Shown: positions 1 to 64,000 of the stretch, piece after piece
Layout of the letters: every line of letters starts with the position of its first letter
Numbering within the stretch: the first letter of the stretch is position 1
DNA from: Patescibacteria group bacterium
Lineage (GTDB): Bacteria; Patescibacteriota; JABMPQ01
Reading direction: 5' to 3'
NCBI GenBank assembly: GCA_041749335.1
Contig: JBGTBM010000010.1
Location: 221,110-285,109, forward strand
DNA length: 64,000 bases
The notes under the pieces: generated by a model
The model's input: the letters and a program-made list of their open reading frames with translations, nothing else
Databases searched by the model: none
Told to the model about the DNA's origin: nothing
Position numbers and translations under genes: made by a program

Positions 1-487
1 TATCCAAATCACTTATCTTAATAACATTTTCAAAAGTAGCTAAGGGGCTTATATCAACTTTTATTTCTTTAGGAAGATCTTTTGGCAAACACTCTACTTC
101 AATTTCATCAATGCTGGCAACTAGAGTTCCCCCTTCATCTTTTACTGCCTTAGACTGTCCAAAAAATTGAAGCGGAACAAAAGTTGTAATCTTTTTTAAC
201 ATATCCACTTCATATAGATCGGCATGAATAATTTTATCAGTAACAGGATGATACTGGATCTCCTTAACCAAGACTCCCCTTTTCTTTCCCTGCACTTCTA
301 ACATAATAATTGTACTTTCTCCCGCTTCGTTGTAAGCCTTTTTAAAACTATTATATTCAAAAACCAAAGGAGTAGTTTTAATTTTATTACCATAAACAAC
401 TGCAGGGATTTTATCCTGTAGCCTTAATTCGTTATTGTTTTTTTGAGATTCGGCTCTAATTTCAGCTTTAATATTTATTTCCGGCAT
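1..487 (-). CDS. rplY: 50S ribosomal protein L25 / general stress protein Ctc (N-terminal part; gene runs off window start)
   Basis: Reverse-strand translation from ATG (cat at 485-487) gives MPEINIKAEIRAESQKNNNELRLQDKIPAVVYGNKIKTTPLVFEYNSFKKAYNEAGESTIIMLEVQGKKRGVLVKEIQYHPVTDKIIHADLYEV..., typical of L25/Ctc (IPAVVYG motif). Absent from the ORF track because it is truncated by the window edge. Confidence 0.7.
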   Translation of the reverse strand, partial: MPEINIKAEIRAESQKNNNELRLQDKIPAVVYGNKIKTTPLVFEYNSFKKAYNEAGESTIIMLEVQGKKRGVLVKEIQYHPVTDKIIHADLYEVDMLKKITTFVPLQFFGQSKAVKDEGGTLVASIDEIEVECLPKDLPKEIKVDISPLATFENVIKISDLD

Positions 488-575
488 ATTTTTTTTAAGT
501 TCAATCTGTAATTATAATGATAAAATACAATAAGACAAGCCCTTTTTATTTACTTATCAACAATAATACTAATAA

Positions 576-1709
576 TTATTCAAAAGTCAAACCTTTATTC
601 CTTACATAAACACTTTGCAAAATTCCCATTAATATCAGAATGCTAATCAGCGAGCTGCCTCCATAGCTCACAAAAGGCAAAGGAATACCAGTCACTGGCA
701 AAAGGCCCATATTCATACCCACATTGACCAATATTTGAAATATTAATATTAAAACCGCCCCAATTCCAATCATTAAGCCAAACTCGTCGCGAGAATTTTT
801 AGAAATATTAATAATGCGAAGCAATAAAATAAAAAATAATGTCAGCAAAAGTAATCCGCCAAAAAATCCCAGCTCTTCGGAAAGAGCGGCAAAAATAAAA
901 TCTGTTTGCTGGGCAGGTAAAAATTTTAACTGGCTTTGAGAGCCATACCCCAAGCCTTTACCTAAAAGCCCTCCGGAGCCAACCGCAATTTTAGATTGAA
1001 TAATATTATAGCCAGACCCCAAAGGATCTCGATTTGGATGCAAAAAGGTTAATATTCTTTCCTTTTGATAATCTTTAAAAACAAATTGCCAAACAATCCA
1101 TCCAATAAAGGTTCCCGATCCTCCCAATATCGCAATATAGTTTCTTTTTATACCGGAAATAAATAACATAACAAACCATAAAAATACAAGCACCAGGGCA
1201 GATCCAAAGTCTGGCTGCATCATAATTAAGCCTACGGGTATAAATGTAATAATTCCAGAAATAATTATATGCCTAAACATACTAAGTTTACCGGAAATGC
1301 TGGCAAAATATTTAGCTAAAATAATTAATAATATTATTTTAGCTAACTCAGCCGGCTGAAACTGAAAGAAGCCAAAATTAAACCAACCCTTGGTGCCTCT
1401 AATCTCGCTACCAAAAATTAAAACTGCCACTAGAAGAACAATCATCAAAATATATAAAAAATAAGCAAAATTTTTAAAAAGTTTGTAATCGATAAAGACT
1501 AATAAAATAAAAAATATTATGCCGATGGCTACCGCCAATATTTGCTTCTTTAGATTTGCGTAATCAAACATGCCGGATGCCGATGCTGATGTGCTATAAA
1601 TCAACAGTAATCCTAAACTTATCAATAAAACTACCGCTACTACCATAATCCAATCAATTTTTCCCGCTAATTTTAAATATTTATTCATTAAAATAAAAAT
1701 TAATCGCAT
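576..1709 (-). CDS. ftsW: SEDS-family peptidoglycan glycosyltransferase (FtsW/RodA)
   Basis: 377 aa polytopic membrane protein; conserved SEDS block GSGYNIIQSKIAVGSGGLLGKGLGYGSQSQLKFLPAQQTDFIFAALSEELGFFGG. FtsW vs RodA is not resolvable from sequence alone. Confidence 0.85.
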   Translation of the reverse strand: MRLIFILMNKYLKLAGKIDWIMVVAVVLLISLGLLLIYSTSASASGMFDYANLKKQILAVAIGIIFFILLVFIDYKLFKNFAYFLYILMIVLLVAVLIFGSEIRGTKGWFNFGFFQFQPAELAKIILLIILAKYFASISGKLSMFRHIIISGIITFIPVGLIMMQPDFGSALVLVFLWFVMLFISGIKRNYIAILGGSGTFIGWIVWQFVFKDYQKERILTFLHPNRDPLGSGYNIIQSKIAVGSGGLLGKGLGYGSQSQLKFLPAQQTDFIFAALSEELGFFGGLLLLTLFFILLLRIINISKNSRDEFGLMIGIGAVLILIFQILVNVGMNMGLLPVTGIPLPFVSYGGSSLISILILMGILQSVYVRNKGLTFE

Positions 1710-1784
1710 TCAATAAATTAACATAATGAGATGATTTTTCAAGCATAAAAAAGCTGGATGAATCCAGCAATTTTTTATATTTAT

Positions 1785-2714
1785 CTAATATTCCAAAACC
1801 TGACCGGTCCCATATATGTTAATAAAGCTACTCGTTTGAAAAACATTAACGCTGGGCTCAATATATATTTTTTCCACATTTGCAAATATTGTTTCGGGCC
1901 ACTGAGCTATAAAAGACCGCCGAGTTTTAGTGACAAATGGTCCGAAGTTAGTATAATTTAAGCCTACAACATTCCCTGCTTTATCGTATAGAACGACTCC
2001 GACATTCACCCGATCAAAAGTAAAGGGAGAATCATTAAATAAGGTCCCTTCCACGATGCCCTTGTTGTTACTCACAGAATAAGAACTTTTTTCTACTTGA
2101 ATATTAAGATCGATGTTTTGTTTTAATTTTTGAATCTCCTGTAAGTCAACTTCCAATTCAGCTTTATCAACCACGCGATCAGTTTTAACGCCTACCTCTA
2201 TCAAACTTTTTTCTTCACCAGGCAAAATAAAGCTGATTCTCTCCTTTTCTCCGACCACTTTATCAAATTTATCCAGTAGTAGGATTTTGTATTTCAATCG
2301 ACTAACACCCCATTCAGCATTATTGTTTTTTAGCTGAACCAAAATATCATAATTAGTTTCTCCTTTTATCGGCTGCAAAAGAGTGATTTTTTTAGTTTCA
2401 ATAGTGAAGTCCTCGGGCGGAAGATCCTCCTCAATAACCACGCTATTATCAACCTCTTCCTCAACTTTAAAAATATCTACCACTTTTAACGCGATTATTA
2501 TAAAAGCAATAACCAGCAAAAGACCTAAAACAGACCAACCGACAATTTTAATATATCTCGCAACTTTTTCTTTATGTTTAACCATTAACAATTTCCGCTC
2601 ATATTCCTTTTCGATTTTTTGAGTTTCTTGAGACAAACCACCTCCCTCTGCAGTTAACGCAGGATCGGAGGCAATATTTAAATTTGTTTTTTCATTTGAA
2701 TCTTTTTGGTTCAT
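1785..2714 (-). CDS. hypothetical membrane-anchored protein (single N-proximal TM helix), immediately upstream of ftsW on the same strand
   Basis: 309 aa ORF with a hydrophobic segment IVGWSVLGLLLVIAFIIIALKVV; no recognisable catalytic motif. Confidence 0.45.
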   Translation of the reverse strand: MNQKDSNEKTNLNIASDPALTAEGGGLSQETQKIEKEYERKLLMVKHKEKVARYIKIVGWSVLGLLLVIAFIIIALKVVDIFKVEEEVDNSVVIEEDLPPEDFTIETKKITLLQPIKGETNYDILVQLKNNNAEWGVSRLKYKILLLDKFDKVVGEKERISFILPGEEKSLIEVGVKTDRVVDKAELEVDLQEIQKLKQNIDLNIQVEKSSYSVSNNKGIVEGTLFNDSPFTFDRVNVGVVLYDKAGNVVGLNYTNFGPFVTKTRRSFIAQWPETIFANVEKIYIEPSVNVFQTSSFINIYGTGQVLEY

Positions 2715-2837
2715 TTTTTATTTTTAAAGATATTTTGGTATATTATAACATAAAAAATATAATTAGAAAGTATTTACAAAAAGCTAAAAATTTGATACAA
2801 TTAGTTTGAGAGTTTAAAAAAATAAAGAATAAAACTT

Positions 2838-3143
2838 ATGTTTAACACAAGTACCGATCTCCTTCTCATTGCTATTGCCATATCCGTATTAAGCTTATCT
2901 GGATATTTAAGCTACCTAATCTACTCGTTGGCAAAAGTAGTGCAAGAAAGCAAAAAAACAGTCGAAGACGTCAATAAGAAATTAGAAAAGATTGACCCCA
3001 TCATTGACTCTTCTGCCGAAACAGTTACTTCACTTATGGAAACCTTAAGGACAATTAACAACAATGTTTTAAAGCCAGTGGCATCATTTTCAAAAATCTT
3101 TAATAATGTCAAGCAGGCTATAAGCGTATTTACAAAAAAATAA
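2838..3143 (+). CDS. DUF948-like small membrane protein (YtxG-like)
   Basis: 101 aa with an N-terminal TM helix followed by a helical region; sits directly upstream of a YtxH-like gene, as in the Firmicute ytxG-ytxH arrangement. Confidence 0.45.
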   Translation: MFNTSTDLLLIAIAISVLSLSGYLSYLIYSLAKVVQESKKTVEDVNKKLEKIDPIIDSSAETVTSLMETLRTINNNVLKPVASFSKIFNNVKQAISVFTKK

Positions 3144-3152
3144 CAAAAAAAA

Positions 3153-3449
3153 ATGAACAGAAATAATGACCGATGTTCTCTTGGAGGCTTTTTGGCAGGT
3201 ACCGTGGCAGGAGCATTAATTGGAGCAGGACTAGCTTTATTATATGCGCCAAAAACCGGTGAAGAAACCAGAAAAGACATTAAGGATAAGGTAAAAAAAT
3301 TAAAAAAGGGGGCTGAATCAACTAAAGAAAAAACTATTGCTAAACTAGTCGAAGTGAAAAAAAGTGCCATAAATAAAGCAGAAGATATAAAAGATAGAGC
3401 AAAAAAGGCAGCTTCAGAATTCAAAAAAGAAGAAAAAAACCAGAAATAA
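3153..3449 (+). CDS. YtxH-like general stress protein
   Basis: 98 aa; N-terminal GFLAGTVAGALIGAGLALLYAPKTGEETRKDIKDK matches the YtxH signature (Gly-zipper helix, then APKSGxETR), followed by a lysine-rich helical tail. Confidence 0.6.
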   Translation: MNRNNDRCSLGGFLAGTVAGALIGAGLALLYAPKTGEETRKDIKDKVKKLKKGAESTKEKTIAKLVEVKKSAINKAEDIKDRAKKAASEFKKEEKNQK

Positions 3450-3466
3450 TCATAAGATATTACTTG

Positions 3467-3496
3467 AAAAACCCCTGATATTTTGGGGGTTTTTTA
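3467..3496 (+). terminator. rho-independent terminator after the ytxH-like gene
   Basis: aaaaaCCCCtgatattttGGGGgtttttt: GC stem plus T-run immediately after the stop codon. Confidence 0.6.
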
Positions 3497-3580
3497 TTTG
3501 AATTTATAAATTTAATTCCATTGCTTGGGCAAAATTTTTATTATATACTCAACATACCGTTTAATTAATTTTATATTCCA

Positions 3581-4216
3581 ATGAATAGCAATGACGCTAA
3601 AGAAAAAACGTTATCCTGGGACCAAGTAGAAGATTATGTAAATGAAAAAGATAATGGCGGAGCCGCCATGGCCGTTATTGAAACTGAAAAAATATTCAGC
3701 GAAGTGTTAAAAAAATTAAAATTACCCGGGAAAGATACCGATCAAAAAGTTAAAAGCGCAAAAAATTTATTTTCTAACTACCAATCGCTATCATTATCAA
3801 GAAGTGTCTATAAAAAAATTGTCTTTGAAGTTGGAGCAGAGATTGAAGTTGCAGATTTAAAAGAAATACTAACTTCCTATCACGAAGCCATTAGAGATCT
3901 GACCAAGGCACAAGAAAAAAAATTTACCTCTAAAGAAAGATTTTTGATGTTTATCAAGCACTATATTCCCAATCCAGCCAAGACGGGAAGAAATATAGCA
4001 ATTGGAATTATAGTTTTTTTCTTTACTATTTTTTTATTAGATAGCACCAGCTTTGGACAGGTAATGGTATCCAGCTTAGTCAAAACTGCTCATTTCATCT
4101 TCAGTTGGGTATTATTTACGGTTTTATTGGTCATTGGAATAATTATAATTATTATTGGAGGAATTTTATATTTTGAAAGCAGAAAAAAGAAAAGAAGGCT
4201 CCGCTTAGAAAGCTAA
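3581..4216 (+). CDS. hypothetical protein with C-terminal double TM anchor
   Basis: 211 aa; soluble N-terminal part; C-terminal hydrophobic segments IAIGIIVFFFTIFLL and VLFTVLLVIGIIIIIIGGILYF, then a KKKRR tail. Confidence 0.45.
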   Translation: MNSNDAKEKTLSWDQVEDYVNEKDNGGAAMAVIETEKIFSEVLKKLKLPGKDTDQKVKSAKNLFSNYQSLSLSRSVYKKIVFEVGAEIEVADLKEILTSYHEAIRDLTKAQEKKFTSKERFLMFIKHYIPNPAKTGRNIAIGIIVFFFTIFLLDSTSFGQVMVSSLVKTAHFIFSWVLFTVLLVIGIIIIIIGGILYFESRKKKRRLRLES

Positions 4217-4228
4217 TTTATCTCCAAT

Positions 4229-7200
4229 ATGTCAAATTTTACTCATTTGCATGTCCATAGCCATTATTCACTTTTGGATGGTTTGGCTAAAATTGACGAT
4301 TTATTAGAAAAAGCCAAAAAATATAAGATGGATTCTTTGGCTCTGACTGATCATGGAGTAATGTATGGAGCCATTGAGTTTTATCAAAAAGCTATAAATT
4401 GTGGCATTAAGCCTCTGATCGGAGTAGAAGCCTATATCGCTCCGAACAGCAGAAACATGAAAAGACCTAGAATAGATACCAGGCCATATCATATAGTACT
4501 TATCGCCGAAAACCTCCAGGGATATCAAAATTTACTTAAATTGACTTCCATAGCCCATATGGAAGGTTTTTATTATAAGCCCAGAATAGATTTTGAAATA
4601 TTAAAAAAATATAATCAGGGTATTATCGCCTTGTCGGCTTGCCTGGAAGGAGAAATCCCCCGGCAATTACTTTCGCATAATTACGAAATGGCCGAAGAAG
4701 CTGCAAATAGATACCAGCAAATTTTTGGGAAAGAAAATTTTTATTTAGAAGTCCAAGATCACCCTAATCTTGCTAATCAAGTCAAGGTAAACGAAAAAAT
4801 AATCGAACTAAGCAAATCTCTGAAAATTCCATTAGTAGCTACTAATGATACGCATTATTTAAATTCCGATGATGACAAGGTCCATGACGTTTTAATGTGC
4901 ATCCAAACGCAAAAAACCGTTAATGAAAAAAATCGCATATCTCTTCTTGGACACGATTTGTCCTTAAGAACTCCGGAAGATATGATTACAAGCTTTTCCC
5001 ATATACCCGAAGCTATAGAAAATACTAATATTATTGCCGATCGATGCAACTTTGAAATAGAACTCAAAAAAACTAAACTGCCCTACTATCCAATTCCGGA
5101 TAGATCCACTGATGATGAATATATCCGCAAATTATGTTATTTGGGACTTAAGAAAAAGTATGGCATTGCAAATACTGATAGTATTCCAAACAATATGTCA
5201 GAGGAAACATATAAGGAAATAATTGAAAGATTGGAATATGAGCTTTCCGTCATTGAAAAAACAAAATTTTCTTCTTATTTTTTAATCGTACAAGATCTGG
5301 TTAACTGGGCTAAAAATCATGAGATCGTGGTGGGGCCGGGCCGCGGCAGCGCCGGCGGAAGCCTGGTAGCCTATCTTTTGAATATTACCGACGTTGATCC
5401 CATTAAATATAAACTTTTGTTTGAAAGATTTCTTAATCCGGAAAGAATTAGTATGCCTGATATTGATCTTGACTTTGCTGATACCAGGCGCGACGAGGTA
5501 ATTAAATATGTCAAAGAAAAATATGGAGAGAAAAGAGTAGCTCAAATCATTACTTTCGGAACTATGGCTGCCAGAGCTGCAGTACGAGATTGCGGACGCG
5601 CGCTGGGTTATCCTTACGATTATTGCGATAAAGTAGCTAAAATGATTCCGATGTTTAATTCTTTGGATAAAGCTCTAGAGACGGTTCCGGAACTCAAAGA
5701 CCTCTATACTCACGATCCTCAAGCTACCAAGCTTTTAAATTTTTCAAAAAAACTGGAAGGCGTGGCCCGCCATGCCTCTACCCATGCCTGCGGAACAGTA
5801 ATTTCAGCGGGAGATTTGGATGATTTTATGCCAATACAATACGCCAGCCAAGACGACAAAACTGTTATCACTCAATATGAAATGCACGGCGTAGAAGATC
5901 TTGGATTGTTAAAAATGGATTTTTTGGGGCTAAAAAATTTAACTATTATTGAAAATGCTTTAAAAATAATTGCCAAGGTCCACAAAATAAAACTGGAAAC
6001 CAAGACTTTTCCCCTAGACGATAAATCATCCTATGAACTTTTCCAAAAAGGAAATACTACCGGAATTTTTCAGTTTGAGTCAGCCGGCATGAAAAGGTAT
6101 TTAAAACAGTTGAAGCCGACAGAATTTGAGGATCTAATCGCTATGGTAGCGCTATATCGCCCAGGACCCATGGACTGGATTCCCGACTATATATCGGGTA
6201 AACACGGTAAAAAGAAAATAGCCTATATCCACCCCAAATTGGAACCAATCCTTAATCAAACTTATGGAGTCGCCATCTACCAAGAACAAGTGATGCAGAT
6301 AGCGCGAGATTTAGCCGGATTTACTTTGGCTGAAGCCGATGTATTACGCAAAGCAGTCGGAAAAAAGATCAAAGAGCTTTTAATGGAGCAAAAGAAAAAA
6401 TTTATTAACGGCTGCATCGCTAATGATATTGAAAAAGTGACAGCGGAAAAGATATTCAACTTTATCGAACCTTTTGCGGGTTATGGCTTCAACCGCAGCC
6501 ACGCCGCTTGTTATGCCATGATTGCCTACCAAACGGCATATTTAAAAGCTCATTACCCTACTGAATTTATGGCATCTCTGCTAACCGCCGACCAGGAAAA
6601 TACCGACCGAGTATCTATTGAAATTTCCGAGTGCGACCAAATGGGCATTGATGTTTTGCCTCCCGACGTCAATGAAAGCTTTGCAACTTTTGCCGTTGTT
6701 CCCAATACAAAAAATATTCGTTTTGCTTTTTCCGCCATAAAAAATCTTGGCCACAGCATTATTGAAAGAATTATTGAAGAAAGAAAAGCAAATGGCAAAT
6801 ATGTAAGCCTGGATGATTTTTTACAAAGAGTCAGCTCTAAAGAACTTAATAAAAAATCATTGGAAAGTTTGGCAAAGAGTGGCGCTCTAGATAAATTCGC
6901 CGAACGAAAAAAAATTCTAGGAAATATTGAGACAATTTTGGAATATATTAAAAATATAAAAAAGGCTAACGACTCGGGCCAGACCGATCTTTTTGGAGGA
7001 ATAAATAACGAGGAATCCAATTCACCTAAAATAAAATTAGAAGAGATTGAGCCTGCCGACAAGCACGAAAGACTTTCATGGGAAAAAGAACTGATGGGCC
7101 TCTATATCTCCGAGCATCCCATTGATGAATTTAGGGAGTATTTAATTCATTATAAATATTTAATTAAAGACATAAGAGAGAGAAAAAGCGGTGAGGTTAT

Positions 7201-7738
7201 CAAGGTGGCTGGTATTATTACTAAAGCAAAAAGCATTATAACCAGATCCAATGAATCTATGCTTTTTGCGCAAATAGACGACGGTAAAGATACGATTGAA
7301 GCTATTGTTTTCCCTTCTGTTTTAAAGCAAAATACGGATATTTGGCAAGAAAACAAATTATTATTAATTGAAGGCAAACTGAATGACCGCGATGATGAGC
7401 TTAAAATTCTTTGTGAACATGCCAATATTTTAAATAAAGATCTGGTAGCAACTTGGCAAGCCGCACAGGCTATGCGCCAAAACATTAATGCCCCCCATCC
7501 CGCGCCTGATAATATTAAGTTAACAAATAATAATGTCTTAATAAAAATCCCCACCGGCGTTTCCCCGGAAGTATTTAATTGTTTGAAGAATATTTTTGAA
7601 AATAATCAAGGTAAAAACGCAGTAACGTTGAAGGTTTTAGATAAAAGAGGCGCGGAAAAAGAAATTAAAACCGACTTTTTTATTAATTATAACGAAGATA
7701 TTAAAAAGGAAATAAATTTTGTCTTAAATAAAAAATAG
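4229..7738 (+). CDS. dnaE: DNA polymerase III alpha subunit
   Basis: 1169 aa; N-terminal PHP domain HLHVHSHYSLLDG; conserved polymerase core (GPGRGSAGGSLVAYLLNITDVDP, FNRSHAACYA); C-terminal OB-fold region. Confidence 0.95.
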   Translation: MSNFTHLHVHSHYSLLDGLAKIDDLLEKAKKYKMDSLALTDHGVMYGAIEFYQKAINCGIKPLIGVEAYIAPNSRNMKRPRIDTRPYHIVLIAENLQGYQNLLKLTSIAHMEGFYYKPRIDFEILKKYNQGIIALSACLEGEIPRQLLSHNYEMAEEAANRYQQIFGKENFYLEVQDHPNLANQVKVNEKIIELSKSLKIPLVATNDTHYLNSDDDKVHDVLMCIQTQKTVNEKNRISLLGHDLSLRTPEDMITSFSHIPEAIENTNIIADRCNFEIELKKTKLPYYPIPDRSTDDEYIRKLCYLGLKKKYGIANTDSIPNNMSEETYKEIIERLEYELSVIEKTKFSSYFLIVQDLVNWAKNHEIVVGPGRGSAGGSLVAYLLNITDVDPIKYKLLFERFLNPERISMPDIDLDFADTRRDEVIKYVKEKYGEKRVAQIITFGTMAARAAVRDCGRALGYPYDYCDKVAKMIPMFNSLDKALETVPELKDLYTHDPQATKLLNFSKKLEGVARHASTHACGTVISAGDLDDFMPIQYASQDDKTVITQYEMHGVEDLGLLKMDFLGLKNLTIIENALKIIAKVHKIKLETKTFPLDDKSSYELFQKGNTTGIFQFESAGMKRYLKQLKPTEFEDLIAMVALYRPGPMDWIPDYISGKHGKKKIAYIHPKLEPILNQTYGVAIYQEQVMQIARDLAGFTLAEADVLRKAVGKKIKELLMEQKKKFINGCIANDIEKVTAEKIFNFIEPFAGYGFNRSHAACYAMIAYQTAYLKAHYPTEFMASLLTADQENTDRVSIEISECDQMGIDVLPPDVNESFATFAVVPNTKNIRFAFSAIKNLGHSIIERIIEERKANGKYVSLDDFLQRVSSKELNKKSLESLAKSGALDKFAERKKILGNIETILEYIKNIKKANDSGQTDLFGGINNEESNSPKIKLEEIEPADKHERLSWEKELMGLYISEHPIDEFREYLIHYKYLIKDIRERKSGEVIKVAGIITKAKSIITRSNESMLFAQIDDGKDTIEAIVFPSVLKQNTDIWQENKLLLIEGKLNDRDDELKILCEHANILNKDLVATWQAAQAMRQNINAPHPAPDNIKLTNNNVLIKIPTGVSPEVFNCLKNIFENNQGKNAVTLKVLDKRGAEKEIKTDFFINYNEDIKKEINFVLNKK

Positions 7739-7740
7739 TA

Positions 7741-7769
7741 TTGACATCTTTATTATTTATATTTATAAT
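7741..7769 (+). promoter_or_regulatory. consensus sigma70-type promoter (TTGACA-17-TATAAT)
   Basis: TTGACA at 7741-7746, exact 17-nt spacer, TATAAT at 7764-7769; precedes a small SD-led ORF and the GGDEF gene. Confidence 0.5.
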
Positions 7770-7801
7770 AAAAATGTTCTTTACATAAACATTAGGAGGT
7801 C

Positions 7802-7981
7802 GTGGCTTTGGCTGTAAAAACGGAAAAAACTGGAATTTTACTAACAGAATATCTGAAATTGCTTCCCTTGATGAAACAATTCCCCCATCTCAGCATGGGA
7901 AATTTGATTGCATTAAATAAAAAATATCCAGATCGATCCATTCCGGAATTAATTTTGATAGTTCAAGCCACATTAAAATAA
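7802..7981 (+). CDS. candidate small protein (59 aa, GTG start); not in the ORF track (below its length cut-off)
   Basis: Perfect SD AGGAGG (7794-7799) 2 nt before GTG; ORF VALAVKTEKTGILLTEYLKLLPLMKQFPHLSMGNLIALNKKYPDRSIPELILIVQATLK; followed directly by a terminator-like hairpin. Confidence 0.35.
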   Translation: MALAVKTEKTGILLTEYLKLLPLMKQFPHLSMGNLIALNKKYPDRSIPELILIVQATLK

Positions 7982-7982
7982 A

Positions 7983-8011
7983 AGAGAGGCTGCATTCCTC
8001 TCTTCCTTTTT
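7983..8011 (+). terminator. terminator/attenuator-like hairpin between the small ORF and the GGDEF gene
   Basis: AGAGAGGctgcattCCTCTCT then tccttttt. Confidence 0.45.
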
Positions 8012-8031
8012 AAAAAATAATTTTAAATATT

Positions 8032-9309
8032 ATGACAACAAGCAAAGAAAATTTTTCACCCCAAGAAGCTAAAGAAGAGCCGCAAGAAGGCGGAATGGAT
8101 ATATTATCTTTTCTTAAAGAGAAAAGACCGCCCCGAGAGATGAAAGAGACTTCCCCTGAACAAGTTGGATTAATTGATTCTTTAAAGAAAAAAGTTGATT
8201 CTTATAAAAATAAATTGATCGAAAGCGGCGCAAAAGAAGATGCGGTAGATTCTTTAGCTACAGAATATGCCCATGAACTAAAACAATCTCAACAAGACCC
8301 CAGAAAATATATTGATCTTGGCAATAGAACTTATGCCAACGGTAGATTAAATGAAGAAATTACGGCTCTAATTCCTGAAGATCGCGAACTAACCCTGGAT
8401 GATTTAGATCGAGTTTACCGATTGGATCACGATCTCGATGAATTTAAAACAATCAATGACTACTATGGGCATAAAGCCGGCGATGACATTTTACATACTT
8501 ATTCAGAGATATTAAAAAAGGGAGAATCGGTAGAATGGATTAAAAATACCGGGCTTCTGGTAGAAAAATCTGAAAATGAGCCACAAGCATTTGAAGCCAC
8601 CGTGGAGGGCGGAGAAGAATTCGGCGGCTTATTGGTTTTTAAAGAAGAGTTTTCCCCTTTGGAGCTTGAAGATGGTACAAAATTAAACAGTCGAGAAGAA
8701 GTAGTCCGAGAATTTGTAAAAAAAATTCAGAAAGAAACTAAAGCAAAATTTAAAGATCTCCTTGCACAAAAAGATGCTGAGGGCAATCCTAAATATCCGT
8801 TAAAGGGCAAAGTGCCCGAAGGGATTAAGTTACCTGAAGATTTTGTTGTTGAATCCGGCACTAGTTTTGGCTATGCTTCAGTGAAAGAAGCGACGGAAAA
8901 TATTGAAATTTATGAAGAAGACGACTATGATACAGTGATGCAAAAAATTAGATCACATCTATTTGAAAGAAGCGATAAAAGAGCCTACGGAGATAAACTG
9001 GAAAGAAAAATTCAAAGAGAGCAAAGCGACGATATAAATGCCAAATTAACAGCCGAAATTTCACCTCGCGGACGGGCTGAAATGTTGGAAAGAAAAAATA
9101 TAGAACTATCTGAACAAACTAAAAAAGATCAAGAAAAAATTGAAGCCGGCAATTCAGCAGTAGCTAAATTGGAAAGCCAATTGGCAGGCTTAAAATCTGC
9201 TTTTGAGTCTATTAAAGAACAGCAAGGTTATGAATTGGTGCGCGATACCTTGCTTACTCAAATAACCGCGATGGAAGCTACAATTGAAAGCTTTAAGCAA
9301 GCGGCATAA
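8032..9309 (+). CDS. GGDEF-domain protein (putative diguanylate cyclase) with low-complexity N-terminus and C-terminal coiled coil
   Basis: GNRTYANGRL...LDDLDRVYRLDHDLDEFKTINDYYGHKAGDDILHTYSEIL...ATVEGGEEFGGLLVF: the DxD-FKxxND-GHxxGD signature and an intact GGEEF active-site motif. No recognisable sensor domain. Confidence 0.6.
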   Translation: MTTSKENFSPQEAKEEPQEGGMDILSFLKEKRPPREMKETSPEQVGLIDSLKKKVDSYKNKLIESGAKEDAVDSLATEYAHELKQSQQDPRKYIDLGNRTYANGRLNEEITALIPEDRELTLDDLDRVYRLDHDLDEFKTINDYYGHKAGDDILHTYSEILKKGESVEWIKNTGLLVEKSENEPQAFEATVEGGEEFGGLLVFKEEFSPLELEDGTKLNSREEVVREFVKKIQKETKAKFKDLLAQKDAEGNPKYPLKGKVPEGIKLPEDFVVESGTSFGYASVKEATENIEIYEEDDYDTVMQKIRSHLFERSDKRAYGDKLERKIQREQSDDINAKLTAEISPRGRAEMLERKNIELSEQTKKDQEKIEAGNSAVAKLESQLAGLKSAFESIKEQQGYELVRDTLLTQITAMEATIESFKQAA

Positions 9310-9422
9310 CTATAAATTTAAAATAAGATCCAATGAGAGAGAAATTAAATTCTCTCTCATTTTTTACTTGACATATTATTATAATATAGTATAATAAGGT
9401 AATTTATTAATTAACATTTGTT

Positions 9423-10622
9423 ATGAAAAAATTCTTTGTGTTTATACTAACTCTCGGTTTTTTGTTTATTTCTTCTAATTTTGTGTTGGCGGAAAATAAT
9501 CTAGCCCAGCAAAATGCCGGAAAAATATTACTTCAAGTGCAACAAAACGGAGAAGCATATTATGTTTATCCAAATGATAATAAGCGATATTATTTAGGTA
9601 GTCCCGAGAATGCCTGGTCTATTATGCGTTTTTTTGGAATTGGGATCAGCAACCCTGATTTACAAAAAATCCCCACCGGAATCGACCAACGCATGACAGA
9701 TAATGATTCCGATGGCGATGGCTTATCAGATGATTTAGAAAAAATATTCGGTACTCATATGTATTTACCCGACACTGATCATGACGGTTATTCTGATAGC
9801 TTAGAAATACAAAATAATTACGACCCTCTAAATTGTAATGGCTATCTGTTGCCGATTGATTATACTTTTACTGAAAAGAAAAAAGGTAAAATATTTCTAC
9901 AAGTCGAATCACATGGCGAAGCTTGGTATGTTAACCCCCAAGATGGCAAAAAATATTACATGGGCAGACCAGCGGATGCTTTAAAAATTATGCAATATTT
10001 GGGCCTGGGTATTGCTGATCAAAATCTTAATTTAATCAATGAAAATAATTTAATTGATTTTAGCCCGGAAAACCTTGATCCAAAGTATCAAGATGCCGAC
10101 GTTACCCTAGATTTGAATAGATTAAATTCCGGCACTTATTCCGTAAATACTCATCCTAGTTATTTAGGACCCTCGGCAGGATATGCATGCTATCAATACG
10201 CATCTACAGAACAAATAAAATCCGGATATCACGAAACAGGTTCCTATAAATATAGCACTTGGGGTATGTTAGAATTTTATAATCCCCTTCCCAAGTCCCA
10301 TAAAGCAATAATCAAACTTCGACTTGAAGATAAAAATAAAAAAGTTTTGGATCAGATTAACTACCTAACAATTATAAAAGTTAAATATGAAAATCTTTCC
10401 GGTAAATTTGAAGGATACTGCAGTAAATCTCATGGATTTGAACATATGGTTTTCAGCGATGAAAAAATAAATAAACAAAACCAGTTATTAAAGGATGGCT
10501 ATTTATACTTAGATGTAAGTACTTTAGTAAACCAGGAAAGACCCCTGAATCAATTAGCCATAAACACGATTGGAACGGATTATACATTTATTAAAAATGC
10601 TCAATTACTATTATTTTATTAA
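9423..10622 (+). CDS. secreted protein with signal peptide, two copies of a ~50-aa repeat domain and TSP3-like Ca-binding repeats
   Basis: N-terminal signal MKKFFVFILTLGFLFISSNFVLA. Repeats GKILLQVQQNGEAYYVYPNDNKRYYLGSPENAWSIMRFFGIGISNPDLQKIP and GKIFLQVESHGEAWYVNPQDGKKYYMGRPADALKIMQYLGLGIADQNL. DNDSDGDGLSDDLE and DTDHDGYSDSLE motifs. Confidence 0.6.
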   Translation: MKKFFVFILTLGFLFISSNFVLAENNLAQQNAGKILLQVQQNGEAYYVYPNDNKRYYLGSPENAWSIMRFFGIGISNPDLQKIPTGIDQRMTDNDSDGDGLSDDLEKIFGTHMYLPDTDHDGYSDSLEIQNNYDPLNCNGYLLPIDYTFTEKKKGKIFLQVESHGEAWYVNPQDGKKYYMGRPADALKIMQYLGLGIADQNLNLINENNLIDFSPENLDPKYQDADVTLDLNRLNSGTYSVNTHPSYLGPSAGYACYQYASTEQIKSGYHETGSYKYSTWGMLEFYNPLPKSHKAIIKLRLEDKNKKVLDQINYLTIIKVKYENLSGKFEGYCSKSHGFEHMVFSDEKINKQNQLLKDGYLYLDVSTLVNQERPLNQLAINTIGTDYTFIKNAQLLLFY

Positions 10623-10727
10623 TTAATAGGATCAAAAAAAGCATAGCTATACGGTTATGCTTTTTTATTGATTGAAAAATAATTTTTTGTTGATATAATA
10701 AATAAAGATATAAATTGCTATCTTTTT

Positions 10728-11870
10728 ATGTATATCGGCAAAATTGAAACGGGTAAATCTTATAAAAAGATTATTATAGCATTTCTTTTAATCAGCCTTT
10801 TTCTAATTGCTTTTGTTTCCTATGCTTCCTTTTCTAAAGCGGAAATAAAGGTTAAACCGAAAAAAGAGGAAATTTCTATAGATTATGAAGTAAAAGTGGA
10901 ATCAAACCAAGATATTGATTTATCGAAATTGCAAAATATTAATGGCCGAGTTATTCAAGTTGAATTGGAAGAAACGCAAAAATTTACTGACGTAGCCCAA
11001 AAAAAAGTTGATAATTATGCTACCGGCACCATTATCATTATTAATAATTTAGGACATAGCCAGCCTTTGCTTCCCCGCACTCAATTAATGTCCGACTCTG
11101 GAGTTTTATTCCGAACAAATGACCGAGTGGCTGTCCCCGCCCACGGCCGAGTTGAAGTCGGAATAACCGCGGATCAGCCGGGTGCCAGTGGAAACTTGGA
11201 ACCCACCCATTTTACCGTCGTGAAAATATGGAGTGATTGGCAAAAATCTTTCTATGGGGAAAGCTCATCCCCTACAACCGGAGGCATCAAAGAGGCAAAA
11301 GTCGCCACCCAGGAAGATTTAGACAAAGCGCTAGAAAAAATAAAAGGAGATTTATATATCAAGGGAATTGAGCAGATTAAAAATCAGCTCAATCCATCCG
11401 AAGAAGTTATTGAAAAAGCGACTAATCTGGAATTATTAGAACACCAATATTCCATTGATCCTAATACCGAAACTGAAGAATTTGACGTTCGCGCCAGAAT
11501 AAAATTGACAGCCGCTATATTTAATGAAAAAACATTGATTGATTTAGGCGTGGCCAAATTAAAAAAGAAAATTTCCGCCAGCAAGGAATTTGTAGAAACC
11601 AAGCATGAAAAAACTGATTATGAAGTAATTGAGTATAACGTAGAAGAGAATTGGGCCAAGGTTAAGGTTCATCTCGAGGGTTTTATGATTTCCAAGCTGG
11701 GCAATAACGCCTTTGATAAAGATAATTTATCCGGACGCAACGCAGCCGAAATATTAACTTACTACGAAAATATGCCGGAAATAGAAAGTGCTTTAGTAAA
11801 ATTTTCCCCTTTTTGGGTTAAAAGCGTTCCCAGTTTAAAAGATCATATAGAAATAATTGTGGAGAAATAA
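10728..11870 (+). CDS. membrane-anchored protein with baseplate-J-like (gp47/TssF-like) signature
   Basis: N-terminal TM IIIAFLLISLFLIAFVSYASF. Region ATGTIIIINNLGHSQPLLPRTQLMSDSGVLFRTNDRVAVPAHGRVEVGITADQPGASGNLEP resembles the Baseplate_J pattern (IPAGT..., vFeT, v.VeAeeaGaaGNv) as I remember it. Confidence 0.4.
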   Translation: MYIGKIETGKSYKKIIIAFLLISLFLIAFVSYASFSKAEIKVKPKKEEISIDYEVKVESNQDIDLSKLQNINGRVIQVELEETQKFTDVAQKKVDNYATGTIIIINNLGHSQPLLPRTQLMSDSGVLFRTNDRVAVPAHGRVEVGITADQPGASGNLEPTHFTVVKIWSDWQKSFYGESSSPTTGGIKEAKVATQEDLDKALEKIKGDLYIKGIEQIKNQLNPSEEVIEKATNLELLEHQYSIDPNTETEEFDVRARIKLTAAIFNEKTLIDLGVAKLKKKISASKEFVETKHEKTDYEVIEYNVEENWAKVKVHLEGFMISKLGNNAFDKDNLSGRNAAEILTYYENMPEIESALVKFSPFWVKSVPSLKDHIEIIVEK

Positions 11871-11873
11871 AAA

Positions 11874-13649
11874 ATGAAGAATATAATAGATAAAATTGAA
11901 ATCTTAAGGCATTCAACTGCTCATGTATTAGCGGCCTCAGTGCTTAAAATGTTTCCGGAGGCCAAATTTGCCATTGGCCCAGCGATAGCGGACGGTTTTT
12001 ATTATGATTTTGATCTGCCTCGCACGCTTATTCCGGAGGATTTAGCTTTGATTGAAGCAGAAATGCAAAATATCATCAATAAAAATTATCCCTTTGAAAA
12101 AGCTGTAATCAATATCGATGAAGCAATTAATCTTTTTAAAAAGGCGAAACAAGACTATAAAGTTGAAATTTTGGAAGATTTAAAAAATAAAGGAGAAAAG
12201 GAAGTATCAATTTATCAATCAGATAATTTTGTAGATCTTTGCAAGGGACCGCATTTAGATTCTACCGGAGAAATAAATAAAAAAAGCATTAAACTCATTA
12301 AAATATCCGGCGCATACTGGAAGGGTGATGAAAAAAGAAAAATGCTGCAAAGAATTTATGGGTTAGCTTTTTATACCCCCAAAGATCTGAAAAAACATCT
12401 CGCACAAATGAAAGAAGCAGAAAAAAGAGATCATCGAAAAATTGGCAAAGATCTGGATTTTTTTGTTTTCTCCGACTTGGTGGGAAAAGGCCTTCCCCTG
12501 CTAACCGAAAAAGGTTCAGTGATAAGAAGAGAGCTGGAAAGGTATATAGTTGATGAAGAAATTAAAAGAGGATATCAGCATGTATATTCTCAAGATTTAG
12601 CTAAAGTAGATTTATACCGCAAGTCCGGCCATTATCCATATTATAAAAAGACCATGTATCCTTCCATGATAGTTGACGATGAAGAATTAATACTCCGCCC
12701 AATGGCTTGTCCCCACCATTTTGAATTATACAAATCGAAATTAAGAAGTTATCGCGAATTACCTTTGCGTATCGCGGAAATTGCCAAGTTATACCGGTAT
12801 GAGAAATCCGGAGAGCTTACCGGCTTAATCAGAGTTAGGGATTTTTGCTTGGCAGATTCCCATATATTTTGCCGGGAATCACAAGCCGAGCAAGAGCTAA
12901 AGGATGTTTTACAATTAATTGATGACGTGTCCAGAACCCTAGGATTTAAAAAAAATAAAGATTATCGCTATCGCCTATCCCTGGGCAATAGAAAGGATAC
13001 CAAAAAATATTATAAAAATGATCAAGCTTGGGATAAAGCGGAAAAAATATTGAAAAAGGTTCTCATCGATCTAAAAGCGCCATTTTATGAAGAAACTGAC
13101 CAGGCGGCTTTTTACGGACCCAAAATTGATATCCAGATGAAAAATTTCGCCGGCAAGGAAGATACCGCTTTTACCGTTCAATATGATTTTTGTATGCCGG
13201 ATCGCTTTGATTTGACTTATAAAAACGAAAAAGGTAAAGACGAAAGAGCAATTGTTATCCACAGATCATCTATCGGCTCGATTGAGCGCACTATTGGGTT
13301 CTTGATTGAATATTACGCAGGTTCCTTCCCTTTGTGGCTCTCTCCTATTCAAGTAGCCGTTATACCCGTTTCCGACAAATTCATAAAGCCTGCTCAAAAT
13401 ATAATGGAAAAATTGTTTGCGGAAAAAATCCGCGTGGTAATTGATGACCGTAATGAATCTGTTGGTAAAAAAATATCCGACACTATAAAACAAAAAATTC
13501 CTTACACTATAGTTTACGGAGACAAGGAAGCTAAAAGTAAAAATTTGGCTATTAGAGTAAGAGGATCAAAAGAAATTAAGAATCAAAAATTAGAGGACTT
13601 TATTAAAAACATTAAAAATTTAATTGATAATAAAAGTTTAGATTTATAA
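11874..13649 (+). CDS. thrS: threonyl-tRNA synthetase (lacks N-terminal TGS domain)
   Basis: 591 aa; starts in the N2/editing region (RHSTAHVLAASV); class II aaRS core and C-terminal anticodon-binding domain present. Confidence 0.95.
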   Translation: MKNIIDKIEILRHSTAHVLAASVLKMFPEAKFAIGPAIADGFYYDFDLPRTLIPEDLALIEAEMQNIINKNYPFEKAVINIDEAINLFKKAKQDYKVEILEDLKNKGEKEVSIYQSDNFVDLCKGPHLDSTGEINKKSIKLIKISGAYWKGDEKRKMLQRIYGLAFYTPKDLKKHLAQMKEAEKRDHRKIGKDLDFFVFSDLVGKGLPLLTEKGSVIRRELERYIVDEEIKRGYQHVYSQDLAKVDLYRKSGHYPYYKKTMYPSMIVDDEELILRPMACPHHFELYKSKLRSYRELPLRIAEIAKLYRYEKSGELTGLIRVRDFCLADSHIFCRESQAEQELKDVLQLIDDVSRTLGFKKNKDYRYRLSLGNRKDTKKYYKNDQAWDKAEKILKKVLIDLKAPFYEETDQAAFYGPKIDIQMKNFAGKEDTAFTVQYDFCMPDRFDLTYKNEKGKDERAIVIHRSSIGSIERTIGFLIEYYAGSFPLWLSPIQVAVIPVSDKFIKPAQNIMEKLFAEKIRVVIDDRNESVGKKISDTIKQKIPYTIVYGDKEAKSKNLAIRVRGSKEIKNQKLEDFIKNIKNLIDNKSLDL

Positions 13650-13663
13650 AAAATATGGATAAC

Positions 13664-13697
13664 AAAAAAACGTCTCAAATATTCAAGGCGTTTTTTT
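13664..13697. terminator. bidirectional terminator between convergent thrS and the cupredoxin gene
   Basis: aaaaAACGTCtcaaatattcaaGGCGTTttttttt: hairpin flanked by an A-run and a T-run. Confidence 0.4.
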
Positions 13698-13706
13698 GAT
13701 AAAATA

Positions 13707-15059
13707 TTATTTTGCCGCTTCTTCGACGATAATTGATCCGACCATTCCGGATTCTTTATGACCGGGAACTGAACAATAAAATTCAAATTCACCCACTTGT
13801 TTCGGAGTATATTCGATCGAGACAGTTTCTCCTCCCTGCACTTTTATATCGATACCTAATTCATCTACAGTAAATGTATGCGCCACATCCAAACTGGTAA
13901 GTTCCAGCGTTACTCTCTGTCCATTAACAAGTTTTATAGTAGCGGGTGAATAACCAAAACTGAAAGCCTTCACTGATACGGTTTGGACCGGAATAACTGT
14001 TCCTCCATCATTATCATCGCTTCCATCTAAAATATTAGAAGATTGCTGTTGAGCCTTAGTTAAAGAAAATGTCCCGGATGAAGCAGCTGGCCAATTAGAC
14101 GGCGTACTGCCCATAACATTCCAATTGCCGTTTATTTGTTTGGTTTCATTAGAAAAAATCCCCGAAAATTCCATTTTATATTCTCGCTCCGTTGCCGATT
14201 CATTCACTCCGGCCGCAGAGTCTACTACTGAAAAATAATTAATCAGCATGGCTTTAAAATTATTACCATCCTTTTCAAAAGTAAAATATCCGGTTACCCT
14301 GGATTTATAAGTAATATTTTGTGTGCTGCCGGGGAATACCAATGTACCCGCCATTCTATTATTTTCAGTCAAATTTAGTTTAAATTCAGAAGATTTCGCT
14401 ACTTCGGAAGAAAAAGCTCCCGACCAATCGCCCACAATTATGTCTTTTTCCTCTTGTGATAGATCCTGTTCACCTAATTTGCCTGGACCGGCAGGATTAT
14501 ATCCGGAATCCACTTCAGCTTTATCACTGTAGCCATCGCCGTCAGTATCTTTTTTATTGGGATCGGATTTGTATAAAACTATTTCGTCATAATCAGTTAA
14601 GCCATCTTGATCAGAATCCTGCTTTTTTAAAAATTCCATCACCGGCAGTAAATCCTGTTTGGTAGCATAATCCTTTAATCCCGCCTCAATGGCTTCAACT
14701 TTTTGTTCAAAAGTATCGATTCCCGAAAGATTATTTTCGATCGCATCGACCTTGTCAATCAAAGTATTAATCAAATTCTGATTCTTAATTATTTCAGTAT
14801 TTTGATCTGTATTTTTACTATCAATATCCGAATAAAATATAAATCCTAACACTCCCATGCCAATAATAAATAAAAAAAGTACGGCCATAAGTATTTTGGT
14901 AAGCAATCCACCCGTGCTTGTCTTTTTAGTTTTTGGAGCAATCGCCATCGTCGGCATTTGCGGTCTTCCCGCTGCTATTCCTTGTTCCATAGCGCTCTTT
15001 TTTTGAAACGATTGATCTAATAACTTGTTTAAATTTTGATTTTGATTTGTGTTTACCAT
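13707..15059 (-). CDS. membrane-anchored surface protein with TSP3-like Ca-binding repeats and C-terminal type-1 copper (cupredoxin) domain
   Basis: TM anchor LLTKILMAVLFLFIIGMGVLGFIFY; DTDGDGYSDKAEVD repeat; C-terminal LDVAHTFTVDELG...FYCSVPGHKESGMVG supplies the His/Cys/His/Met ligand set of blue copper proteins. Confidence 0.6.
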   Translation of the reverse strand: MVNTNQNQNLNKLLDQSFQKKSAMEQGIAAGRPQMPTMAIAPKTKKTSTGGLLTKILMAVLFLFIIGMGVLGFIFYSDIDSKNTDQNTEIIKNQNLINTLIDKVDAIENNLSGIDTFEQKVEAIEAGLKDYATKQDLLPVMEFLKKQDSDQDGLTDYDEIVLYKSDPNKKDTDGDGYSDKAEVDSGYNPAGPGKLGEQDLSQEEKDIIVGDWSGAFSSEVAKSSEFKLNLTENNRMAGTLVFPGSTQNITYKSRVTGYFTFEKDGNNFKAMLINYFSVVDSAAGVNESATEREYKMEFSGIFSNETKQINGNWNVMGSTPSNWPAASSGTFSLTKAQQQSSNILDGSDDNDGGTVIPVQTVSVKAFSFGYSPATIKLVNGQRVTLELTSLDVAHTFTVDELGIDIKVQGGETVSIEYTPKQVGEFEFYCSVPGHKESGMVGSIIVEEAAK

Positions 15060-15121
15060 TTTATATAATTAAGTTCAATATTATATAAATTATAGCATAA
15101 CAAGTGCCTTGAGTCAAAAAC

Positions 15122-17347
15122 TTATGCACTGCAATATGAATAGCCGCAACTAGGACAAGTGCTGCAACCTTCCACCTGCCGCATTTTTTTACCGCATTCC
15201 GGACATTTTACTGACTTTTTTCCGCCGTCAGAATTATAATTATTTTCTTCTGCGTTATTTTTCTTCGTCTTATTTTTCTGCGTACCAATATTCAAAACCT
15301 GCATTTCCCTGCTTTTATCACGATAAACCGTCAATCCCTTGCATCCCAATCTATAAGCTAAGCGATAAACCTTATCTACATCTTCCGCAGAAGCATTATT
15401 GGGAAAATTAATAGTCTTAGATACCGCGTTATCTGTATATTTTTGGAAGGCCGCTTGCATTTTAATATGATCTTCCGGATCAATATCCAACGATGTAACA
15501 AATAGATCGCGTACCCTTTGAGGAATTTCTTCCATGTCCTGAATAGAGCCCTTTTGGGCTATCTTTCTCATTAGCTCGTCACTATAGAATCTCTCTCTTC
15601 TGGCAATTTCTTCAAAATATGGATTAACTTCCAATAATTCATCTCCGGTGTCTAAAATGTTTTGTCTAACATAAGAAATGGCAAATAGAGGTTCAACGCC
15701 GGACGAACAACCCGCAATAATGCTAATTGTTCCTGTAGGCGCAATCGTGGTGGTGGTGGCGTTCCGCATTTTTATACCATCATTTTTATCATAGATACTG
15801 CCTTTGTAATTTGGGAAAGTTCCTCTTTCTTCCGCCAGTTCCGCCGACATCTTTTTTGATTCCACATCAATAAATTTCATTACCCTTTCAGCCAGCTTAA
15901 AAGCTCTTTCGGAATTATAAGGAATATCCAATTGTACCAGCATATCGGCCCAGCCCATAACGCCCATGCCGATTTTTCGATTGGCTTCCACCATTTGCTC
16001 AATCTCTTCAATTGGATATCTACTCATATCAATTACATTATCTAAGAAATGAGTTGCCGTTCTAACTACTCTCTTTAATATGCCCCAGTCTACCTGTTTT
16101 TTGCCGTTGACATCTACCACCATTTTAGCAAGATTAATCGATCCTAAATTACAGCTTTCATAAGGCAATAAGGGCTGCTCTCCGCATGGATTGGTACTTT
16201 CCAGTTCTCCAATATGCGGAGTAGGATTAAATTTATTAATCCGATCAATAAAAATTAATCCCGGTTCACCGTTCTTCCACGCCATAGTGACAATCAAATC
16301 AAATACTTTGGCTGCCGGCATTTTTTTCACTATTTCGCCATTGCGTGGATTAATAATATTATAATGGCCGTTTTTGATTACCGCCTGCATAAAATCATCG
16401 GTAATGGCAACCGATATATTGAAATTTGCCAGAATACCTTCTTTCTCTTTACAAGTAATAAAATCTAAAATATCAGGATGATCTACCCGCAATATTCCCA
16501 TATTGGCGCCCCTTCTGGTGCCTCCCTGTTTGATAACATCTGTTGCTTTGTCAAATACCTGCATAAAAGATAATGGCCCGGATGCTACGCCTCCGGTGGA
16601 TTTAACCATATCTCCCGCCGGTCTTAGGCGGGAAAAAGAAAAACCAGTGCCGCCGCCGCTTTGATGAATTAAGGCGGTATTTTTTATCGTTTCAAAAATT
16701 TTCGCCATATTGTCTTCAATCGGAAGTACAAAACAAGCCGCCAGCTGCTGCAAATCTCTGCCAGCATTCATCAGCGTAGGAGAATTGGGAACAAATTCCA
16801 AAGAAGAAATCATATCATAAAATTCTTGAGCGGTTTTTTCCACGCTAACATCTTGGTTATAAAGCGTTTTATATAATTTATCGGCATGGGCGATATTATG
16901 CGCCACTCTCTCAAACAGCTGTTTTGGATTCTCAATAACATTGCCTTCATGGTCTTTAGCTAAATATCGCTTCTTTAAGACCGTTAAAGCGTTAATATTC
17001 AATTTAATATCGGACTTTAACCCCAATATTTCATGTCTTATTTCTCTAAGTCTTTTGTGCCTTTGGCGGTATAAAATATATGCTTTAGCAGCGGCCGTTT
17101 GATCGCCTAAAATAAGCATTTCCTCAACAATATCCTGGATCTGTTCCACTTCCGGAATTTTCTTTTCATCAAAATTTTTATTTATTTTCTGTAAAACTTT
17201 ATCTGCTATTTCCCTAGCTTTTTTCCTGCTTCCGGTTTTGGTGGCATTCATGGCTTTAAAGATCGCGTTGGTGATTTTTATTTGATCAAATTTTACTTTT
17301 CGGCCATCTCGCTTGAGGATAAATGGTACTTTTACTTTTTTAGGCAT
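15122..17347 (-). CDS. nrdJ: ribonucleotide reductase large subunit, probably class II (adenosylcobalamin-dependent)
   Basis: 741 aa; N-terminal ATP-cone; catalytic [21 protein letters not shown]; C-terminal Zn-ribbon CPECGKK...[13 protein letters not shown]; no nrdB in the window. Confidence 0.85.
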
Positions 17348-17352
17348 TTATT

Positions 17353-17829
17353 TTACTTATTTTTTTTATATTTTTTAATTTTGCTATTTTTTAAACTGGC
17401 TAATTCCTTTTTAAATTTATCCGCGCTATCAAACGATTTATAGACGGAAGCAAACCGCAAATACGCCACCTCATCCATACCCTTGAGTTGATTGATGACT
17501 AAATTTCCGATTGTTTTGGAAGAAACCACCGGCTTTTTTCGATCTGAAAGTTTTTTTTCAATATTACTGACTAATTTTAATATTTCTTCGTGTCCAACCG
17601 GTCTTTTTTCACAAGAACGCTCAATTCCAGCTAATAATTTATTACGGTCATAAGCCTGCAAGGTTCCATCCTTCTTTCTTATTTTAAAATTCAAAAGCTC
17701 CATCTCTTCATGGGTGCTAAATCGAAACTTGCACCACAAACACATCCTCCTTCTTCTTATGATTGTGCCCTCTTCTAAAGCGCGAGAGTCTATTACTTTT
17801 GTTTCTTTTTTACAAATAGGACATTTCAT
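17353..17829 (-). CDS. nrdR: transcriptional repressor NrdR
   Basis: 158 aa; MKCPICKKETKVIDSRALEEGTIIRRRRMCLWCKFRFST Zn-ribbon plus ATP-cone; immediately upstream of the RNR gene on the same strand. Confidence 0.9.
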   Translation of the reverse strand: MKCPICKKETKVIDSRALEEGTIIRRRRMCLWCKFRFSTHEEMELLNFKIRKKDGTLQAYDRNKLLAGIERSCEKRPVGHEEILKLVSNIEKKLSDRKKPVVSSKTIGNLVINQLKGMDEVAYLRFASVYKSFDSADKFKKELASLKNSKIKKYKKNK

Positions 17830-17836
17830 CGTAAAT

Positions 17837-17885
17837 ACTATATATTGTGTAGTCTTTATAATTTTAATACAATATGTTCTATTGT
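17837..17885 (-). promoter_or_regulatory. putative tandem NrdR boxes upstream of nrdR-nrdJ
   Basis: actatatattgtgt (17837-17850; reverse complement acacaatatatagt resembles the NrdR-box consensus acaCwAtATaTwGtgt) and acaatatgttctattgt (17869-17885), 32 bp apart (about three helical turns). Confidence 0.4.
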
Positions 17886-17974
17886 CAAATTTTTATTTAT
17901 GGGCGATTTTAACCTAGTTTAAGGTAAATAAAAAAAGGTTTATAAAAACCTTTCCGGCTCTGTGGATAATTTAA

Positions 17975-18559
17975 TTATTCGGCGCTGTTGATAACTGCCT
18001 TAAACTTTTTCTCTTCCTCTTGCGGAGCTTCAAATTTTATTTGCTCGCGCAATTGATCATAATTAGGCATGTCTTTTACGCTGCTTAAGCCCAAATGTTT
18101 TAATAAATCCATTGATGCTTCATAAACGGAAAGCCTTAAATCTTCTTGGCTGGATTTTTTAGTTATCAGCCCCCTAATCAAAAGGCTTCTTAAAATATAA
18201 ATACAATTTACTCCTCTAATCATTTCAATTTCGGAGCGGCTAATCGGACCACGATAAGCAATGATTGCCAAAGTTTCTAAAGCGGCTTTCGATAAATCAT
18301 CCTGTAATTCTGATGTTACTAGCTTCTGCACGCTGTCCGCATTTTCCGGCGCTGATGCTAATTGTGCGCTATCACTTTTAAAAACAATTCTAAATCCACG
18401 CTGATTACTCTGATATTCTGCATTTAATTCATTAAGCAAATCGGCTACTTCTTGCGTTTTTTCTATCTTAAGAATTCCGGCTAATTTTTTATAACCAATC
18501 GGCTTACCTGATACAAAAAGCAAACTTTCCAATCTAGATTTAAGATTATTTTTATCCAT
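17975..18559 (-). CDS. scpB: segregation and condensation protein B
   Basis: 194 aa; LESLLFVSGKPIGYKKLAGIL ... ALETLAIIAYRGPISRSEIEMIRGV winged-helix ScpB signature. Confidence 0.85.
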   Translation of the reverse strand: MDKNNLKSRLESLLFVSGKPIGYKKLAGILKIEKTQEVADLLNELNAEYQSNQRGFRIVFKSDSAQLASAPENADSVQKLVTSELQDDLSKAALETLAIIAYRGPISRSEIEMIRGVNCIYILRSLLIRGLITKKSSQEDLRLSVYEASMDLLKHLGLSSVKDMPNYDQLREQIKFEAPQEEEKKFKAVINSAE

Positions 18560-18565
18560 GACTTT

Positions 18566-19279
18566 TTAATTTATTTCTCTTGATGATTCGATCTCAATAT
18601 CAGAAAAATTTGCAGATTGCCTAACCATCACAAGCTTTTGTTTAATTAGTTCCAGTAATGCCAAAAACGATACAATCGCATCCACTTTTGATTTTGATTT
18701 TTTTATAATACTATTAAACTTGAATTTTGTTTGTGCGGAAAGCATGGATTGGATATCTAAAATTTTTTCTTTAATTGATACCGTGGCTCGCACCGTTTCC
18801 TTCCGCAATCTTTCAAATTTATCCAAAACCCTACTAAGGCCCTGAGCGGCCAGCAGAATAGCATTTTGATCCAGCTGTTCACCGGGATAAAAAGCATGTG
18901 CAACATTTCCAATATAGGTTCTTTCAAATAAGCGATCTTTATTTTTATAAAGAGCGGCCAGCACTTGCGCCGCCTCTTTAAATCTTTTATATTCCCGTAA
19001 CCTAAGTTTTAAATCTTCAATGCTTTCTTCATCCTCTTCTTCAATTTCAATCTCCGGAAGTAAGGCTTTTGACTTCAAAAGAATTAATTTGGCCGCTACT
19101 GACAAAAAATCGGCTAAATTGGCAGGATCTATTTCCTCTGCCCTCTCAAGATATTGCAAATATTGATCCGCCACCTTAGAAAGCGATACTTCGGTAATAT
19201 CCATCTTTTCTTTCTCAATCAGCTCCAGCAGTAAATCCAAAGGCCCTTCAAATTTTTCTATTTTTATTCTATATGCCAT
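18566..19279 (-). CDS. scpA: segregation and condensation protein A
   Basis: 237 aa; FEGPLDLLLELIEKEKMDITEVSLSKVADQYLQYL kleisin N-terminal motif; adjacent to scpB. Confidence 0.85.
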   Translation of the reverse strand: MAYRIKIEKFEGPLDLLLELIEKEKMDITEVSLSKVADQYLQYLERAEEIDPANLADFLSVAAKLILLKSKALLPEIEIEEEDEESIEDLKLRLREYKRFKEAAQVLAALYKNKDRLFERTYIGNVAHAFYPGEQLDQNAILLAAQGLSRVLDKFERLRKETVRATVSIKEKILDIQSMLSAQTKFKFNSIIKKSKSKVDAIVSFLALLELIKQKLVMVRQSANFSDIEIESSREIN

Positions 19280-19294
19280 TTAAAATATTCCGGT

Positions 19295-20308
19295 TTATCT
19301 GTTTAGATATTGTTTTTTATAGTATTCCATATATTCACCCGATTTTATTTTCTTCCACCAAATTTCATTTTGCTGATACCATTCCACGGTCTTTTTAATT
19401 CCCTCTTCAAAATTAACTTGCGGATCCCAGCCTAGATTTCTCAACTTTTGTGTATCAACCGCATACCGTCGATCGTGTCCGGGACGATCCTTGACATACT
19501 CTATCATACTTTCATCTTTGCCGCATAATCTGACAATTGTTTTAGTTAATTCCATATTGGTTATTTCCGGATCATTATTAGCTCCCACATTATAAACTTC
19601 TCCCGAACTTCCTTGATGTAAAACTACGTCAATCCCGCCGCAATGATCTTCTACATAGATCCAATCCCTTATTTGATCCCCCTTGCCATAGATTGGCACC
19701 TTTTGTCCCTCAATTAAATTAGTCACAAATAGCGGAATAATTTTTTCCGGATATTGATAAGGGCCATAATTATTTGTGCCCCTGGTTATCATTACCGGTA
19801 AATCATAAGTCCGATGATATGCCATAACCATTAAATCACCTCCTGCCTTGGAAGCAGAATACGGACTAGAAGCTTCAATTTTATCTGTTTCTTTGGCAAA
19901 CCCCTTGCCCTCATAATCTCCATAGACTTCATCTGTGCTAATAAAAATCGCTTTCTCAATCCCATGCTTTTTAATCGCTTCTAATAAATTATAAGTACCA
20001 AATATATCAGTTTTAACAAAAGCTCCAGCTTCCAAAATTGAGCGATCAACATGGGTTTCAGCGGCAAAGTTTACCAATGTATCCAGCTTTTCTTCGGAAA
20101 ATACCTGATTGATTAATTTTTCATCACAGATATCCCCTTTGATAAATTTGTAACGAGGGTCATTTTCGATATCCTTTAAATTTTCCAAATTGCCGGCATA
20201 AGTTAACTTGTCAAAATTAACTATTTGATAATCCGGATATTTTTTTAACATATGGCGGATAAAATTTGAACCGATAAATCCCGCCCCGCCCGTTACTAAT
20301 ATTTTCAT
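19295..20308 (-). CDS. rfbB: dTDP-glucose 4,6-dehydratase
   Basis: 337 aa; MKILVTGGAGFIGSNF Rossmann motif; SDR YxxxK (YSASKAG); typical RmlB length and blocks. Confidence 0.9.
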   Translation of the reverse strand: MKILVTGGAGFIGSNFIRHMLKKYPDYQIVNFDKLTYAGNLENLKDIENDPRYKFIKGDICDEKLINQVFSEEKLDTLVNFAAETHVDRSILEAGAFVKTDIFGTYNLLEAIKKHGIEKAIFISTDEVYGDYEGKGFAKETDKIEASSPYSASKAGGDLMVMAYHRTYDLPVMITRGTNNYGPYQYPEKIIPLFVTNLIEGQKVPIYGKGDQIRDWIYVEDHCGGIDVVLHQGSSGEVYNVGANNDPEITNMELTKTIVRLCGKDESMIEYVKDRPGHDRRYAVDTQKLRNLGWDPQVNFEEGIKKTVEWYQQNEIWWKKIKSGEYMEYYKKQYLNR

Positions 20309-20324
20309 AATAATTAAAATTTAT

Positions 20325-20729
20325 TTATAAATTTTTAATCAGTTTTTCTGCCACTATTTGTGCTTCTTGTTCTTGATATTTCCGTTGCGGCCACAACCTC
20401 AAGCCGTCGCCTTTTACCCTAGGTATCACATGAAAATGTACATGCGGCACCACTTGCCCCGCCATTGTTCTATTATTCAGCGCTAAATTATATCCTTTAA
20501 CATTCAAGCCCTTTATCATCGCCTGACCAATCTTTTTAACTACTTTGCTCATTTCGCATAATATATTCTCCGGCAACTCTTCAATATTTTCAAAATGTTC
20601 TTTGGGAATTACTAAAGTATGCCCGGGATTAACCGGCATTATATCCAAAAAAGCGAAGACCTGATCGTTTTCATAGATTTTTTCACAAGGCACCTCGCCT
20701 TTTAATATTTTACAGAAAATACAATCCAT
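20325..20729 (-). CDS. HIT-family (HINT-like) hydrolase
   Basis: 134 aa; CIFCKI...NPGHTLVIPKEH...HVHFHVIPR histidine triad. Confidence 0.85.
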   Translation of the reverse strand: MDCIFCKILKGEVPCEKIYENDQVFAFLDIMPVNPGHTLVIPKEHFENIEELPENILCEMSKVVKKIGQAMIKGLNVKGYNLALNNRTMAGQVVPHVHFHVIPRVKGDGLRLWPQRKYQEQEAQIVAEKLIKNL

Positions 20730-20760
20730 AGGTTAGTTATTAGTCAATAGTCATTAGTGA

Positions 20761-21243
20761 TTAGTTGTGCTTAGTCCAATCATATCCGATCTTCTCGTCA
20801 TCATAAGCAATACGCTCTTCGTCCGGACTTTGGGCATTATAGCTTTCAGTGGTGTGATAAAAAAGATGCGCCGGCTTGTCACCCAATACCTTATAACCAT
20901 GAGCCACTCCCACCGGTATTAATATCACCTGCGGGTCATTTTCGCCATCACACAGTATCTCTTGAGTCTCCCCAAATGTCGGAGAATCTTCTCTCAAATC
21001 ATATAAGACTACCACTGCACGTCCGGAAGATATAAACCATAAATCATCCTGCAATTTATGCCAATGAAAAGCTTTTATAGTGCCCGGATGAGCGACCGTG
21101 TAGGTTGTTTGACCATATTTTGAAAGCAGTCCTTCGTCATTTCTTAGCACTTCCATCAAATGTCCCTCTTTCTCCACCGGTTCCCTGGTATCCGGAATGT
21201 CTTTGTGTACTTTAAGTTTTTTAATTTTTACACCGTCTATCAT
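20761..21243 (-). CDS. rfbC: dTDP-4-dehydrorhamnose 3,5-epimerase-like cupin (RmlC family)
   Basis: 160 aa; KAFHWHKLQDDLWFISSGRAVVVLYDLREDSPTFGE...IPVGVAHGYKVL...YHTTESYN matches RmlC blocks. Confidence 0.75.
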   Translation of the reverse strand: MIDGVKIKKLKVHKDIPDTREPVEKEGHLMEVLRNDEGLLSKYGQTTYTVAHPGTIKAFHWHKLQDDLWFISSGRAVVVLYDLREDSPTFGETQEILCDGENDPQVILIPVGVAHGYKVLGDKPAHLFYHTTESYNAQSPDEERIAYDDEKIGYDWTKHN

Positions 21244-21297
21244 GTTCGTATGTTAATTATATAGATAAATTATAGCTTTTTAAAATTTTTATTTCAA

Positions 21298-21333
21298 TAA
21301 AAAAAGCAGAGGTTTTAAATCTCTGCTTTTTTA
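21298..21333. terminator. bidirectional rho-independent terminator downstream of surface-protein paralog 1
   Basis: aaaaaaaGCAGAGgttttaaatCTCTGCtttttt. Confidence 0.6.
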
Positions 21334-21337
21334 ATGA

Positions 21338-22270
21338 TTAATAGACTAAGATAATAAAATTTCTATCTTGTAGATTCCCTGCCCCGGTATCATGCGTATA
21401 AACCTGAACACTATTTGTATTAGAGGCATTGTTAAAGCTATAAGTGGCTAAGGTATCCGAGTCGGACATAGTAGTCCCATCTACAACGACAGAAATAAAT
21501 TTACCAGACACATTAAAACCAAAATTAACCTGATAACTTCCCGCAAGACCCGATCTCGTTATAGTTATATCGTTGGGACCAGCCGATCTTATGATCGATG
21601 GAGTTCCTTTACCATCTACCATTGCCATAGCTTTAACTGCACCATATCTCGCCCAGTGCTGTACAATATCGCCATCTAAAGATAATTTTCCTTCATTACT
21701 AACAGTTAAACCGCCTCCTCCGGTATTTTTACCAATCTCAAGCTCGTCTCCAATAATTTTTGCTCCCGGAACCCATAAAATATCTGCGAGACCGGCATTA
21801 ATATTCCCTTTATTATCAATAGTAAGTGTCACTCCCTTAGAAGGATTTTCCATAAGTAATTTTCCACTTACTTGGACATCTTTTGTCCACACTTCATTCC
21901 ATCTATGCAAAGAATCACCAAAATTATTGATATTAGTTAAGGTGGGAATTATATGATCTGAAATTTTCAGAGGATTATCTCCTCCTTTTTCTGACCGCCA
22001 AATTTCTCCATCGATTCTCACGTCATCTCCAAATGTAACCGGATCGTCGCTGTTATTTACAATTGTTCCATTAAAAAAGGTTACGCCGCCAATTCCCGGT
22101 TCGCCAATATAGGCAGAGTTTGCATAAATAGTGCCATTTACGTCTAAACTTTCATTATAGGTAATCGTTGATGCCGGCTGAAGGACATCAGCATCTGACG
22201 CTGCAGCTACTGCGGAAAACACAAAAACACCCAGCACAATTGCCAGTGTTCCCAGAAGTTTAATTTTCAT
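21338..22270 (-). CDS. secreted surface protein, paralog 1 of a three-member family (conserved N-terminal domain, divergent C-terminus)
   Basis: Signal peptide MKIKLLGTLAIVLGVFVFSAVAAA; N-terminal block LQPASTITYNE..GIGGVTFFNGTIVNN..DGEIWRSEKGGDNPLKISD..PT.TN shared with ORFs 22390..23367 and 36855..38012. Confidence 0.6.
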   Translation of the reverse strand: MKIKLLGTLAIVLGVFVFSAVAAASDADVLQPASTITYNESLDVNGTIYANSAYIGEPGIGGVTFFNGTIVNNSDDPVTFGDDVRIDGEIWRSEKGGDNPLKISDHIIPTLTNINNFGDSLHRWNEVWTKDVQVSGKLLMENPSKGVTLTIDNKGNINAGLADILWVPGAKIIGDELEIGKNTGGGGLTVSNEGKLSLDGDIVQHWARYGAVKAMAMVDGKGTPSIIRSAGPNDITITRSGLAGSYQVNFGFNVSGKFISVVVDGTTMSDSDTLATYSFNNASNTNSVQVYTHDTGAGNLQDRNFIILVY

Positions 22271-22309
22271 TTGTTTTTTATTTATTGTTTTTTTTAACTA
22301 ATTTATTAT

Positions 22310-22339
22310 ATTTTACCCCCCCCCGACTACTTCTGTCAA
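22310..22339 (-). promoter_or_regulatory. promoter of paralog 1 with a G9 (C9 on + strand) homopolymer in the -35/-10 spacer
   Basis: Sense strand: TTGACA gaagtagtc GGGGGGGGG TAAAAT (18-nt spacer); C-run at 22316-22324. Confidence 0.5.
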
Positions 22340-22348
22340 GACGAGATA

Positions 22349-22378
22349 AGAAAAAAGCACCTCCGGAGAGAAGTGCTT
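22349..22378 (-). terminator. rho-independent terminator downstream of paralog 2
   Basis: Sense strand AAGCACttctctccggagGTGCTT then tttttt. Confidence 0.5.
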
Positions 22379-22389
22379 TAAAATTTAAT

Positions 22390-23367
22390 CTAATAGACCG
22401 TTAACATAAATGACGAATCAATATTAGGAATTGTTGTTCCATTATCATCATATACAAATACATCAATTCCTTGAGCACCATTTATCGCTGTTGATATATC
22501 AGTCGGACTAACTCTTATTGGGGTTACTTGCCAATATCTATCATTTATATCAAATGCAAAATCAATAGTATAAACACCCGCTGGGTTTCCATCTTTTCTC
22601 TTACATGTTACTGAAGTATTATTAAATGTCCATGGTCTATTGCACAATCCATTAGATCCGACCATTACTAAGGCCTTAATAGCACCAGATGAATTTCTTG
22701 CTTGATATATATCTCCCTGAACGCCTAAATATGTTCCTACGTTTACATTTTTATCAACCGATATTCCTTCCTTAAACTCAACATTACTATTAAATATTGA
22801 ATTGTTTCCTACTCTTAACTGCCCATAACTATTTATTGTTACACCGCCTTGACTAAATCCTCCCGCAACATTAATGTTTTCAAAATCTGTCACCCCACTT
22901 ACATTTAAATCATTAAAGTTTGCCATCCCACTTATATTTATATCGTTAAAGTTCACATCTCCATTAAAATCAGCATTTTTAGCATACAACTTATTCCATC
23001 TATTTGCAGATGATCCAAAATCATTAGTATTTGTAATGGTCGGAATAACGTTATCAGAAATCTTTATTGGATCTCCACCCTTTACGCCTCTCCATATCTC
23101 TCCGTCCACTCTCATATCATCTGCAACAGTAAATGGATCTGTTGCCCCTTCATTTAGCACTGAACCATTAAAGAAAGTTACGCCACCCAATCCGGCCGTC
23201 CCTACTCTCAAAGAATCTGTATTTAAAGAGCCATTAATGTCTACATTTTCGTTGTAGATAATGTCTGATGCCGGTTGCAAAGTTGTAACATCTGACGCTG
23301 CAACGACTCCCGCGCAGAGGAATACTCCCAAAATAATAGTAAGCATTCCCGTTAGTTTTGTTTTCAT
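22390..23367 (-). CDS. secreted surface protein, paralog 2
   Basis: Signal peptide MKTKLTGMLTIILGVFLCAGVVAA; same N-terminal block as paralog 1; C-terminal half unrelated, rich in NFND/N-x-S/T motifs. Confidence 0.6.
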   Translation of the reverse strand: MKTKLTGMLTIILGVFLCAGVVAASDVTTLQPASDIIYNENVDINGSLNTDSLRVGTAGLGGVTFFNGSVLNEGATDPFTVADDMRVDGEIWRGVKGGDPIKISDNVIPTITNTNDFGSSANRWNKLYAKNADFNGDVNFNDINISGMANFNDLNVSGVTDFENINVAGGFSQGGVTINSYGQLRVGNNSIFNSNVEFKEGISVDKNVNVGTYLGVQGDIYQARNSSGAIKALVMVGSNGLCNRPWTFNNTSVTCKRKDGNPAGVYTIDFAFDINDRYWQVTPIRVSPTDISTAINGAQGIDVFVYDDNGTTIPNIDSSFMLTVY

Positions 23368-23387
23368 ATTTATTTGTTAGTTAATTT

Positions 23388-23424
23388 ATTATATTTTACC
23401 CCCCCCCCCAGCTACTTCTGTCAA
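23388..23424 (-). promoter_or_regulatory. promoter of paralog 2 with a G11 (C11 on + strand) homopolymer in the -35/-10 spacer
   Basis: Sense strand: TTGACA gaagtagct GGGGGGGGGGG TAAAAT (20-nt spacer); C-run at 23399-23409; flanks near-identical to the paralog 1 promoter. Confidence 0.5.
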
Positions 23425-23518
23425 AGCAAGGTGGGGATAAGTTTATTATTCAATTTACATTTAATGTCCTTACTGTAGAGGGACAGAACAATGTTCTGTC
23501 CCTACAAAAAAAATAATC

Positions 23519-23577
23519 CCTGAGCCCAGTCGAAGGGTTATTTTTGTCTAGCCTTCGACTTCGCTCAGGCAATAATT
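23519..23577 (-). terminator. long imperfect hairpin plus T-run (minus-strand terminator for the upstream GT operon)
   Basis: Minus strand reads cctgagcgaagtcgaagg...cccttcgactgggctcagg then gattatttttttt. Confidence 0.45.
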
Positions 23578-23780
23578 TATCTTTACGTTATTATAAATTC
23601 ACGAGATTTTCCTCCTTCAGCGGGCAGGCTTCTATTAATTGGCGGGATCGCAATGACGGAAAAAAAGAATGTTTTGGCATTTTGTAATTTGTTTGTATTT
23701 TGTTTTTTGTATCTTAATTTAATTTTTTTCAGCACCACCCCTTTAATTCCCCTCTCCTCCAAAGGCGGACAGGCTCATCT

Positions 23781-23788
23781 GGGGGGGG
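23781..23788 (+). repeat. orphan G8 homopolymer beside a TATATAAT box in a non-coding island
   Basis: ggacaggctcatctGGGGGGGGagacTATATAAT; homopolymers of 8 or more G/C are very rare at this base composition. Confidence 0.5.
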
Positions 23789-24018
23789 AGACTATATAAT
23801 TTAGTAAAACTGTTTAAGTTATAAGATTATTTTCAATACTTCTTTCTACTTCCTTCAATACTTCTTTCTTCTATTCCAAATTTGCATTTTTATACTAAAA
23901 AAGCGGGGCCACATAGATTGCGCGGCTCCCGCTCGAGGCTTAAATTCTTAAATTTTTGTAAGAATTCTCACCTAGTGAGATTACATAGTTTTTGGCTATG
24001 TAATCCGGTAGATGAAAA

Positions 24019-24207
24019 TTACACGCTTCCCCGCCCTATATTAATATACCGATTTACCAGTAAAAATATCATCAAAGCGAGGCTTGTAAACACCACTCCG
24101 TATTCCGAATAGACATTGGGCTCGTCGGACATAATGTCATGGATGGCTGCCCAGTTAATGCCAATAAAAGGCATTGAAACTAAAATTCTGATTAAATTTT
24201 TTTTCAT
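24019..24207 (-). CDS. possible small membrane protein downstream of the GT4 gene
   Basis: 62 aa ORF MKKNLIRILVSMPFIGINWAAIHDIMSDEPNVYSEYGVVFTSLALMIFLLVNRYINIGRG with two hydrophobic stretches; starts 6 nt after the GT stop. Weak support. Confidence 0.3.
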   Translation of the reverse strand: MKKNLIRILVSMPFIGINWAAIHDIMSDEPNVYSEYGVVFTSLALMIFLLVNRYINIGRGSV

Positions 24208-24212
24208 GTTGA

Positions 24213-25385
24213 TTAATTTACTTCCAGTGCGCTTTCTTTTACTTCCACATATTGTGTAGACAGCACTCGGGCATACAAATTTATTGTTTTTTTCGTGATA
24301 TCTTCCCAGTTGTAATTTTTAGATACATGTTTTTCCGCTTTGGCGCCAGTTTCAGCGACCAATTGAGGATTAGTAAGCAGTAGCTTTAACTTATATTTCA
24401 AATCTGCCACATTCTTGTTTTTAAACATATAGCCATTGCCGGCGAATGCTTCAATATTTTCCGGAATATTACTAACAAGAACTGTATTTCCATATTGCAT
24501 TGCCTCAAGGACAGTTATGGGAAGACCCTCTGATTCAGATGGATGAACATATAAATAAGCATTGTTAAATAGCTGGGATAAAGTTTTTCCAGACTGAAAG
24601 CCGGTAAAAACTATATCTTCCCTACCTTTGGCCAGTTTTTTTAAATAAGTTACATAATCATCGGTATAAGCAGAATCGCCCACTATCACCAGTTTAAGTT
24701 CTTTTAATTTTGATTCCCCTACTTCTTTTTTCAAATCAATAAAAGCCTTAATCAGATAATGAATGCCTTTATGGCGCACCAGCCGCGCGCAGGTCATAAT
24801 GTATGAGTTGGGCCTTAAATTAAATTTTCTGATATTGTCGAATCCTTCATGTTTTTCTATGGCTACTCCATTGGGGATATAATCAATATTGGCATGATAT
24901 TTCTTTAAACCTAAATCTCTAATAATTTTAGAAACGCCAATAGACTGATGGGGAAATTTACATGCGGCATATTCGCCAAACCTTAAGTACATTCTGGCAA
25001 AGCGGCCCCATTTTTGATGAAACTGATCGCGGCAATGAAAAGTAGAGACAACTTTGGCTTTTCTCTTTAATAACCTGGGAATAAAACTTAAAGTAGATGG
25101 TCCTACTCCCTGGTAGTGAATAATGTCAAAATTTCGCCTTAAAGCGTCCAAAGATGCAAAAAGCGTATGAGTAATCGCATCCAGATGCTTAGTCCTCAAA
25201 GAAGGCAAATAAATTAAATTTACTCCTTTATATTTTTTATCTTGATACTGAGTATAATGTTTACGTGAATAAACATAAACATCATGTCCGGCTTTAGCTA
25301 ATCTGATGCTAAGCTCTTCGGCATGCCTTTCTATTCCTCCCGATCTAGCCGGAATTCCTTTTTGTCCTATTAATGCTATCTTCAT
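24213..25385 (-). CDS. glycosyltransferase family 4 (GT-B fold)
   Basis: 390 aa; MKIALIGQKGIPARSGGIERH N-terminus; C-terminal GT4 motif PSESEGLPITVLEAMQYGNTVLVSNIPEN. Confidence 0.85.
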   Translation of the reverse strand: MKIALIGQKGIPARSGGIERHAEELSIRLAKAGHDVYVYSRKHYTQYQDKKYKGVNLIYLPSLRTKHLDAITHTLFASLDALRRNFDIIHYQGVGPSTLSFIPRLLKRKAKVVSTFHCRDQFHQKWGRFARMYLRFGEYAACKFPHQSIGVSKIIRDLGLKKYHANIDYIPNGVAIEKHEGFDNIRKFNLRPNSYIMTCARLVRHKGIHYLIKAFIDLKKEVGESKLKELKLVIVGDSAYTDDYVTYLKKLAKGREDIVFTGFQSGKTLSQLFNNAYLYVHPSESEGLPITVLEAMQYGNTVLVSNIPENIEAFAGNGYMFKNKNVADLKYKLKLLLTNPQLVAETGAKAEKHVSKNYNWEDITKKTINLYARVLSTQYVEVKESALEVN

Positions 25386-25624
25386 ACTTTTAAGTTATTT
25401 TAAGTTAAATTTATTACTTTTTGATCTGGACGCTAGCTTTTTTCCATTCCGATTAAACTATTTTAACTATGATATTTTTTTATGTTTTTATTTTTAAGCA
25501 ATTCATATTAACAGACTATAGTAGCATACTTTAATTTTATTGTCAAGGGTTTTTGACAAAGATTGCTCCAATATAAAAAACACCCTTAATGATGGTGCTT
25601 TTATAGTATTTGCCAGAAATTATT

Positions 25625-26734
25625 TTATTGTTGGTATAACTTCACAATTTCTTGAGTAATTTTATCCCAATTATATTCCTGACGGACATATTCTTTGGCC
25701 TTTTTGCCCGTATTTTTGACATAAACGGGATTCTGCAGCAGTTTATTTAGTTTATCATATAGATCATCAACATTGCCGGTCTTGAAATATCGGCCGAATT
25801 CACCCATGGCCTCAAGATTTTCCGGAATATCAGATATTAAAACCGTTTTCCCATAACTCATCGCTTCAAGAATAGTAATGGAAAGCCCCTCCGCCTCCGA
25901 CGGATGAACATATAAATATGAATTAATAAATAACTGATCCAGCGTCTCTCCTGTCTGATAGCCGGTAAAAATAATATCGTTATCTCCTTGTGCTAATTTA
26001 ATTAAATAATCCTTGTATTCAGAAGGGTAAGGCGACTCTCCTACCAAAACTAATTTTTTATCAGTGTCTAATTTCTTATAGGCTTGTATCAGCCAATGCA
26101 GTCCTTTGTGGCGGATAAAGCGCGCTACCGTAAGAATGTAATTATTGGGCGCAAGTCCCCACTTTTTTGTTTTATCCCCGCCCGCAGCTTCCCAGATTTT
26201 CACGCCATTGGGAATATATTGAGCCTTTTTGCCATATTCCATCTCGCACAGGCGCTGAATCGTTTTTGATACGGCAATTGTTTCGTGGGGAAATTTACAG
26301 GCAGTCCACTCCCCCAGCTGCAAAAACTTAGCCGCCAGCTTTCCCCATTTTTTATGATAACGATCCTGGCTGTGAAAAGTAACAACGGTTTTTGTCCGCC
26401 ATTTCAATAAACGAGGTATAAATGATAACACCGAAGGACCAACGCCGTGATAATGAATCACGTCATATTTTTTAAATAAAGCATGAATGGTTGAAATGAA
26501 AGTGTGAGTAATGGCATCAAAATATTTGGAATTTATTGAAGGAGTAAAGATTAATTTAAGATTTTTTACGCCGGTGCGTTTTTTTAACGCGCGCGGAGTA
26601 TAATGCTTGCGCGAATAGACAAAAACTTCATGGCCCGATAAAACCAGGGTTTTGCTTAGATTTTCCACATGTGTTTCAATCCCGCCGTCATGTGTGACAA
26701 ATATTCCTTTTTGCCCGATCATCGCTATCCGCAT
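25625..26734 (-). CDS. glycosyltransferase family 4, tandem paralog of the previous gene
   Basis: 369 aa; about 50% identical by eye to 24213..25385 (MRIAMIGQKGIFVTHDGGIETH...HPSEAEGLSITILEAMSYGKTVLISDIPEN). Confidence 0.85.
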   Translation of the reverse strand: MRIAMIGQKGIFVTHDGGIETHVENLSKTLVLSGHEVFVYSRKHYTPRALKKRTGVKNLKLIFTPSINSKYFDAITHTFISTIHALFKKYDVIHYHGVGPSVLSFIPRLLKWRTKTVVTFHSQDRYHKKWGKLAAKFLQLGEWTACKFPHETIAVSKTIQRLCEMEYGKKAQYIPNGVKIWEAAGGDKTKKWGLAPNNYILTVARFIRHKGLHWLIQAYKKLDTDKKLVLVGESPYPSEYKDYLIKLAQGDNDIIFTGYQTGETLDQLFINSYLYVHPSEAEGLSITILEAMSYGKTVLISDIPENLEAMGEFGRYFKTGNVDDLYDKLNKLLQNPVYVKNTGKKAKEYVRQEYNWDKITQEIVKLYQQ

Positions 26735-26943
26735 ATGCTTCTTCTTAATATTAATTATGTATAAAAATCCAATTATATTAAATCATTCACTTCTCGTCCC
26801 GACGTTACGTCGGGATTATAGCAATACGCATAAAAAAATTTTGCCTTTTGCCTGGCAGCTAATATCTTTTATCTTTAGGCGTTTAGTTAATATTATCACA
26901 ATAAAAAAAGAGAGTAAATTTCCACTCTCTTTTTTCTTTATAA

Positions 26944-27573
26944 TTAAGCGGCCATATTTTTTATTTCGCGTAGAACTTCCATCTTTCTAGCTATGGTTTT
27001 TTCTTTTCTGACTGATTCTTCAATTTCTTTGCTTAAAACAATATAGCTATCGGTTAATTCATTAAATTTTTCTTCATCTTTAGCTGCCGCTGCCTCTTTT
27101 AATTGTTTTTTTAAATTATTTCTTTGCACTATTAATTCATTCATTTCAGTTATTTCAAGCAGAGTTTCCATCGCTTCTGAAATTTTTTCGTCTAAATCGC
27201 TCAAATCAATATCAAACTCTGACATTTCCGCCTCGGCTTTTGGCAAATTAATGCCAAGCTCGGCGGTGGTTTCCAAAGCAATATTGACATCATTTAATTC
27301 TTCTTCAAGCCGTGCTATTTCCAAATCTATTTGATTGTAATCCTCAATCATTTGCTTTAAATCATCCACATTCTGCTCTTGAGCAATAATCTCAGCTTTT
27401 AACTTTCGTTGCCTCTCCAAATCAGAAATTTGAGCGCTAGTTTCCACAATCTTATTGCGCAGCTCTTGAGCATATTCCGCCGGAGTTTCCTTTTTCTCGC
27501 CCTTTTCAGCCTTTTCCGGCACTTTACCGGTTAATTCTTCTTCTGAAATTGATAGACCTTCTGGATTCATCAT
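26944..27573 (-). CDS. acidic coiled-coil protein, function unknown
   Basis: 209 aa, about 30% Glu/Asp/Lys with heptad-like periodicity (LERQRKLKAEIIAQEQNVDDLKQMIEDYNQIDLEIARLEEEL). Confidence 0.45.
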   Translation of the reverse strand: MMNPEGLSISEEELTGKVPEKAEKGEKKETPAEYAQELRNKIVETSAQISDLERQRKLKAEIIAQEQNVDDLKQMIEDYNQIDLEIARLEEELNDVNIALETTAELGINLPKAEAEMSEFDIDLSDLDEKISEAMETLLEITEMNELIVQRNNLKKQLKEAAAAKDEEKFNELTDSYIVLSKEIEESVRKEKTIARKMEVLREIKNMAA

Positions 27574-27726
27574 ATATATTTATTATTTATTTATGCCTAT
27601 ATATTAACATATTTTATATTTAAAGTCAACGAAATATTATTGACATTATAATTTATTTATTATATACTATGATGATTTACTTGCAGTTTAAGTCTTAAAT
27701 ATTTATATTGAAAACGAAAATATTTT

Positions 27727-30700
27727 ATGAAAACACATTATCGTAAAGACAAATTTCGCTTTCCCCAATATTTTCTTAATAAAGAATTTCCAATTTTTAT
27801 TAAGGTTGTGGCAATTCTGATTATTTTGGCCATTATTCTTTTTATTATTGATACCATCGGATTAACCTATAAACCACAAATAGAAATTGATGCCTATACG
27901 GTTAAACACGATATTGATCCTAATTTATATGGATATAGTATCGATTCTAATTTTACTTATAACCAAAACCTAGTAGGCGCCATCAACCAATACGGCGCGC
28001 AATCTATGAGAATTATGGATGAATATGAGCCGGGAGCGCGTATGCTTTTAAAGATTAATAATGGAGCAAGCTATGTTTTAGCTGCCGACAATGTCCCCTA
28101 TGAGCCCAACCGCAATTACCAAGTTAAAATTCAGGTTAATGAAAGCAATATTAAGCTTTGGATAGACGGCAAACAAATTTTTAGTGTTAACGATTCAACC
28201 TACAAAAATGGTGAAATTGGCTTAACCTCAAGCTTTAATCTTAATTCTTATTTTGATAATGTTGTAGTTCGCAATAATGAGAGTAATATCCTTTTTTCTG
28301 ATAATTTTTCCCGCGGCTTCGATAAATGGGAAAACGGCAATATTCCCGGCTTTTATCAACAAGGCGACTGGCTGCTTGACGATGACAGCTTAAAACACGA
28401 AGGCCAGCAGTCTATTACGCTAAAAAAGGCCGGAGATAATAATTGGAGAAATTATACTATCACCGCCGACTTAAAATCGTCAACGCAAAATATTTATGAG
28501 GCTGGGTTTATTGGCATTGTGTTTCGTTATAATGGAATACTGAACAATTATAAATTTTTATGGCGCTCCGGCTTACGACAACCCTTCTCATCTAATAATC
28601 CTTGGGAAATTGCGGACTATGACGGCCAATTCCGCTTTCTCCAAGAAACAAATTTAAAGCCTAATATGGTCATTAATATGCGCGACGATTCCGTCCAATC
28701 AGCCGCTGATTTGGTGCACGAATTAAATATTGAAAAAAAATTAGGAATAAAATATTGGGAGCTCGGCAATGAAATATGGCTGTGGAGCGACTCTTACATC
28801 CACAACGACCAATATGCTCAAAAAGTAAAAAATTATTCCCGAGCCATGAAAGCGGTAGATCCCAGCATAAAAATCGGCGCCACTCTGCTTTTGGGATTTT
28901 CAGACTGGGATAATTTAGTAATTCGCGAAACTGCTCCTTATATTGATTTTATTGTTTTTCATTTTTATCCCTACTACGTTCAAAGCAATATTTCAGATTA
29001 TCATATATTGGGCGCTCCCTATGCGTTCGGCAATAATTTTAAGAATAATAATGGACAAGGCAAGGGTATTGTAGAAAATGCTAAAGATTTAATCAGGAAA
29101 GAGGCGCCAGGGCATGAAAACAGAATTGAATTTGCAGTAACTGAATATAACACCGGAGACTATGATCAAGGAATTGATCTTATTTACGGCTTGGCAGTCG
29201 CAGATCTTTTAGGCGAAGCGGCTAAGCAGGACATTAAACTTATGCAATTTCATAAGCTAGCCAACGAAACCGCCTGGCATTGGGGAGCTTTTACCGAAGA
29301 TTATCGAGCTAAACCGTCTGCGCTGGCGATCTCAATGTACACAAAACACTTCGGCGATAAAATGTTAGATGCCAAAGTAAAAAATACTCCCACCTTTTAC
29401 GTCCCAGAAAAAATTAATGTGCCGGCAATTTCTAATATACCGTACTTGTCGGTTCATGTTAGCCGCAGCAAAGATGATAAAAAATTATATTTGATGGTAA
29501 TTAATAAGCACGCGGCCGCCGATATGCAAACAACTATAAATATTGCCAACGCTAATATTTCCGCGCAGGCAAAAGCCTATACTTTAAACGGACCCTCCAT
29601 CCATTCCGATAATAATTATGCCGATAATGTAGCCATATCGGAGAAAACAATTAATAATGCCAATTCAAAATTTATCTATAATTTTCCGGCTCATTCCGTA
29701 ACCGCGATTGAATTTAATATTGAAAATTTAATTAAGCCCAAAGTACAAACAGCTATAACTGTCCCAAAAAGCGAAATTAAAAATACGCCCGCTACTCCTG
29801 ATATCGGAGGACCATCAGATAATTCTATTCAGACATCTAAAATTGCCGCTTCCGCCGGTTTGGGCGGAAATCCCCATATAAAAACTTTTGACTCTCTGGG
29901 TAATCAATCTCAAGGTAACTTTTTTGCCTATGATCAAAATTTTAAAGGCGGGGTTTCAATAGCTTTATGCGACTTTGAAGGCGATGGAAAAAATGAAGTG
30001 ATAACCGGCGCGGGAGCGGGCGGCGGGCCGCATCTCAGAGCTTTCCGCGAAGACGGAAGAGAAATCGCCAACTTCTTTCCCTTTGATCCGAATTTCCGCG
30101 GCGGTATTGATGTCGCTTGCGGCGATATAGATAAAGACGGGCGCGATGAAATCGTAACTTCTCAAAATTCCCAAGGCCAAGCCTGGATTAAGGTATATCG
30201 CTACGACACGCGAAAAAGTATCATTGGAGAATGGAATGCTTTTGGGCATGTGGAATGTGGCGCGTCTGTGGCAATGGGAGATGTAGACGGAGACGGCACA
30301 GATGAAGTGATTGTTGGAGCGGGAGCAGGAGGCGGGCCACATATTAGAATTTATGAAGCTGACGGCACTCTAAAGCCATTAGAGTTTTTTGCCTTTCATC
30401 CGAACTACCGCGGTGGTATTTCGGTTGCTGCCGGCGATGCGGATGGAGACGGCCAAGATGAAATTGGCGTATCTCAATCCGGTTATGGCGATCAATCCTG
30501 GACCAAGGTATACAAATACAATAACGAGCATTCGGTCTTAGGCGAATGGAAAGCTTACGGCGATGCGATCTTAAGCGCGCATATTGCCATGGGAGATATT
30601 GACGGCGATGGGCGCGCAGAAGTAGTTACTGGAACGGGCTTGGGCGGAGAACCGCTGGTGCTAACTTTTAATGCTTATGGACAAATTAAGCCGGTTAGTT

Positions 30701-30756
30701 TTTACGTATTTGATCGAGCCTTTGTTGGCGGAATTGAAGTAGATGTTAAAAAATAA
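27727..30756 (+). CDS. membrane-anchored surface protein: two ConA-like jelly-roll domains + clan GH-A glycoside hydrolase TIM barrel + FG-GAP/VCBS beta-propeller repeats
   Basis: 1009 aa; N-terminal TM FPIFIKVVAILIILAIILFIID; DUF1080/LamG-like blocks; catalytic-looking IKYWELGNEIW (acid/base NE) and FAVTEYNTGD (nucleophile E); five repeats of the type CDFEGDGKNEVITGAGAGGGPHLRAF and MGDVDGDGTDEVIVGAGAGGGPHIRIY. Confidence 0.7.
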   Translation: MKTHYRKDKFRFPQYFLNKEFPIFIKVVAILIILAIILFIIDTIGLTYKPQIEIDAYTVKHDIDPNLYGYSIDSNFTYNQNLVGAINQYGAQSMRIMDEYEPGARMLLKINNGASYVLAADNVPYEPNRNYQVKIQVNESNIKLWIDGKQIFSVNDSTYKNGEIGLTSSFNLNSYFDNVVVRNNESNILFSDNFSRGFDKWENGNIPGFYQQGDWLLDDDSLKHEGQQSITLKKAGDNNWRNYTITADLKSSTQNIYEAGFIGIVFRYNGILNNYKFLWRSGLRQPFSSNNPWEIADYDGQFRFLQETNLKPNMVINMRDDSVQSAADLVHELNIEKKLGIKYWELGNEIWLWSDSYIHNDQYAQKVKNYSRAMKAVDPSIKIGATLLLGFSDWDNLVIRETAPYIDFIVFHFYPYYVQSNISDYHILGAPYAFGNNFKNNNGQGKGIVENAKDLIRKEAPGHENRIEFAVTEYNTGDYDQGIDLIYGLAVADLLGEAAKQDIKLMQFHKLANETAWHWGAFTEDYRAKPSALAISMYTKHFGDKMLDAKVKNTPTFYVPEKINVPAISNIPYLSVHVSRSKDDKKLYLMVINKHAAADMQTTINIANANISAQAKAYTLNGPSIHSDNNYADNVAISEKTINNANSKFIYNFPAHSVTAIEFNIENLIKPKVQTAITVPKSEIKNTPATPDIGGPSDNSIQTSKIAASAGLGGNPHIKTFDSLGNQSQGNFFAYDQNFKGGVSIALCDFEGDGKNEVITGAGAGGGPHLRAFREDGREIANFFPFDPNFRGGIDVACGDIDKDGRDEIVTSQNSQGQAWIKVYRYDTRKSIIGEWNAFGHVECGASVAMGDVDGDGTDEVIVGAGAGGGPHIRIYEADGTLKPLEFFAFHPNYRGGISVAAGDADGDGQDEIGVSQSGYGDQSWTKVYKYNNEHSVLGEWKAYGDAILSAHIAMGDIDGDGRAEVVTGTGLGGEPLVLTFNAYGQIKPVSFYVFDRAFVGGIEVDVKK

Positions 30757-30816
30757 TTAAATCAATAAAAAACTCAGTTCTAAATATTTTGGACTGAGTT
30801 TTGTTTTACTGAAAAA

Positions 30817-32034
30817 TTAAATAAGCTTATTATATTCCGTAATTAACTTTGTGTAATACTGCTCGGAATCTAAATTAATTTCTGCAAATTGTTTGGCATT
30901 CTCTCCCATTTTTTGCGCCCGATCCGGCTCTTTGCCAATTTCAATGATTTTATTTTTTAAATCCCGCCAGTCGCCCGCCTTGAAAAGCATGCCCGTCTGA
31001 CCATGCTTCACCAATTCAGGTAGCGCGCCAATATCAGACGCAATTACTGTTTTGCCTTGAGCAAACGATTCGGCAATCGTTAAACCAAATGTCTCGTAAT
31101 TTCTTGAAGGCACCATGACATATTTTGCCCCCCTAATAGCTTTAGTCAAATTTTCACCGGCCAAATATCCAACAAACTCAATGTTATTCAAATTATTCTT
31201 TTTAACAAAATTTTTATAAATATTCTCGTGCGGACCGGTGCCGGCAATCATTAGCCTGTCATTTTTTAGATATTGATAGGCTTTTAATAAATCCATTAGT
31301 CCCTTTTCTTTTATCAATCTGCCGAAATATAAAGCATATTCGCCTGCTTGGCTTGATAAATTTTTTATACCCAAATTAACAAAATGCGGCAGTACAATTA
31401 TTTTTTTGCCGGGCCAGCCATATTCAACCAATTTGTTCCGAACAAACTCGCTGGGACAAATATATAAATCAATATTATTACGATAAATTTTGAGAAGCCG
31501 ATGTAAATACATTTCAACCATATTAACTTTGCTGGCTGCGTAAGAATTTTTGGCGCACCGATGCAGAACACAATTGTAAAACTTGTTCACCTTACATCTT
31601 TCACAGACTTCGCCTTCAGTAAAAAAACTATATACCGGGCATAAAAGCTTAAAATCATGCACTGACATTACTATCGGAATTTTTTTGTCTTTTAAAACCG
31701 TAAGGATTGAAGGGGAAATTTGATGATAAATATTATGAATATGAGCCAGATCGATTTTCTCGTCAGCCAATAAATTTTTTAATTTTCTTTGTGCTTCCCA
31801 CGAATATAAAATCCGTCCGGCCGCCTTGACATCCTGCCAAGAAAACCCGGCCTTCTCGATATTAATCGGACTGACAAAATATTTTTTATAGGGCGTAGGT
31901 TCATTTTTAATATCTTCCATAGCAAAAGGAATAACCCGAAGACCCCTTTTCACTAATAAATCACTAAGGTTAAAATAATACCTTTCCGCTCCCCCTTTTA
32001 GATAATAGAATTTATTTATTTGTAGAATATTCAT
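30817..32034 (-). CDS. glycosyltransferase family 4
   Basis: 405 aa; C-terminal SRNYETFGLTIAESFAQGKTVIASDIGALPELV GT4 motif. Confidence 0.8.
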   Translation of the reverse strand: MNILQINKFYYLKGGAERYYFNLSDLLVKRGLRVIPFAMEDIKNEPTPYKKYFVSPINIEKAGFSWQDVKAAGRILYSWEAQRKLKNLLADEKIDLAHIHNIYHQISPSILTVLKDKKIPIVMSVHDFKLLCPVYSFFTEGEVCERCKVNKFYNCVLHRCAKNSYAASKVNMVEMYLHRLLKIYRNNIDLYICPSEFVRNKLVEYGWPGKKIIVLPHFVNLGIKNLSSQAGEYALYFGRLIKEKGLMDLLKAYQYLKNDRLMIAGTGPHENIYKNFVKKNNLNNIEFVGYLAGENLTKAIRGAKYVMVPSRNYETFGLTIAESFAQGKTVIASDIGALPELVKHGQTGMLFKAGDWRDLKNKIIEIGKEPDRAQKMGENAKQFAEINLDSEQYYTKLITEYNKLI

Positions 32035-32078
32035 TTATGCTCTAATAAATAATTGTTAAACCCGATCACATTCTAAAT

Positions 32079-33005
32079 TTATATTTTTTTATTTACATTT
32101 ATTGCCTTTATTTCTTTCTTTGCTTTTATATATTCTCGCATGCTTATTTTATTTTCTTCTTTAAATATTGATAATATATAATTTTTTAGGATCAACAAGT
32201 TGGTACGCAGTAATATTAAAAATTTCAATATCGCTGCATTCATCATATATTTCTTGAAATAATACAGCAAGCTTTTTGCCTCGTTTACTACTGAACGAGA
32301 AAAATCGGATTTGGCGCTATGTCCATGATGATGGATTACCTCGGCCTTGGGATAATAAATAATTTTGAATCCGGCACGATTGGCTCTTTTGCAAAAATCC
32401 ACATCTTCCACATACATAAACATATTTTCGTCCAACATGCCGATGCTTTGCATTACCGCTTTTTTGATTAACATAAATCCACCCGACACCCAATCCACTA
32501 TTCGCGGATAAGAATATTTTTTCTGCTTTAATTTATGGCTGGGTATTATTTTGCCATAAGGAAAGATTTTGTATAAAAAAGTGCTAAACAATAATTCGGT
32601 CTTAAGCGTAGGATAATTTCCGAAGGATGGCTGCAGGCGATTATCCGGATAAACAAATTTGCAGCCTAAAATTCCAGCCTCATTATCCAAGTTCAAATAT
32701 TTTAAACTGTCGGTTATCGCGTCCCCGACTACCACCATGTCCGGATTCATTAAAAGAACAGCCTTGCCTTGGCTCATTTTTATTCCCCTATTTACCGCCT
32801 TGGCAAAACCCAAATTCTCTCCAGTTTCAACCAGCTTAACTTGGGGAAATTCATTTTTAATAACCGCAACCGTTTGATCTTGTGAATTATTGTCTAACAA
32901 AATTACTTCAAAATTTAAGCCTTGAGTGTTTTGATAAATAGAATTCAGGCAATTTTTGATTACTTTTTCTGACTGATAAGTAACAATTATTATCGATAAA
33001 TCCAT
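32079..33005 (-). CDS. glycosyltransferase family 2
   Basis: 308 aa; MDLSIIIVTYQSEKVIKNCLNSI ... LLDNNSQDQT ... NPDMVV (DxD) ... typical GT2 (GT-A) N-terminal half. Confidence 0.85.
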   Translation of the reverse strand: MDLSIIIVTYQSEKVIKNCLNSIYQNTQGLNFEVILLDNNSQDQTVAVIKNEFPQVKLVETGENLGFAKAVNRGIKMSQGKAVLLMNPDMVVVGDAITDSLKYLNLDNEAGILGCKFVYPDNRLQPSFGNYPTLKTELLFSTFLYKIFPYGKIIPSHKLKQKKYSYPRIVDWVSGGFMLIKKAVMQSIGMLDENMFMYVEDVDFCKRANRAGFKIIYYPKAEVIHHHGHSAKSDFSRSVVNEAKSLLYYFKKYMMNAAILKFLILLRTNLLILKNYILSIFKEENKISMREYIKAKKEIKAINVNKKI

Positions 33006-33006
33006 A

Positions 33007-34443
33007 TTATTTAATTTTTTTTATTTTATTCGTATCAATCAAATATCCTGATGAAATTACCACACCCAAAAATATCCAAAATAAAATTACAAAAAGGTTG
33101 ATATCGAAATACACTCCGAAATTCGCGCCGACAAAAAATAAAATATAACACGCAATAAATCCCAAAACAATCGGTCGCAATTCAGTAGCCTTTTTTAAAA
33201 TATTGATTGTTCTAGCGGCAAAAATTGTCTGGAAAGCGGCAAAGGAAATAAATCCCAATAATCCCATCTGTAAAGCTATTCCGATAAAATTATTATGTAA
33301 ATCCCGAATCTCTATGCGCGCGGGAAAGCCGAAATAATCAAATGTCAGCTTCCGGCCGAAACCGATTCCCAGCACCGGACTTTCCACAAATGTCTCCCAA
33401 GCTTCCTGCCAAGCCAAAAGCCTAAAGGCGGCGCTTTCATCTTCCAAAGATAATGTTAGTGATTGGACCCTGACAATAGTGGTTTTATAAAAATCACTGA
33501 CAAACTCCGGAAACTTTCCCGAAGATAAATAATCAAACCAAACATATAAAGACGCCAGCATAATTACCAAAAAAAGCTGAATCGCAACGATTTTAATTAA
33601 GCTTTTTTTATTCGTGCGTGAAAGCAGTAAAAAAGAAACAAAAACAGCTAGCGCCAAACCAATCCATAAATGCCTGGTTAAAGAACCGACTATGCCCACC
33701 AACATAATCAACACCACGGGAATAGTCATATTGCCAAATAATTTCTTGCCATGGGCAATAAAATTTAAAATTAATACTACCGCCACGCATAAATAAAACG
33801 CATGCGTTGGCGCCAAAAGCCTAGTACCAACTGTAGATAAGGGAGTATATTCAATCCACAAACCGGCGCCTCTAAATACTCCATAAAAAACGAAAAAGAA
33901 TAATGCCACGCCGCTGCCGATAAAAATATAAGTTAATCTTTTTATCTGCTCTTTGGTCCTAATAATATTAATTGTCAAAAAAAACATGATCGCGTAAATG
34001 CCATAGTTCTTTAAAGTACTAAAAGCTTCATTAAATTCTCCCCCGCCCGCTATTCCCAAACCAAAGGATACAACGCAAAATAAAGTAAAAATTATGATAG
34101 CAATCCCTGTGCGCGAAACTCTTAACTTTTCCCGATGAGATCTAATATAATGAATTAAATAGCTTAAAATCGTAACAATTATAATAATATCCAAGGGATA
34201 AAGTTTATACGTATTTTCCTGAAATACCAGCGGCAATAAAGTAAAAAACCTCTCAAAAATAATCGTGCATATTATTATTGTGTAAAGTCCGGATTCCGGT
34301 TTTTGAAATATATAGAAGGAGGCGAAAGCCAAGCAAAATGCATAAAAATAGATATTAAAAGGAATAAAAAAGGTTGATATGATAAAAATACCCAGGGAAA
34401 TTGATGCCACGATCGCGTAAATTACCTCTTTGGAGATCTTCAT
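33007..34443 (-). CDS. polytopic membrane protein, O-antigen ligase/polymerase-like (Wzy/WaaL family)
   Basis: 478 aa with about 10-12 predicted TM helices and a periplasmic loop; sits between GT genes in the glycan locus. Family assignment by context and topology only. Confidence 0.45.
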   Translation of the reverse strand: MKISKEVIYAIVASISLGIFIISTFFIPFNIYFYAFCLAFASFYIFQKPESGLYTIIICTIIFERFFTLLPLVFQENTYKLYPLDIIIIVTILSYLIHYIRSHREKLRVSRTGIAIIIFTLFCVVSFGLGIAGGGEFNEAFSTLKNYGIYAIMFFLTINIIRTKEQIKRLTYIFIGSGVALFFFVFYGVFRGAGLWIEYTPLSTVGTRLLAPTHAFYLCVAVVLILNFIAHGKKLFGNMTIPVVLIMLVGIVGSLTRHLWIGLALAVFVSFLLLSRTNKKSLIKIVAIQLFLVIMLASLYVWFDYLSSGKFPEFVSDFYKTTIVRVQSLTLSLEDESAAFRLLAWQEAWETFVESPVLGIGFGRKLTFDYFGFPARIEIRDLHNNFIGIALQMGLLGFISFAAFQTIFAARTINILKKATELRPIVLGFIACYILFFVGANFGVYFDINLFVILFWIFLGVVISSGYLIDTNKIKKIK

Positions 34444-34548
34444 GTGAATAAGTTTATGTTTATATTATTTTACCACAATTTTAGTCAAAAAACAAGTTAG
34501 ATTCTGTTGCAACTTTTTACTACACAACCTTGATTATTTTATAAAGTA

Positions 34549-35862
34549 TTGGTAAAATTAAGTACTATGAAATATTATATAAAAACATTCGGCTGCCAAA
34601 TGAATATTTCAGACTCTGAAAGAATATCAGCGCTTTTGGAAAATATTGGCTATAAGCCCGCAAGCAAAGCCGATAAGGCTGATTTGATATTGATCAATAC
34701 CTGTTCGGTGCGCAGATCAGCTGAAGATAGAGCATTTGGCGCTTTAAAAAATTGCCAAAAATTGAAAGAAAAAAATCCCGGCCTATTAGTCGCAGTTACC
34801 GGCTGTTTTGCCAGCAAGGAGCCCCAGCGTCTAAAAGGCAAAGCCGATATTATTTTTGATATTACCCAATTATTCACCTTGCCAAAAATTATCAAAACTC
34901 ACATCAATAAAATAAAATTTAATATTCAGGAAGATTTATATAAAAATTACGATTATTTAAAAATAAGCCCTAATTACAGTTCTCACTATCGCGCTTATGT
35001 GCCGGTTATGACAGGATGCAATAATTTTTGCAGCTATTGTGTTGTCCCTTATGCTCGAGGAAGAGAATACAGCCGCAACAGCAAGGATATTGTGGAGGAA
35101 ATTAAAGGGCTGGTGGATAAAGGATATAAAGCCATTACGCTCGTGGGGCAAAATGTTAATTCATATTTAGATAAAAGTCTCTACGGAAAGAGCACTGATT
35201 TCCCCAAATTGCTTAAGAAAGTAAACGACATTCCGGGGGACTTCTGGATTTGGTTTATCACCTCCCATCCCAAAGATATGTCAGATGAACTTTTAGACAC
35301 GATTGCCGGCAGCCAAAAAGTATGTAACTATATCCACCTGCCCGTTCAATCCGGCAGCAATGCCATTCTTAAATCCATGAACCGGGAATATACCAGAGAA
35401 CATTACTTAAATTTAATTGATAAAATTAAAAGTAAATTAGAATATGCTTCGCTATCTACCGATACGATTGTGGGCTATCCTAACGAAACCGAAAAACAAT
35501 TCAATCAAACCGTAGAACTTTATAAACAAGTAAAATATGACATGGCCTATATCGCCCAGTACTCTGCGCGGCCGGGAACAGCCGCTTCTAAACTTGAAGA
35601 TAATGTTCCCTGCGAAGAAAAAAAACGCCGCAAAAACATATTAACCGATATTTTAATCAGCACCGCCATAGAAAATAATCAGCAGCTATTAAATAAAAAT
35701 ATTAATGTATTGGTGGAAAAATATAAAACGGGAACCTTGATCGGTAAAACCATGACATTTAAAACCGTGACTTTCCCCGGCAAAAAGAATCTGGTCGGAA
35801 GCTTTGCTAAAGTTAAAATTTTAAAAGCTAAAGACTGGGGCATTGAGGGAAAAATAATCTAA
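34549..35862 (+). CDS. miaB: tRNA-i6A37 methylthiotransferase (radical SAM)
   Basis: 437 aa; MKYYIKTFGCQMNISDSE UPF0004 domain; radical-SAM CNNFCSYCVVPYARG; TRAM domain. True start may be the internal ATG at 34567. Confidence 0.9.
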   Translation: MVKLSTMKYYIKTFGCQMNISDSERISALLENIGYKPASKADKADLILINTCSVRRSAEDRAFGALKNCQKLKEKNPGLLVAVTGCFASKEPQRLKGKADIIFDITQLFTLPKIIKTHINKIKFNIQEDLYKNYDYLKISPNYSSHYRAYVPVMTGCNNFCSYCVVPYARGREYSRNSKDIVEEIKGLVDKGYKAITLVGQNVNSYLDKSLYGKSTDFPKLLKKVNDIPGDFWIWFITSHPKDMSDELLDTIAGSQKVCNYIHLPVQSGSNAILKSMNREYTREHYLNLIDKIKSKLEYASLSTDTIVGYPNETEKQFNQTVELYKQVKYDMAYIAQYSARPGTAASKLEDNVPCEEKKRRKNILTDILISTAIENNQQLLNKNINVLVEKYKTGTLIGKTMTFKTVTFPGKKNLVGSFAKVKILKAKDWGIEGKII

Positions 35863-35957
35863 GATATAAGGTACAAATAAATTTATTAATATTTTTTGTT
35901 TTTTGTTGCTTGTATTTTGTATCTTAATTACTTAAACATTCATTTATTATCCATATT

Positions 35958-36848
35958 ATGAAATCAAAACTGCCAAAAATTGTCGTTATTTTTGCTCCGA
36001 CCGCTTCCGGCAAGTCTGATTTAGCGATTCGTATTGCTCAAGAAAAAAACGGCGAAATTGTCTCCGCCGATTCCCGCCAAATTTACCGCGGCATGGATAT
36101 AGGCACGGCCAAGGAACCGCTGGATAAAAATCAAGCGGGGTTTGAGCCGGATCGTGAAATTAAATATTTTTATTACGGTTTGGTTAGAAAAATACCTCAT
36201 TACATGATAGATATAGTTGATCCCAACGAAGCATATACGCTGGCCAATTACCAAAAAGACGCGGCTAAAGTTATTGATAATATTTTAGAAAGAAAGAGAT
36301 TACCGATTTTGGTTGGCGGTACCGGGCTTTATATTCAAGCCATTGCCCAAAATTTGAAAATACCCAAAGCCAAGCCGGATTTGAAATTACGCCGGAAGTT
36401 AAATGATAAAGACATTAAAGAGTTGGCTGAAATATATTATAAACTGGATCCGGATGGTTTTAAAGATATTGACTTAAATAATAAAAGACGCTTAATCAGA
36501 GCAATTGAGGTAACAAAGCTAACCAATATTCCTTATTCAAGACAAGTTAAAAAAAATAAGCCCAAATATAATATTGAGATGATTGATATTGGGATGGATC
36601 GCGCTAAATTATACGAAATCATTAATCAAAGAGTGGACGATATGGTTGACGGCGGCCTGATTAACGAAGTAAAAAATTTAATAAAAAAATACCCGCAAAA
36701 TTTACCAGCCTTCACAGGTATTGGATATAAAGAATTTATTGAGTATCTGAATAAAGCAATTGCTAAAGAAGAAGCGATAGAGTTAATCAAACGAAATTCC
36801 CGAAGATATGCTAAAAGACAAATGACGTGGATGAAGAGAGAGGAATAA
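35958..36848 (+). CDS. miaA: tRNA dimethylallyltransferase
   Basis: 296 aa; P-loop IVVIFAPTASGKSDLAI; VSADSRQIYRGMDIGTAK. Confidence 0.9.
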   Translation: MKSKLPKIVVIFAPTASGKSDLAIRIAQEKNGEIVSADSRQIYRGMDIGTAKEPLDKNQAGFEPDREIKYFYYGLVRKIPHYMIDIVDPNEAYTLANYQKDAAKVIDNILERKRLPILVGGTGLYIQAIAQNLKIPKAKPDLKLRRKLNDKDIKELAEIYYKLDPDGFKDIDLNNKRRLIRAIEVTKLTNIPYSRQVKKNKPKYNIEMIDIGMDRAKLYEIINQRVDDMVDGGLINEVKNLIKKYPQNLPAFTGIGYKEFIEYLNKAIAKEEAIELIKRNSRRYAKRQMTWMKREE

Positions 36849-36854
36849 TTTTTA

Positions 36855-38012
36855 TTAGTGCAAAACGACCCAGCTACTGCCATCGCATACCCTTAATTTA
36901 TCGGTTGAATCATCAAACCAAAGCATACCTTTGGTAAAATTATCAGCACATGTATAAGGTGCGCTATTATATGGTAATATTGTTAATGTTCCAACTACTG
37001 AAGAATTGTCCGACTGGACTTTTCCAATACTATAATTAGATCCGATTATAGTTTGAGCATCAATACTGGCATTTACATCAATGGTATTAACATCATTCAA
37101 ACTATGATTACCCATTTCAATATCACCCGACATTGTTCCACCTGCTAAAGGTAGGTACTGACTTACGGTAATATTATCCGGAATATCAGCATCCGCAAGT
37201 CCGGATACTCCGTTGACAGCCAGGTTGCCAGTCAAGACCCCCCCCGTTAATTGAAGATACCTGCCATCAGACTGTGCCTTAGTATAATAGTCGCCCGTAG
37301 AAAGTCCAGTTACCGTTGCTTCGCTAAAATCGACATCGCCAGTAAATTTCACATCATTGCCTTCTAATAAACCGCTAAATTTAGCATTATTTCCCTGCAA
37401 AGAACCGCTCAGCTCTACATCAACACCCTGTAACATTCCAGATAAATATAAATCGTTCCAGCGTTTATTTGCAGATCCTAAATTATTAATATCATCCTTG
37501 GTCGGATACATTGAATCGGAAACAAATAAGGGATCATCGCCATCAATTATTCCTTTTTTAGTGCCACCCCATATTTCCCTACCAACCATAAAATCTTCAC
37601 CATATAAATATCCCGCCAAATAAAGATCTTTCCATCTTTTATCATCAAACCCCAAATTATATGCATTAGTGTCTGTTGGCGTTAAAGAATCAGAAAATTT
37701 AAGCGGCTGGCCATCGGCTTGCCCCTTGCTGGGACCGCGCCAAATTTCACCATCAATCCGCAAATCATCGCCGATCGTAACCGGAATTTGCGGACCGACA
37801 TTAATAATCGTGCCATTGAAGTAAGTAACTCCACCCACTCCTTCATAGCCTACACGCAACGAGCTGACTTGCAAGGAGCCATTAACTGTCATATTCTCAT
37901 TATAAACAATGCTAGCTGGCTGGATCATTTCCGCGGTAGAAGCGTTGGTTGCGCTAGCAAACAAAGCTAAAGCTGTAATTCCTAAAGTTAAACCTAATAT
38001 TTTTGTTTTCAT
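36855..38012 (-). CDS. secreted surface protein, paralog 3; contains an in-frame G8 coding homopolymer
   Basis: Signal peptide MKTKILGLTLGITALALFASATNA; N-terminal block IQPASIVYNE..GVGGVTYFNGTIINV..DGEIWRGPSKG..PLKFSD shared with paralogs 1 and 2; currently an intact 385-aa frame. Confidence 0.6.
   Translation of the reverse strand: MKTKILGLTLGITALALFASATNASTAEMIQPASIVYNENMTVNGSLQVSSLRVGYEGVGGVTYFNGTIINVGPQIPVTIGDDLRIDGEIWRGPSKGQADGQPLKFSDSLTPTDTNAYNLGFDDKRWKDLYLAGYLYGEDFMVGREIWGGTKKGIIDGDDPLFVSDSMYPTKDDINNLGSANKRWNDLYLSGMLQGVDVELSGSLQGNNAKFSGLLEGNDVKFTGDVDFSEATVTGLSTGDYYTKAQSDGRYLQLTGGVLTGNLAVNGVSGLADADIPDNITVSQYLPLAGGTMSGDIEMGNHSLNDVNTIDVNASIDAQTIIGSNYSIGKVQSDNSSVVGTLTILPYNSAPYTCADNFTKGMLWFDDSTDKLRVCDGSSWVVLH
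37238..37245 (-). repeat. C8 (G8 on sense strand) homopolymer inside the paralog 3 coding sequence
   Basis: caagaCCCCCCCCgttaat; sense ACG GGG GGG GTC encodes TGGV in LQLTGGVLTGN. Confidence 0.6.
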
Positions 38013-38138
38013 GTTTATTTGTCAATTATTATTTTAATTTATTATACAGTATTTTGTGATTATAGTTAAATTCATTTTCATGCTTCTTATAACATAGCCG
38101 ATAAAATAAAACATGTAATAGTTTAAGAAAACAATCAG

Positions 38139-39632
38139 TTAAATCTGTTCAATCTTTGCTTTTAGCATCTCCCCAGCCGTTTTTGGATCAGCTTTCCCTT
38201 TGGTAGCCGCCATGACTTGGCCGATTAAAAACTGCAAGGCTTGCTTTTTCCCCGCCTGAAAATCTTTGACTGAATATGGATTGGCTATGATCACCTGCGC
38301 AATGATTTTATTTAGCTCTCCTTCATCGCTTACCTGCGCCAATCCCTGTTCATCTATTACTTGCGATGGGTCAGAGCCATGATCAAACATAATTTTTAAA
38401 ACCTTAACTGCATTTTGCGCGCTAATTTTTTTGTGTGCGATCATCGCCATCAGTTCGGCAAAATTCTCCGGAGTAATTTTACAATCAGCCAGACTAATAT
38501 TTTTTTCCTTCAAAAGCGCGAAAAGCCTGGTAATAATCCAGTTGGTCGCCAATTTGATTATTTCCTTGGCTTCGGTGGATATTTCTTTATTTTCTCCTTT
38601 TAGACTTTGAACCCATTCTTTGCTTTCCGAAATCACGGCTTCAAAATATTCCCCCACTTCCCTCTCCTGGATTAATATTTCAGCGTCATTTCCATTTATC
38701 TCAAATTGCTCCATAAATCTGTTTTTACGATCTTCCGGCAATTCCGGTAAATTTTTGAATATTTGAGCGATTTTTGCATCGCTAAATTCCAATGGAGGCA
38801 AATCCGGCTCCGGAAAATAACGGTAGTCCGCTTCACCCTCTTTGACGCGCTGCTCGATTGTTTCTCCTTTATTTTCATCCCATCCTCTAGTGGCTTGATA
38901 TAATTCGCCTCCCTCATCGAGCACGTCCGCTTGCCTGTTTTGTTCGTACGCCAAAGCTTTTTCCACCGCCTTGAAGGAATTCATGTTTTTTACTTCCGTC
39001 TTGGGTAATAACGTTTTCGCACCCTTTTCACGCAAGGAAATGTTGGCATCACAACGCAGCTGCCCTTTTTCCATATCCGCGTCTGACACTCCGATATATT
39101 TTAAAATCTTTCGCAAAGTCTGCAGGAATATTTTAGCCTCTTCGGGAGATCTAATGTCCGGTTTGGTAACAATTTCCATCAAAGGAGTACTGGCTCGATT
39201 ATAATCTACCAAACTGTAATTAGCTCCTTCCGGATGAATAAGCTTGCCCGCGTCTTCTTCCAAATGGATTCTTTCCAAACTTATTTTTCTTTTTTGTCCG
39301 CCTATTTCAATTTCTAAATACCCCGCACCGCAAAATGGCTGATCGTATTGGGAAATCTGATAGCCTTTGGGTAAATCGGGATAAAAATAATTTTTACGGT
39401 CAAACTTAGCCTGTTTATTTATCCGGCAATGCAGGGCTTGCCCCGCCATAATCGTCCATTCTACCGCCTGGCTATTGATTACCGGCAGCACCCCGGGATG
39501 GCCCATGCAAATCGGACAAATATTAATATTCGGCTCTTTAGGTTCCGCCTCATTGGGACAGGAACAAAACATCTTGCTCTTGGTTTTTAATTGGACATGG
39601 ATTTCAAGTCCAATGATGGTTTCATATTGCAT
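38139..39632 (-). CDS. gatB: Asp-tRNA(Asn)/Glu-tRNA(Gln) amidotransferase subunit B
   Basis: 497 aa; MQYETIIGLEIHVQLKTKSKMFCSCPN ... C-terminal GatB/YqeY domain. Confidence 0.95.
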   Translation of the reverse strand: MQYETIIGLEIHVQLKTKSKMFCSCPNEAEPKEPNINICPICMGHPGVLPVINSQAVEWTIMAGQALHCRINKQAKFDRKNYFYPDLPKGYQISQYDQPFCGAGYLEIEIGGQKRKISLERIHLEEDAGKLIHPEGANYSLVDYNRASTPLMEIVTKPDIRSPEEAKIFLQTLRKILKYIGVSDADMEKGQLRCDANISLREKGAKTLLPKTEVKNMNSFKAVEKALAYEQNRQADVLDEGGELYQATRGWDENKGETIEQRVKEGEADYRYFPEPDLPPLEFSDAKIAQIFKNLPELPEDRKNRFMEQFEINGNDAEILIQEREVGEYFEAVISESKEWVQSLKGENKEISTEAKEIIKLATNWIITRLFALLKEKNISLADCKITPENFAELMAMIAHKKISAQNAVKVLKIMFDHGSDPSQVIDEQGLAQVSDEGELNKIIAQVIIANPYSVKDFQAGKKQALQFLIGQVMAATKGKADPKTAGEMLKAKIEQI

Positions 39633-39721
39633 ATAAATTGAATAAAGAATTTTGAATATAGAATAAAGAATAAATTTTATATATTTACATTATTCATTAT
39701 TCATTATTCAAAATACAATAG

Positions 39722-40408
39722 CTAAATCATTGCTTGGATTGCCGCCCAAATTTTTTCATGTATTTCTTCTCGGCTCATTAACTGATCATCTTTAATACAA
39801 TCAATTTTAACCCAATTATTTTCTTTCTCAACTAAATAAAGATATGTTTCCTGGGCATTTTTCAGATGCTGGCTATCCGCTTCATGAATATCTCTTTTTT
39901 TGCCATTAATGTATTCGCGGGATTTTTTCTGATCGACTAATTTCTGCCCTATTTCCCATGGCACATGCAGATAAATATTTAAATCGGGCTTCGGCAGTCC
40001 GCAGATATTATATTCTAGGTCATACAGCCAATTTAAAAATTCATCCCGGCGCGCCTTATCTGAAATTTTTCCGCCCTGGTGTCCGGCATTAGAACTAACA
40101 TATCTGTTTGATATAACTAAATTTCCGGATTGCAGCAATTTATTTATTTCTTTTTTGGAATCAAAACGATCAAGAGCATAAAATATTGAAGCTAATTGGC
40201 CGCTTACTTCCTCGGCCGAACCATAATTTCCGTTTAGATATTGCTCGACAAAATAAGCTGACTCTTTACCATAGCGCGGATAATCCAGGGTTTTTACTTT
40301 AATATTTTCTTGCTCCAGCCTTTTTTGCAGCAATTCTGTTTGCGTAGCTTTGCCGGAACCGTCTGCCCCGTCAATTACGATAAATTTTCCTGCTGAATTT
40401 TCCTGCAT
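39722..40408 (-). CDS. tmk: thymidylate kinase
   Basis: 228 aa; P-loop FIVIDGADGSGKATQ; DRY-like lid region. Confidence 0.9.
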   Translation of the reverse strand: MQENSAGKFIVIDGADGSGKATQTELLQKRLEQENIKVKTLDYPRYGKESAYFVEQYLNGNYGSAEEVSGQLASIFYALDRFDSKKEINKLLQSGNLVISNRYVSSNAGHQGGKISDKARRDEFLNWLYDLEYNICGLPKPDLNIYLHVPWEIGQKLVDQKKSREYINGKKRDIHEADSQHLKNAQETYLYLVEKENNWVKIDCIKDDQLMSREEIHEKIWAAIQAMI

Positions 40409-40409
40409 A

Positions 40410-40922
40410 TTATTTGATTACACGATAACGCAGCTGAATGGTATTTGGATTAAGCTTTACTAAATCCAATAATTCTAAATTTATATCCAGGGTTTCAGTA
40501 AAAAGGCTCATTCCCCGCCCAAATAACTTAGGCTCAATTGTAATCAACAATTCATCAACTAAATTATTAGCCATAAAGCTTTGATTGACGCTGGCTCCTC
40601 CGCCTAAAATCACCGTTTCAAATTTTCTTTTTTCTAAAAATTCATAAATTTCCCGGGGAGAACCTTTAAAAAATTCCAAAGCGCCCGGTTTCGCAACATC
40701 TTTATAATCCTCAGGATTTTCGGCCAAAATCAAATTCAATCTGCCCGGCAAAGGCCGTCCTATGGTTTCATAAGTATTGCGGCCCATTACAATTACTCCC
40801 GCCTTTTTAGTTTCTTTAATAAAGGCCTGCTTATCTTCTTTTGATGTCCAATCGGCGGCGTGGCTGGTTGATTTAGCAATTTTTCCGTCCGCGGTGACCG
40901 CCATCATTAAAATAATTTTCAT
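40410..40922 (-). CDS. folA: dihydrofolate reductase
   Basis: [24 protein letters not shown] matches the DHFR core ([23 protein letters not shown] in E. coli). Start placed at ATG 40922 (MKIILMMAV), 4 nt after the thyA stop, rather than the longer track ORF to 40943. Confidence 0.8.
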   Translation of the reverse strand: [170 protein letters not shown]

Positions 40923-40926
40923 AAAT

Positions 40927-41799
40927 TTATATTGCGATTTCAAATTTAATCGCGGGATAGCTTTGATAATTCTTTATTTCCGTATCTTCTGCTTTCCAAT
41001 CAAAAATCGTGGTAAAATTTTTTGTCTCCGCTTGTGACAGTGGATATTTATTTACATCACGCTCCAATTGTTCTTTTAATCCATCAATATGATTTAAATA
41101 AATATGGGTATCCGCCAAAAATCCGGTCAGTGTTCCCTCTTGATATCCCGATTCTTTGGCTAATAAGTGCAATAAAGTGGCGTAGCTCGCGATATTAAAA
41201 GGCAGCCCCAAAGCAACATCTACTGACCGCTGGTTCCAGAAAAGGTTTAGCTTATTATCAACAACCGTAACTTGAAATCCATAATGGCAAGGAGGCAGCG
41301 CCATTTGATCTAAATACTGCGGGTTCCAGGCCGATACTATCATACGGCGATCAATGGGATTAGATTTCAGCCTGTCTACTATAATTTTAAGCTGATCCAC
41401 TCCCTGACCGATATAATCAGAATCATAAGAAATATATTTTGCTCCAAAGTGCCGCCACTCCCAGCCATAGATCGGGCCCAAATCCCGCTCGGCCGCCATT
41501 TTTTGCTTAGTTTCTTCGTTATGTCCGTAGGGAACTTTTTGGGGATTGCACCATTCATCCCAAATATGATTATTGCGATCTTGCAGCCACTTTTTATCAG
41601 TTAATCCCTTGATGAAAAATTCCAGCTCGGTTGCTACCAGCCGATAGGGAACTTTTTTAGTGGTAAGTAGGGGAAATCCTTCCTGCATATTATGTTGAAA
41701 TATTGTTCCCGGTATTGATATATTCCCCACCCCGGTACGGTCTTCCTTTTTCTGGCCATGATCCAAAATATCTTTAACGATTTCTAAATATTTTTTCAT
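40927..41799 (-). CDS. thyA: thymidylate synthase
   Basis: 290 aa; EDRTGVGNISIPGTIFQHNMQEGFPLLTTKKV; active-site region ALPPCHYGFQ. Confidence 0.95.
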   Translation of the reverse strand: MKKYLEIVKDILDHGQKKEDRTGVGNISIPGTIFQHNMQEGFPLLTTKKVPYRLVATELEFFIKGLTDKKWLQDRNNHIWDEWCNPQKVPYGHNEETKQKMAAERDLGPIYGWEWRHFGAKYISYDSDYIGQGVDQLKIIVDRLKSNPIDRRMIVSAWNPQYLDQMALPPCHYGFQVTVVDNKLNLFWNQRSVDVALGLPFNIASYATLLHLLAKESGYQEGTLTGFLADTHIYLNHIDGLKEQLERDVNKYPLSQAETKNFTTIFDWKAEDTEIKNYQSYPAIKFEIAI

Positions 41800-41809
41800 T
41801 TATAAAAAA

Positions 41810-42604
41810 CTATTTGATTTTATAAACCGCGTCAATCTTAACCGATACCTCTTCTTGTCCGCTGGGAATTTCGGGAATTATTTCTGCTTCACCCGACAAC
41901 TCCGCCTTATCCATAGCAGCGTAAAACGGACCGGGAATATTCACTTCAGATTCGGTGATGCTAATTACCTCTCCCAGTTCGCTGCCAGAGGCCGTCACCA
42001 AAGCCACCGCTCTCTCCTGCGCATTCTGATAAGCCAAATCCAGCGCGTCTTTTTTAAATTTTTCCATATTTTCTACCGTAAAGCCTACTCCTTGAATATT
42101 ATTTGCCCCGGCTTCGGCTGCCTTGGTAAGCACCCGGCCGACGTTTTGCAAATCGCGAATAATAACATTTATATTTTGATCCGTGCGATAGCCGATTACT
42201 TTTGATCTACCCTCGCTATAATCATATTCCGGACCGATTTGGTAATTCGTCGTCTGCAAATCTTCATCTTTTATATTTTGATTTTTTAACGCTTCAACAA
42301 TTTTATTGATTTTGGCTGAATTTTCGTCTTGGGATTTTTCGGTAGTTTCCGCGATGGTATAAGCGCCGATCGTCACTGTCGCAATATCCGGAGTAATTTT
42401 TATTTTGCCTTCCCCGCTGACGCTGACTTTCTTTTCTTTCTCCACTTCCACAATGTCCGGCTGAATCAACTCAATTCTAAAAGGCTTTAGTATCAACATG
42501 GCTGAAACCGTAACCAAAGCCGCTCCAATCACACTCAACAAAAAAATAATAATAACAGTTGCAAACACCCTTTTTTTAGGTTTGATGTTGGTTTTTTCTT
42601 CCAT
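41810..42604 (-). CDS. SIMPL-domain (DUF541, YggE-like) protein with N-terminal TM anchor
   Basis: 264 aa; VSGEGKIKITPDIATVTIGAYTIAETTEKSQDENSAKINKIVEALK...GYRTDQNINVIIRDL typical SIMPL blocks. Confidence 0.7.
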   Translation of the reverse strand: MEEKTNIKPKKRVFATVIIIFLLSVIGAALVTVSAMLILKPFRIELIQPDIVEVEKEKKVSVSGEGKIKITPDIATVTIGAYTIAETTEKSQDENSAKINKIVEALKNQNIKDEDLQTTNYQIGPEYDYSEGRSKVIGYRTDQNINVIIRDLQNVGRVLTKAAEAGANNIQGVGFTVENMEKFKKDALDLAYQNAQERAVALVTASGSELGEVISITESEVNIPGPFYAAMDKAELSGEAEIIPEIPSGQEEVSVKIDAVYKIK

Positions 42605-42619
42605 ATTATTTTAAATTAT

Positions 42620-43048
42620 TTATTTACCGGTAGATCCGAATGAGCCGGCGCCTCTGGCCGTTTTATCTAAATCGTCCACCTCTTCAATTCCCGCATTCAC
42701 AACCGGCTGGATTAAAATTTGCGCGATTTTATCGCCCTTTTTAACATTATAGCTATTTTTTGAAGTATTAAGAAGCACTATTTTATATTCACCGCGATAG
42801 CCGGCGTCTATTACCCCGCCCATAGTTTTGATGCCATAATTAGCCGCCAATCCGGATTTGTCCCAGATTAATGCCGCATAGCCCTCCGGCAATGAGATTG
42901 ATATCCCTGTTTTAAAAAGATAGCGCTCTCCCGAAGCCAAATTTTTTTCTTCCAATGAAAAAACATCAAGACCGGCATCCCCCGGATGAGCATAGGAGGG
43001 AATTATTGCGTCTTGATGTATTTTTTTAATTTTGATTTTTACTGTCAT
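42620..43048 (-). CDS. dut: dUTP diphosphatase
   Basis: 142 aa; AHPGDAGLDV; GGVIDAGYRGE; C-terminal glycine-rich motif. Confidence 0.9.
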   Translation of the reverse strand: MTVKIKIKKIHQDAIIPSYAHPGDAGLDVFSLEEKNLASGERYLFKTGISISLPEGYAALIWDKSGLAANYGIKTMGGVIDAGYRGEYKIVLLNTSKNSYNVKKGDKIAQILIQPVVNAGIEEVDDLDKTARGAGSFGSTGK

Positions 43049-43169
43049 AAAGCATCTAGTGAGAATAATTATCCACCAATAATTTCAACCGATCGTGATA
43101 ATTTAATTTTCCGTCATCATCTTTAGGTTACAGGTTACATACTGCCTGTTATCTGATCGCCCGTTCGCC

Positions 43170-43847
43170 TTATTTAATTTTAATTCCCGGCCCCATAGAA
43201 GTGCAAACGGTTATTCCTTTGATAAATTCCCCTTTGGTTTTATTGGGTTTTAATTTTTTTAGAGCATCCATTAAAGCATTAAAATTTTCTACCAATTGTT
43301 CATCGGTGTAAGATTTTTTGCCGATAGTTTGATGAATTATCCCCGCCGGATCATTTTTAAAATTAATTTTTCCCGATTGCAACTCATTTATTGCCTTAAC
43401 CGGATCGGGAGTGACAGTGCCGACTTTGGGATTTGGCATTAATCCTTTTGGTCCTAATATTCTAGCAACTTTACTTAAATGCCTCATCATTTCAGGAGTT
43501 GCGATGGCAACATCGAAATCGCATTTTTTGGTTTTATCAATCTCTTCCACCAAATCTTCCGCGCCCACTATTTCCGCACCGGCTTGTTTAGCTTTGGCTT
43601 GAATATCAGCTGGCGCAAAGACTGCGATTTTAACTTTTTTTCCGCTGCCATGTGGCAATACGGCAGAACCTTTAACGTTTTGATCAGATTTTGATACATC
43701 TATGCCCAACTTAATATGCGCTTCAACTGACGCATCAAATTTTTCAAACGATACTTCTTTCACCTTTTTCATGGCTTCCTCTACACCAAAAGATTCGTTG
43801 CCTACTTTTTTTTCCGCTTCTGTAAATTTTTTACTCTTTTTCTTCAT
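43170..43847 (-). CDS. rplA: 50S ribosomal protein L1
   Basis: 225 aa; canonical L1 sequence (FDASVEAHIKLGIDVSKSDQNVKG...). Confidence 0.95.
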   Translation of the reverse strand: MKKKSKKFTEAEKKVGNESFGVEEAMKKVKEVSFEKFDASVEAHIKLGIDVSKSDQNVKGSAVLPHGSGKKVKIAVFAPADIQAKAKQAGAEIVGAEDLVEEIDKTKKCDFDVAIATPEMMRHLSKVARILGPKGLMPNPKVGTVTPDPVKAINELQSGKINFKNDPAGIIHQTIGKKSYTDEQLVENFNALMDALKKLKPNKTKGEFIKGITVCTSMGPGIKIK

Positions 43848-43897
43848 TTTTTTTCCTGTGGTTTTAACGCTTATTGACTAAATAAGCTCCCACTTAA

Positions 43898-44458
43898 TTA
43901 TTTTTTATTCCAATTTAATATTATGGTAGATATTATCTGTGTCAGCAATAGAATTACTCCGATTGCCAAGCTTATTTGTATAAAAATCGTTATCCGGTTA
44001 AATAAAGCTCCAATGGTTAATAAATGGACATTATGCGGAAGCCATTTAATATTCTTCATGCCCTTAAGTTCAATATAATAGCTGGTTAAATGCAGCATAG
44101 CTTCAAGAAAAAGCGCGGCAATGGCAATTTCAAAGGATATTAACGAACTGAAAGCCAGTGCGACCAGCCATGACATTCTCAAGCGATCCGAAACAAAATC
44201 GTAAAATGATCCCAGCTTGGTTTCCTCTTGATACTTACGCGCTAATTTTCCATCAAAAAAATCAAAGGTCCAATCCAAACCGGCCGCCATCCCTCCCCAT
44301 AAAAGCTCGCCTTTCCAAAAAAAATAAAAGGCCACAATAGTTGATAACAAAGAAAGTAATGTGAGCCTATTTCCATTTAGCCCGATTTTGTGCAAAATTT
44401 TGAGAAAACCATCCGGAATAATCTTATCTGAAAATTTTTTATGTTCCGCCACCAACAT
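43898..44458 (-). CDS. CDP-alcohol phosphatidyltransferase family membrane protein
   Basis: 186 aa; exact family motif D-x2-DG-x2-AR-x8-G-x3-D-x3-D in FDFFDGKLARKYQEETKLGSFYDFVSD. Confidence 0.7.
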   Translation of the reverse strand: MLVAEHKKFSDKIIPDGFLKILHKIGLNGNRLTLLSLLSTIVAFYFFWKGELLWGGMAAGLDWTFDFFDGKLARKYQEETKLGSFYDFVSDRLRMSWLVALAFSSLISFEIAIAALFLEAMLHLTSYYIELKGMKNIKWLPHNVHLLTIGALFNRITIFIQISLAIGVILLLTQIISTIILNWNKK

Positions 44459-44511
44459 TTAATTTATTAGAAATAATTAGCGAATATTAAAATTATTAAA
44501 TCTCTTTTTGC

Positions 44512-44937
44512 CTAGCCCTCAACTGTTATACCCATGCTTCTAGCGGTTCCGGCAACAATTTTCATTGCAGCTTCAATATCGTTGGCATTGAGATCCTGCA
44601 TTTTTTTCTCGGCAATTTCTTTAATCTGCGCCCGTGTTACTTTGCCGACTTTTTCTTTATGCGGAATTCCTGATCCCTTTTTAATACCGGCGGCTTTTTT
44701 CAGCAGTTCGGCGGCCGGCGGAGTTTTTAAAACAAAATCAAAGGTTCGATCTTCATAAATGGTAATCTCGGCCGGAATCACATCTCCACCCATGTCTTTG
44801 GTTTTATCATTAAAAGACGTACAAAATTCTTGAATATTTAATCCATGTTGGCCCAAAGCCGGTCCGATCGGTGGAGCCGGAGTGGCTTTTCCTGCAGGAA
44901 TTTGTAATTTTACTACTGTTTTTACTTCTTTTGCCAT
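44512..44937 (-). CDS. rplK: 50S ribosomal protein L11
   Basis: 141 aa; [25 protein letters not shown]... canonical L11. Confidence 0.95.
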
Positions 44938-44971
44938 ATATTTTCTTAATTACTAATAAATTATTTTATTT

Positions 44972-45511
44972 CTACCAACGATTATCTTGAACTTTCAAAT
45001 AATATCCCAAATGATTCATCACAATATGCAATAATGGAAATCCTACAAGTATGGTAAGCATGACCTGTCCGGATGGTACATAAATTATTGAAACAAATAA
45101 TATGAAACCGATTATAAAATCAATCTGATCCCAGGGAATAAATCTATCACCGGGATTGACGCCTAACTGCCTTTTAATCAGGCTCTTAATGGCATCTCCG
45201 AACAGCACGCCAAATCCCATCAAAAATCCTACCAATACCGCATTGTGCTCATCAAAAGGGAACAAAGTTATTTCCCTAAAAAATTCATACCGAAGATAAA
45301 GCGCCTTTTGCAAAAGAGCAATAAGTATTGCGACCAATATCCCAAAAAAGAAGCCGCGAAATGTTTTATGGCTGCCGAATATCGGCTTGCCATTAATCGT
45401 TTTACCAAAGTCTATGGGATAATTTAAAAAATTAATTTTTTTAAAGATTACCGGCGCCATATTGGCTATGCCCCCCGGTAGAAAAAACCAAAAGGCTTTT
45501 AATAAAAACAT
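44972..45511 (-). CDS. small polytopic membrane protein, CarS/CdsA-like CTP:lipid cytidylyltransferase family (tentative)
   Basis: 179 aa, about 5 TM helices; N-terminal LPGGIANMAPV and C-terminal GDAIKSLIKRQLGVNPGDRFIPWDQIDF resemble the K(R/K)xxG...DQxD signature of CDP-archaeol synthase (DUF46) and CdsA-type cytidylyltransferases. Recalled from memory, not verified. Confidence 0.4.
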   Translation of the reverse strand: MFLLKAFWFFLPGGIANMAPVIFKKINFLNYPIDFGKTINGKPIFGSHKTFRGFFFGILVAILIALLQKALYLRYEFFREITLFPFDEHNAVLVGFLMGFGVLFGDAIKSLIKRQLGVNPGDRFIPWDQIDFIIGFILFVSIIYVPSGQVMLTILVGFPLLHIVMNHLGYYLKVQDNRW

Positions 45512-45520
45512 GGTATGGAA

Positions 45521-46066
45521 TTAAAGTTTCTTAATTTGCAAAAAGTCTAACTCTACCGGCGTTTCACGCCCAAACATATTTACCAATACTTTAATTTTTC
45601 CTTTTTCTTCATCTATGGAACTAACTTTGCCGTCAAAATCTTTAAAGGGGCCATCAATAATTTTAACCGATTCGCCTACCGCCACATCAATCTTATATTT
45701 CGGCTCTTCCACGCCCATTCTTTTTTGTAATCCGCTAATTTCTTCGCTGGAAACCGGAGTGGGAATAGTGCCGGAACCGACGAACCCGGTTACATTGGGA
45801 GTATTTCTTACCACATACCACGATTCATCCGTCACAATCATTTCCACCAAGACATAGCCCGGATAAATCTTTTCCTCCACCGTTTGCCGCTTGCCGTTTT
45901 TGATCTTGATCTTTTTTTCTTTAGGCACAATTATATTAAAAATCATATCTTCCATTCCCATAGTCTCAATGCGCTGCTTCAAATTTTCCGAAACATTTTC
46001 TTCATAACCGGAATAGGTATGTAAAACATACCAGGCTCTTTCTTTTGTTCCTACTTGCTTTGGCAT
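45521..46066 (-). CDS. nusG: transcription termination/antitermination factor NusG
   Basis: 181 aa; WYVLHTYSGYEENV NGN domain; C-terminal KOW (GESVKIIDGPFKDFDGKV). Confidence 0.9.
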   Translation of the reverse strand: MPKQVGTKERAWYVLHTYSGYEENVSENLKQRIETMGMEDMIFNIIVPKEKKIKIKNGKRQTVEEKIYPGYVLVEMIVTDESWYVVRNTPNVTGFVGSGTIPTPVSSEEISGLQKRMGVEEPKYKIDVAVGESVKIIDGPFKDFDGKVSSIDEEKGKIKVLVNMFGRETPVELDFLQIKKL

Positions 46067-46126
46067 ATTATTAGTTAAATTTCAAAATTGTTTTTTAAAA
46101 AATTGAAAATTAATTATTTATAAAAA

Positions 46127-46324
46127 TTATACTATCAATTCAAGTACCCAATTAAAGACAAAGTCAAAAACTCCCAAAAATGCAGCGACCGCCAAACTCA
46201 CGGCAACAACAATCAGGGTGTGCCTAAAAAGTTCCGCACGCGTCGGCCACACAACTTTGCCCAGCTCTATCCTGGCTTCTTTAATATAATTTACTACTTT
46301 ATTGTCAGTGATGCTGAATCCCAT
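46127..46324 (-). CDS. secE: preprotein translocase subunit SecE
   Basis: 65 aa; E(L)xKVxWP motif (ELGKVVWPTRAEL) plus a single TM helix; conserved position upstream of nusG. Confidence 0.7.
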   Translation of the reverse strand: MGFSITDNKVVNYIKEARIELGKVVWPTRAELFRHTLIVVAVSLAVAAFLGVFDFVFNWVLELIV

Positions 46325-46698
46325 AATTTTTTATATTTAAAAACAGTGGTCGGGCCACTATTTAGCCCTATTTTACTAAAACATTATAACATGTCAAGAG
46401 AAAAATGAATATTGAATTTGGAATAATATATTTTGGATTGTGAATAAAGAAAATTTTGGAATGACAAAATGAATGAAATGAATTTCGTTATCGTTATTAA
46501 AGATACAAGTAGCAAGAAACAAATAAACTTCAATTATCAATAACCATTTTATAAAATTTTTAGTAATTATTAATTGATTATTGTATCTTAAACATTTATG
46601 GGATTGCTTCGTCCCGACATAGCGTCGGGGCTCGCAATTACTGGTTTTTTATCTGATTCGTGATCTAATTCGTGTTCAATTTGTGATAAAATCATAAC

Positions 46699-48780
46699 TT
46701 AGATATCAAGATTTTTGACATCTTTGGCTCGGCTTTGAATAAACCGGCGGCGCGGTTCCACTTCCGCTCCCATTAGAGTATCAAAAGTTTTATCAGCCTT
46801 TTGCGCTTCTTCTATCTTCACTTGCAGCATAACTCGATTTTCCGGATTCATGGTGGTTTCCCAAAGCTGCGCCGGATTCATTTCTCCCAAACCCTTATAC
46901 CTTTGAATATTTATTTTTGCTCCGCTCTTTACTTCTTTCTTAAATGTTTCCATAATCTCGTTTTTATCCTCTTCGGTGTAGGCATATTGCATCTCTTTGC
47001 CTACTTTAATGCTATACAAAGGCGGTTGAGCGATATATAAATGACCGTCTTCCACCAGCTTTTCAAAATAACGGAAAAATAATGTTAAAAGCAAAGTGCG
47101 GATATGCGCTCCATCAACGTCGGCATCGGTCATAATTATTACGCGATTATAGCGCAGTTTTGTAAGATCCATTTCCTCTCCCACTCCCATGCCCAGAGCG
47201 ATAATCAAAGACTTTATTTCTTTGGAAGATAAAACTTTGTCCAAACGAGCTCTTTCAATATTTAAAATTTTGCCGCGTAAAGGGAATATCGCTTGAAAAC
47301 CACGGTCGCGTCCGCCCTTGGCAGAACCGCCGGCCGAATCTCCCTCCACAATAAAGATCTCGCATTTTTCCGCTTCCTTGGATGAACAATCTGCCAATTT
47401 TCCCGGCAAAGTAAGGCCATCCAGCGCACCCTTTCTGATGACTGTTTCTTTTGCGGCCTTCGCAGCCTTTCTCGCTTTTTGGGCCAGCAGCGTTTTTCCA
47501 ATCATTTGGCGAGCGTCCTGGGGATGTTCCTCCAGAAATTCCGTAAAAGCATCATGCATCAAAGATTGCACTACTGTTCGAACTTCGGCGTTGCCTAATT
47601 TGGCTTTGGTTTGGCCTTCAAATTGTGGATTTCTTAATTTGATGGAAATAATAACCGTTAAACCTTCCCGCACATCGTCTCCGGTCAGATTTTCTTCCTT
47701 GCCCTTAATGTAATCATTTTTACGAGCATAATCATTGATTACACGCGTTAAGGCCGATTTAAATCCCATTAAATGTGTTCCGCCTTCCGGAGTATAAATA
47801 TTATTAGCAAAACTTATCTCAAATCCTTTTATTTCATCGGTATATTGCATCGCGATTTCAACCATAATATCATCCGCTTCCCGCTCCATATAAAAAGGCG
47901 TTTCATGGATAAGATTTTCACCATCATTCAAATGTTTAAGATATGAAACAATTCCTCCGTCAAAATAAAAAGTGAGAATTCTGGGAAATTTTCCCGGCTT
48001 GTCTTCAATTTCTCTTTCATCAATTACTTTTACTCTGACATTTTTGGTTAAATAAGCCTGCTGCCTAATATGGTCGATTATTTTTTTCCAGGAAAATTCA
48101 ATTTTATCAAAAATTTCAGGATCAGGCTCAAAAGTAATAGTTGTGCCTGTTTCCTGCGATCTTTCCCCTTTCTTTACTTTGGTTTTGGGTTTTCCTTTAG
48201 CATATTCCTGCTCAAATTCATAGCCATCTCTTTTCACTTCCGCTTTTAAATAAGAAGATAAAGCGTTAACCACCGAAACACCGACGCCATGTAAGCCGCC
48301 GGCTACCTTATAGCCTACCCCATCAAATTTACCACCGGCGTGTAAAGTCGTAAGGACTGTTTCCAACGCCGATTTTTTCGTTACGCTATGCTTTTCCACC
48401 GGAATACCACGTCCATTATCGCTTACAGTCACGCTGCTATCTTTATGAATAATCACTTCAATATTATTGCAATATCCGGCCATTGCTTCATCGATGGAAT
48501 TATCAACCACTTCCCAGATCAGGTGATGCAGGCCGTCCAAACTGGTACCCCCGATATACATTCCCGGTCTTTTTCTAACCGGATCCAAACCTTCCAGTAC
48601 TGTGATATCTTTGGCAGTATAGGAACCTTCAACTCTGGTGGTCTGTTTTAAGGATAAATTACCCCCGGCTACTATTTTTTTGCCAGCAGCGGGTTTTTTC
48701 CCGGAAGTGTTAATTTTTTTTGCATTTTTGGTATTCTTTTTAGGATTTTCTTTCTTTTTGGAGTTTTTCTTCTTTGGCAT
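46699..48780 (-). CDS. gyrB: DNA gyrase subunit B with about 48-aa lysine-rich N-terminal extension
   Basis: 693 aa; conserved start of the GHKL domain YTAKDITVLEGLDPVRKRPGMYIGGT is preceded by MPKKKNSKKKENPKKNTKNAKKINTSGKKPAAGKK...; Toprim and C-terminal tail present. Confidence 0.95.
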   Translation of the reverse strand: MPKKKNSKKKENPKKNTKNAKKINTSGKKPAAGKKIVAGGNLSLKQTTRVEGSYTAKDITVLEGLDPVRKRPGMYIGGTSLDGLHHLIWEVVDNSIDEAMAGYCNNIEVIIHKDSSVTVSDNGRGIPVEKHSVTKKSALETVLTTLHAGGKFDGVGYKVAGGLHGVGVSVVNALSSYLKAEVKRDGYEFEQEYAKGKPKTKVKKGERSQETGTTITFEPDPEIFDKIEFSWKKIIDHIRQQAYLTKNVRVKVIDEREIEDKPGKFPRILTFYFDGGIVSYLKHLNDGENLIHETPFYMEREADDIMVEIAMQYTDEIKGFEISFANNIYTPEGGTHLMGFKSALTRVINDYARKNDYIKGKEENLTGDDVREGLTVIISIKLRNPQFEGQTKAKLGNAEVRTVVQSLMHDAFTEFLEEHPQDARQMIGKTLLAQKARKAAKAAKETVIRKGALDGLTLPGKLADCSSKEAEKCEIFIVEGDSAGGSAKGGRDRGFQAIFPLRGKILNIERARLDKVLSSKEIKSLIIALGMGVGEEMDLTKLRYNRVIIMTDADVDGAHIRTLLLTLFFRYFEKLVEDGHLYIAQPPLYSIKVGKEMQYAYTEEDKNEIMETFKKEVKSGAKINIQRYKGLGEMNPAQLWETTMNPENRVMLQVKIEEAQKADKTFDTLMGAEVEPRRRFIQSRAKDVKNLDI

Positions 48781-48972
48781 GGTATTTTTAGCTTATTTAA
48801 GGTAAATAATTACAAATATTCGGTATTTGCATATGGTAAAAATATACCATAATCACAATATTATATCAACAATAAAAAAGTGAATTTTACTTGACGGTTT
48901 ATATTAATTCTGTTAATATATTAAATTCTAAATATAGAATGATCTTTAAAAAAGAATGTGAAGGAGAAGCTC

Positions 48973-49911
48973 ATGGAAAAGGCAAGATTGATACTGGTAA
49001 CACACAAGAAACCTGACCTAGATGCAGTCGCATCTCTCTTTTTGTGGCTGATGGCGCATCGGATTCCGTGGGACAGCGGCGAGGATATTTACAAAATGAA
49101 GTTCGTCAATCCGGGTCAAAGGTTAGAGGTTCCCCCCGAAGGAGAAAATATTCGGATTATCCACTTTGATACCGGAAGAATGCATGATGATTACAACTAT
49201 GATCACCATCAGCTAGGGTCGCGTGCGATCTCCGCTACCGGCCTGGTCTGGCAGCGATTCTTCAAACCGGGTGAAAATCCGGCGATCGACGAAATGGTCG
49301 CCGTTATCAATCATTCCGATAACGGTCTTAGATATCATACCGAAGATTTGGGAGCGAGAAATTTATTCGCCTTTGGCTTTATTCTCAGCGGAATTAATAA
49401 GTTTGATCCCCGCGGATCAGACTTCAGCCATACCATGATTACGGGTTTTAGCATGTTGGACGGCTATTTGGCTAACTGCGAAGAAGTGCAAGTCCTCAAT
49501 AATATTACTAACAATATGCCGATTTTCCAAACTTCACTGGGGCAAACCATCGCCCTAGACAATGTGCCGGGGGATTCCTCGGCTATCCGCAGCTATTTGA
49601 AAAAATATTACAACGGCACAAGGGGGCCCTTGGTCAATACCTGCGTGGTAAAATTCTCGGAAGGGTCAATCGGAGTAATTGTCTGCATTGATCCCGGAGA
49701 GGAACAGGATCTTAACGAAGATGCAGGCAATGACAATTACCCCGAAGCAATTTCATTATTTGGAGAAATGAAACGCATTTATAATGAGTTAAAGGATTTG
49801 GATTCCAGTCAAGGCAGTAACATTTACCTTCATTATTCCGGCTTCGCTCTTTACATAAACCGTTCGCAAAAAATAGCCTTGGCGGATGTGCTAAGGCTAA
49901 TCGCAATATAA
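48973..49911 (+). CDS. DHH-superfamily phosphoesterase-like protein (GC-rich, probably horizontally acquired)
   Basis: DHH motifs: LVTHKKPDLDAVAS (I), IHFDTG (II), YDHH (III). Start chosen at ATG 48973 after SD AAGGAG (48961-48966); the track ORF begins at GTG 48958. Local GC about 45-60% versus about 34% for the window. Confidence 0.5.
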   Translation: MEKARLILVTHKKPDLDAVASLFLWLMAHRIPWDSGEDIYKMKFVNPGQRLEVPPEGENIRIIHFDTGRMHDDYNYDHHQLGSRAISATGLVWQRFFKPGENPAIDEMVAVINHSDNGLRYHTEDLGARNLFAFGFILSGINKFDPRGSDFSHTMITGFSMLDGYLANCEEVQVLNNITNNMPIFQTSLGQTIALDNVPGDSSAIRSYLKKYYNGTRGPLVNTCVVKFSEGSIGVIVCIDPGEEQDLNEDAGNDNYPEAISLFGEMKRIYNELKDLDSSQGSNIYLHYSGFALYINRSQKIALADVLRLIAI

Positions 49912-49975
49912 TAATAGGTAGAAATTATTATGAGTTTTCACAAAGACACTAACAAAAGTGTCTTTTTTTTATTAT

Positions 49976-52345
49976 TTAATCGCGCAATTTGGCATCAAAT
50001 CTCTGGAGAATTTTATCTACCACGCGCTGATGAATGTTTTTAACTTCTTTATCTGCCAAAGTTTTATCATCAGAGCGATATTCTAAATGGTAAGCCAGGC
50101 TTTTTTTATTGGCTCCCAGATTTTTACCCACGTAGATATCGAATAATTCCGCACTTCGTAAAAGCGGCCGGCCGGCCTGAATCAGTTCCTGCTCAATTTC
50201 CTGGGCTTTGATTTTTTGGTCAAAAACAAAAGCAACATCCAACATAACCGGAGGATATTTTGGCAGAGGATTATATTTTATATCACGATTGGCTAATTCA
50301 GTTATTTTATTAAGCGATAAATTGAAAAAGGCGATTTCTTTATTTTTGATATTAAAATTTTTCACTACCCGCTGATCAGTTAAAGCCAAGGTGCCTAGCA
50401 GCTCTTCTCCCGCTTTGTACTGCAGGCATTTTCCTTCGGCATACATATTAAAATATTCACAATTCACTTCTTTTTTTAAGGCCATAGTCTGATAATCAAT
50501 ATTTAATTTTTTTAATAAAATATTGATTATGCCTTTGGCTTGATAAAATATTTTTTCATTATCACCCAATAGCGCGGCCGACACGGACTGGCACTCGCAC
50601 TCTTCAAAATAAACATGCCCCATTTCAAAAATCTTTATTTCAGCGATATTTTTAATATTTTTTTCAACCAGATTAAATAAATATGGCAGCAATGAGGTCC
50701 GCAAATATTTAAGCTCCTGGGATATAGGATTTTCCAACTCAATATGATCCCGCGGAGTTAATAAGCACTTGCCCAGCAGCCGCTCGCCATAAAAAGAATA
50801 GTTCATAACTTCGCTCATACCCAGACCCACTAAAATATTTTCAATATGATTTCTCCAATAGATATCACGATCCTGTTCCACCGGTTTAATCGCCCCGGAA
50901 AGATCAATGGGCTTAATATTGCCATAACCGTAAATTCTGGCCACCTCCTCTATCAAATCTTCCTCAATGCCGATATCCATACGATATAAGGGAACTGTTA
51001 CTTTAAATTTTTTACTTCCCACCACCTTAAAATTCAAATTTTGTAAAATCTTTTTAACTTTTTCGGGCTTAATTTCATGGCCGATATATTGATTCAGCTT
51101 ATCAATATCTAAGGTTAACTTCTGTTCTTTTGGCTTCGCTATTTGAGTATCGTAAACCCCGCCGGATAATTCCGCTCCAGCGTATTTAATTAATAATTGT
51201 ATTGCCCTGTTTATGCCCAATTCAGCCAGATATGGACTCAATCCCTTTTCAAATCTAGTTAAAGCTTCAGTCCGCAAAGATAATCTCTGAGCGGTTTTTC
51301 TGACATTAAACGAATTGAAATTAGCCGACTCTAAAATAATTTTTTTGGAATTCTGATCAATTTGAGTTTCTCGCCCGCCCATAATGCCGGCAATGGCGAT
51401 CGCTTTTTGGCCATCCGCTATCACCAGATCACTACCGGATAAGACCCTTGGTTTTTCGTCTATGGTATTTATCTGCTCTTTATTTTTAGCCAATCTCACT
51501 ATAATTTCCTTTTTATCGCCGGATATTTTATCGTAATCGAAAGCATGCAGGGGCTGTCCAAATTCCAACAAAACATAATTGGTTATATCAACAATATTAT
51601 TGATCGGCCTAATCCCGCAAGCTCTCAATCTAGATTGCATCCATTCAGGGGAGTCGGTAATTTTAATATGGCCTAAAACTGCTGCCAGATAGCGCGGACA
51701 TAAAGTTTTGTTTTTTATTTTAATCTTTAAGCTGTCCTTTTTAATTTTTTGTTTAATGTTAGCAACATTGGGAAGGTTTATTTTTAAATTTAATATCGCC
51801 GCCAATTCTCGAGCAATGCCAATATGCCCAAATAAATCCGAACGGTGCGTTAATGATTTATTATCAATTTCCAAAATTTCATCTTCCTCCAAACCAAGAT
51901 GGCGGCCAAAATCCATGCCGATTTTTGCTTGCGTATCCAGTACCATAATTCCCTGTGATTCAGCCTTGAGCCCCAGCTCCTGCTCCGAACAAATCATACC
52001 CTCGGAAATAACTCCCCGAATTTCCGCTTTTTTAATTTTCAAGCCATTCGGCAGCTGCGCGCCGATAACGGCAACCGGAACTTTTTGCCCTTGTTCTAAA
52101 TTATCCGCTCCGCAGACAACGTTTAATATTTTATTTCCAACATCAACTTTTGCGATCGATAAGCGATCGGCATTGGGATGCTTCTCTTTTTTTACAACCT
52201 GCCCAACTACAACTCCGGATAAATTATTATTTATTTTTTCTATGCCTTCCACTTCCGCAATTCCCATAGTAAGCGCATCGGCAATCTCCGTAGAAGTTTT
52301 ATTTATTTTAATATAGTCCGATAGCCAATTTAGAGATATTTTCAT
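49976..52345 (-). CDS. pheT: phenylalanyl-tRNA synthetase beta subunit
   Basis: 789 aa; tRNA-binding, B3/B4, B5 and C-terminal ferredoxin-like domains in canonical order. Confidence 0.95.
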   Translation of the reverse strand: MKISLNWLSDYIKINKTSTEIADALTMGIAEVEGIEKINNNLSGVVVGQVVKKEKHPNADRLSIAKVDVGNKILNVVCGADNLEQGQKVPVAVIGAQLPNGLKIKKAEIRGVISEGMICSEQELGLKAESQGIMVLDTQAKIGMDFGRHLGLEEDEILEIDNKSLTHRSDLFGHIGIARELAAILNLKINLPNVANIKQKIKKDSLKIKIKNKTLCPRYLAAVLGHIKITDSPEWMQSRLRACGIRPINNIVDITNYVLLEFGQPLHAFDYDKISGDKKEIIVRLAKNKEQINTIDEKPRVLSGSDLVIADGQKAIAIAGIMGGRETQIDQNSKKIILESANFNSFNVRKTAQRLSLRTEALTRFEKGLSPYLAELGINRAIQLLIKYAGAELSGGVYDTQIAKPKEQKLTLDIDKLNQYIGHEIKPEKVKKILQNLNFKVVGSKKFKVTVPLYRMDIGIEEDLIEEVARIYGYGNIKPIDLSGAIKPVEQDRDIYWRNHIENILVGLGMSEVMNYSFYGERLLGKCLLTPRDHIELENPISQELKYLRTSLLPYLFNLVEKNIKNIAEIKIFEMGHVYFEECECQSVSAALLGDNEKIFYQAKGIINILLKKLNIDYQTMALKKEVNCEYFNMYAEGKCLQYKAGEELLGTLALTDQRVVKNFNIKNKEIAFFNLSLNKITELANRDIKYNPLPKYPPVMLDVAFVFDQKIKAQEIEQELIQAGRPLLRSAELFDIYVGKNLGANKKSLAYHLEYRSDDKTLADKEVKNIHQRVVDKILQRFDAKLRD

Positions 52346-52351
52346 ATTATA

Positions 52352-52627
52352 TTAACTTAGTATTTTCTTTAAATTATCGATTGCTCCGCCGTTATAAACG
52401 CCCTCAATTCCCTGTAATTTTAAAATTTCTACCGCCTCCCCGCTGCGCACACCGCTATGGCAGTATAAAATAATTGGCTTTTTCATGCGCTCAAATTCAT
52501 CAATTTGATAAATTATATCAGCAAGTGGAATATTAATTGCCCGATTAAGATGATCACTCGCGTATTCCGCTTCAGTTCTCACATCGACCAAGGTGGCCTC
52601 ATTCAGATTTATATCCGCAATTTCCAT
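52352..52627 (-). CDS. single-domain rhodanese-like sulfurtransferase
   Basis: 91 aa; active-site loop YCHSGVRS. Confidence 0.8.
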   Translation of the reverse strand: MEIADINLNEATLVDVRTEAEYASDHLNRAINIPLADIIYQIDEFERMKKPIILYCHSGVRSGEAVEILKLQGIEGVYNGGAIDNLKKILS

Positions 52628-52628
52628 A

Positions 52629-53546
52629 TTATTTTTGTATTCTCGCTAAATATTTAGCAGCCTTAATCAAAGCGATGCATCCCTGGCCGGCGGAAATAAT
52701 ATATTGATATTCATGAACATTGGCAACATCACCGGCTGCAAAAACGCCCGGGACTGAAGTTTGAGTTTGGCAATCGACGATAATATGTTGATGCTTATTT
52801 AGTTCCAATAAATCTTTTACGATCTCAACATTGGGCGTTCTTCCAATTTCAATAAATACGCCATCAACCGCTAAATTATTTTCTTGCTTATTTTTCAAAT
52901 ATGTAATGCCGCTAACAAATTTCTCGCCGGTAATGCCGATAGTTTCCGCCTTATTAATTACTTCAACATTTTTCATCCCTGCCAACCTATCCACTAAATA
53001 TTGAAATGCGGTAAACTGCTCTTCAATATTAATCACAAATATTTTTTGGGCAATATCCTTCATAAAATCCACCGACTCCAAGGCTGAATTACCTCCACCG
53101 ATTATCGCCACTTTTTTCTGGGTATAAAGCGGGCCATCGCAAATGGCGCAATAATGCACGCCCTTGTTAGCAAATTCCGCTTCACCCGGCACATTTAATT
53201 TTTTGGGGCTGGATCCGGTAGCCACAATTACGGTATAGGTGGAATAACTTCCCTTATCCGTTTTTACTGCAAACATTTTCCCCGATTTTTTTACTTGCTC
53301 CACTTTTTCGCCTTCATTAATACTAAAACCATTAAACTCTACCTGCTTTTTTAAAATTGATCTTAACTCTCCGCCCGTGGTTGTGATAATCCCGGGATAA
53401 TTCAAAACCTCTCCGGAAATATTCATCTGACCGCCAAATTCTTCCGCGATTACCAGGAAATTCATTTTTTTTCTCGCAGCATATATTCCAGCGGTAATTC
53501 CCGCAATTCCCGCACCGATTATAATTGTCTCGTAGGGCTTTTGCAT
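52629..53546 (-). CDS. trxB: thioredoxin reductase (low-Mr type)
   Basis: 305 aa; FAD motif IIIGAGIAGITAGIYAA; redox-active CAICDG; NADPH motif. Confidence 0.9.
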   Translation of the reverse strand: MQKPYETIIIGAGIAGITAGIYAARKKMNFLVIAEEFGGQMNISGEVLNYPGIITTTGGELRSILKKQVEFNGFSINEGEKVEQVKKSGKMFAVKTDKGSYSTYTVIVATGSSPKKLNVPGEAEFANKGVHYCAICDGPLYTQKKVAIIGGGNSALESVDFMKDIAQKIFVINIEEQFTAFQYLVDRLAGMKNVEVINKAETIGITGEKFVSGITYLKNKQENNLAVDGVFIEIGRTPNVEIVKDLLELNKHQHIIVDCQTQTSVPGVFAAGDVANVHEYQYIISAGQGCIALIKAAKYLARIQK

Positions 53547-53549
53547 GAA

Positions 53550-54593
53550 CTAAAATTGATTAATAAATCTTAAATCGCCGTCCATAAATAATCTAATATC
53601 GTCTATGCCATATTTCAACATAGCTAAGCGCGACCATCCCATGCCAAAAGCGAAACCGGTATATTTGCCTTGTGGGTATCCGGCCGATTTAAAGACATTG
53701 GGATGAATCATGCCGCATGGTATCAGCTCCACCCATCCGGTTTTTTTACAGACGCTGCATCCCTTGCCATTGCAGATTACACAGCTTGTGTCTAATTCAA
53801 ACCCGGGTTCAACAAAAGGAAAATATCCCGGACGAAGCCTAACCTTCACATCCTTTTTAAATATTTTGCTTAATAATGTTTTTTGCGTTTGAATTAAATT
53901 TGCGATGGAAATATTTTTATCCACGACAAAGCCTTCTATTTGATGAAAGGTGTGCTCATGTGACGCATCAGTCGCTTCGTTCCTAAAAACCCGGCCCGGC
54001 ACAATAACGCGCAGCGGCGGCTGATTATTTTCCATAATCTTAACTTGCATGTTAGAGGTATGCGCCCTCATCACTCTCCGTTTTTTTAATTCAATTTTTT
54101 TAGTTTCATCCTCTTTGATAAAAAAAGTGTCATAGCTGTCCATGGCCGGATGATTTTCCGGAAAGTTAAGCGACAAAAAGTTATAATGCAAATTGGTAAG
54201 CTCATCTCCTTCATAAATCTTGAATCCCATGGAAATAAAAATTTCTTCAACTTCCCTGCGGATTTTAGCCAAGGGGTGATGGTGCCCCTCGGGCATTTTT
54301 TCCGCGGGCAAAGTTTCATCAAAAAATATATTTTTTTCCGGCGGAATATTTTTCAAGCCGGTATTTTTGTTTTTGATTTCTTTTTCAATTTCTGCCCTTA
54401 CAACATTGGCCAAACTGCCAATCGCCTTTTTTTGATCTGCCGGCAAAGAGCTGATCGCACGCAATATCTTATTTAATTTTCCATCCTTTCTCCCTAAAAA
54501 TTCAATCCTCACGGCTTCCAAATCCGCGGTATTTTGGGCTTGAGAAATTTTTTCGATAGCTGCACTTTTTATTTGTTTAATTTTGTCTATCAT
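53550..54593 (-). CDS. pheS: phenylalanyl-tRNA synthetase alpha subunit
   Basis: 347 aa; class II aaRS motifs (FRNEATDASHEHTFHQIEG ... GFAFGMGWSRLAML). Confidence 0.95.
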   Translation of the reverse strand: MIDKIKQIKSAAIEKISQAQNTADLEAVRIEFLGRKDGKLNKILRAISSLPADQKKAIGSLANVVRAEIEKEIKNKNTGLKNIPPEKNIFFDETLPAEKMPEGHHHPLAKIRREVEEIFISMGFKIYEGDELTNLHYNFLSLNFPENHPAMDSYDTFFIKEDETKKIELKKRRVMRAHTSNMQVKIMENNQPPLRVIVPGRVFRNEATDASHEHTFHQIEGFVVDKNISIANLIQTQKTLLSKIFKKDVKVRLRPGYFPFVEPGFELDTSCVICNGKGCSVCKKTGWVELIPCGMIHPNVFKSAGYPQGKYTGFAFGMGWSRLAMLKYGIDDIRLFMDGDLRFINQF

Positions 54594-54599
54594 AGATTT

Positions 54600-54977
54600 T
54601 TATCTACTTAGAAAGTAAAATTCCAATAAAGCAACCGAGGCAATAAATAATGCCCCGTCCCACCAAGTCAATAGCCTGAAGGATTGTAAAAACAAAGATC
54701 CCGTTAGTATTAAAGATAATAATATCCCCTGGCGGAAAGCCGGCCCGACATGGGCGAAAAGTATTTCATTTTTAGAAAACCAGACTCGCATATAAAAACC
54801 GACTAAAGTCAAAAGGCCGATTAAAGCAAAAAATAAACTGACATAAAAGGCCGCCAAACCGACAAAACCGGTAGTTTGAGGATCTACATAATAAAGGATC
54901 ATCCCCCATGATATCCAGCAAAATACGGTGGAAACCATCATACCTAACAAATATTTTTTTAAAGTCATATTTTTCAT
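54600..54977 (-). CDS. hypothetical 4-TM membrane protein
   Basis: 125 aa, four hydrophobic helices; no motif recognised. Confidence 0.45.
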   Translation of the reverse strand: MKNMTLKKYLLGMMVSTVFCWISWGMILYYVDPQTTGFVGLAAFYVSLFFALIGLLTLVGFYMRVWFSKNEILFAHVGPAFRQGILLSLILTGSLFLQSFRLLTWWDGALFIASVALLEFYFLSR

Positions 54978-55196
54978 TAAAACAAAACATCATGAAAACA
55001 TCAAAATACTTACACCATTTGTTTTCATATTATTTTGTCATTTTGTTTTCATGTTAATATTACACTTTTTTAGAGTGGGAGTAAAGTCGGTTATTATTAT
55101 AAAAAGCTAGGTTGAGCGCACCCAATTAGGAGGGTAACGGGGCGTTTCACCTAGCTTCAAATTATTTTAATATTTTTATCGCTAGTGTCAATAATT

Positions 55197-57773
55197 TTAA
55201 CTGAATACTTGATAGTTAGAGCCATTATTGTCTTTGTATACCTCAATGCGGGACGGAAACGCGTCTTTTAGATCTTGAATATGAGTTACTACTATAATTT
55301 TTTTAAAATCATCTGCAATGGAATTTATTGCCTGAATTAAATTTTCACGGCCCATCATATCCTGGGTACCAAAGCCTTCATCAATCACTAAAAATTGCAG
55401 CCTGGCTCCGGTTCTATTCGCCAAAAGCCTTGATAGCGCGATCCTAATCGCAAAATTAATTCGGTAAGCTTCGCCTCCGGAAAACATTTCATAATTTCTC
55501 GTCCCATATTCATCCTCAATAATAATATCCAGCGTATCAATTAGATCGCCATCGGTTTTCTTTTCCTTTTTCGTTTTTAATTGTACCCTCATTTTGCCAT
55601 CGGTCATTTTATCGAGCAGCCGATTAGTATCGGCTTCTATTTCCGGCACCGCCGCTTCAATAATCATGGCCTGAATGCCATTTTTACCGAATGCTTTGAC
55701 TAATTCATCGGCGATAATCTTTTCTTGTAATTTTTCCGACTGGCTTTTTTTATTTTCTTTCAATTCTTTTTCCATTTTTTTAACCCTATGGATTTTTTCA
55801 TTTAAAGCGCCGGACTCGCCCTGCCTAGCGTTCATTTCTTTCCTCAAATCAACCAAGCGCTTATTTATTTCTATAATTTTGTTTTCAATTTTTTCCAGCT
55901 TTTCGTAATCCATCTTGATTTTATTTCTCCTGGTTTTATTCCGCAGCAATTCTTTCTCTTTTTCTATCCTGTTTTTTATTAACTTATTTAAATATATTTC
56001 CTGCTGTTTGATGCCCGACTTGATATTTTCCAGTTTATTTTTCTGCTCTTCATAAACGCTAAGATTGATTATTTCTTTTTTTATCTCTTCGTGCTTAGGT
56101 TCATTGTAATTTAATTTTTTTAAACGCCGATCAATCTCTTCTAATTTATGATGGTTGCCCTTGTCGTAAGTGCCAGTATCCAATTTTTGCTGGATGTCTT
56201 TCAGCGCTATTAAAATATTATCTTTCTCCGCTTGGTATTTTTTTAATTCCGCGATTTTATCATTCAATACCATTATTTGTCCTTCCAGCCGCGCCTTGGG
56301 TTCTGTTTTATTTTTATAATCTTCAATTTTGGTGATTATGTCTTTTTGTTTTGCTTCTAGTTTAGCGATAATCGTTCTGGTCTTCACATATTTTATCGCC
56401 ACCTGATTTTTTTTATTCAATAAGTCTTTTATCACATTCTTTTTATGAATATCCGACAGTAATTGCCCGCATAATGGGCAGTCCGAACCCTGCACGGAAT
56501 CCAGTTCAATGATCTTTTGCTTTAATTCTTTCCCCCTTGATTCCAGCTGACTAAAATTGGATTTAAATTCGTGTAGGTCGTCTATCAATGTTTTTAATAT
56601 ATTTTCCGCGCGTAACTTTTTTTCGGCAATTTTATTGATTAATTCAAGATCTTGTTTTATTTCCTTCAGCTGCGCTTGATATTGAGAATAATTAGTTAAA
56701 TCCCGTTCGATCGCGCCTAATCTATATTCCAAATTACCTTTTCTTTGCAAAATTTCGCTTTTTTTGTTTAAAATATTTTTTTCTGTATCATTTTTTTCGA
56801 AATCAATCTTACTTTTTATTTTAAGCAAATTTTCCATGTCTTCGTTTACTTTTTTTAGCTGCTGTAATTTTTTATACGATTTAATTATCTCCTCTTCGTT
56901 GATTAAAAATTTTTTATCCCGCTCGATATTGTCATAATTTTCGGTAATATCCGTATTAATTTTTTCCAGGTCTAATGAAATATTTTTGGTTCTTTCGTCC
57001 AGATTGCTGGCTTCATCAATTTTTTTATCTTGCAGCTCTTTCCCATGGTTTAAAATATTTAATTTTTGATCTAATTCATTGATTTGGTTTTCAATTTTAT
57101 CCAGATCTTTTTTCATCGTACGAGCTTCATCATCAAGGTTTTCCTTAATTTTAATTTCCGATTCAATAAATTCTATTTTTTTATTTAAGCTCTCCTGCTC
57201 AACAAACAAATTTCTTGCTATATCTTTTACCGCCAAAACCAGCTTATCGTAATAATGTAAATTTAATATTTGTGCGAGAACTTTTTTTCTTTCATTCGGC
57301 TTCTTGATGGTAAATTCATCAGCTCGCCCCTGCCGAATAAAAGCCGAATTAATAAAGGTATCGTAAGTCATTTTTAAGGTAGCAATAATGAAATCCTGGG
57401 TTTCAGCTTTTGTTCCGCCGGAAATTGAAATCCAATCAACTTCTTTTGAAGCATTATCGCCTCTTTTATAAAATTCTAAATTGCTCTGCCCTTTTCCGCT
57501 TTTAGATTTCTTTCTGATAACCCGGTATTCTTCATTGTTTAAAGAAAAAATAAAATCTACCCAGGCTTCATTAGCGCCTTGCCTGATTAAATCATCATCT
57601 GATTTTGCTCTTGATTTTCCCCATAAAGACCAGGCGATCGCTTCCAAGATCGTACTTTTGCCGACTCCGTTTAATCCCACCAAACAAGCTAAATCAATTT
57701 TAGTAAAATCCAATACATCCAGGTTTTCCCCGTATGACATGAAATTATTTAATTTTAATTTCTGTGGAATCAT
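55197..57773 (-). CDS. sbcC: SbcC-type DNA repair ATPase (Rad50-like)
   Basis: 858 aa; Walker A GLNGVGKST; long coiled coil with CPLCGQ zinc hook; C-terminal signature/Walker B/D-loop (LFLVIDEGFGTQD). Confidence 0.85.
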   Translation of the reverse strand: MIPQKLKLNNFMSYGENLDVLDFTKIDLACLVGLNGVGKSTILEAIAWSLWGKSRAKSDDDLIRQGANEAWVDFIFSLNNEEYRVIRKKSKSGKGQSNLEFYKRGDNASKEVDWISISGGTKAETQDFIIATLKMTYDTFINSAFIRQGRADEFTIKKPNERKKVLAQILNLHYYDKLVLAVKDIARNLFVEQESLNKKIEFIESEIKIKENLDDEARTMKKDLDKIENQINELDQKLNILNHGKELQDKKIDEASNLDERTKNISLDLEKINTDITENYDNIERDKKFLINEEEIIKSYKKLQQLKKVNEDMENLLKIKSKIDFEKNDTEKNILNKKSEILQRKGNLEYRLGAIERDLTNYSQYQAQLKEIKQDLELINKIAEKKLRAENILKTLIDDLHEFKSNFSQLESRGKELKQKIIELDSVQGSDCPLCGQLLSDIHKKNVIKDLLNKKNQVAIKYVKTRTIIAKLEAKQKDIITKIEDYKNKTEPKARLEGQIMVLNDKIAELKKYQAEKDNILIALKDIQQKLDTGTYDKGNHHKLEEIDRRLKKLNYNEPKHEEIKKEIINLSVYEEQKNKLENIKSGIKQQEIYLNKLIKNRIEKEKELLRNKTRRNKIKMDYEKLEKIENKIIEINKRLVDLRKEMNARQGESGALNEKIHRVKKMEKELKENKKSQSEKLQEKIIADELVKAFGKNGIQAMIIEAAVPEIEADTNRLLDKMTDGKMRVQLKTKKEKKTDGDLIDTLDIIIEDEYGTRNYEMFSGGEAYRINFAIRIALSRLLANRTGARLQFLVIDEGFGTQDMMGRENLIQAINSIADDFKKIIVVTHIQDLKDAFPSRIEVYKDNNGSNYQVFS

Positions 57774-57779
57774 GATTAA

Positions 57780-59048
57780 TTATTCTTCCAAGCTCTTAAT
57801 TATTTTTTCCGCATACCGCTTGTATGTCTGTAGCTGCTTATCCTTAATCCCCTTGCCGGATAAATACTTTTCCAAAGCCTTAATTGGGGAAAAACTTTCA
57901 ATATCCTTGATCTCTTCGCCCGCTTGGATTTGATTTTTTATTATTTCTTTATTGATTGAAGCAATATAATAAGCGCCGTCTAGATATTTCATTATCTCTT
58001 GGTTATTAATTAATCCGGCTAAATCTTCCGGAACTTTTATATTAACTTTCACCACCATTTCCTGAAAATCGTGCTTGCTTATTTCGGCCTTTATTATCTC
58101 CATTGGCTCTATGCAATTTTCTTCAATGTCAATTGTTAGTGATATAAATTTTCTCGCGGGAGTCTGAATAAAATTATATTTCGTTGGGGCATCTTTCTCG
58201 ATCTCAGCCGCTACAAATCCCTTATCTTCCGACTCTTCTGAAAAGTCCACTCGATCAATGCTGCCTGAATATATCACTGGAGGATTTTCCGACAATACTT
58301 GAAATTTATGCAAATGCCCCAAAGCAACATATTTCCACGGCTCCATTAAGTTCGTATGCGGAATTACAATATCGCTGCCGACATATACTTTTCTCTCCGC
58401 CCCAAAAACGGCTCCAGCTACCGTAGCATGCGCCACCATTACCGCCGCATATTGAGGATCAACCCGAGATGCCAAGTTTTTGATCACATCAGCGATTTTG
58501 TTTCCAATCAATTTATTCACTTCTTCAATCGTTTTATCTTTATAATCCTTTTTTCCTATTAGCTCACTTTTTGAAATCCAAGGAAGCGCCGCGATCTGAA
58601 AACACTCGTTGGCAAATCCCGGCACGCTTACGTCATTGGCTAATTGCCAGCTTTTTTCACCCATCTTGCGGAATTTAAAAATTTGCGGATCTTTTGCAAT
58701 GTACACATTTTCCACTTCCAAAGTTTTATATATATCCAATGAATCAGCCTTGCCAAAAGCATTGGGCAAATCATGGTTGCCAATCACTAAAATTACCTGA
58801 ATATTATTCCGAGATAATTTTTTTATTCTTTTAGCAAACTCCCTTTGCTGCGTCTGGGTAGGCTCTCTGGTTTTGAAAGCATCACCGGCAAATAAAAAAA
58901 ATTCTATCTGGTTTTCGATAGCATAATCAATCGCATAATCAAAATTTTTTAAAAAATCAAGCAATCTGGAGTTGATGCCTGATTTATCCGTCCGGCCGTA
59001 ATTTTCCATTCCCAAATGAATGTCGGCTAAATGTAAAATTTTTACCAT
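57780..59048 (-). CDS. sbcD: SbcD-type nuclease (Mre11-like calcineurin phosphoesterase)
   Basis: 422 aa; MVKILHLADIHLG ... FLFAGDAF ... GNHD ... GHLH phosphoesterase motifs. Confidence 0.9.
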   Translation of the reverse strand: MVKILHLADIHLGMENYGRTDKSGINSRLLDFLKNFDYAIDYAIENQIEFFLFAGDAFKTREPTQTQQREFAKRIKKLSRNNIQVILVIGNHDLPNAFGKADSLDIYKTLEVENVYIAKDPQIFKFRKMGEKSWQLANDVSVPGFANECFQIAALPWISKSELIGKKDYKDKTIEEVNKLIGNKIADVIKNLASRVDPQYAAVMVAHATVAGAVFGAERKVYVGSDIVIPHTNLMEPWKYVALGHLHKFQVLSENPPVIYSGSIDRVDFSEESEDKGFVAAEIEKDAPTKYNFIQTPARKFISLTIDIEENCIEPMEIIKAEISKHDFQEMVVKVNIKVPEDLAGLINNQEIMKYLDGAYYIASINKEIIKNQIQAGEEIKDIESFSPIKALEKYLSGKGIKDKQLQTYKRYAEKIIKSLEE

Positions 59049-59080
59049 AAAATAATTTTCAGTTCATCATACTATATTAC

Positions 59081-59109
59081 TTGCATCATTTCAATAACTT
59101 TATTATAAT
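59081..59109 (+). promoter_or_regulatory. sigma70-like promoter for the tRNA cluster
   Basis: TTGCAT (59081-59086), 17-nt spacer, TATAAT (59104-59109), about 60 nt upstream of tRNA-fMet. Confidence 0.45.
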
Positions 59110-59168
59110 AGGAAAGAATATTTTCGCGTAAACCTACAACGCCAAAATATCCGAAAATGCCATATTAA

Positions 59169-59245
59169 CGCGGGGTGGAGCAGTCTGGCAGCTCGTGAGG
59201 CTCATAACCTCAAGGTCGCTGGTTCAAATCCAGCCCCCGCAACCA
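59169..59245 (+). tRNA. tRNA-Met (CAT), initiator type (C1:A72 mismatch), CCA encoded
   Basis: cgcggggtggagcag...ggctCATaacc...ggttcaaatccagcccccgcaacca; acceptor 5' CGCGGGG pairs with CCCCGCA except at position 1/72. Confidence 0.8.
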
Positions 59246-59480
59246 TTTGACTTAAAATTCCAAGAGACAAGCACCAAATTCCAAACTATTTTTTCAAGCA
59301 AAATTTCTTGCTTTGCCGCATCTCCGTTTGGTTATTGATATTTGTAGATTGGAATTTGTTTGTAATTTATTTGATAAAATAATTATTCAAGACAGCGCCC
59401 TGTTAGAAGTATCTGTAATTAATATAAGGAAGATAATAAATTGTTAGATAGGGGCTTTTGATTATTAATACTTCTAACTG

Positions 59481-59554
59481 GGCAGGGTAGCTCACCTGGT
59501 TAGAGCGCGAGACTCATAAGCTCGAGGTAGTGGGTTCGAGTCCCACCCCTGCTA
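59481..59554 (+). tRNA. tRNA with CAT anticodon (elongator Met or lysidine-modified Ile2), CCA not encoded
   Basis: ggcagggtagctcacctggttagagcgcgagactCATaagctcgaggtagtgggttcgagtcccacccctgcta; cloverleaf with one G-U pair in the acceptor stem. Confidence 0.7.
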
Positions 59555-59669
59555 TATATTTTCTCAATAAATTTCAAACGCTAAATTTTGTTCGATGCTT
59601 TTTAAAATTATTTCCGCATTTTAATTTAATAATTGCTATTTGTTGGTTGTTAATTTGATTATTTATTTT

Positions 59670-59743
59670 GGGCTCGTAGCTTAGCGGTTTAAAGCGCCTG
59701 CCTGTCACGCAGGAGATCGCCGGTTCAAATCCGGTCGGGCCCG
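59670..59743 (+). tRNA. tRNA-Asp (GTC), CCA not encoded
   Basis: gggctcgtagcttagcggtttaaagcgcctgcctGTCacgcaggagatcgccggttcaaatccggtcgggcccg. Confidence 0.8.
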
Positions 59744-59765
59744 TTTTTTATTATTTTTAAATTAA

Positions 59766-59800
59766 ATAAAAACTCCCTGAATTTTTCAAGGAGTTTTATT
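59766..59800. terminator. bidirectional terminator between the tRNA cluster and the convergent membrane-protein gene
   Basis: aaaaCTCCCTGAAtttTTCAAGGAGtttta flanked by A- and T-runs. Confidence 0.55.
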
Positions 59801-59817
59801 TTAAAGCTTATGCTATT

Positions 59818-60780
59818 TTATTGCTTGTTCTTACCGCTTTTTCTTCTTACCGCCCACACGATCAACCATATTAATATGGCTACCGGACCGACAAAGATTA
59901 TCGCCCAAACCAAGACATCCGCCAGCCATTGCAGGGACTGCACCCAATAACTGAAAGCCGTTTTAAAATTATTGAGCGGACGCCACTTGGAAGTCGGCAC
60001 CTCCACCCTCACCTCCTCTACCAAATAGATTGTAATGGTGGAAAAATCAGTCACGCTTTCTAAATATTTCAATCGGCCTTCAATCGTCTCAATATTGCCT
60101 CTGACGATAGACAGCTGTTTAGTAACTTTTAGAATATCGTCAATCGTCGTCGCTTTTTCCAAAATACTTAAATATTGTTCTTCTTCGGCCCGATAATTTT
60201 TCAGTTGCGCCTGCAAATCCACATATTCCTCGGTAACATCTTTGCCCGAGATATCTTCTCTTTCAATATTTATAGCTAATTTTTTAATCTGCTCATAAAC
60301 ATTTTCAAATTTATCCGCGGGAACTTTAATCGTAATTGTGCTATTTTGCTTTCCGTCGGAATCAGTCCGGGTATTAGCGCTTTGCACAAAACCCTCGCTT
60401 GCTTGCGCGATATCGGTTATTTCACTGCCGGCATCATCAATTTCTTCCACCTCTATCTTCATGCTGCCCGTCTTGATAACTTTTTTTTCGGTTATTTCTC
60501 CGGCCGCTGTGCTTATTACTTTATCTTCTACAACGTCTAGGTCTTCATTGCCGATATATTCTGGCGCTCCTTCCTCTACTACCGCTTCCTTCGCCAATGA
60601 GTCTTCTCCTTGATAACTTTCGCTGGAATAATAATCAACCGAATCGCTGGTTTTATTATTGGAAACTTGCGCGATCCAATATATCATCACCGCAATCCCG
60701 ATAGTAGCGATAATAAAGAAAACCACTAGGCTTAACAATATCCACAGCCAGGCCTTTTTCTTTTTTGTTTTTGTTGGCAT
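59818..60780 (-). CDS. bitopic membrane protein with coiled-coil ectodomain (DUF4349-like)
   Basis: 320 aa; N-terminal TM WLWILLSLVVFFIIATIGIAVMIYWI, central coiled coil, C-terminal TM VLVWAIIFVGPVAILIWLIVWAV. Confidence 0.45.
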   Translation of the reverse strand: MPTKTKKKKAWLWILLSLVVFFIIATIGIAVMIYWIAQVSNNKTSDSVDYYSSESYQGEDSLAKEAVVEEGAPEYIGNEDLDVVEDKVISTAAGEITEKKVIKTGSMKIEVEEIDDAGSEITDIAQASEGFVQSANTRTDSDGKQNSTITIKVPADKFENVYEQIKKLAINIEREDISGKDVTEEYVDLQAQLKNYRAEEEQYLSILEKATTIDDILKVTKQLSIVRGNIETIEGRLKYLESVTDFSTITIYLVEEVRVEVPTSKWRPLNNFKTAFSYWVQSLQWLADVLVWAIIFVGPVAILIWLIVWAVRRKSGKNKQ

Positions 60781-60785
60781 TTTTT

Positions 60786-61730
60786 TTATTTATTTATTAA
60801 AAATAATAATTTTTTCATTTCATCATCAATATGTTTTTGCATGATGCCAATAATATGCTTGTTCTTTTCTTTAAATAAATGGCTGAATCGCCCTTGATGT
60901 TTAATAAATTCCGTTATTGGCTTTCTTTTAGCGGGCTGGTAATTCAACCGGTACTTCCCGTTAATAATTTCATATAGCGGCCAAAAATTTGTTTCCACTC
61001 CCAAGCGGGCCATGGTTATTCCCATGTCTTCGGGAAATTTCCAGCCCAGCGTACAGGGGGCAAGAACATTGATAAAAGCCGGGCCTTTAACGGCTAAACC
61101 TTTTCTGACTTTTCTCAAAAAATCTTCCCGATGAGACACGGCAACAGTCGCCGCATATTCAATATCATGAGCCGCGACTATTTTGGTAAGATTTTTCCGA
61201 AAAACATTTTTACCATCCTGTTTCTTGCCATCTGGCGTAGTTGATGTAACAGCGCCATAAGGCGTGGCTGATGACCTTTGGTTGCCGGTATTCATATAGC
61301 CGCCGTTATCGTAACAGACAAACAAAAAATTGTGTCTTCTTTCCAATGCTCCCGAGAGCGCCTGTAGACCGATATCATATGAGCCGCCATCTCCGGCAAA
61401 GACGATAAATTTTGGCTCTTCCTCGACTTTAATTTTTCCCTGTTTTTTCAAAGATTTATAAGCCGACTCTACTCCCGAGATTGTTGCGGCCGCATTGCCA
61501 AAAACGCTATGAATATACGGCACATTCCAAGAAGTATAGGGGTAGATAGTGGTAGTTACCTCCATGCACCCGGTGGCATTTGCCACCACGCATGGCCCCT
61601 TAACCTGAGATAATACATAGCGAGCAGTATGCGGGACAGCGGTACATCCACGGCAGCTGCGATGACCCGAAGCTAACTTTTGACAATTTTCCATATTTTT
61701 TTCAATATTAATACTATTCATTATAATCAA
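60786..61730 (-). CDS. porB: 2-oxoacid (pyruvate):ferredoxin oxidoreductase beta subunit (TPP-binding)
   Basis: 314 aa; N-terminal CRGCTAVPH; TPP-binding FAGDGGSYDIGLQALSGALERRHNFLFVCYDNGGYMNTGNQRSSATP. Confidence 0.85.
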   Translation of the reverse strand: MIIMNSINIEKNMENCQKLASGHRSCRGCTAVPHTARYVLSQVKGPCVVANATGCMEVTTTIYPYTSWNVPYIHSVFGNAAATISGVESAYKSLKKQGKIKVEEEPKFIVFAGDGGSYDIGLQALSGALERRHNFLFVCYDNGGYMNTGNQRSSATPYGAVTSTTPDGKKQDGKNVFRKNLTKIVAAHDIEYAATVAVSHREDFLRKVRKGLAVKGPAFINVLAPCTLGWKFPEDMGITMARLGVETNFWPLYEIINGKYRLNYQPAKRKPITEFIKHQGRFSHLFKEKNKHIIGIMQKHIDDEMKKLLFLINK

Positions 61731-61773
61731 TTTCTTTATAAAAATAAATAAAACTCCAAGATAATTCTTGGAG

Positions 61774-62277
61774 CTAGATTAACATTCCAAATTTTTGAGC
61801 AAATTCCAGCGCTTCGGCTTCGCTTAAACCATAATTAATATCTTCGGATTTTATCAATTTTATTTTTTCACCGTCTCTTTCAACCAGATACCCGCCATCA
61901 GCCTGTTTTCGAGCAAAATATTTTTTATCTCTTTCAAATTCAATTAAACCCATGGCGATAATGTTTCCAAAACTGGCGCCGGTTTTGTGGCTAAAGATTA
62001 CCACCGAAACATACCTGACCGCCAAATCCGTGTCTGCGCCAAAATTTGTTTTAATTAAATTGACACAAACCCAAGCTCCGCCCCGCTTGATAAACCGATC
62101 AGCGCCGCCAGCAATAGAAAGCCAGCCAATCCCCTTCTGCCGGCCGCACAATTCACCAAGATCAGCAACAAGCGCGCTTTCCAGAGCGCCTTGATTTTTT
62201 AAATTAGCGCTCAAAAGATATTTCCGGTAAATTTGTTGAGATAATTCTAGGCACTGGCGCACGATCTCGTTATACAT
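61774..62277 (-). CDS. hypothetical protein co-directional and immediately upstream of porB
   Basis: 167 aa; no match to PFOR alpha/gamma/delta subunit signatures (no GxGGQG, no Cys cluster). Confidence 0.45.
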   Translation of the reverse strand: MYNEIVRQCLELSQQIYRKYLLSANLKNQGALESALVADLGELCGRQKGIGWLSIAGGADRFIKRGGAWVCVNLIKTNFGADTDLAVRYVSVVIFSHKTGASFGNIIAMGLIEFERDKKYFARKQADGGYLVERDGEKIKLIKSEDINYGLSEAEALEFAQKFGMLI

Positions 62278-62457
62278 TCTTCACCTTCCGCCTATCTTGG
62301 TTAGCACCTTAGATCTTACCTTTTTTCTCTTAATATGGAATTTATAAAATGAACGATTTGTAAATAATATCTAAAATAAATTAATCGAGCAAGCCTTGAC
62401 TAAAATAAGAATGTATTATATTTTTTAGTGATGTTCATTGCACACAGGGAGGACAAG

Positions 62458-62793
62458 ATGAGCGACCAGAGAGTATTTTTTTCAATCGCCGCCATTAAGG
62501 ACAAATTCAAAAATTCCAAACTTTTGCCGATTCTTGTAAAAATTTTTGTAGCCACCAATGGTTTGCGTGAGAAAAGCTCGGTTCGCTTATCTGGTGAAGA
62601 AAAAATTTTGCTAATAAATGAATGTAAAAATAAGGGATTCGAACCCGCTTGGTCCCTAATGACTTGCCTGGGAACACTTTTCCCCGATGTCGATGAAATT
62701 CTGGCTAGAGATAAATTCAAAAAAGCCACCGGACTCGAAATCTCAGTAATCATCAATCAATTCTTTGCCCTCATCAAAATCAATACTTGTTGA
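62458..62793 (+). CDS. hypothetical small protein (111 aa)
   Basis: Strong SD GGGAGG 5 nt before ATG at 62458 (MSDQRVFFSIAAIKDKF...). Preferred over the overlapping antisense ORF 62400..62756 and over the longer track start at 62428. Confidence 0.45.
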   Translation: MSDQRVFFSIAAIKDKFKNSKLLPILVKIFVATNGLREKSSVRLSGEEKILLINECKNKGFEPAWSLMTCLGTLFPDVDEILARDKFKKATGLEISVIINQFFALIKINTC

Positions 62794-63985
62794 ACCAAGC
62801 CCTTTTGCTTGGTTTTCTTATTGCCAATAGAATAAAGGCTAAAAGCAAAATACTTCCAATGATAATTAAATCATTGATTTTTATTCCCGCCGCAGGGATA
62901 TCTCCTGCTCCAAACACATTTTTTCCGGTTTGCAAATCCTCCTGGTATCGAGGCATAACGCGATATCCGGTGGAAGTTTGCCCGACCACACCGGTTATTG
63001 TTACCCAATCGCCTTTCTTCCATTCCGGTTTTTTGATATTGGTAGATTTTTGAATATAAATTTTTATTTCTCCGCTGCCGTCATCGATATAAAAGGTATT
63101 GCCTGATTGTTTGGTAATCTGTCCGGATACTCTTACCAGGCTGCCTTCAAAATTTTCTTTGACTGATCCGGTGGTTATTTCCGCCGGAGTCCGATTATTG
63201 CCGGCTGAAATTATTTTAATATCATTTTTATCGGCAATATTGATTTTTTTCTCTCCGCTTATTTCTGAAACTTTTCCCGAAACTTCAATCTGATCGCCTA
63301 ATTTGAGATTAGGGAAATCCTTTTTAGAAAAATAAATCTGCACTCCGGCCGTATCGTCCTGAATATAAAAGTAAGTTTCACTTATTACTTTGGGAGGAAC
63401 CGTTACCACGCCGCGAACCTTCACAGCGGTATTTTTATCTTTGGCTTTGGCTTGGCTAATGGAAATTATATTTATTTCGTCAGCCTCTGAATCACTACTC
63501 GCGCTTACAGTAGTGGAACTTGAATTTACGGACGCGGCATCTGATTCATCATCATCTTCCTCTTCCGCCGGCAGATTAATAACATTTTTCTTGCCCGGCG
63601 TTAAGGTATTAGTCCATTGAAAACTCCCCAAATCGTCTCGGGCATATGACTGATCGTCCTTGGCGCTGCCTTCATATCTTTGTTCATCGGCTATCTTTTC
63701 ATCCGGTGAAATTAATCTCACCGCGTCCCCCGAATTATTGATAGAAATTTTTGTGTCGCTATTATAAAAAACCAGATACCCGCCGGCCGCAATTGACGTT
63801 CCTTCTGAAATCGTATACGGGCTGCTACCGCCGTCTTCATCATCAATTTTCCATCCGGAAAGATTTACCGCCGCCTTCCCTTGATTATAAAGCTCAATAA
63901 ATTCGGCATTGGTGTCTGTGCCCGCGGGATTAGGTAAAAATTCATTCACAATCACTTGGTCAGAATAGGGGCCGGAATCAATCAT
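62780..63985 (-). CDS. cell-surface protein with lamin-tail domain (LTD) and OB-fold domain, C-terminal TM anchor; N-terminus may lie beyond the window end
   Basis: VIVNEFLPNPAGTDTNAEFIELYNQGKAAVNLSGWKIDDEDGG is a textbook LTD; VKVRGVVTVPPKVISETYFYIQDDTAGVQIYF...GDQIEVSGKVSEISGEKKINI is OB-fold-like; C-terminal IIIGSILLLAFILLAI anchor. The reading frame is open through position 64000. Confidence 0.6.
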   Translation of the reverse strand: MIDSGPYSDQVIVNEFLPNPAGTDTNAEFIELYNQGKAAVNLSGWKIDDEDGGSSPYTISEGTSIAAGGYLVFYNSDTKISINNSGDAVRLISPDEKIADEQRYEGSAKDDQSYARDDLGSFQWTNTLTPGKKNVINLPAEEEDDDESDAASVNSSSTTVSASSDSEADEINIISISQAKAKDKNTAVKVRGVVTVPPKVISETYFYIQDDTAGVQIYFSKKDFPNLKLGDQIEVSGKVSEISGEKKINIADKNDIKIISAGNNRTPAEITTGSVKENFEGSLVRVSGQITKQSGNTFYIDDGSGEIKIYIQKSTNIKKPEWKKGDWVTITGVVGQTSTGYRVMPRYQEDLQTGKNVFGAGDIPAAGIKINDLIIIGSILLLAFILLAIRKPSKRAWFNKY

Positions 63986-64000
63986 GCTTTTTTCCGCTAT

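Follow-up and report, generated by a model that had tools for sequence, protein, structure and literature searches.

A rare MYG1-like DHH-superfamily gene between pheT and gyrB in a small Patescibacteria subclade: evidence for an old insertion, allele exchange among relatives and a family-wide GC3 excess

The whole stretch of 64,000 nucleotides that was analysed, hereafter called the window, contains between gyrB and pheT a GC-rich gene, X, which is located on the plus strand at 48973-49911 and codes for a predicted MYG1-like DHH-superfamily phosphoesterase of 312 amino acids. X is the sole plus-strand gene from 36855 to 62277, the interval for which its initial annotation as a lone plus-strand gene in a long minus-strand run holds. 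The list of open reading frames gives X as 317 amino acids (48958-49911, plus strand) with a GTG start, which was also the start given in the initial annotation and adds five codons. As judged from the sequence, however, the ATG at 48973 (MEKARLILVTH...) is most likely the start, since in the orthologue alignment the orthologous proteins begin there and the GTG at 48958 would put the Shine-Dalgarno (SD) sequence inside the coding sequence. This SD, AAGGAG (48961-48966, plus strand), was read directly from the sequence and is situated 6 nt 5' of the ATG. A GGAG/GAGG SD was found upstream of 2 out of 55 genes of the window, X among them, in agreement with the claim that a good SD is rare here.

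Relatives of the locus, designated by L numbers, were metagenome contigs, some of them short (L001, 47 kb; L089, 12 kb). The region upstream of X could be aligned over six lineages, with a mean identity of 75 %. An SD preceded the called start of X in five of these six (L001, L003, L085, L087 and L089); in L090 no SD was seen in the upstream alignment before the called start, which was probably mis-called. A consensus scan identified a sigma-70-type promoter at 48891-48919 (plus strand), consisting of TTGACG, a 17-nt spacer and TAATAT, with an upstream TG, and the blocks CTTGAC and T(T/G)TTA(A/G)TAT, 17 nt apart, were kept across the six lineages. The upstream alignment further showed a conserved element of the 5' leader, at 48937-48951 (plus strand), which follows the -10 box and precedes the SD. 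It reads GAATGATCTTTAAAA in the window and takes a perfectly palindromic form, AAAGATCTTT, in L001, L003 and L089. This element is a candidate operator and may have a regulatory role. Downstream, between the convergent X and pheT, a terminator scan detected a hairpin, AAAGACAC...GTGTCTTT, followed by a T-run, at 49942-49975 (no strand assigned). The stem is also kept in L003 and L089, and the hairpin probably serves as a bidirectional terminator for X and pheT. A search of 48500-50300 against Rfam gave nothing above the gathering score.

The protein fell below every curated family threshold in Pfam and NCBIfam. With Pfam DHH (PF01368) X gave 13.2 bits (E = 0.11) over residues 12-40 alone, the gathering threshold being 28.1 bits, and with PF03690 (MYG1/UPF0160, gathering threshold 22.1 bits) there was no match at E <= 1; the orthologue P0006 reached 17.2 bits with PF03690, also under the threshold. 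The NCBIfam scan and a single-sequence search of the PDB with X matched nothing. A k-mer search over 5.8 billion clusters returned four proteins, including the X of the window itself. When 1.84 billion representatives were searched exhaustively with an HMM, there were 115 matches at E <= 1e-3 and four at E <= 1e-30, the latter being the clade orthologues P0003, P0005, P0006 and P0007, and the named distant homologues were all from Patescibacteria.

The DHH motifs I-III and the lack of a GGGH motif, both pointed out in the initial annotation, were borne out, and motif IV was also present, all four motifs lying in an N-terminal alpha/beta domain. The key residues are H11 and D15/D17 (motif I), D66 (motif II), D77-H78-H79 (motif III), D116 in DNG (motif IV), R206, and H287 in LHYSGF. 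H11, D15, D17, D66, D77, H79, D116 and H287 were at least 90 % conserved in an alignment of 80 sequences, and H78 was conserved at this level in a 17-sequence set, but not in the 80-sequence set. The canonical DHHA1 motif GGGH, of the type found in NrnA, RecJ and GdpP, is absent from X because the C-terminal motif differs: the invariant LHxSGF histidine (H287) stands in its place in the X family. An AlphaFold2 model built with a deep alignment had a pLDDT of 92.4 and a pTM of 0.88, a model from a 4-sequence alignment (pLDDT 50) having been discarded. X has a two-domain DHH-type fold, and the best eight matches of the model to the PDB in Foldseek were all DHH proteins, with low global TM-scores of 0.23-0.28. 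In the model the low scores reflect a domain arrangement or insertions which differ from those of the classical DHH enzymes; a long helical insertion is predicted at residues 88-179, between motifs III/IV and the linker.

MYG1 is a 3'-5' RNA exonuclease with a catalytic DHH motif, and its conserved C-terminal His344 has been discussed as a residue for substrate selectivity (Grover et al. 2019, PMC6582341). The profile of the 80-sequence family matched the solved MYG1 exonuclease structures with E = 2.6e-8 over profile positions 61-255, and matched the classical DHH enzymes only weakly. The alignment to MYG1 was in register at DxGG...DHHQ, SA.L(V/I), D.DNG and (F/L)H.SGF, and H287 of X aligned with the C-terminal histidine of MYG1. 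Proteins of the eukaryotic and bacterial MYG1/UPF0160 family (PF03690) share with X the two-domain DHH-type architecture and the motifs hDxGG...(F/Y)DHHQ, SA.GL(V/I), D.DNG and a C-terminal (F/L)H.SGF. X differs from them in having a canonical DHH motif I (H..PDxDA), whereas the MYG1 alignment begins at profile position 61 and leaves motif I unaligned. The motif I of MYG1 itself differs from the canonical DHH motif I. X is also shorter, at 312 amino acids, and its clade does not extend beyond a small Patescibacteria group. Matches to Pfam families among the 80 extended-family members, sub-threshold or weak, were to DHH (45 members), ChrB_C (31) and MYG1_exonuc (11); ChrB_C (PF09828) reached E = 6.7e-8 at best and had no match in X itself.

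Compared with the classical enzymes NrnA, GdpP/Pde2, TM1595, PggH, RecJ and family II pyrophosphatase, X has motifs I-IV in common, but in contrast to the DHH/DHHA1 enzymes it has no GGGH and carries the long helical insertion. PDB entry 6mtz, an uncharacterised structural genomics protein from Helicobacter pylori G27, is 14 % identical to X and adds no mechanism. X is a genuine but rare two-domain phosphoesterase of the DHH superfamily, closest to MYG1/UPF0160, for which the activity is a predicted one, and by sequence its clade is a branch restricted to Patescibacteria. By analogy with these enzymes X should carry out two-metal phosphoester hydrolysis, and it would most likely act as a 3'-5' exoribonuclease or as a hydrolase of short oligonucleotides of the nanoRNase type. 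Padloc assigned neither X nor any of six relatives to a defence system, and a scan of viral contigs for X found nothing, so the genomic context gives no clue to the function of X. The initial annotation had also drawn attention to a GGDEF protein elsewhere in the window. This protein exists, at 8032-9309, but is 40 kb away, and a link to X has no support.

The GC content of the whole of X was 45.2 %, the average of the window being 36.8 %, and those of gyrB and pheT 40.8 and 37.7 %, respectively. Initially, X had been described as a gene of about 50 % GC in DNA of about 34 % GC, between flanks of 30-38 %. It is a real outlier, but a smaller one than claimed, and the figures for the surroundings and for the flanking genes did not hold. 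The 60-nt windows at 49021 and 49201 had 58.3 and 63.3 % GC, as had been noted, and 11 and 3 out of 1066 such windows, respectively, were as GC-rich as these. One other 954-nt stretch was richer than X, with 48.4 % GC (at 29786, in an FG-GAP repeat gene at 27727-30756). GC1 and GC2 of X were ordinary, which places the compositional signal at the third codon positions. The GC3 of X, 0.509, was the highest among the 53 genes of the window (mean 0.357, SD 0.050) and about 3 SD above the mean. With an amino-acid-matched binomial expectation from the codon usage of the other genes, X had z = 5.5 (rank 1/53), compared with -5.1 to +3.5 for the other genes of the window. The codons raised were the C-ending GTC, ACC, ATC, CCC, CTC and TCC; a shift to GCG and CTG had been reported initially, but neither codon was enriched in X (0.26 vs 0.26 and 0.14 vs 0.13, respectively). 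Within the gene, GC3 fell from 0.533 over codons 1-240 to 0.397 over codons 241-313 (Fisher p = 0.046). The dinucleotide signature of X was ordinary (delta* 0.093 vs 0.084 ± 0.026, 32 % of equal-length segments deviating more), and its third-position C>G skew was that of the native plus-strand genes of the window.

Two general causes of the high GC3 were considered and rejected. The lagging-strand, head-on orientation of X does not account for it, the other plus-strand genes having a GC3 of 0.28-0.43 despite a common C3>G3 skew. Nor does translational selection of the kind acting on highly expressed genes, the GC3 of rplK and rplA being only 0.31-0.34.

Other loci carrying X were found in L001, L002, L003, L085/L086, L087, L089 and L090/L091, which represent about six other lineages. 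In all seven of these X was in the identical slot and orientation. The gyrB-X-pheT arrangement was complete in L001, L089 and L090/L091; X was convergent with pheT in every X locus, short contigs included, and divergent from gyrB where the contig reached that far. L089 and L090 were recovered via pheT and not via X, which removes ascertainment bias. The slot was the same in lineages down to 60 % pheT identity. L084 had been considered as a sister strain of the genome of the window, but was 100 % identical over 15.6 kb and is the same genome. A metagenome scan for X gave one remote match, L088 (33 % identity over 111 amino acids), which was left out of the analysis. Among GTDB representative genomes the top pheT match was from Candidatus Kerfeldbacteria with just 41 % identity, so the host is a poorly sampled Patescibacterium, and a scan of the GTDB genomes with the X alignment found no close relative of the X protein.

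More distant Patescibacteria had pheT and gyrB as neighbours without X (L004, L005, L008 and L092). In three outgroups the gene order was tm-pheS-pheT-gyrB-secE-nusG-rplK-rplA with a pheT-gyrB gap of 69-419 bp and no X, and in a nearer outgroup (53 % pheT identity) the pheT-gyrB junction held a DUF456 ORF and no X. Absence of X was limited to outgroups with a pheT identity of 53 % or less. The insertion aspect of the initial annotation is thus upheld, in that X interrupts the pheS-pheT-gyrB-secE-nusG array conserved in more distant relatives. No integrase or transposase was present beside X, its neighbours being gyrB and pheT. With all carriers agreeing in slot and orientation, and X missing in the outgroups, X is, as far as gene order can tell, an old, lineage-specific insertion that defines its subclade, and not a recent arrival.

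These observations bear directly on the origin first proposed for X, a recent gain from a distant lineage of higher GC content. Such an origin would fit the top GC3 of X in the window, its position on the opposite strand, its SD in an SD-poor genome and its absence from the pheT-gyrB junction of the Kerfeldbacteria-like outgroups. It is contradicted by the orthologues in the same slot and orientation in 7/7 other loci, which, with the same promoter, extend to lineages of 60 % pheT identity. Furthermore, the only four of the 1.84 billion representatives with E <= 1e-30 were clade orthologues, no close relative appeared in the GTDB genome scan, the named distant homologues came from Patescibacteria, and the dinucleotide signature was native-like. 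A recent gain from a distant donor is accordingly regarded as highly improbable.

The GC3 of X was compared with that of its surroundings in each carrier. In addition to the window (0.509 vs 0.357, mean of 53 genes), the values for X and the locus mean were 0.389 and 0.290 in L090, 0.318 and 0.297 in L089, and 0.289 and about 0.27 in L001. Relative to the pheT tail, X had 0.319 vs 0.266 in L003 and 0.417 vs 0.376 in L085, and relative to short flanks 0.421 vs 0.163 in L002 (49 codons) and 0.491 vs 0.229 in L087 (48 codons). Two distant homologues of about 21-25 % identity, from other Patescibacteria, were likewise lone opposite-strand genes, divergent from ruvA and with a strong SD. With these included, the GC3 of X was above the flank or locus mean in 10/10 loci. 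When the genes of the four long loci were ranked by GC3 excess (amino-acid-matched z), X was 1/53 in the window and 1/12, 1/12 and 3/20 in the orthologue loci, and the two distant homologues were 1/5 and 1/7.

This recurrence also bears on whether X requires a special cause at all, or simply lies at the high end of GC3 values that vary widely among genes. Ordinary gene-to-gene heterogeneity is consistent with the wide spread of z-scores in the window, with the GC-richer 954-nt stretch elsewhere in it and with the position of X just about three between-gene SD above the mean. A top or near-top rank in six loci would, however, be very unlikely by chance, and ordinary heterogeneity is considered improbable as the explanation. 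Since orthologues and distant homologues show the excess as well, the best reading is that it is intrinsic to the gene family, and the raised GC3 looks like a trait of the X family rather than a donor footprint. Orthologues of raised GC3 in the same slot, which speak against the proposed acquisition, were thus largely what was found, with the qualification that the excess varies: it was slight in L001 and L089 (z about 1.2) and largest in the window (+0.15). The small excess in L001 and L089 means that a family-intrinsic bias alone does not account for the +0.15 of the window.

Comparison of closely related carriers showed that the coding sequence of X has a history different from that of its flanks. 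L001 and L089 are close sisters, with identities of 84 % in pheT, 93 % in gyrB, 87 % in trxB, 86 % in CarS and 97 % in nusG, yet their X proteins were 51 % identical, no nearer to each other than either to the X of the window. At the nucleotide level the flanks were 80-92 % and the X promoter 90 % identical; identity was 35-65 % precisely over the coding sequence of X and rose again right after it. L003 and L089 were 90 % identical in the pheT tail (amino acids), yet only 50-70 % over the first approximately 850 nt of X. The breakpoint within X was at about nt 1075 of L003, just past the LH.S.F motif; the last 120 nt of X were 95-98 % identical, and from there identity was mostly at least 90 % through the terminator and pheT. 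At four-fold synonymous sites of identical amino acids, L003 and L089 differed in 39/75 positions in X and in 9/71 in neighbouring pheT (Fisher p = 4.5e-7), and L001 and L089 differed in 37/62 in X and in 276/654 in the flanks (p = 0.01). Flank incongruence, synonymous excess and a breakpoint were hence found for both L001/L089 and L003/L089.

Fast protein evolution or positive selection was rejected as the source of the divergence between L001 and L089. In the pair L002/L090, whose histories are congruent, the dN/dS of X was 0.048 and X evolved more slowly than the pheT tail, and between L001 and L089 the synonymous divergence was in excess. The synonymous excess together with the low dN/dS indicates that deeply diverged alleles have taken each other's place and that rapid evolution is not the cause. 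These alignments demonstrate that, in relatives of the genome of the window, lineages belonging to one clade have exchanged the coding sequence of X through homologous recombination. The five allele lineages of X (window, L001, L089, L090/L002 and L003) were roughly equidistant, with 51-62 % identity.

As to the contigs themselves, there is a slight possibility that L003 is an assembly chimera; a chimera at the breakpoint described would need sequence common to both there. The contrast between L001 and L089 has matching flanks on both sides, on contigs of 47 and 12 kb.

Allele exchange between relatives suggests a further possible source for the composition of X in the window, namely that the slot is ancestral, that X (about codons 1-240) was recently recombined in from a Patescibacterium of higher GC content, and that the raised GC3 is donor composition which has not yet ameliorated. 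The cassette-like replacement demonstrated between relatives gives this a known route. The excess in the window is the largest seen (+0.15, z = 5.5), other GC3-rich alleles occur (0.49 in L087, 0.42 in L002 and L085), and the drop in GC3 after codon 240 weakly echoes the breakpoint of L003/L089 near LHxS (p = 0.046). On the other hand, a sliding-window mosaic search of the X of the window against the other alleles revealed no closely identical segment, and no donor or near-identical allele was found, the closest X being 60 % identical. Random imports would not raise GC3 above the flank or locus mean in all ten loci, and every sampled host flank was AT-richer than its X, so that no GC-richer host was seen. 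The native-like C>G third-position skew also argues against an import, as a weakly informative observation, the orthologues all having the same orientation. Recent import from within the clade, and with it the reading of the raised GC3 as unameliorated donor composition, is therefore thought possible, if rather unlikely.

A reasonably probable single explanation combines a MYG1-like enzyme, an old and fixed slot, recombining alleles and a family-wide GC3 excess. In the enzyme, the DxD, D, DHH and D of the N-terminal domain would hold two metal ions, and the DHHA1-like C-terminal domain would bind the substrate, with the LHxSGF histidine replacing GGGH. X would be an autonomous transcription unit in head-on orientation, equipped with a promoter, leader, SD and terminator that are conserved. 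Its insertion between pheT and gyrB would date back to the ancestor of the small subclade, with the slot kept since, and the coding sequence would have been replaced repeatedly, as demonstrated in relatives, through homologous recombination with diverged alleles of related lineages, under strong purifying selection. The GC3 excess could result from GC-biased gene conversion (gBGC) at a recombination hotspot or from selection on codon choice, and the GC3 of the allele in the window was possibly amplified by import from a GC-richer relative. GC-biased gene conversion, which would be a unifying if speculative explanation here, has been put forward as a hypothesis for bacteria (PMC4450053). A bolder and distinctly doubtful extension is that X represents an undescribed, Patescibacteria-specific clade of MYG1-like nucleases which behaves as an exchangeable cassette. 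The chromosomal slot would be fixed, with promoter, operator-like palindrome, SD and terminator conserved, and deeply diverged alleles of the coding sequence would circulate among related ultrasmall bacteria. If this were true, balancing or frequency-dependent selection would be implied, for example if X were involved in conflicts with phages or the host cell, and the persistent GC3 excess would be a footprint of gBGC at a hotspot of recombination within a reduced, AT-rich genome.

In itself, X is a hypothetical DHH/MYG1-like enzyme of an uncultured bacterium and no major surprise. The locus illustrates that a GC or codon-usage outlier is an unreliable sign of recent foreign acquisition, a reading which synteny and family-wide composition overturn for X. 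Recombination in Patescibacteria is poorly characterised, and the X locus documents a clean, mappable homologous allele replacement in this group, confined to one gene of a housekeeping array. The family is very rare, and its repeatedly raised GC3 is paired with an SD where nearly all other genes of the genome lack one. It might thus be a suitable case in which to examine gBGC, or a special control of translation, in genomes that have undergone reduction.

The rhodanese gene and the thioredoxin-reductase-like gene at positions 52352-53546, between pheS and pheT, are a second lineage-specific insertion in the array that holds X, the MYG1-like DHH-superfamily phosphoesterase gene located between gyrB and pheT. 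The pair occupies the same position in the window and in the related loci L001, L089 and L090, which belong to the X-carrying subclade, and is missing from the four outgroup loci compared (L004, L005, L008 and L092). Among the relatives compared, L090 alone has a further insertion, an ORF of 915 amino acids (L090 12278-15025) without a Pfam match, between gyrB and secE. The 5' end of gyrB (window 46699-48780) codes for a Lys-rich N-terminal extension of approximately 45 residues, which reads MPKKKNSKKKENPKK... and differs in length among the relatives; the nucleotide identity between L001 and L089 drops locally to 63-65 % at this end of the gene.

Loci L093 and L096, from two further Patescibacteria, each carry a distant homologue of X that is likewise a single gene on the opposite strand, here divergent from a FemAB-RuvA run. 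In L096, ruvA directly adjoins the X-like gene, whereas in L093 a peptidase U32 gene intervenes. In both loci the X-like gene is preceded by a strong SD and has the largest amino-acid-matched excess of GC at third codon positions (GC3) of its own locus.

Of all 954-nt stretches in the window, the one with the highest GC content (48.4 %, at approximately 29786-30739) exceeds X and lies in the 3' part of a plus-strand gene encoding an FG-GAP repeat protein of 1009 amino acids (27727-30756). On composition alone, two neighbouring minus-strand genes (21338-23367), encoding proteins of 310 and 325 amino acids for which no Pfam matches were found, are better candidates than X for foreign or unusual DNA. 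They are the strongest low-GC3 outliers of the window (amino-acid-matched z = -3.6 and -5.1) and have its most atypical dinucleotide signature. GC3 is also very low (0.275) in the plus-strand gene at 8032-9309, whose 425-amino-acid product has a partial match to the GGDEF domain (32.8 bits, profile positions 33-68 of 161) and a GG[DE]EF motif at residue 192.

At third codon positions, G exceeds C in minus-strand genes (0.208 vs 0.151) and C exceeds G in plus-strand genes (0.199 vs 0.138). Over all 64 kb this makes the minus strand G-rich, regardless of gene orientation, consistent with the whole window being located in one replichore with the minus strand as the leading strand.

The upstream regions of X in the window and in L001, L003 and L089 share a conserved leader element (window 48937-48951), which lies downstream of the -10 box and upstream of the SD. 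In the three relatives it is a perfect palindrome, AAAGATCTTT, and the window version reads GAATGATCTTTAAAA; the element may be an operator. When all ORF starts of the window were considered, GGAG or GAGG was found in the 22 nt that precede the start in only 2 of the 55 predicted genes, X and the gene at 11874-13649. The leaders of the remaining 53 are A/T-rich, from which it appears that translation in this organism is mostly initiated without an SD.
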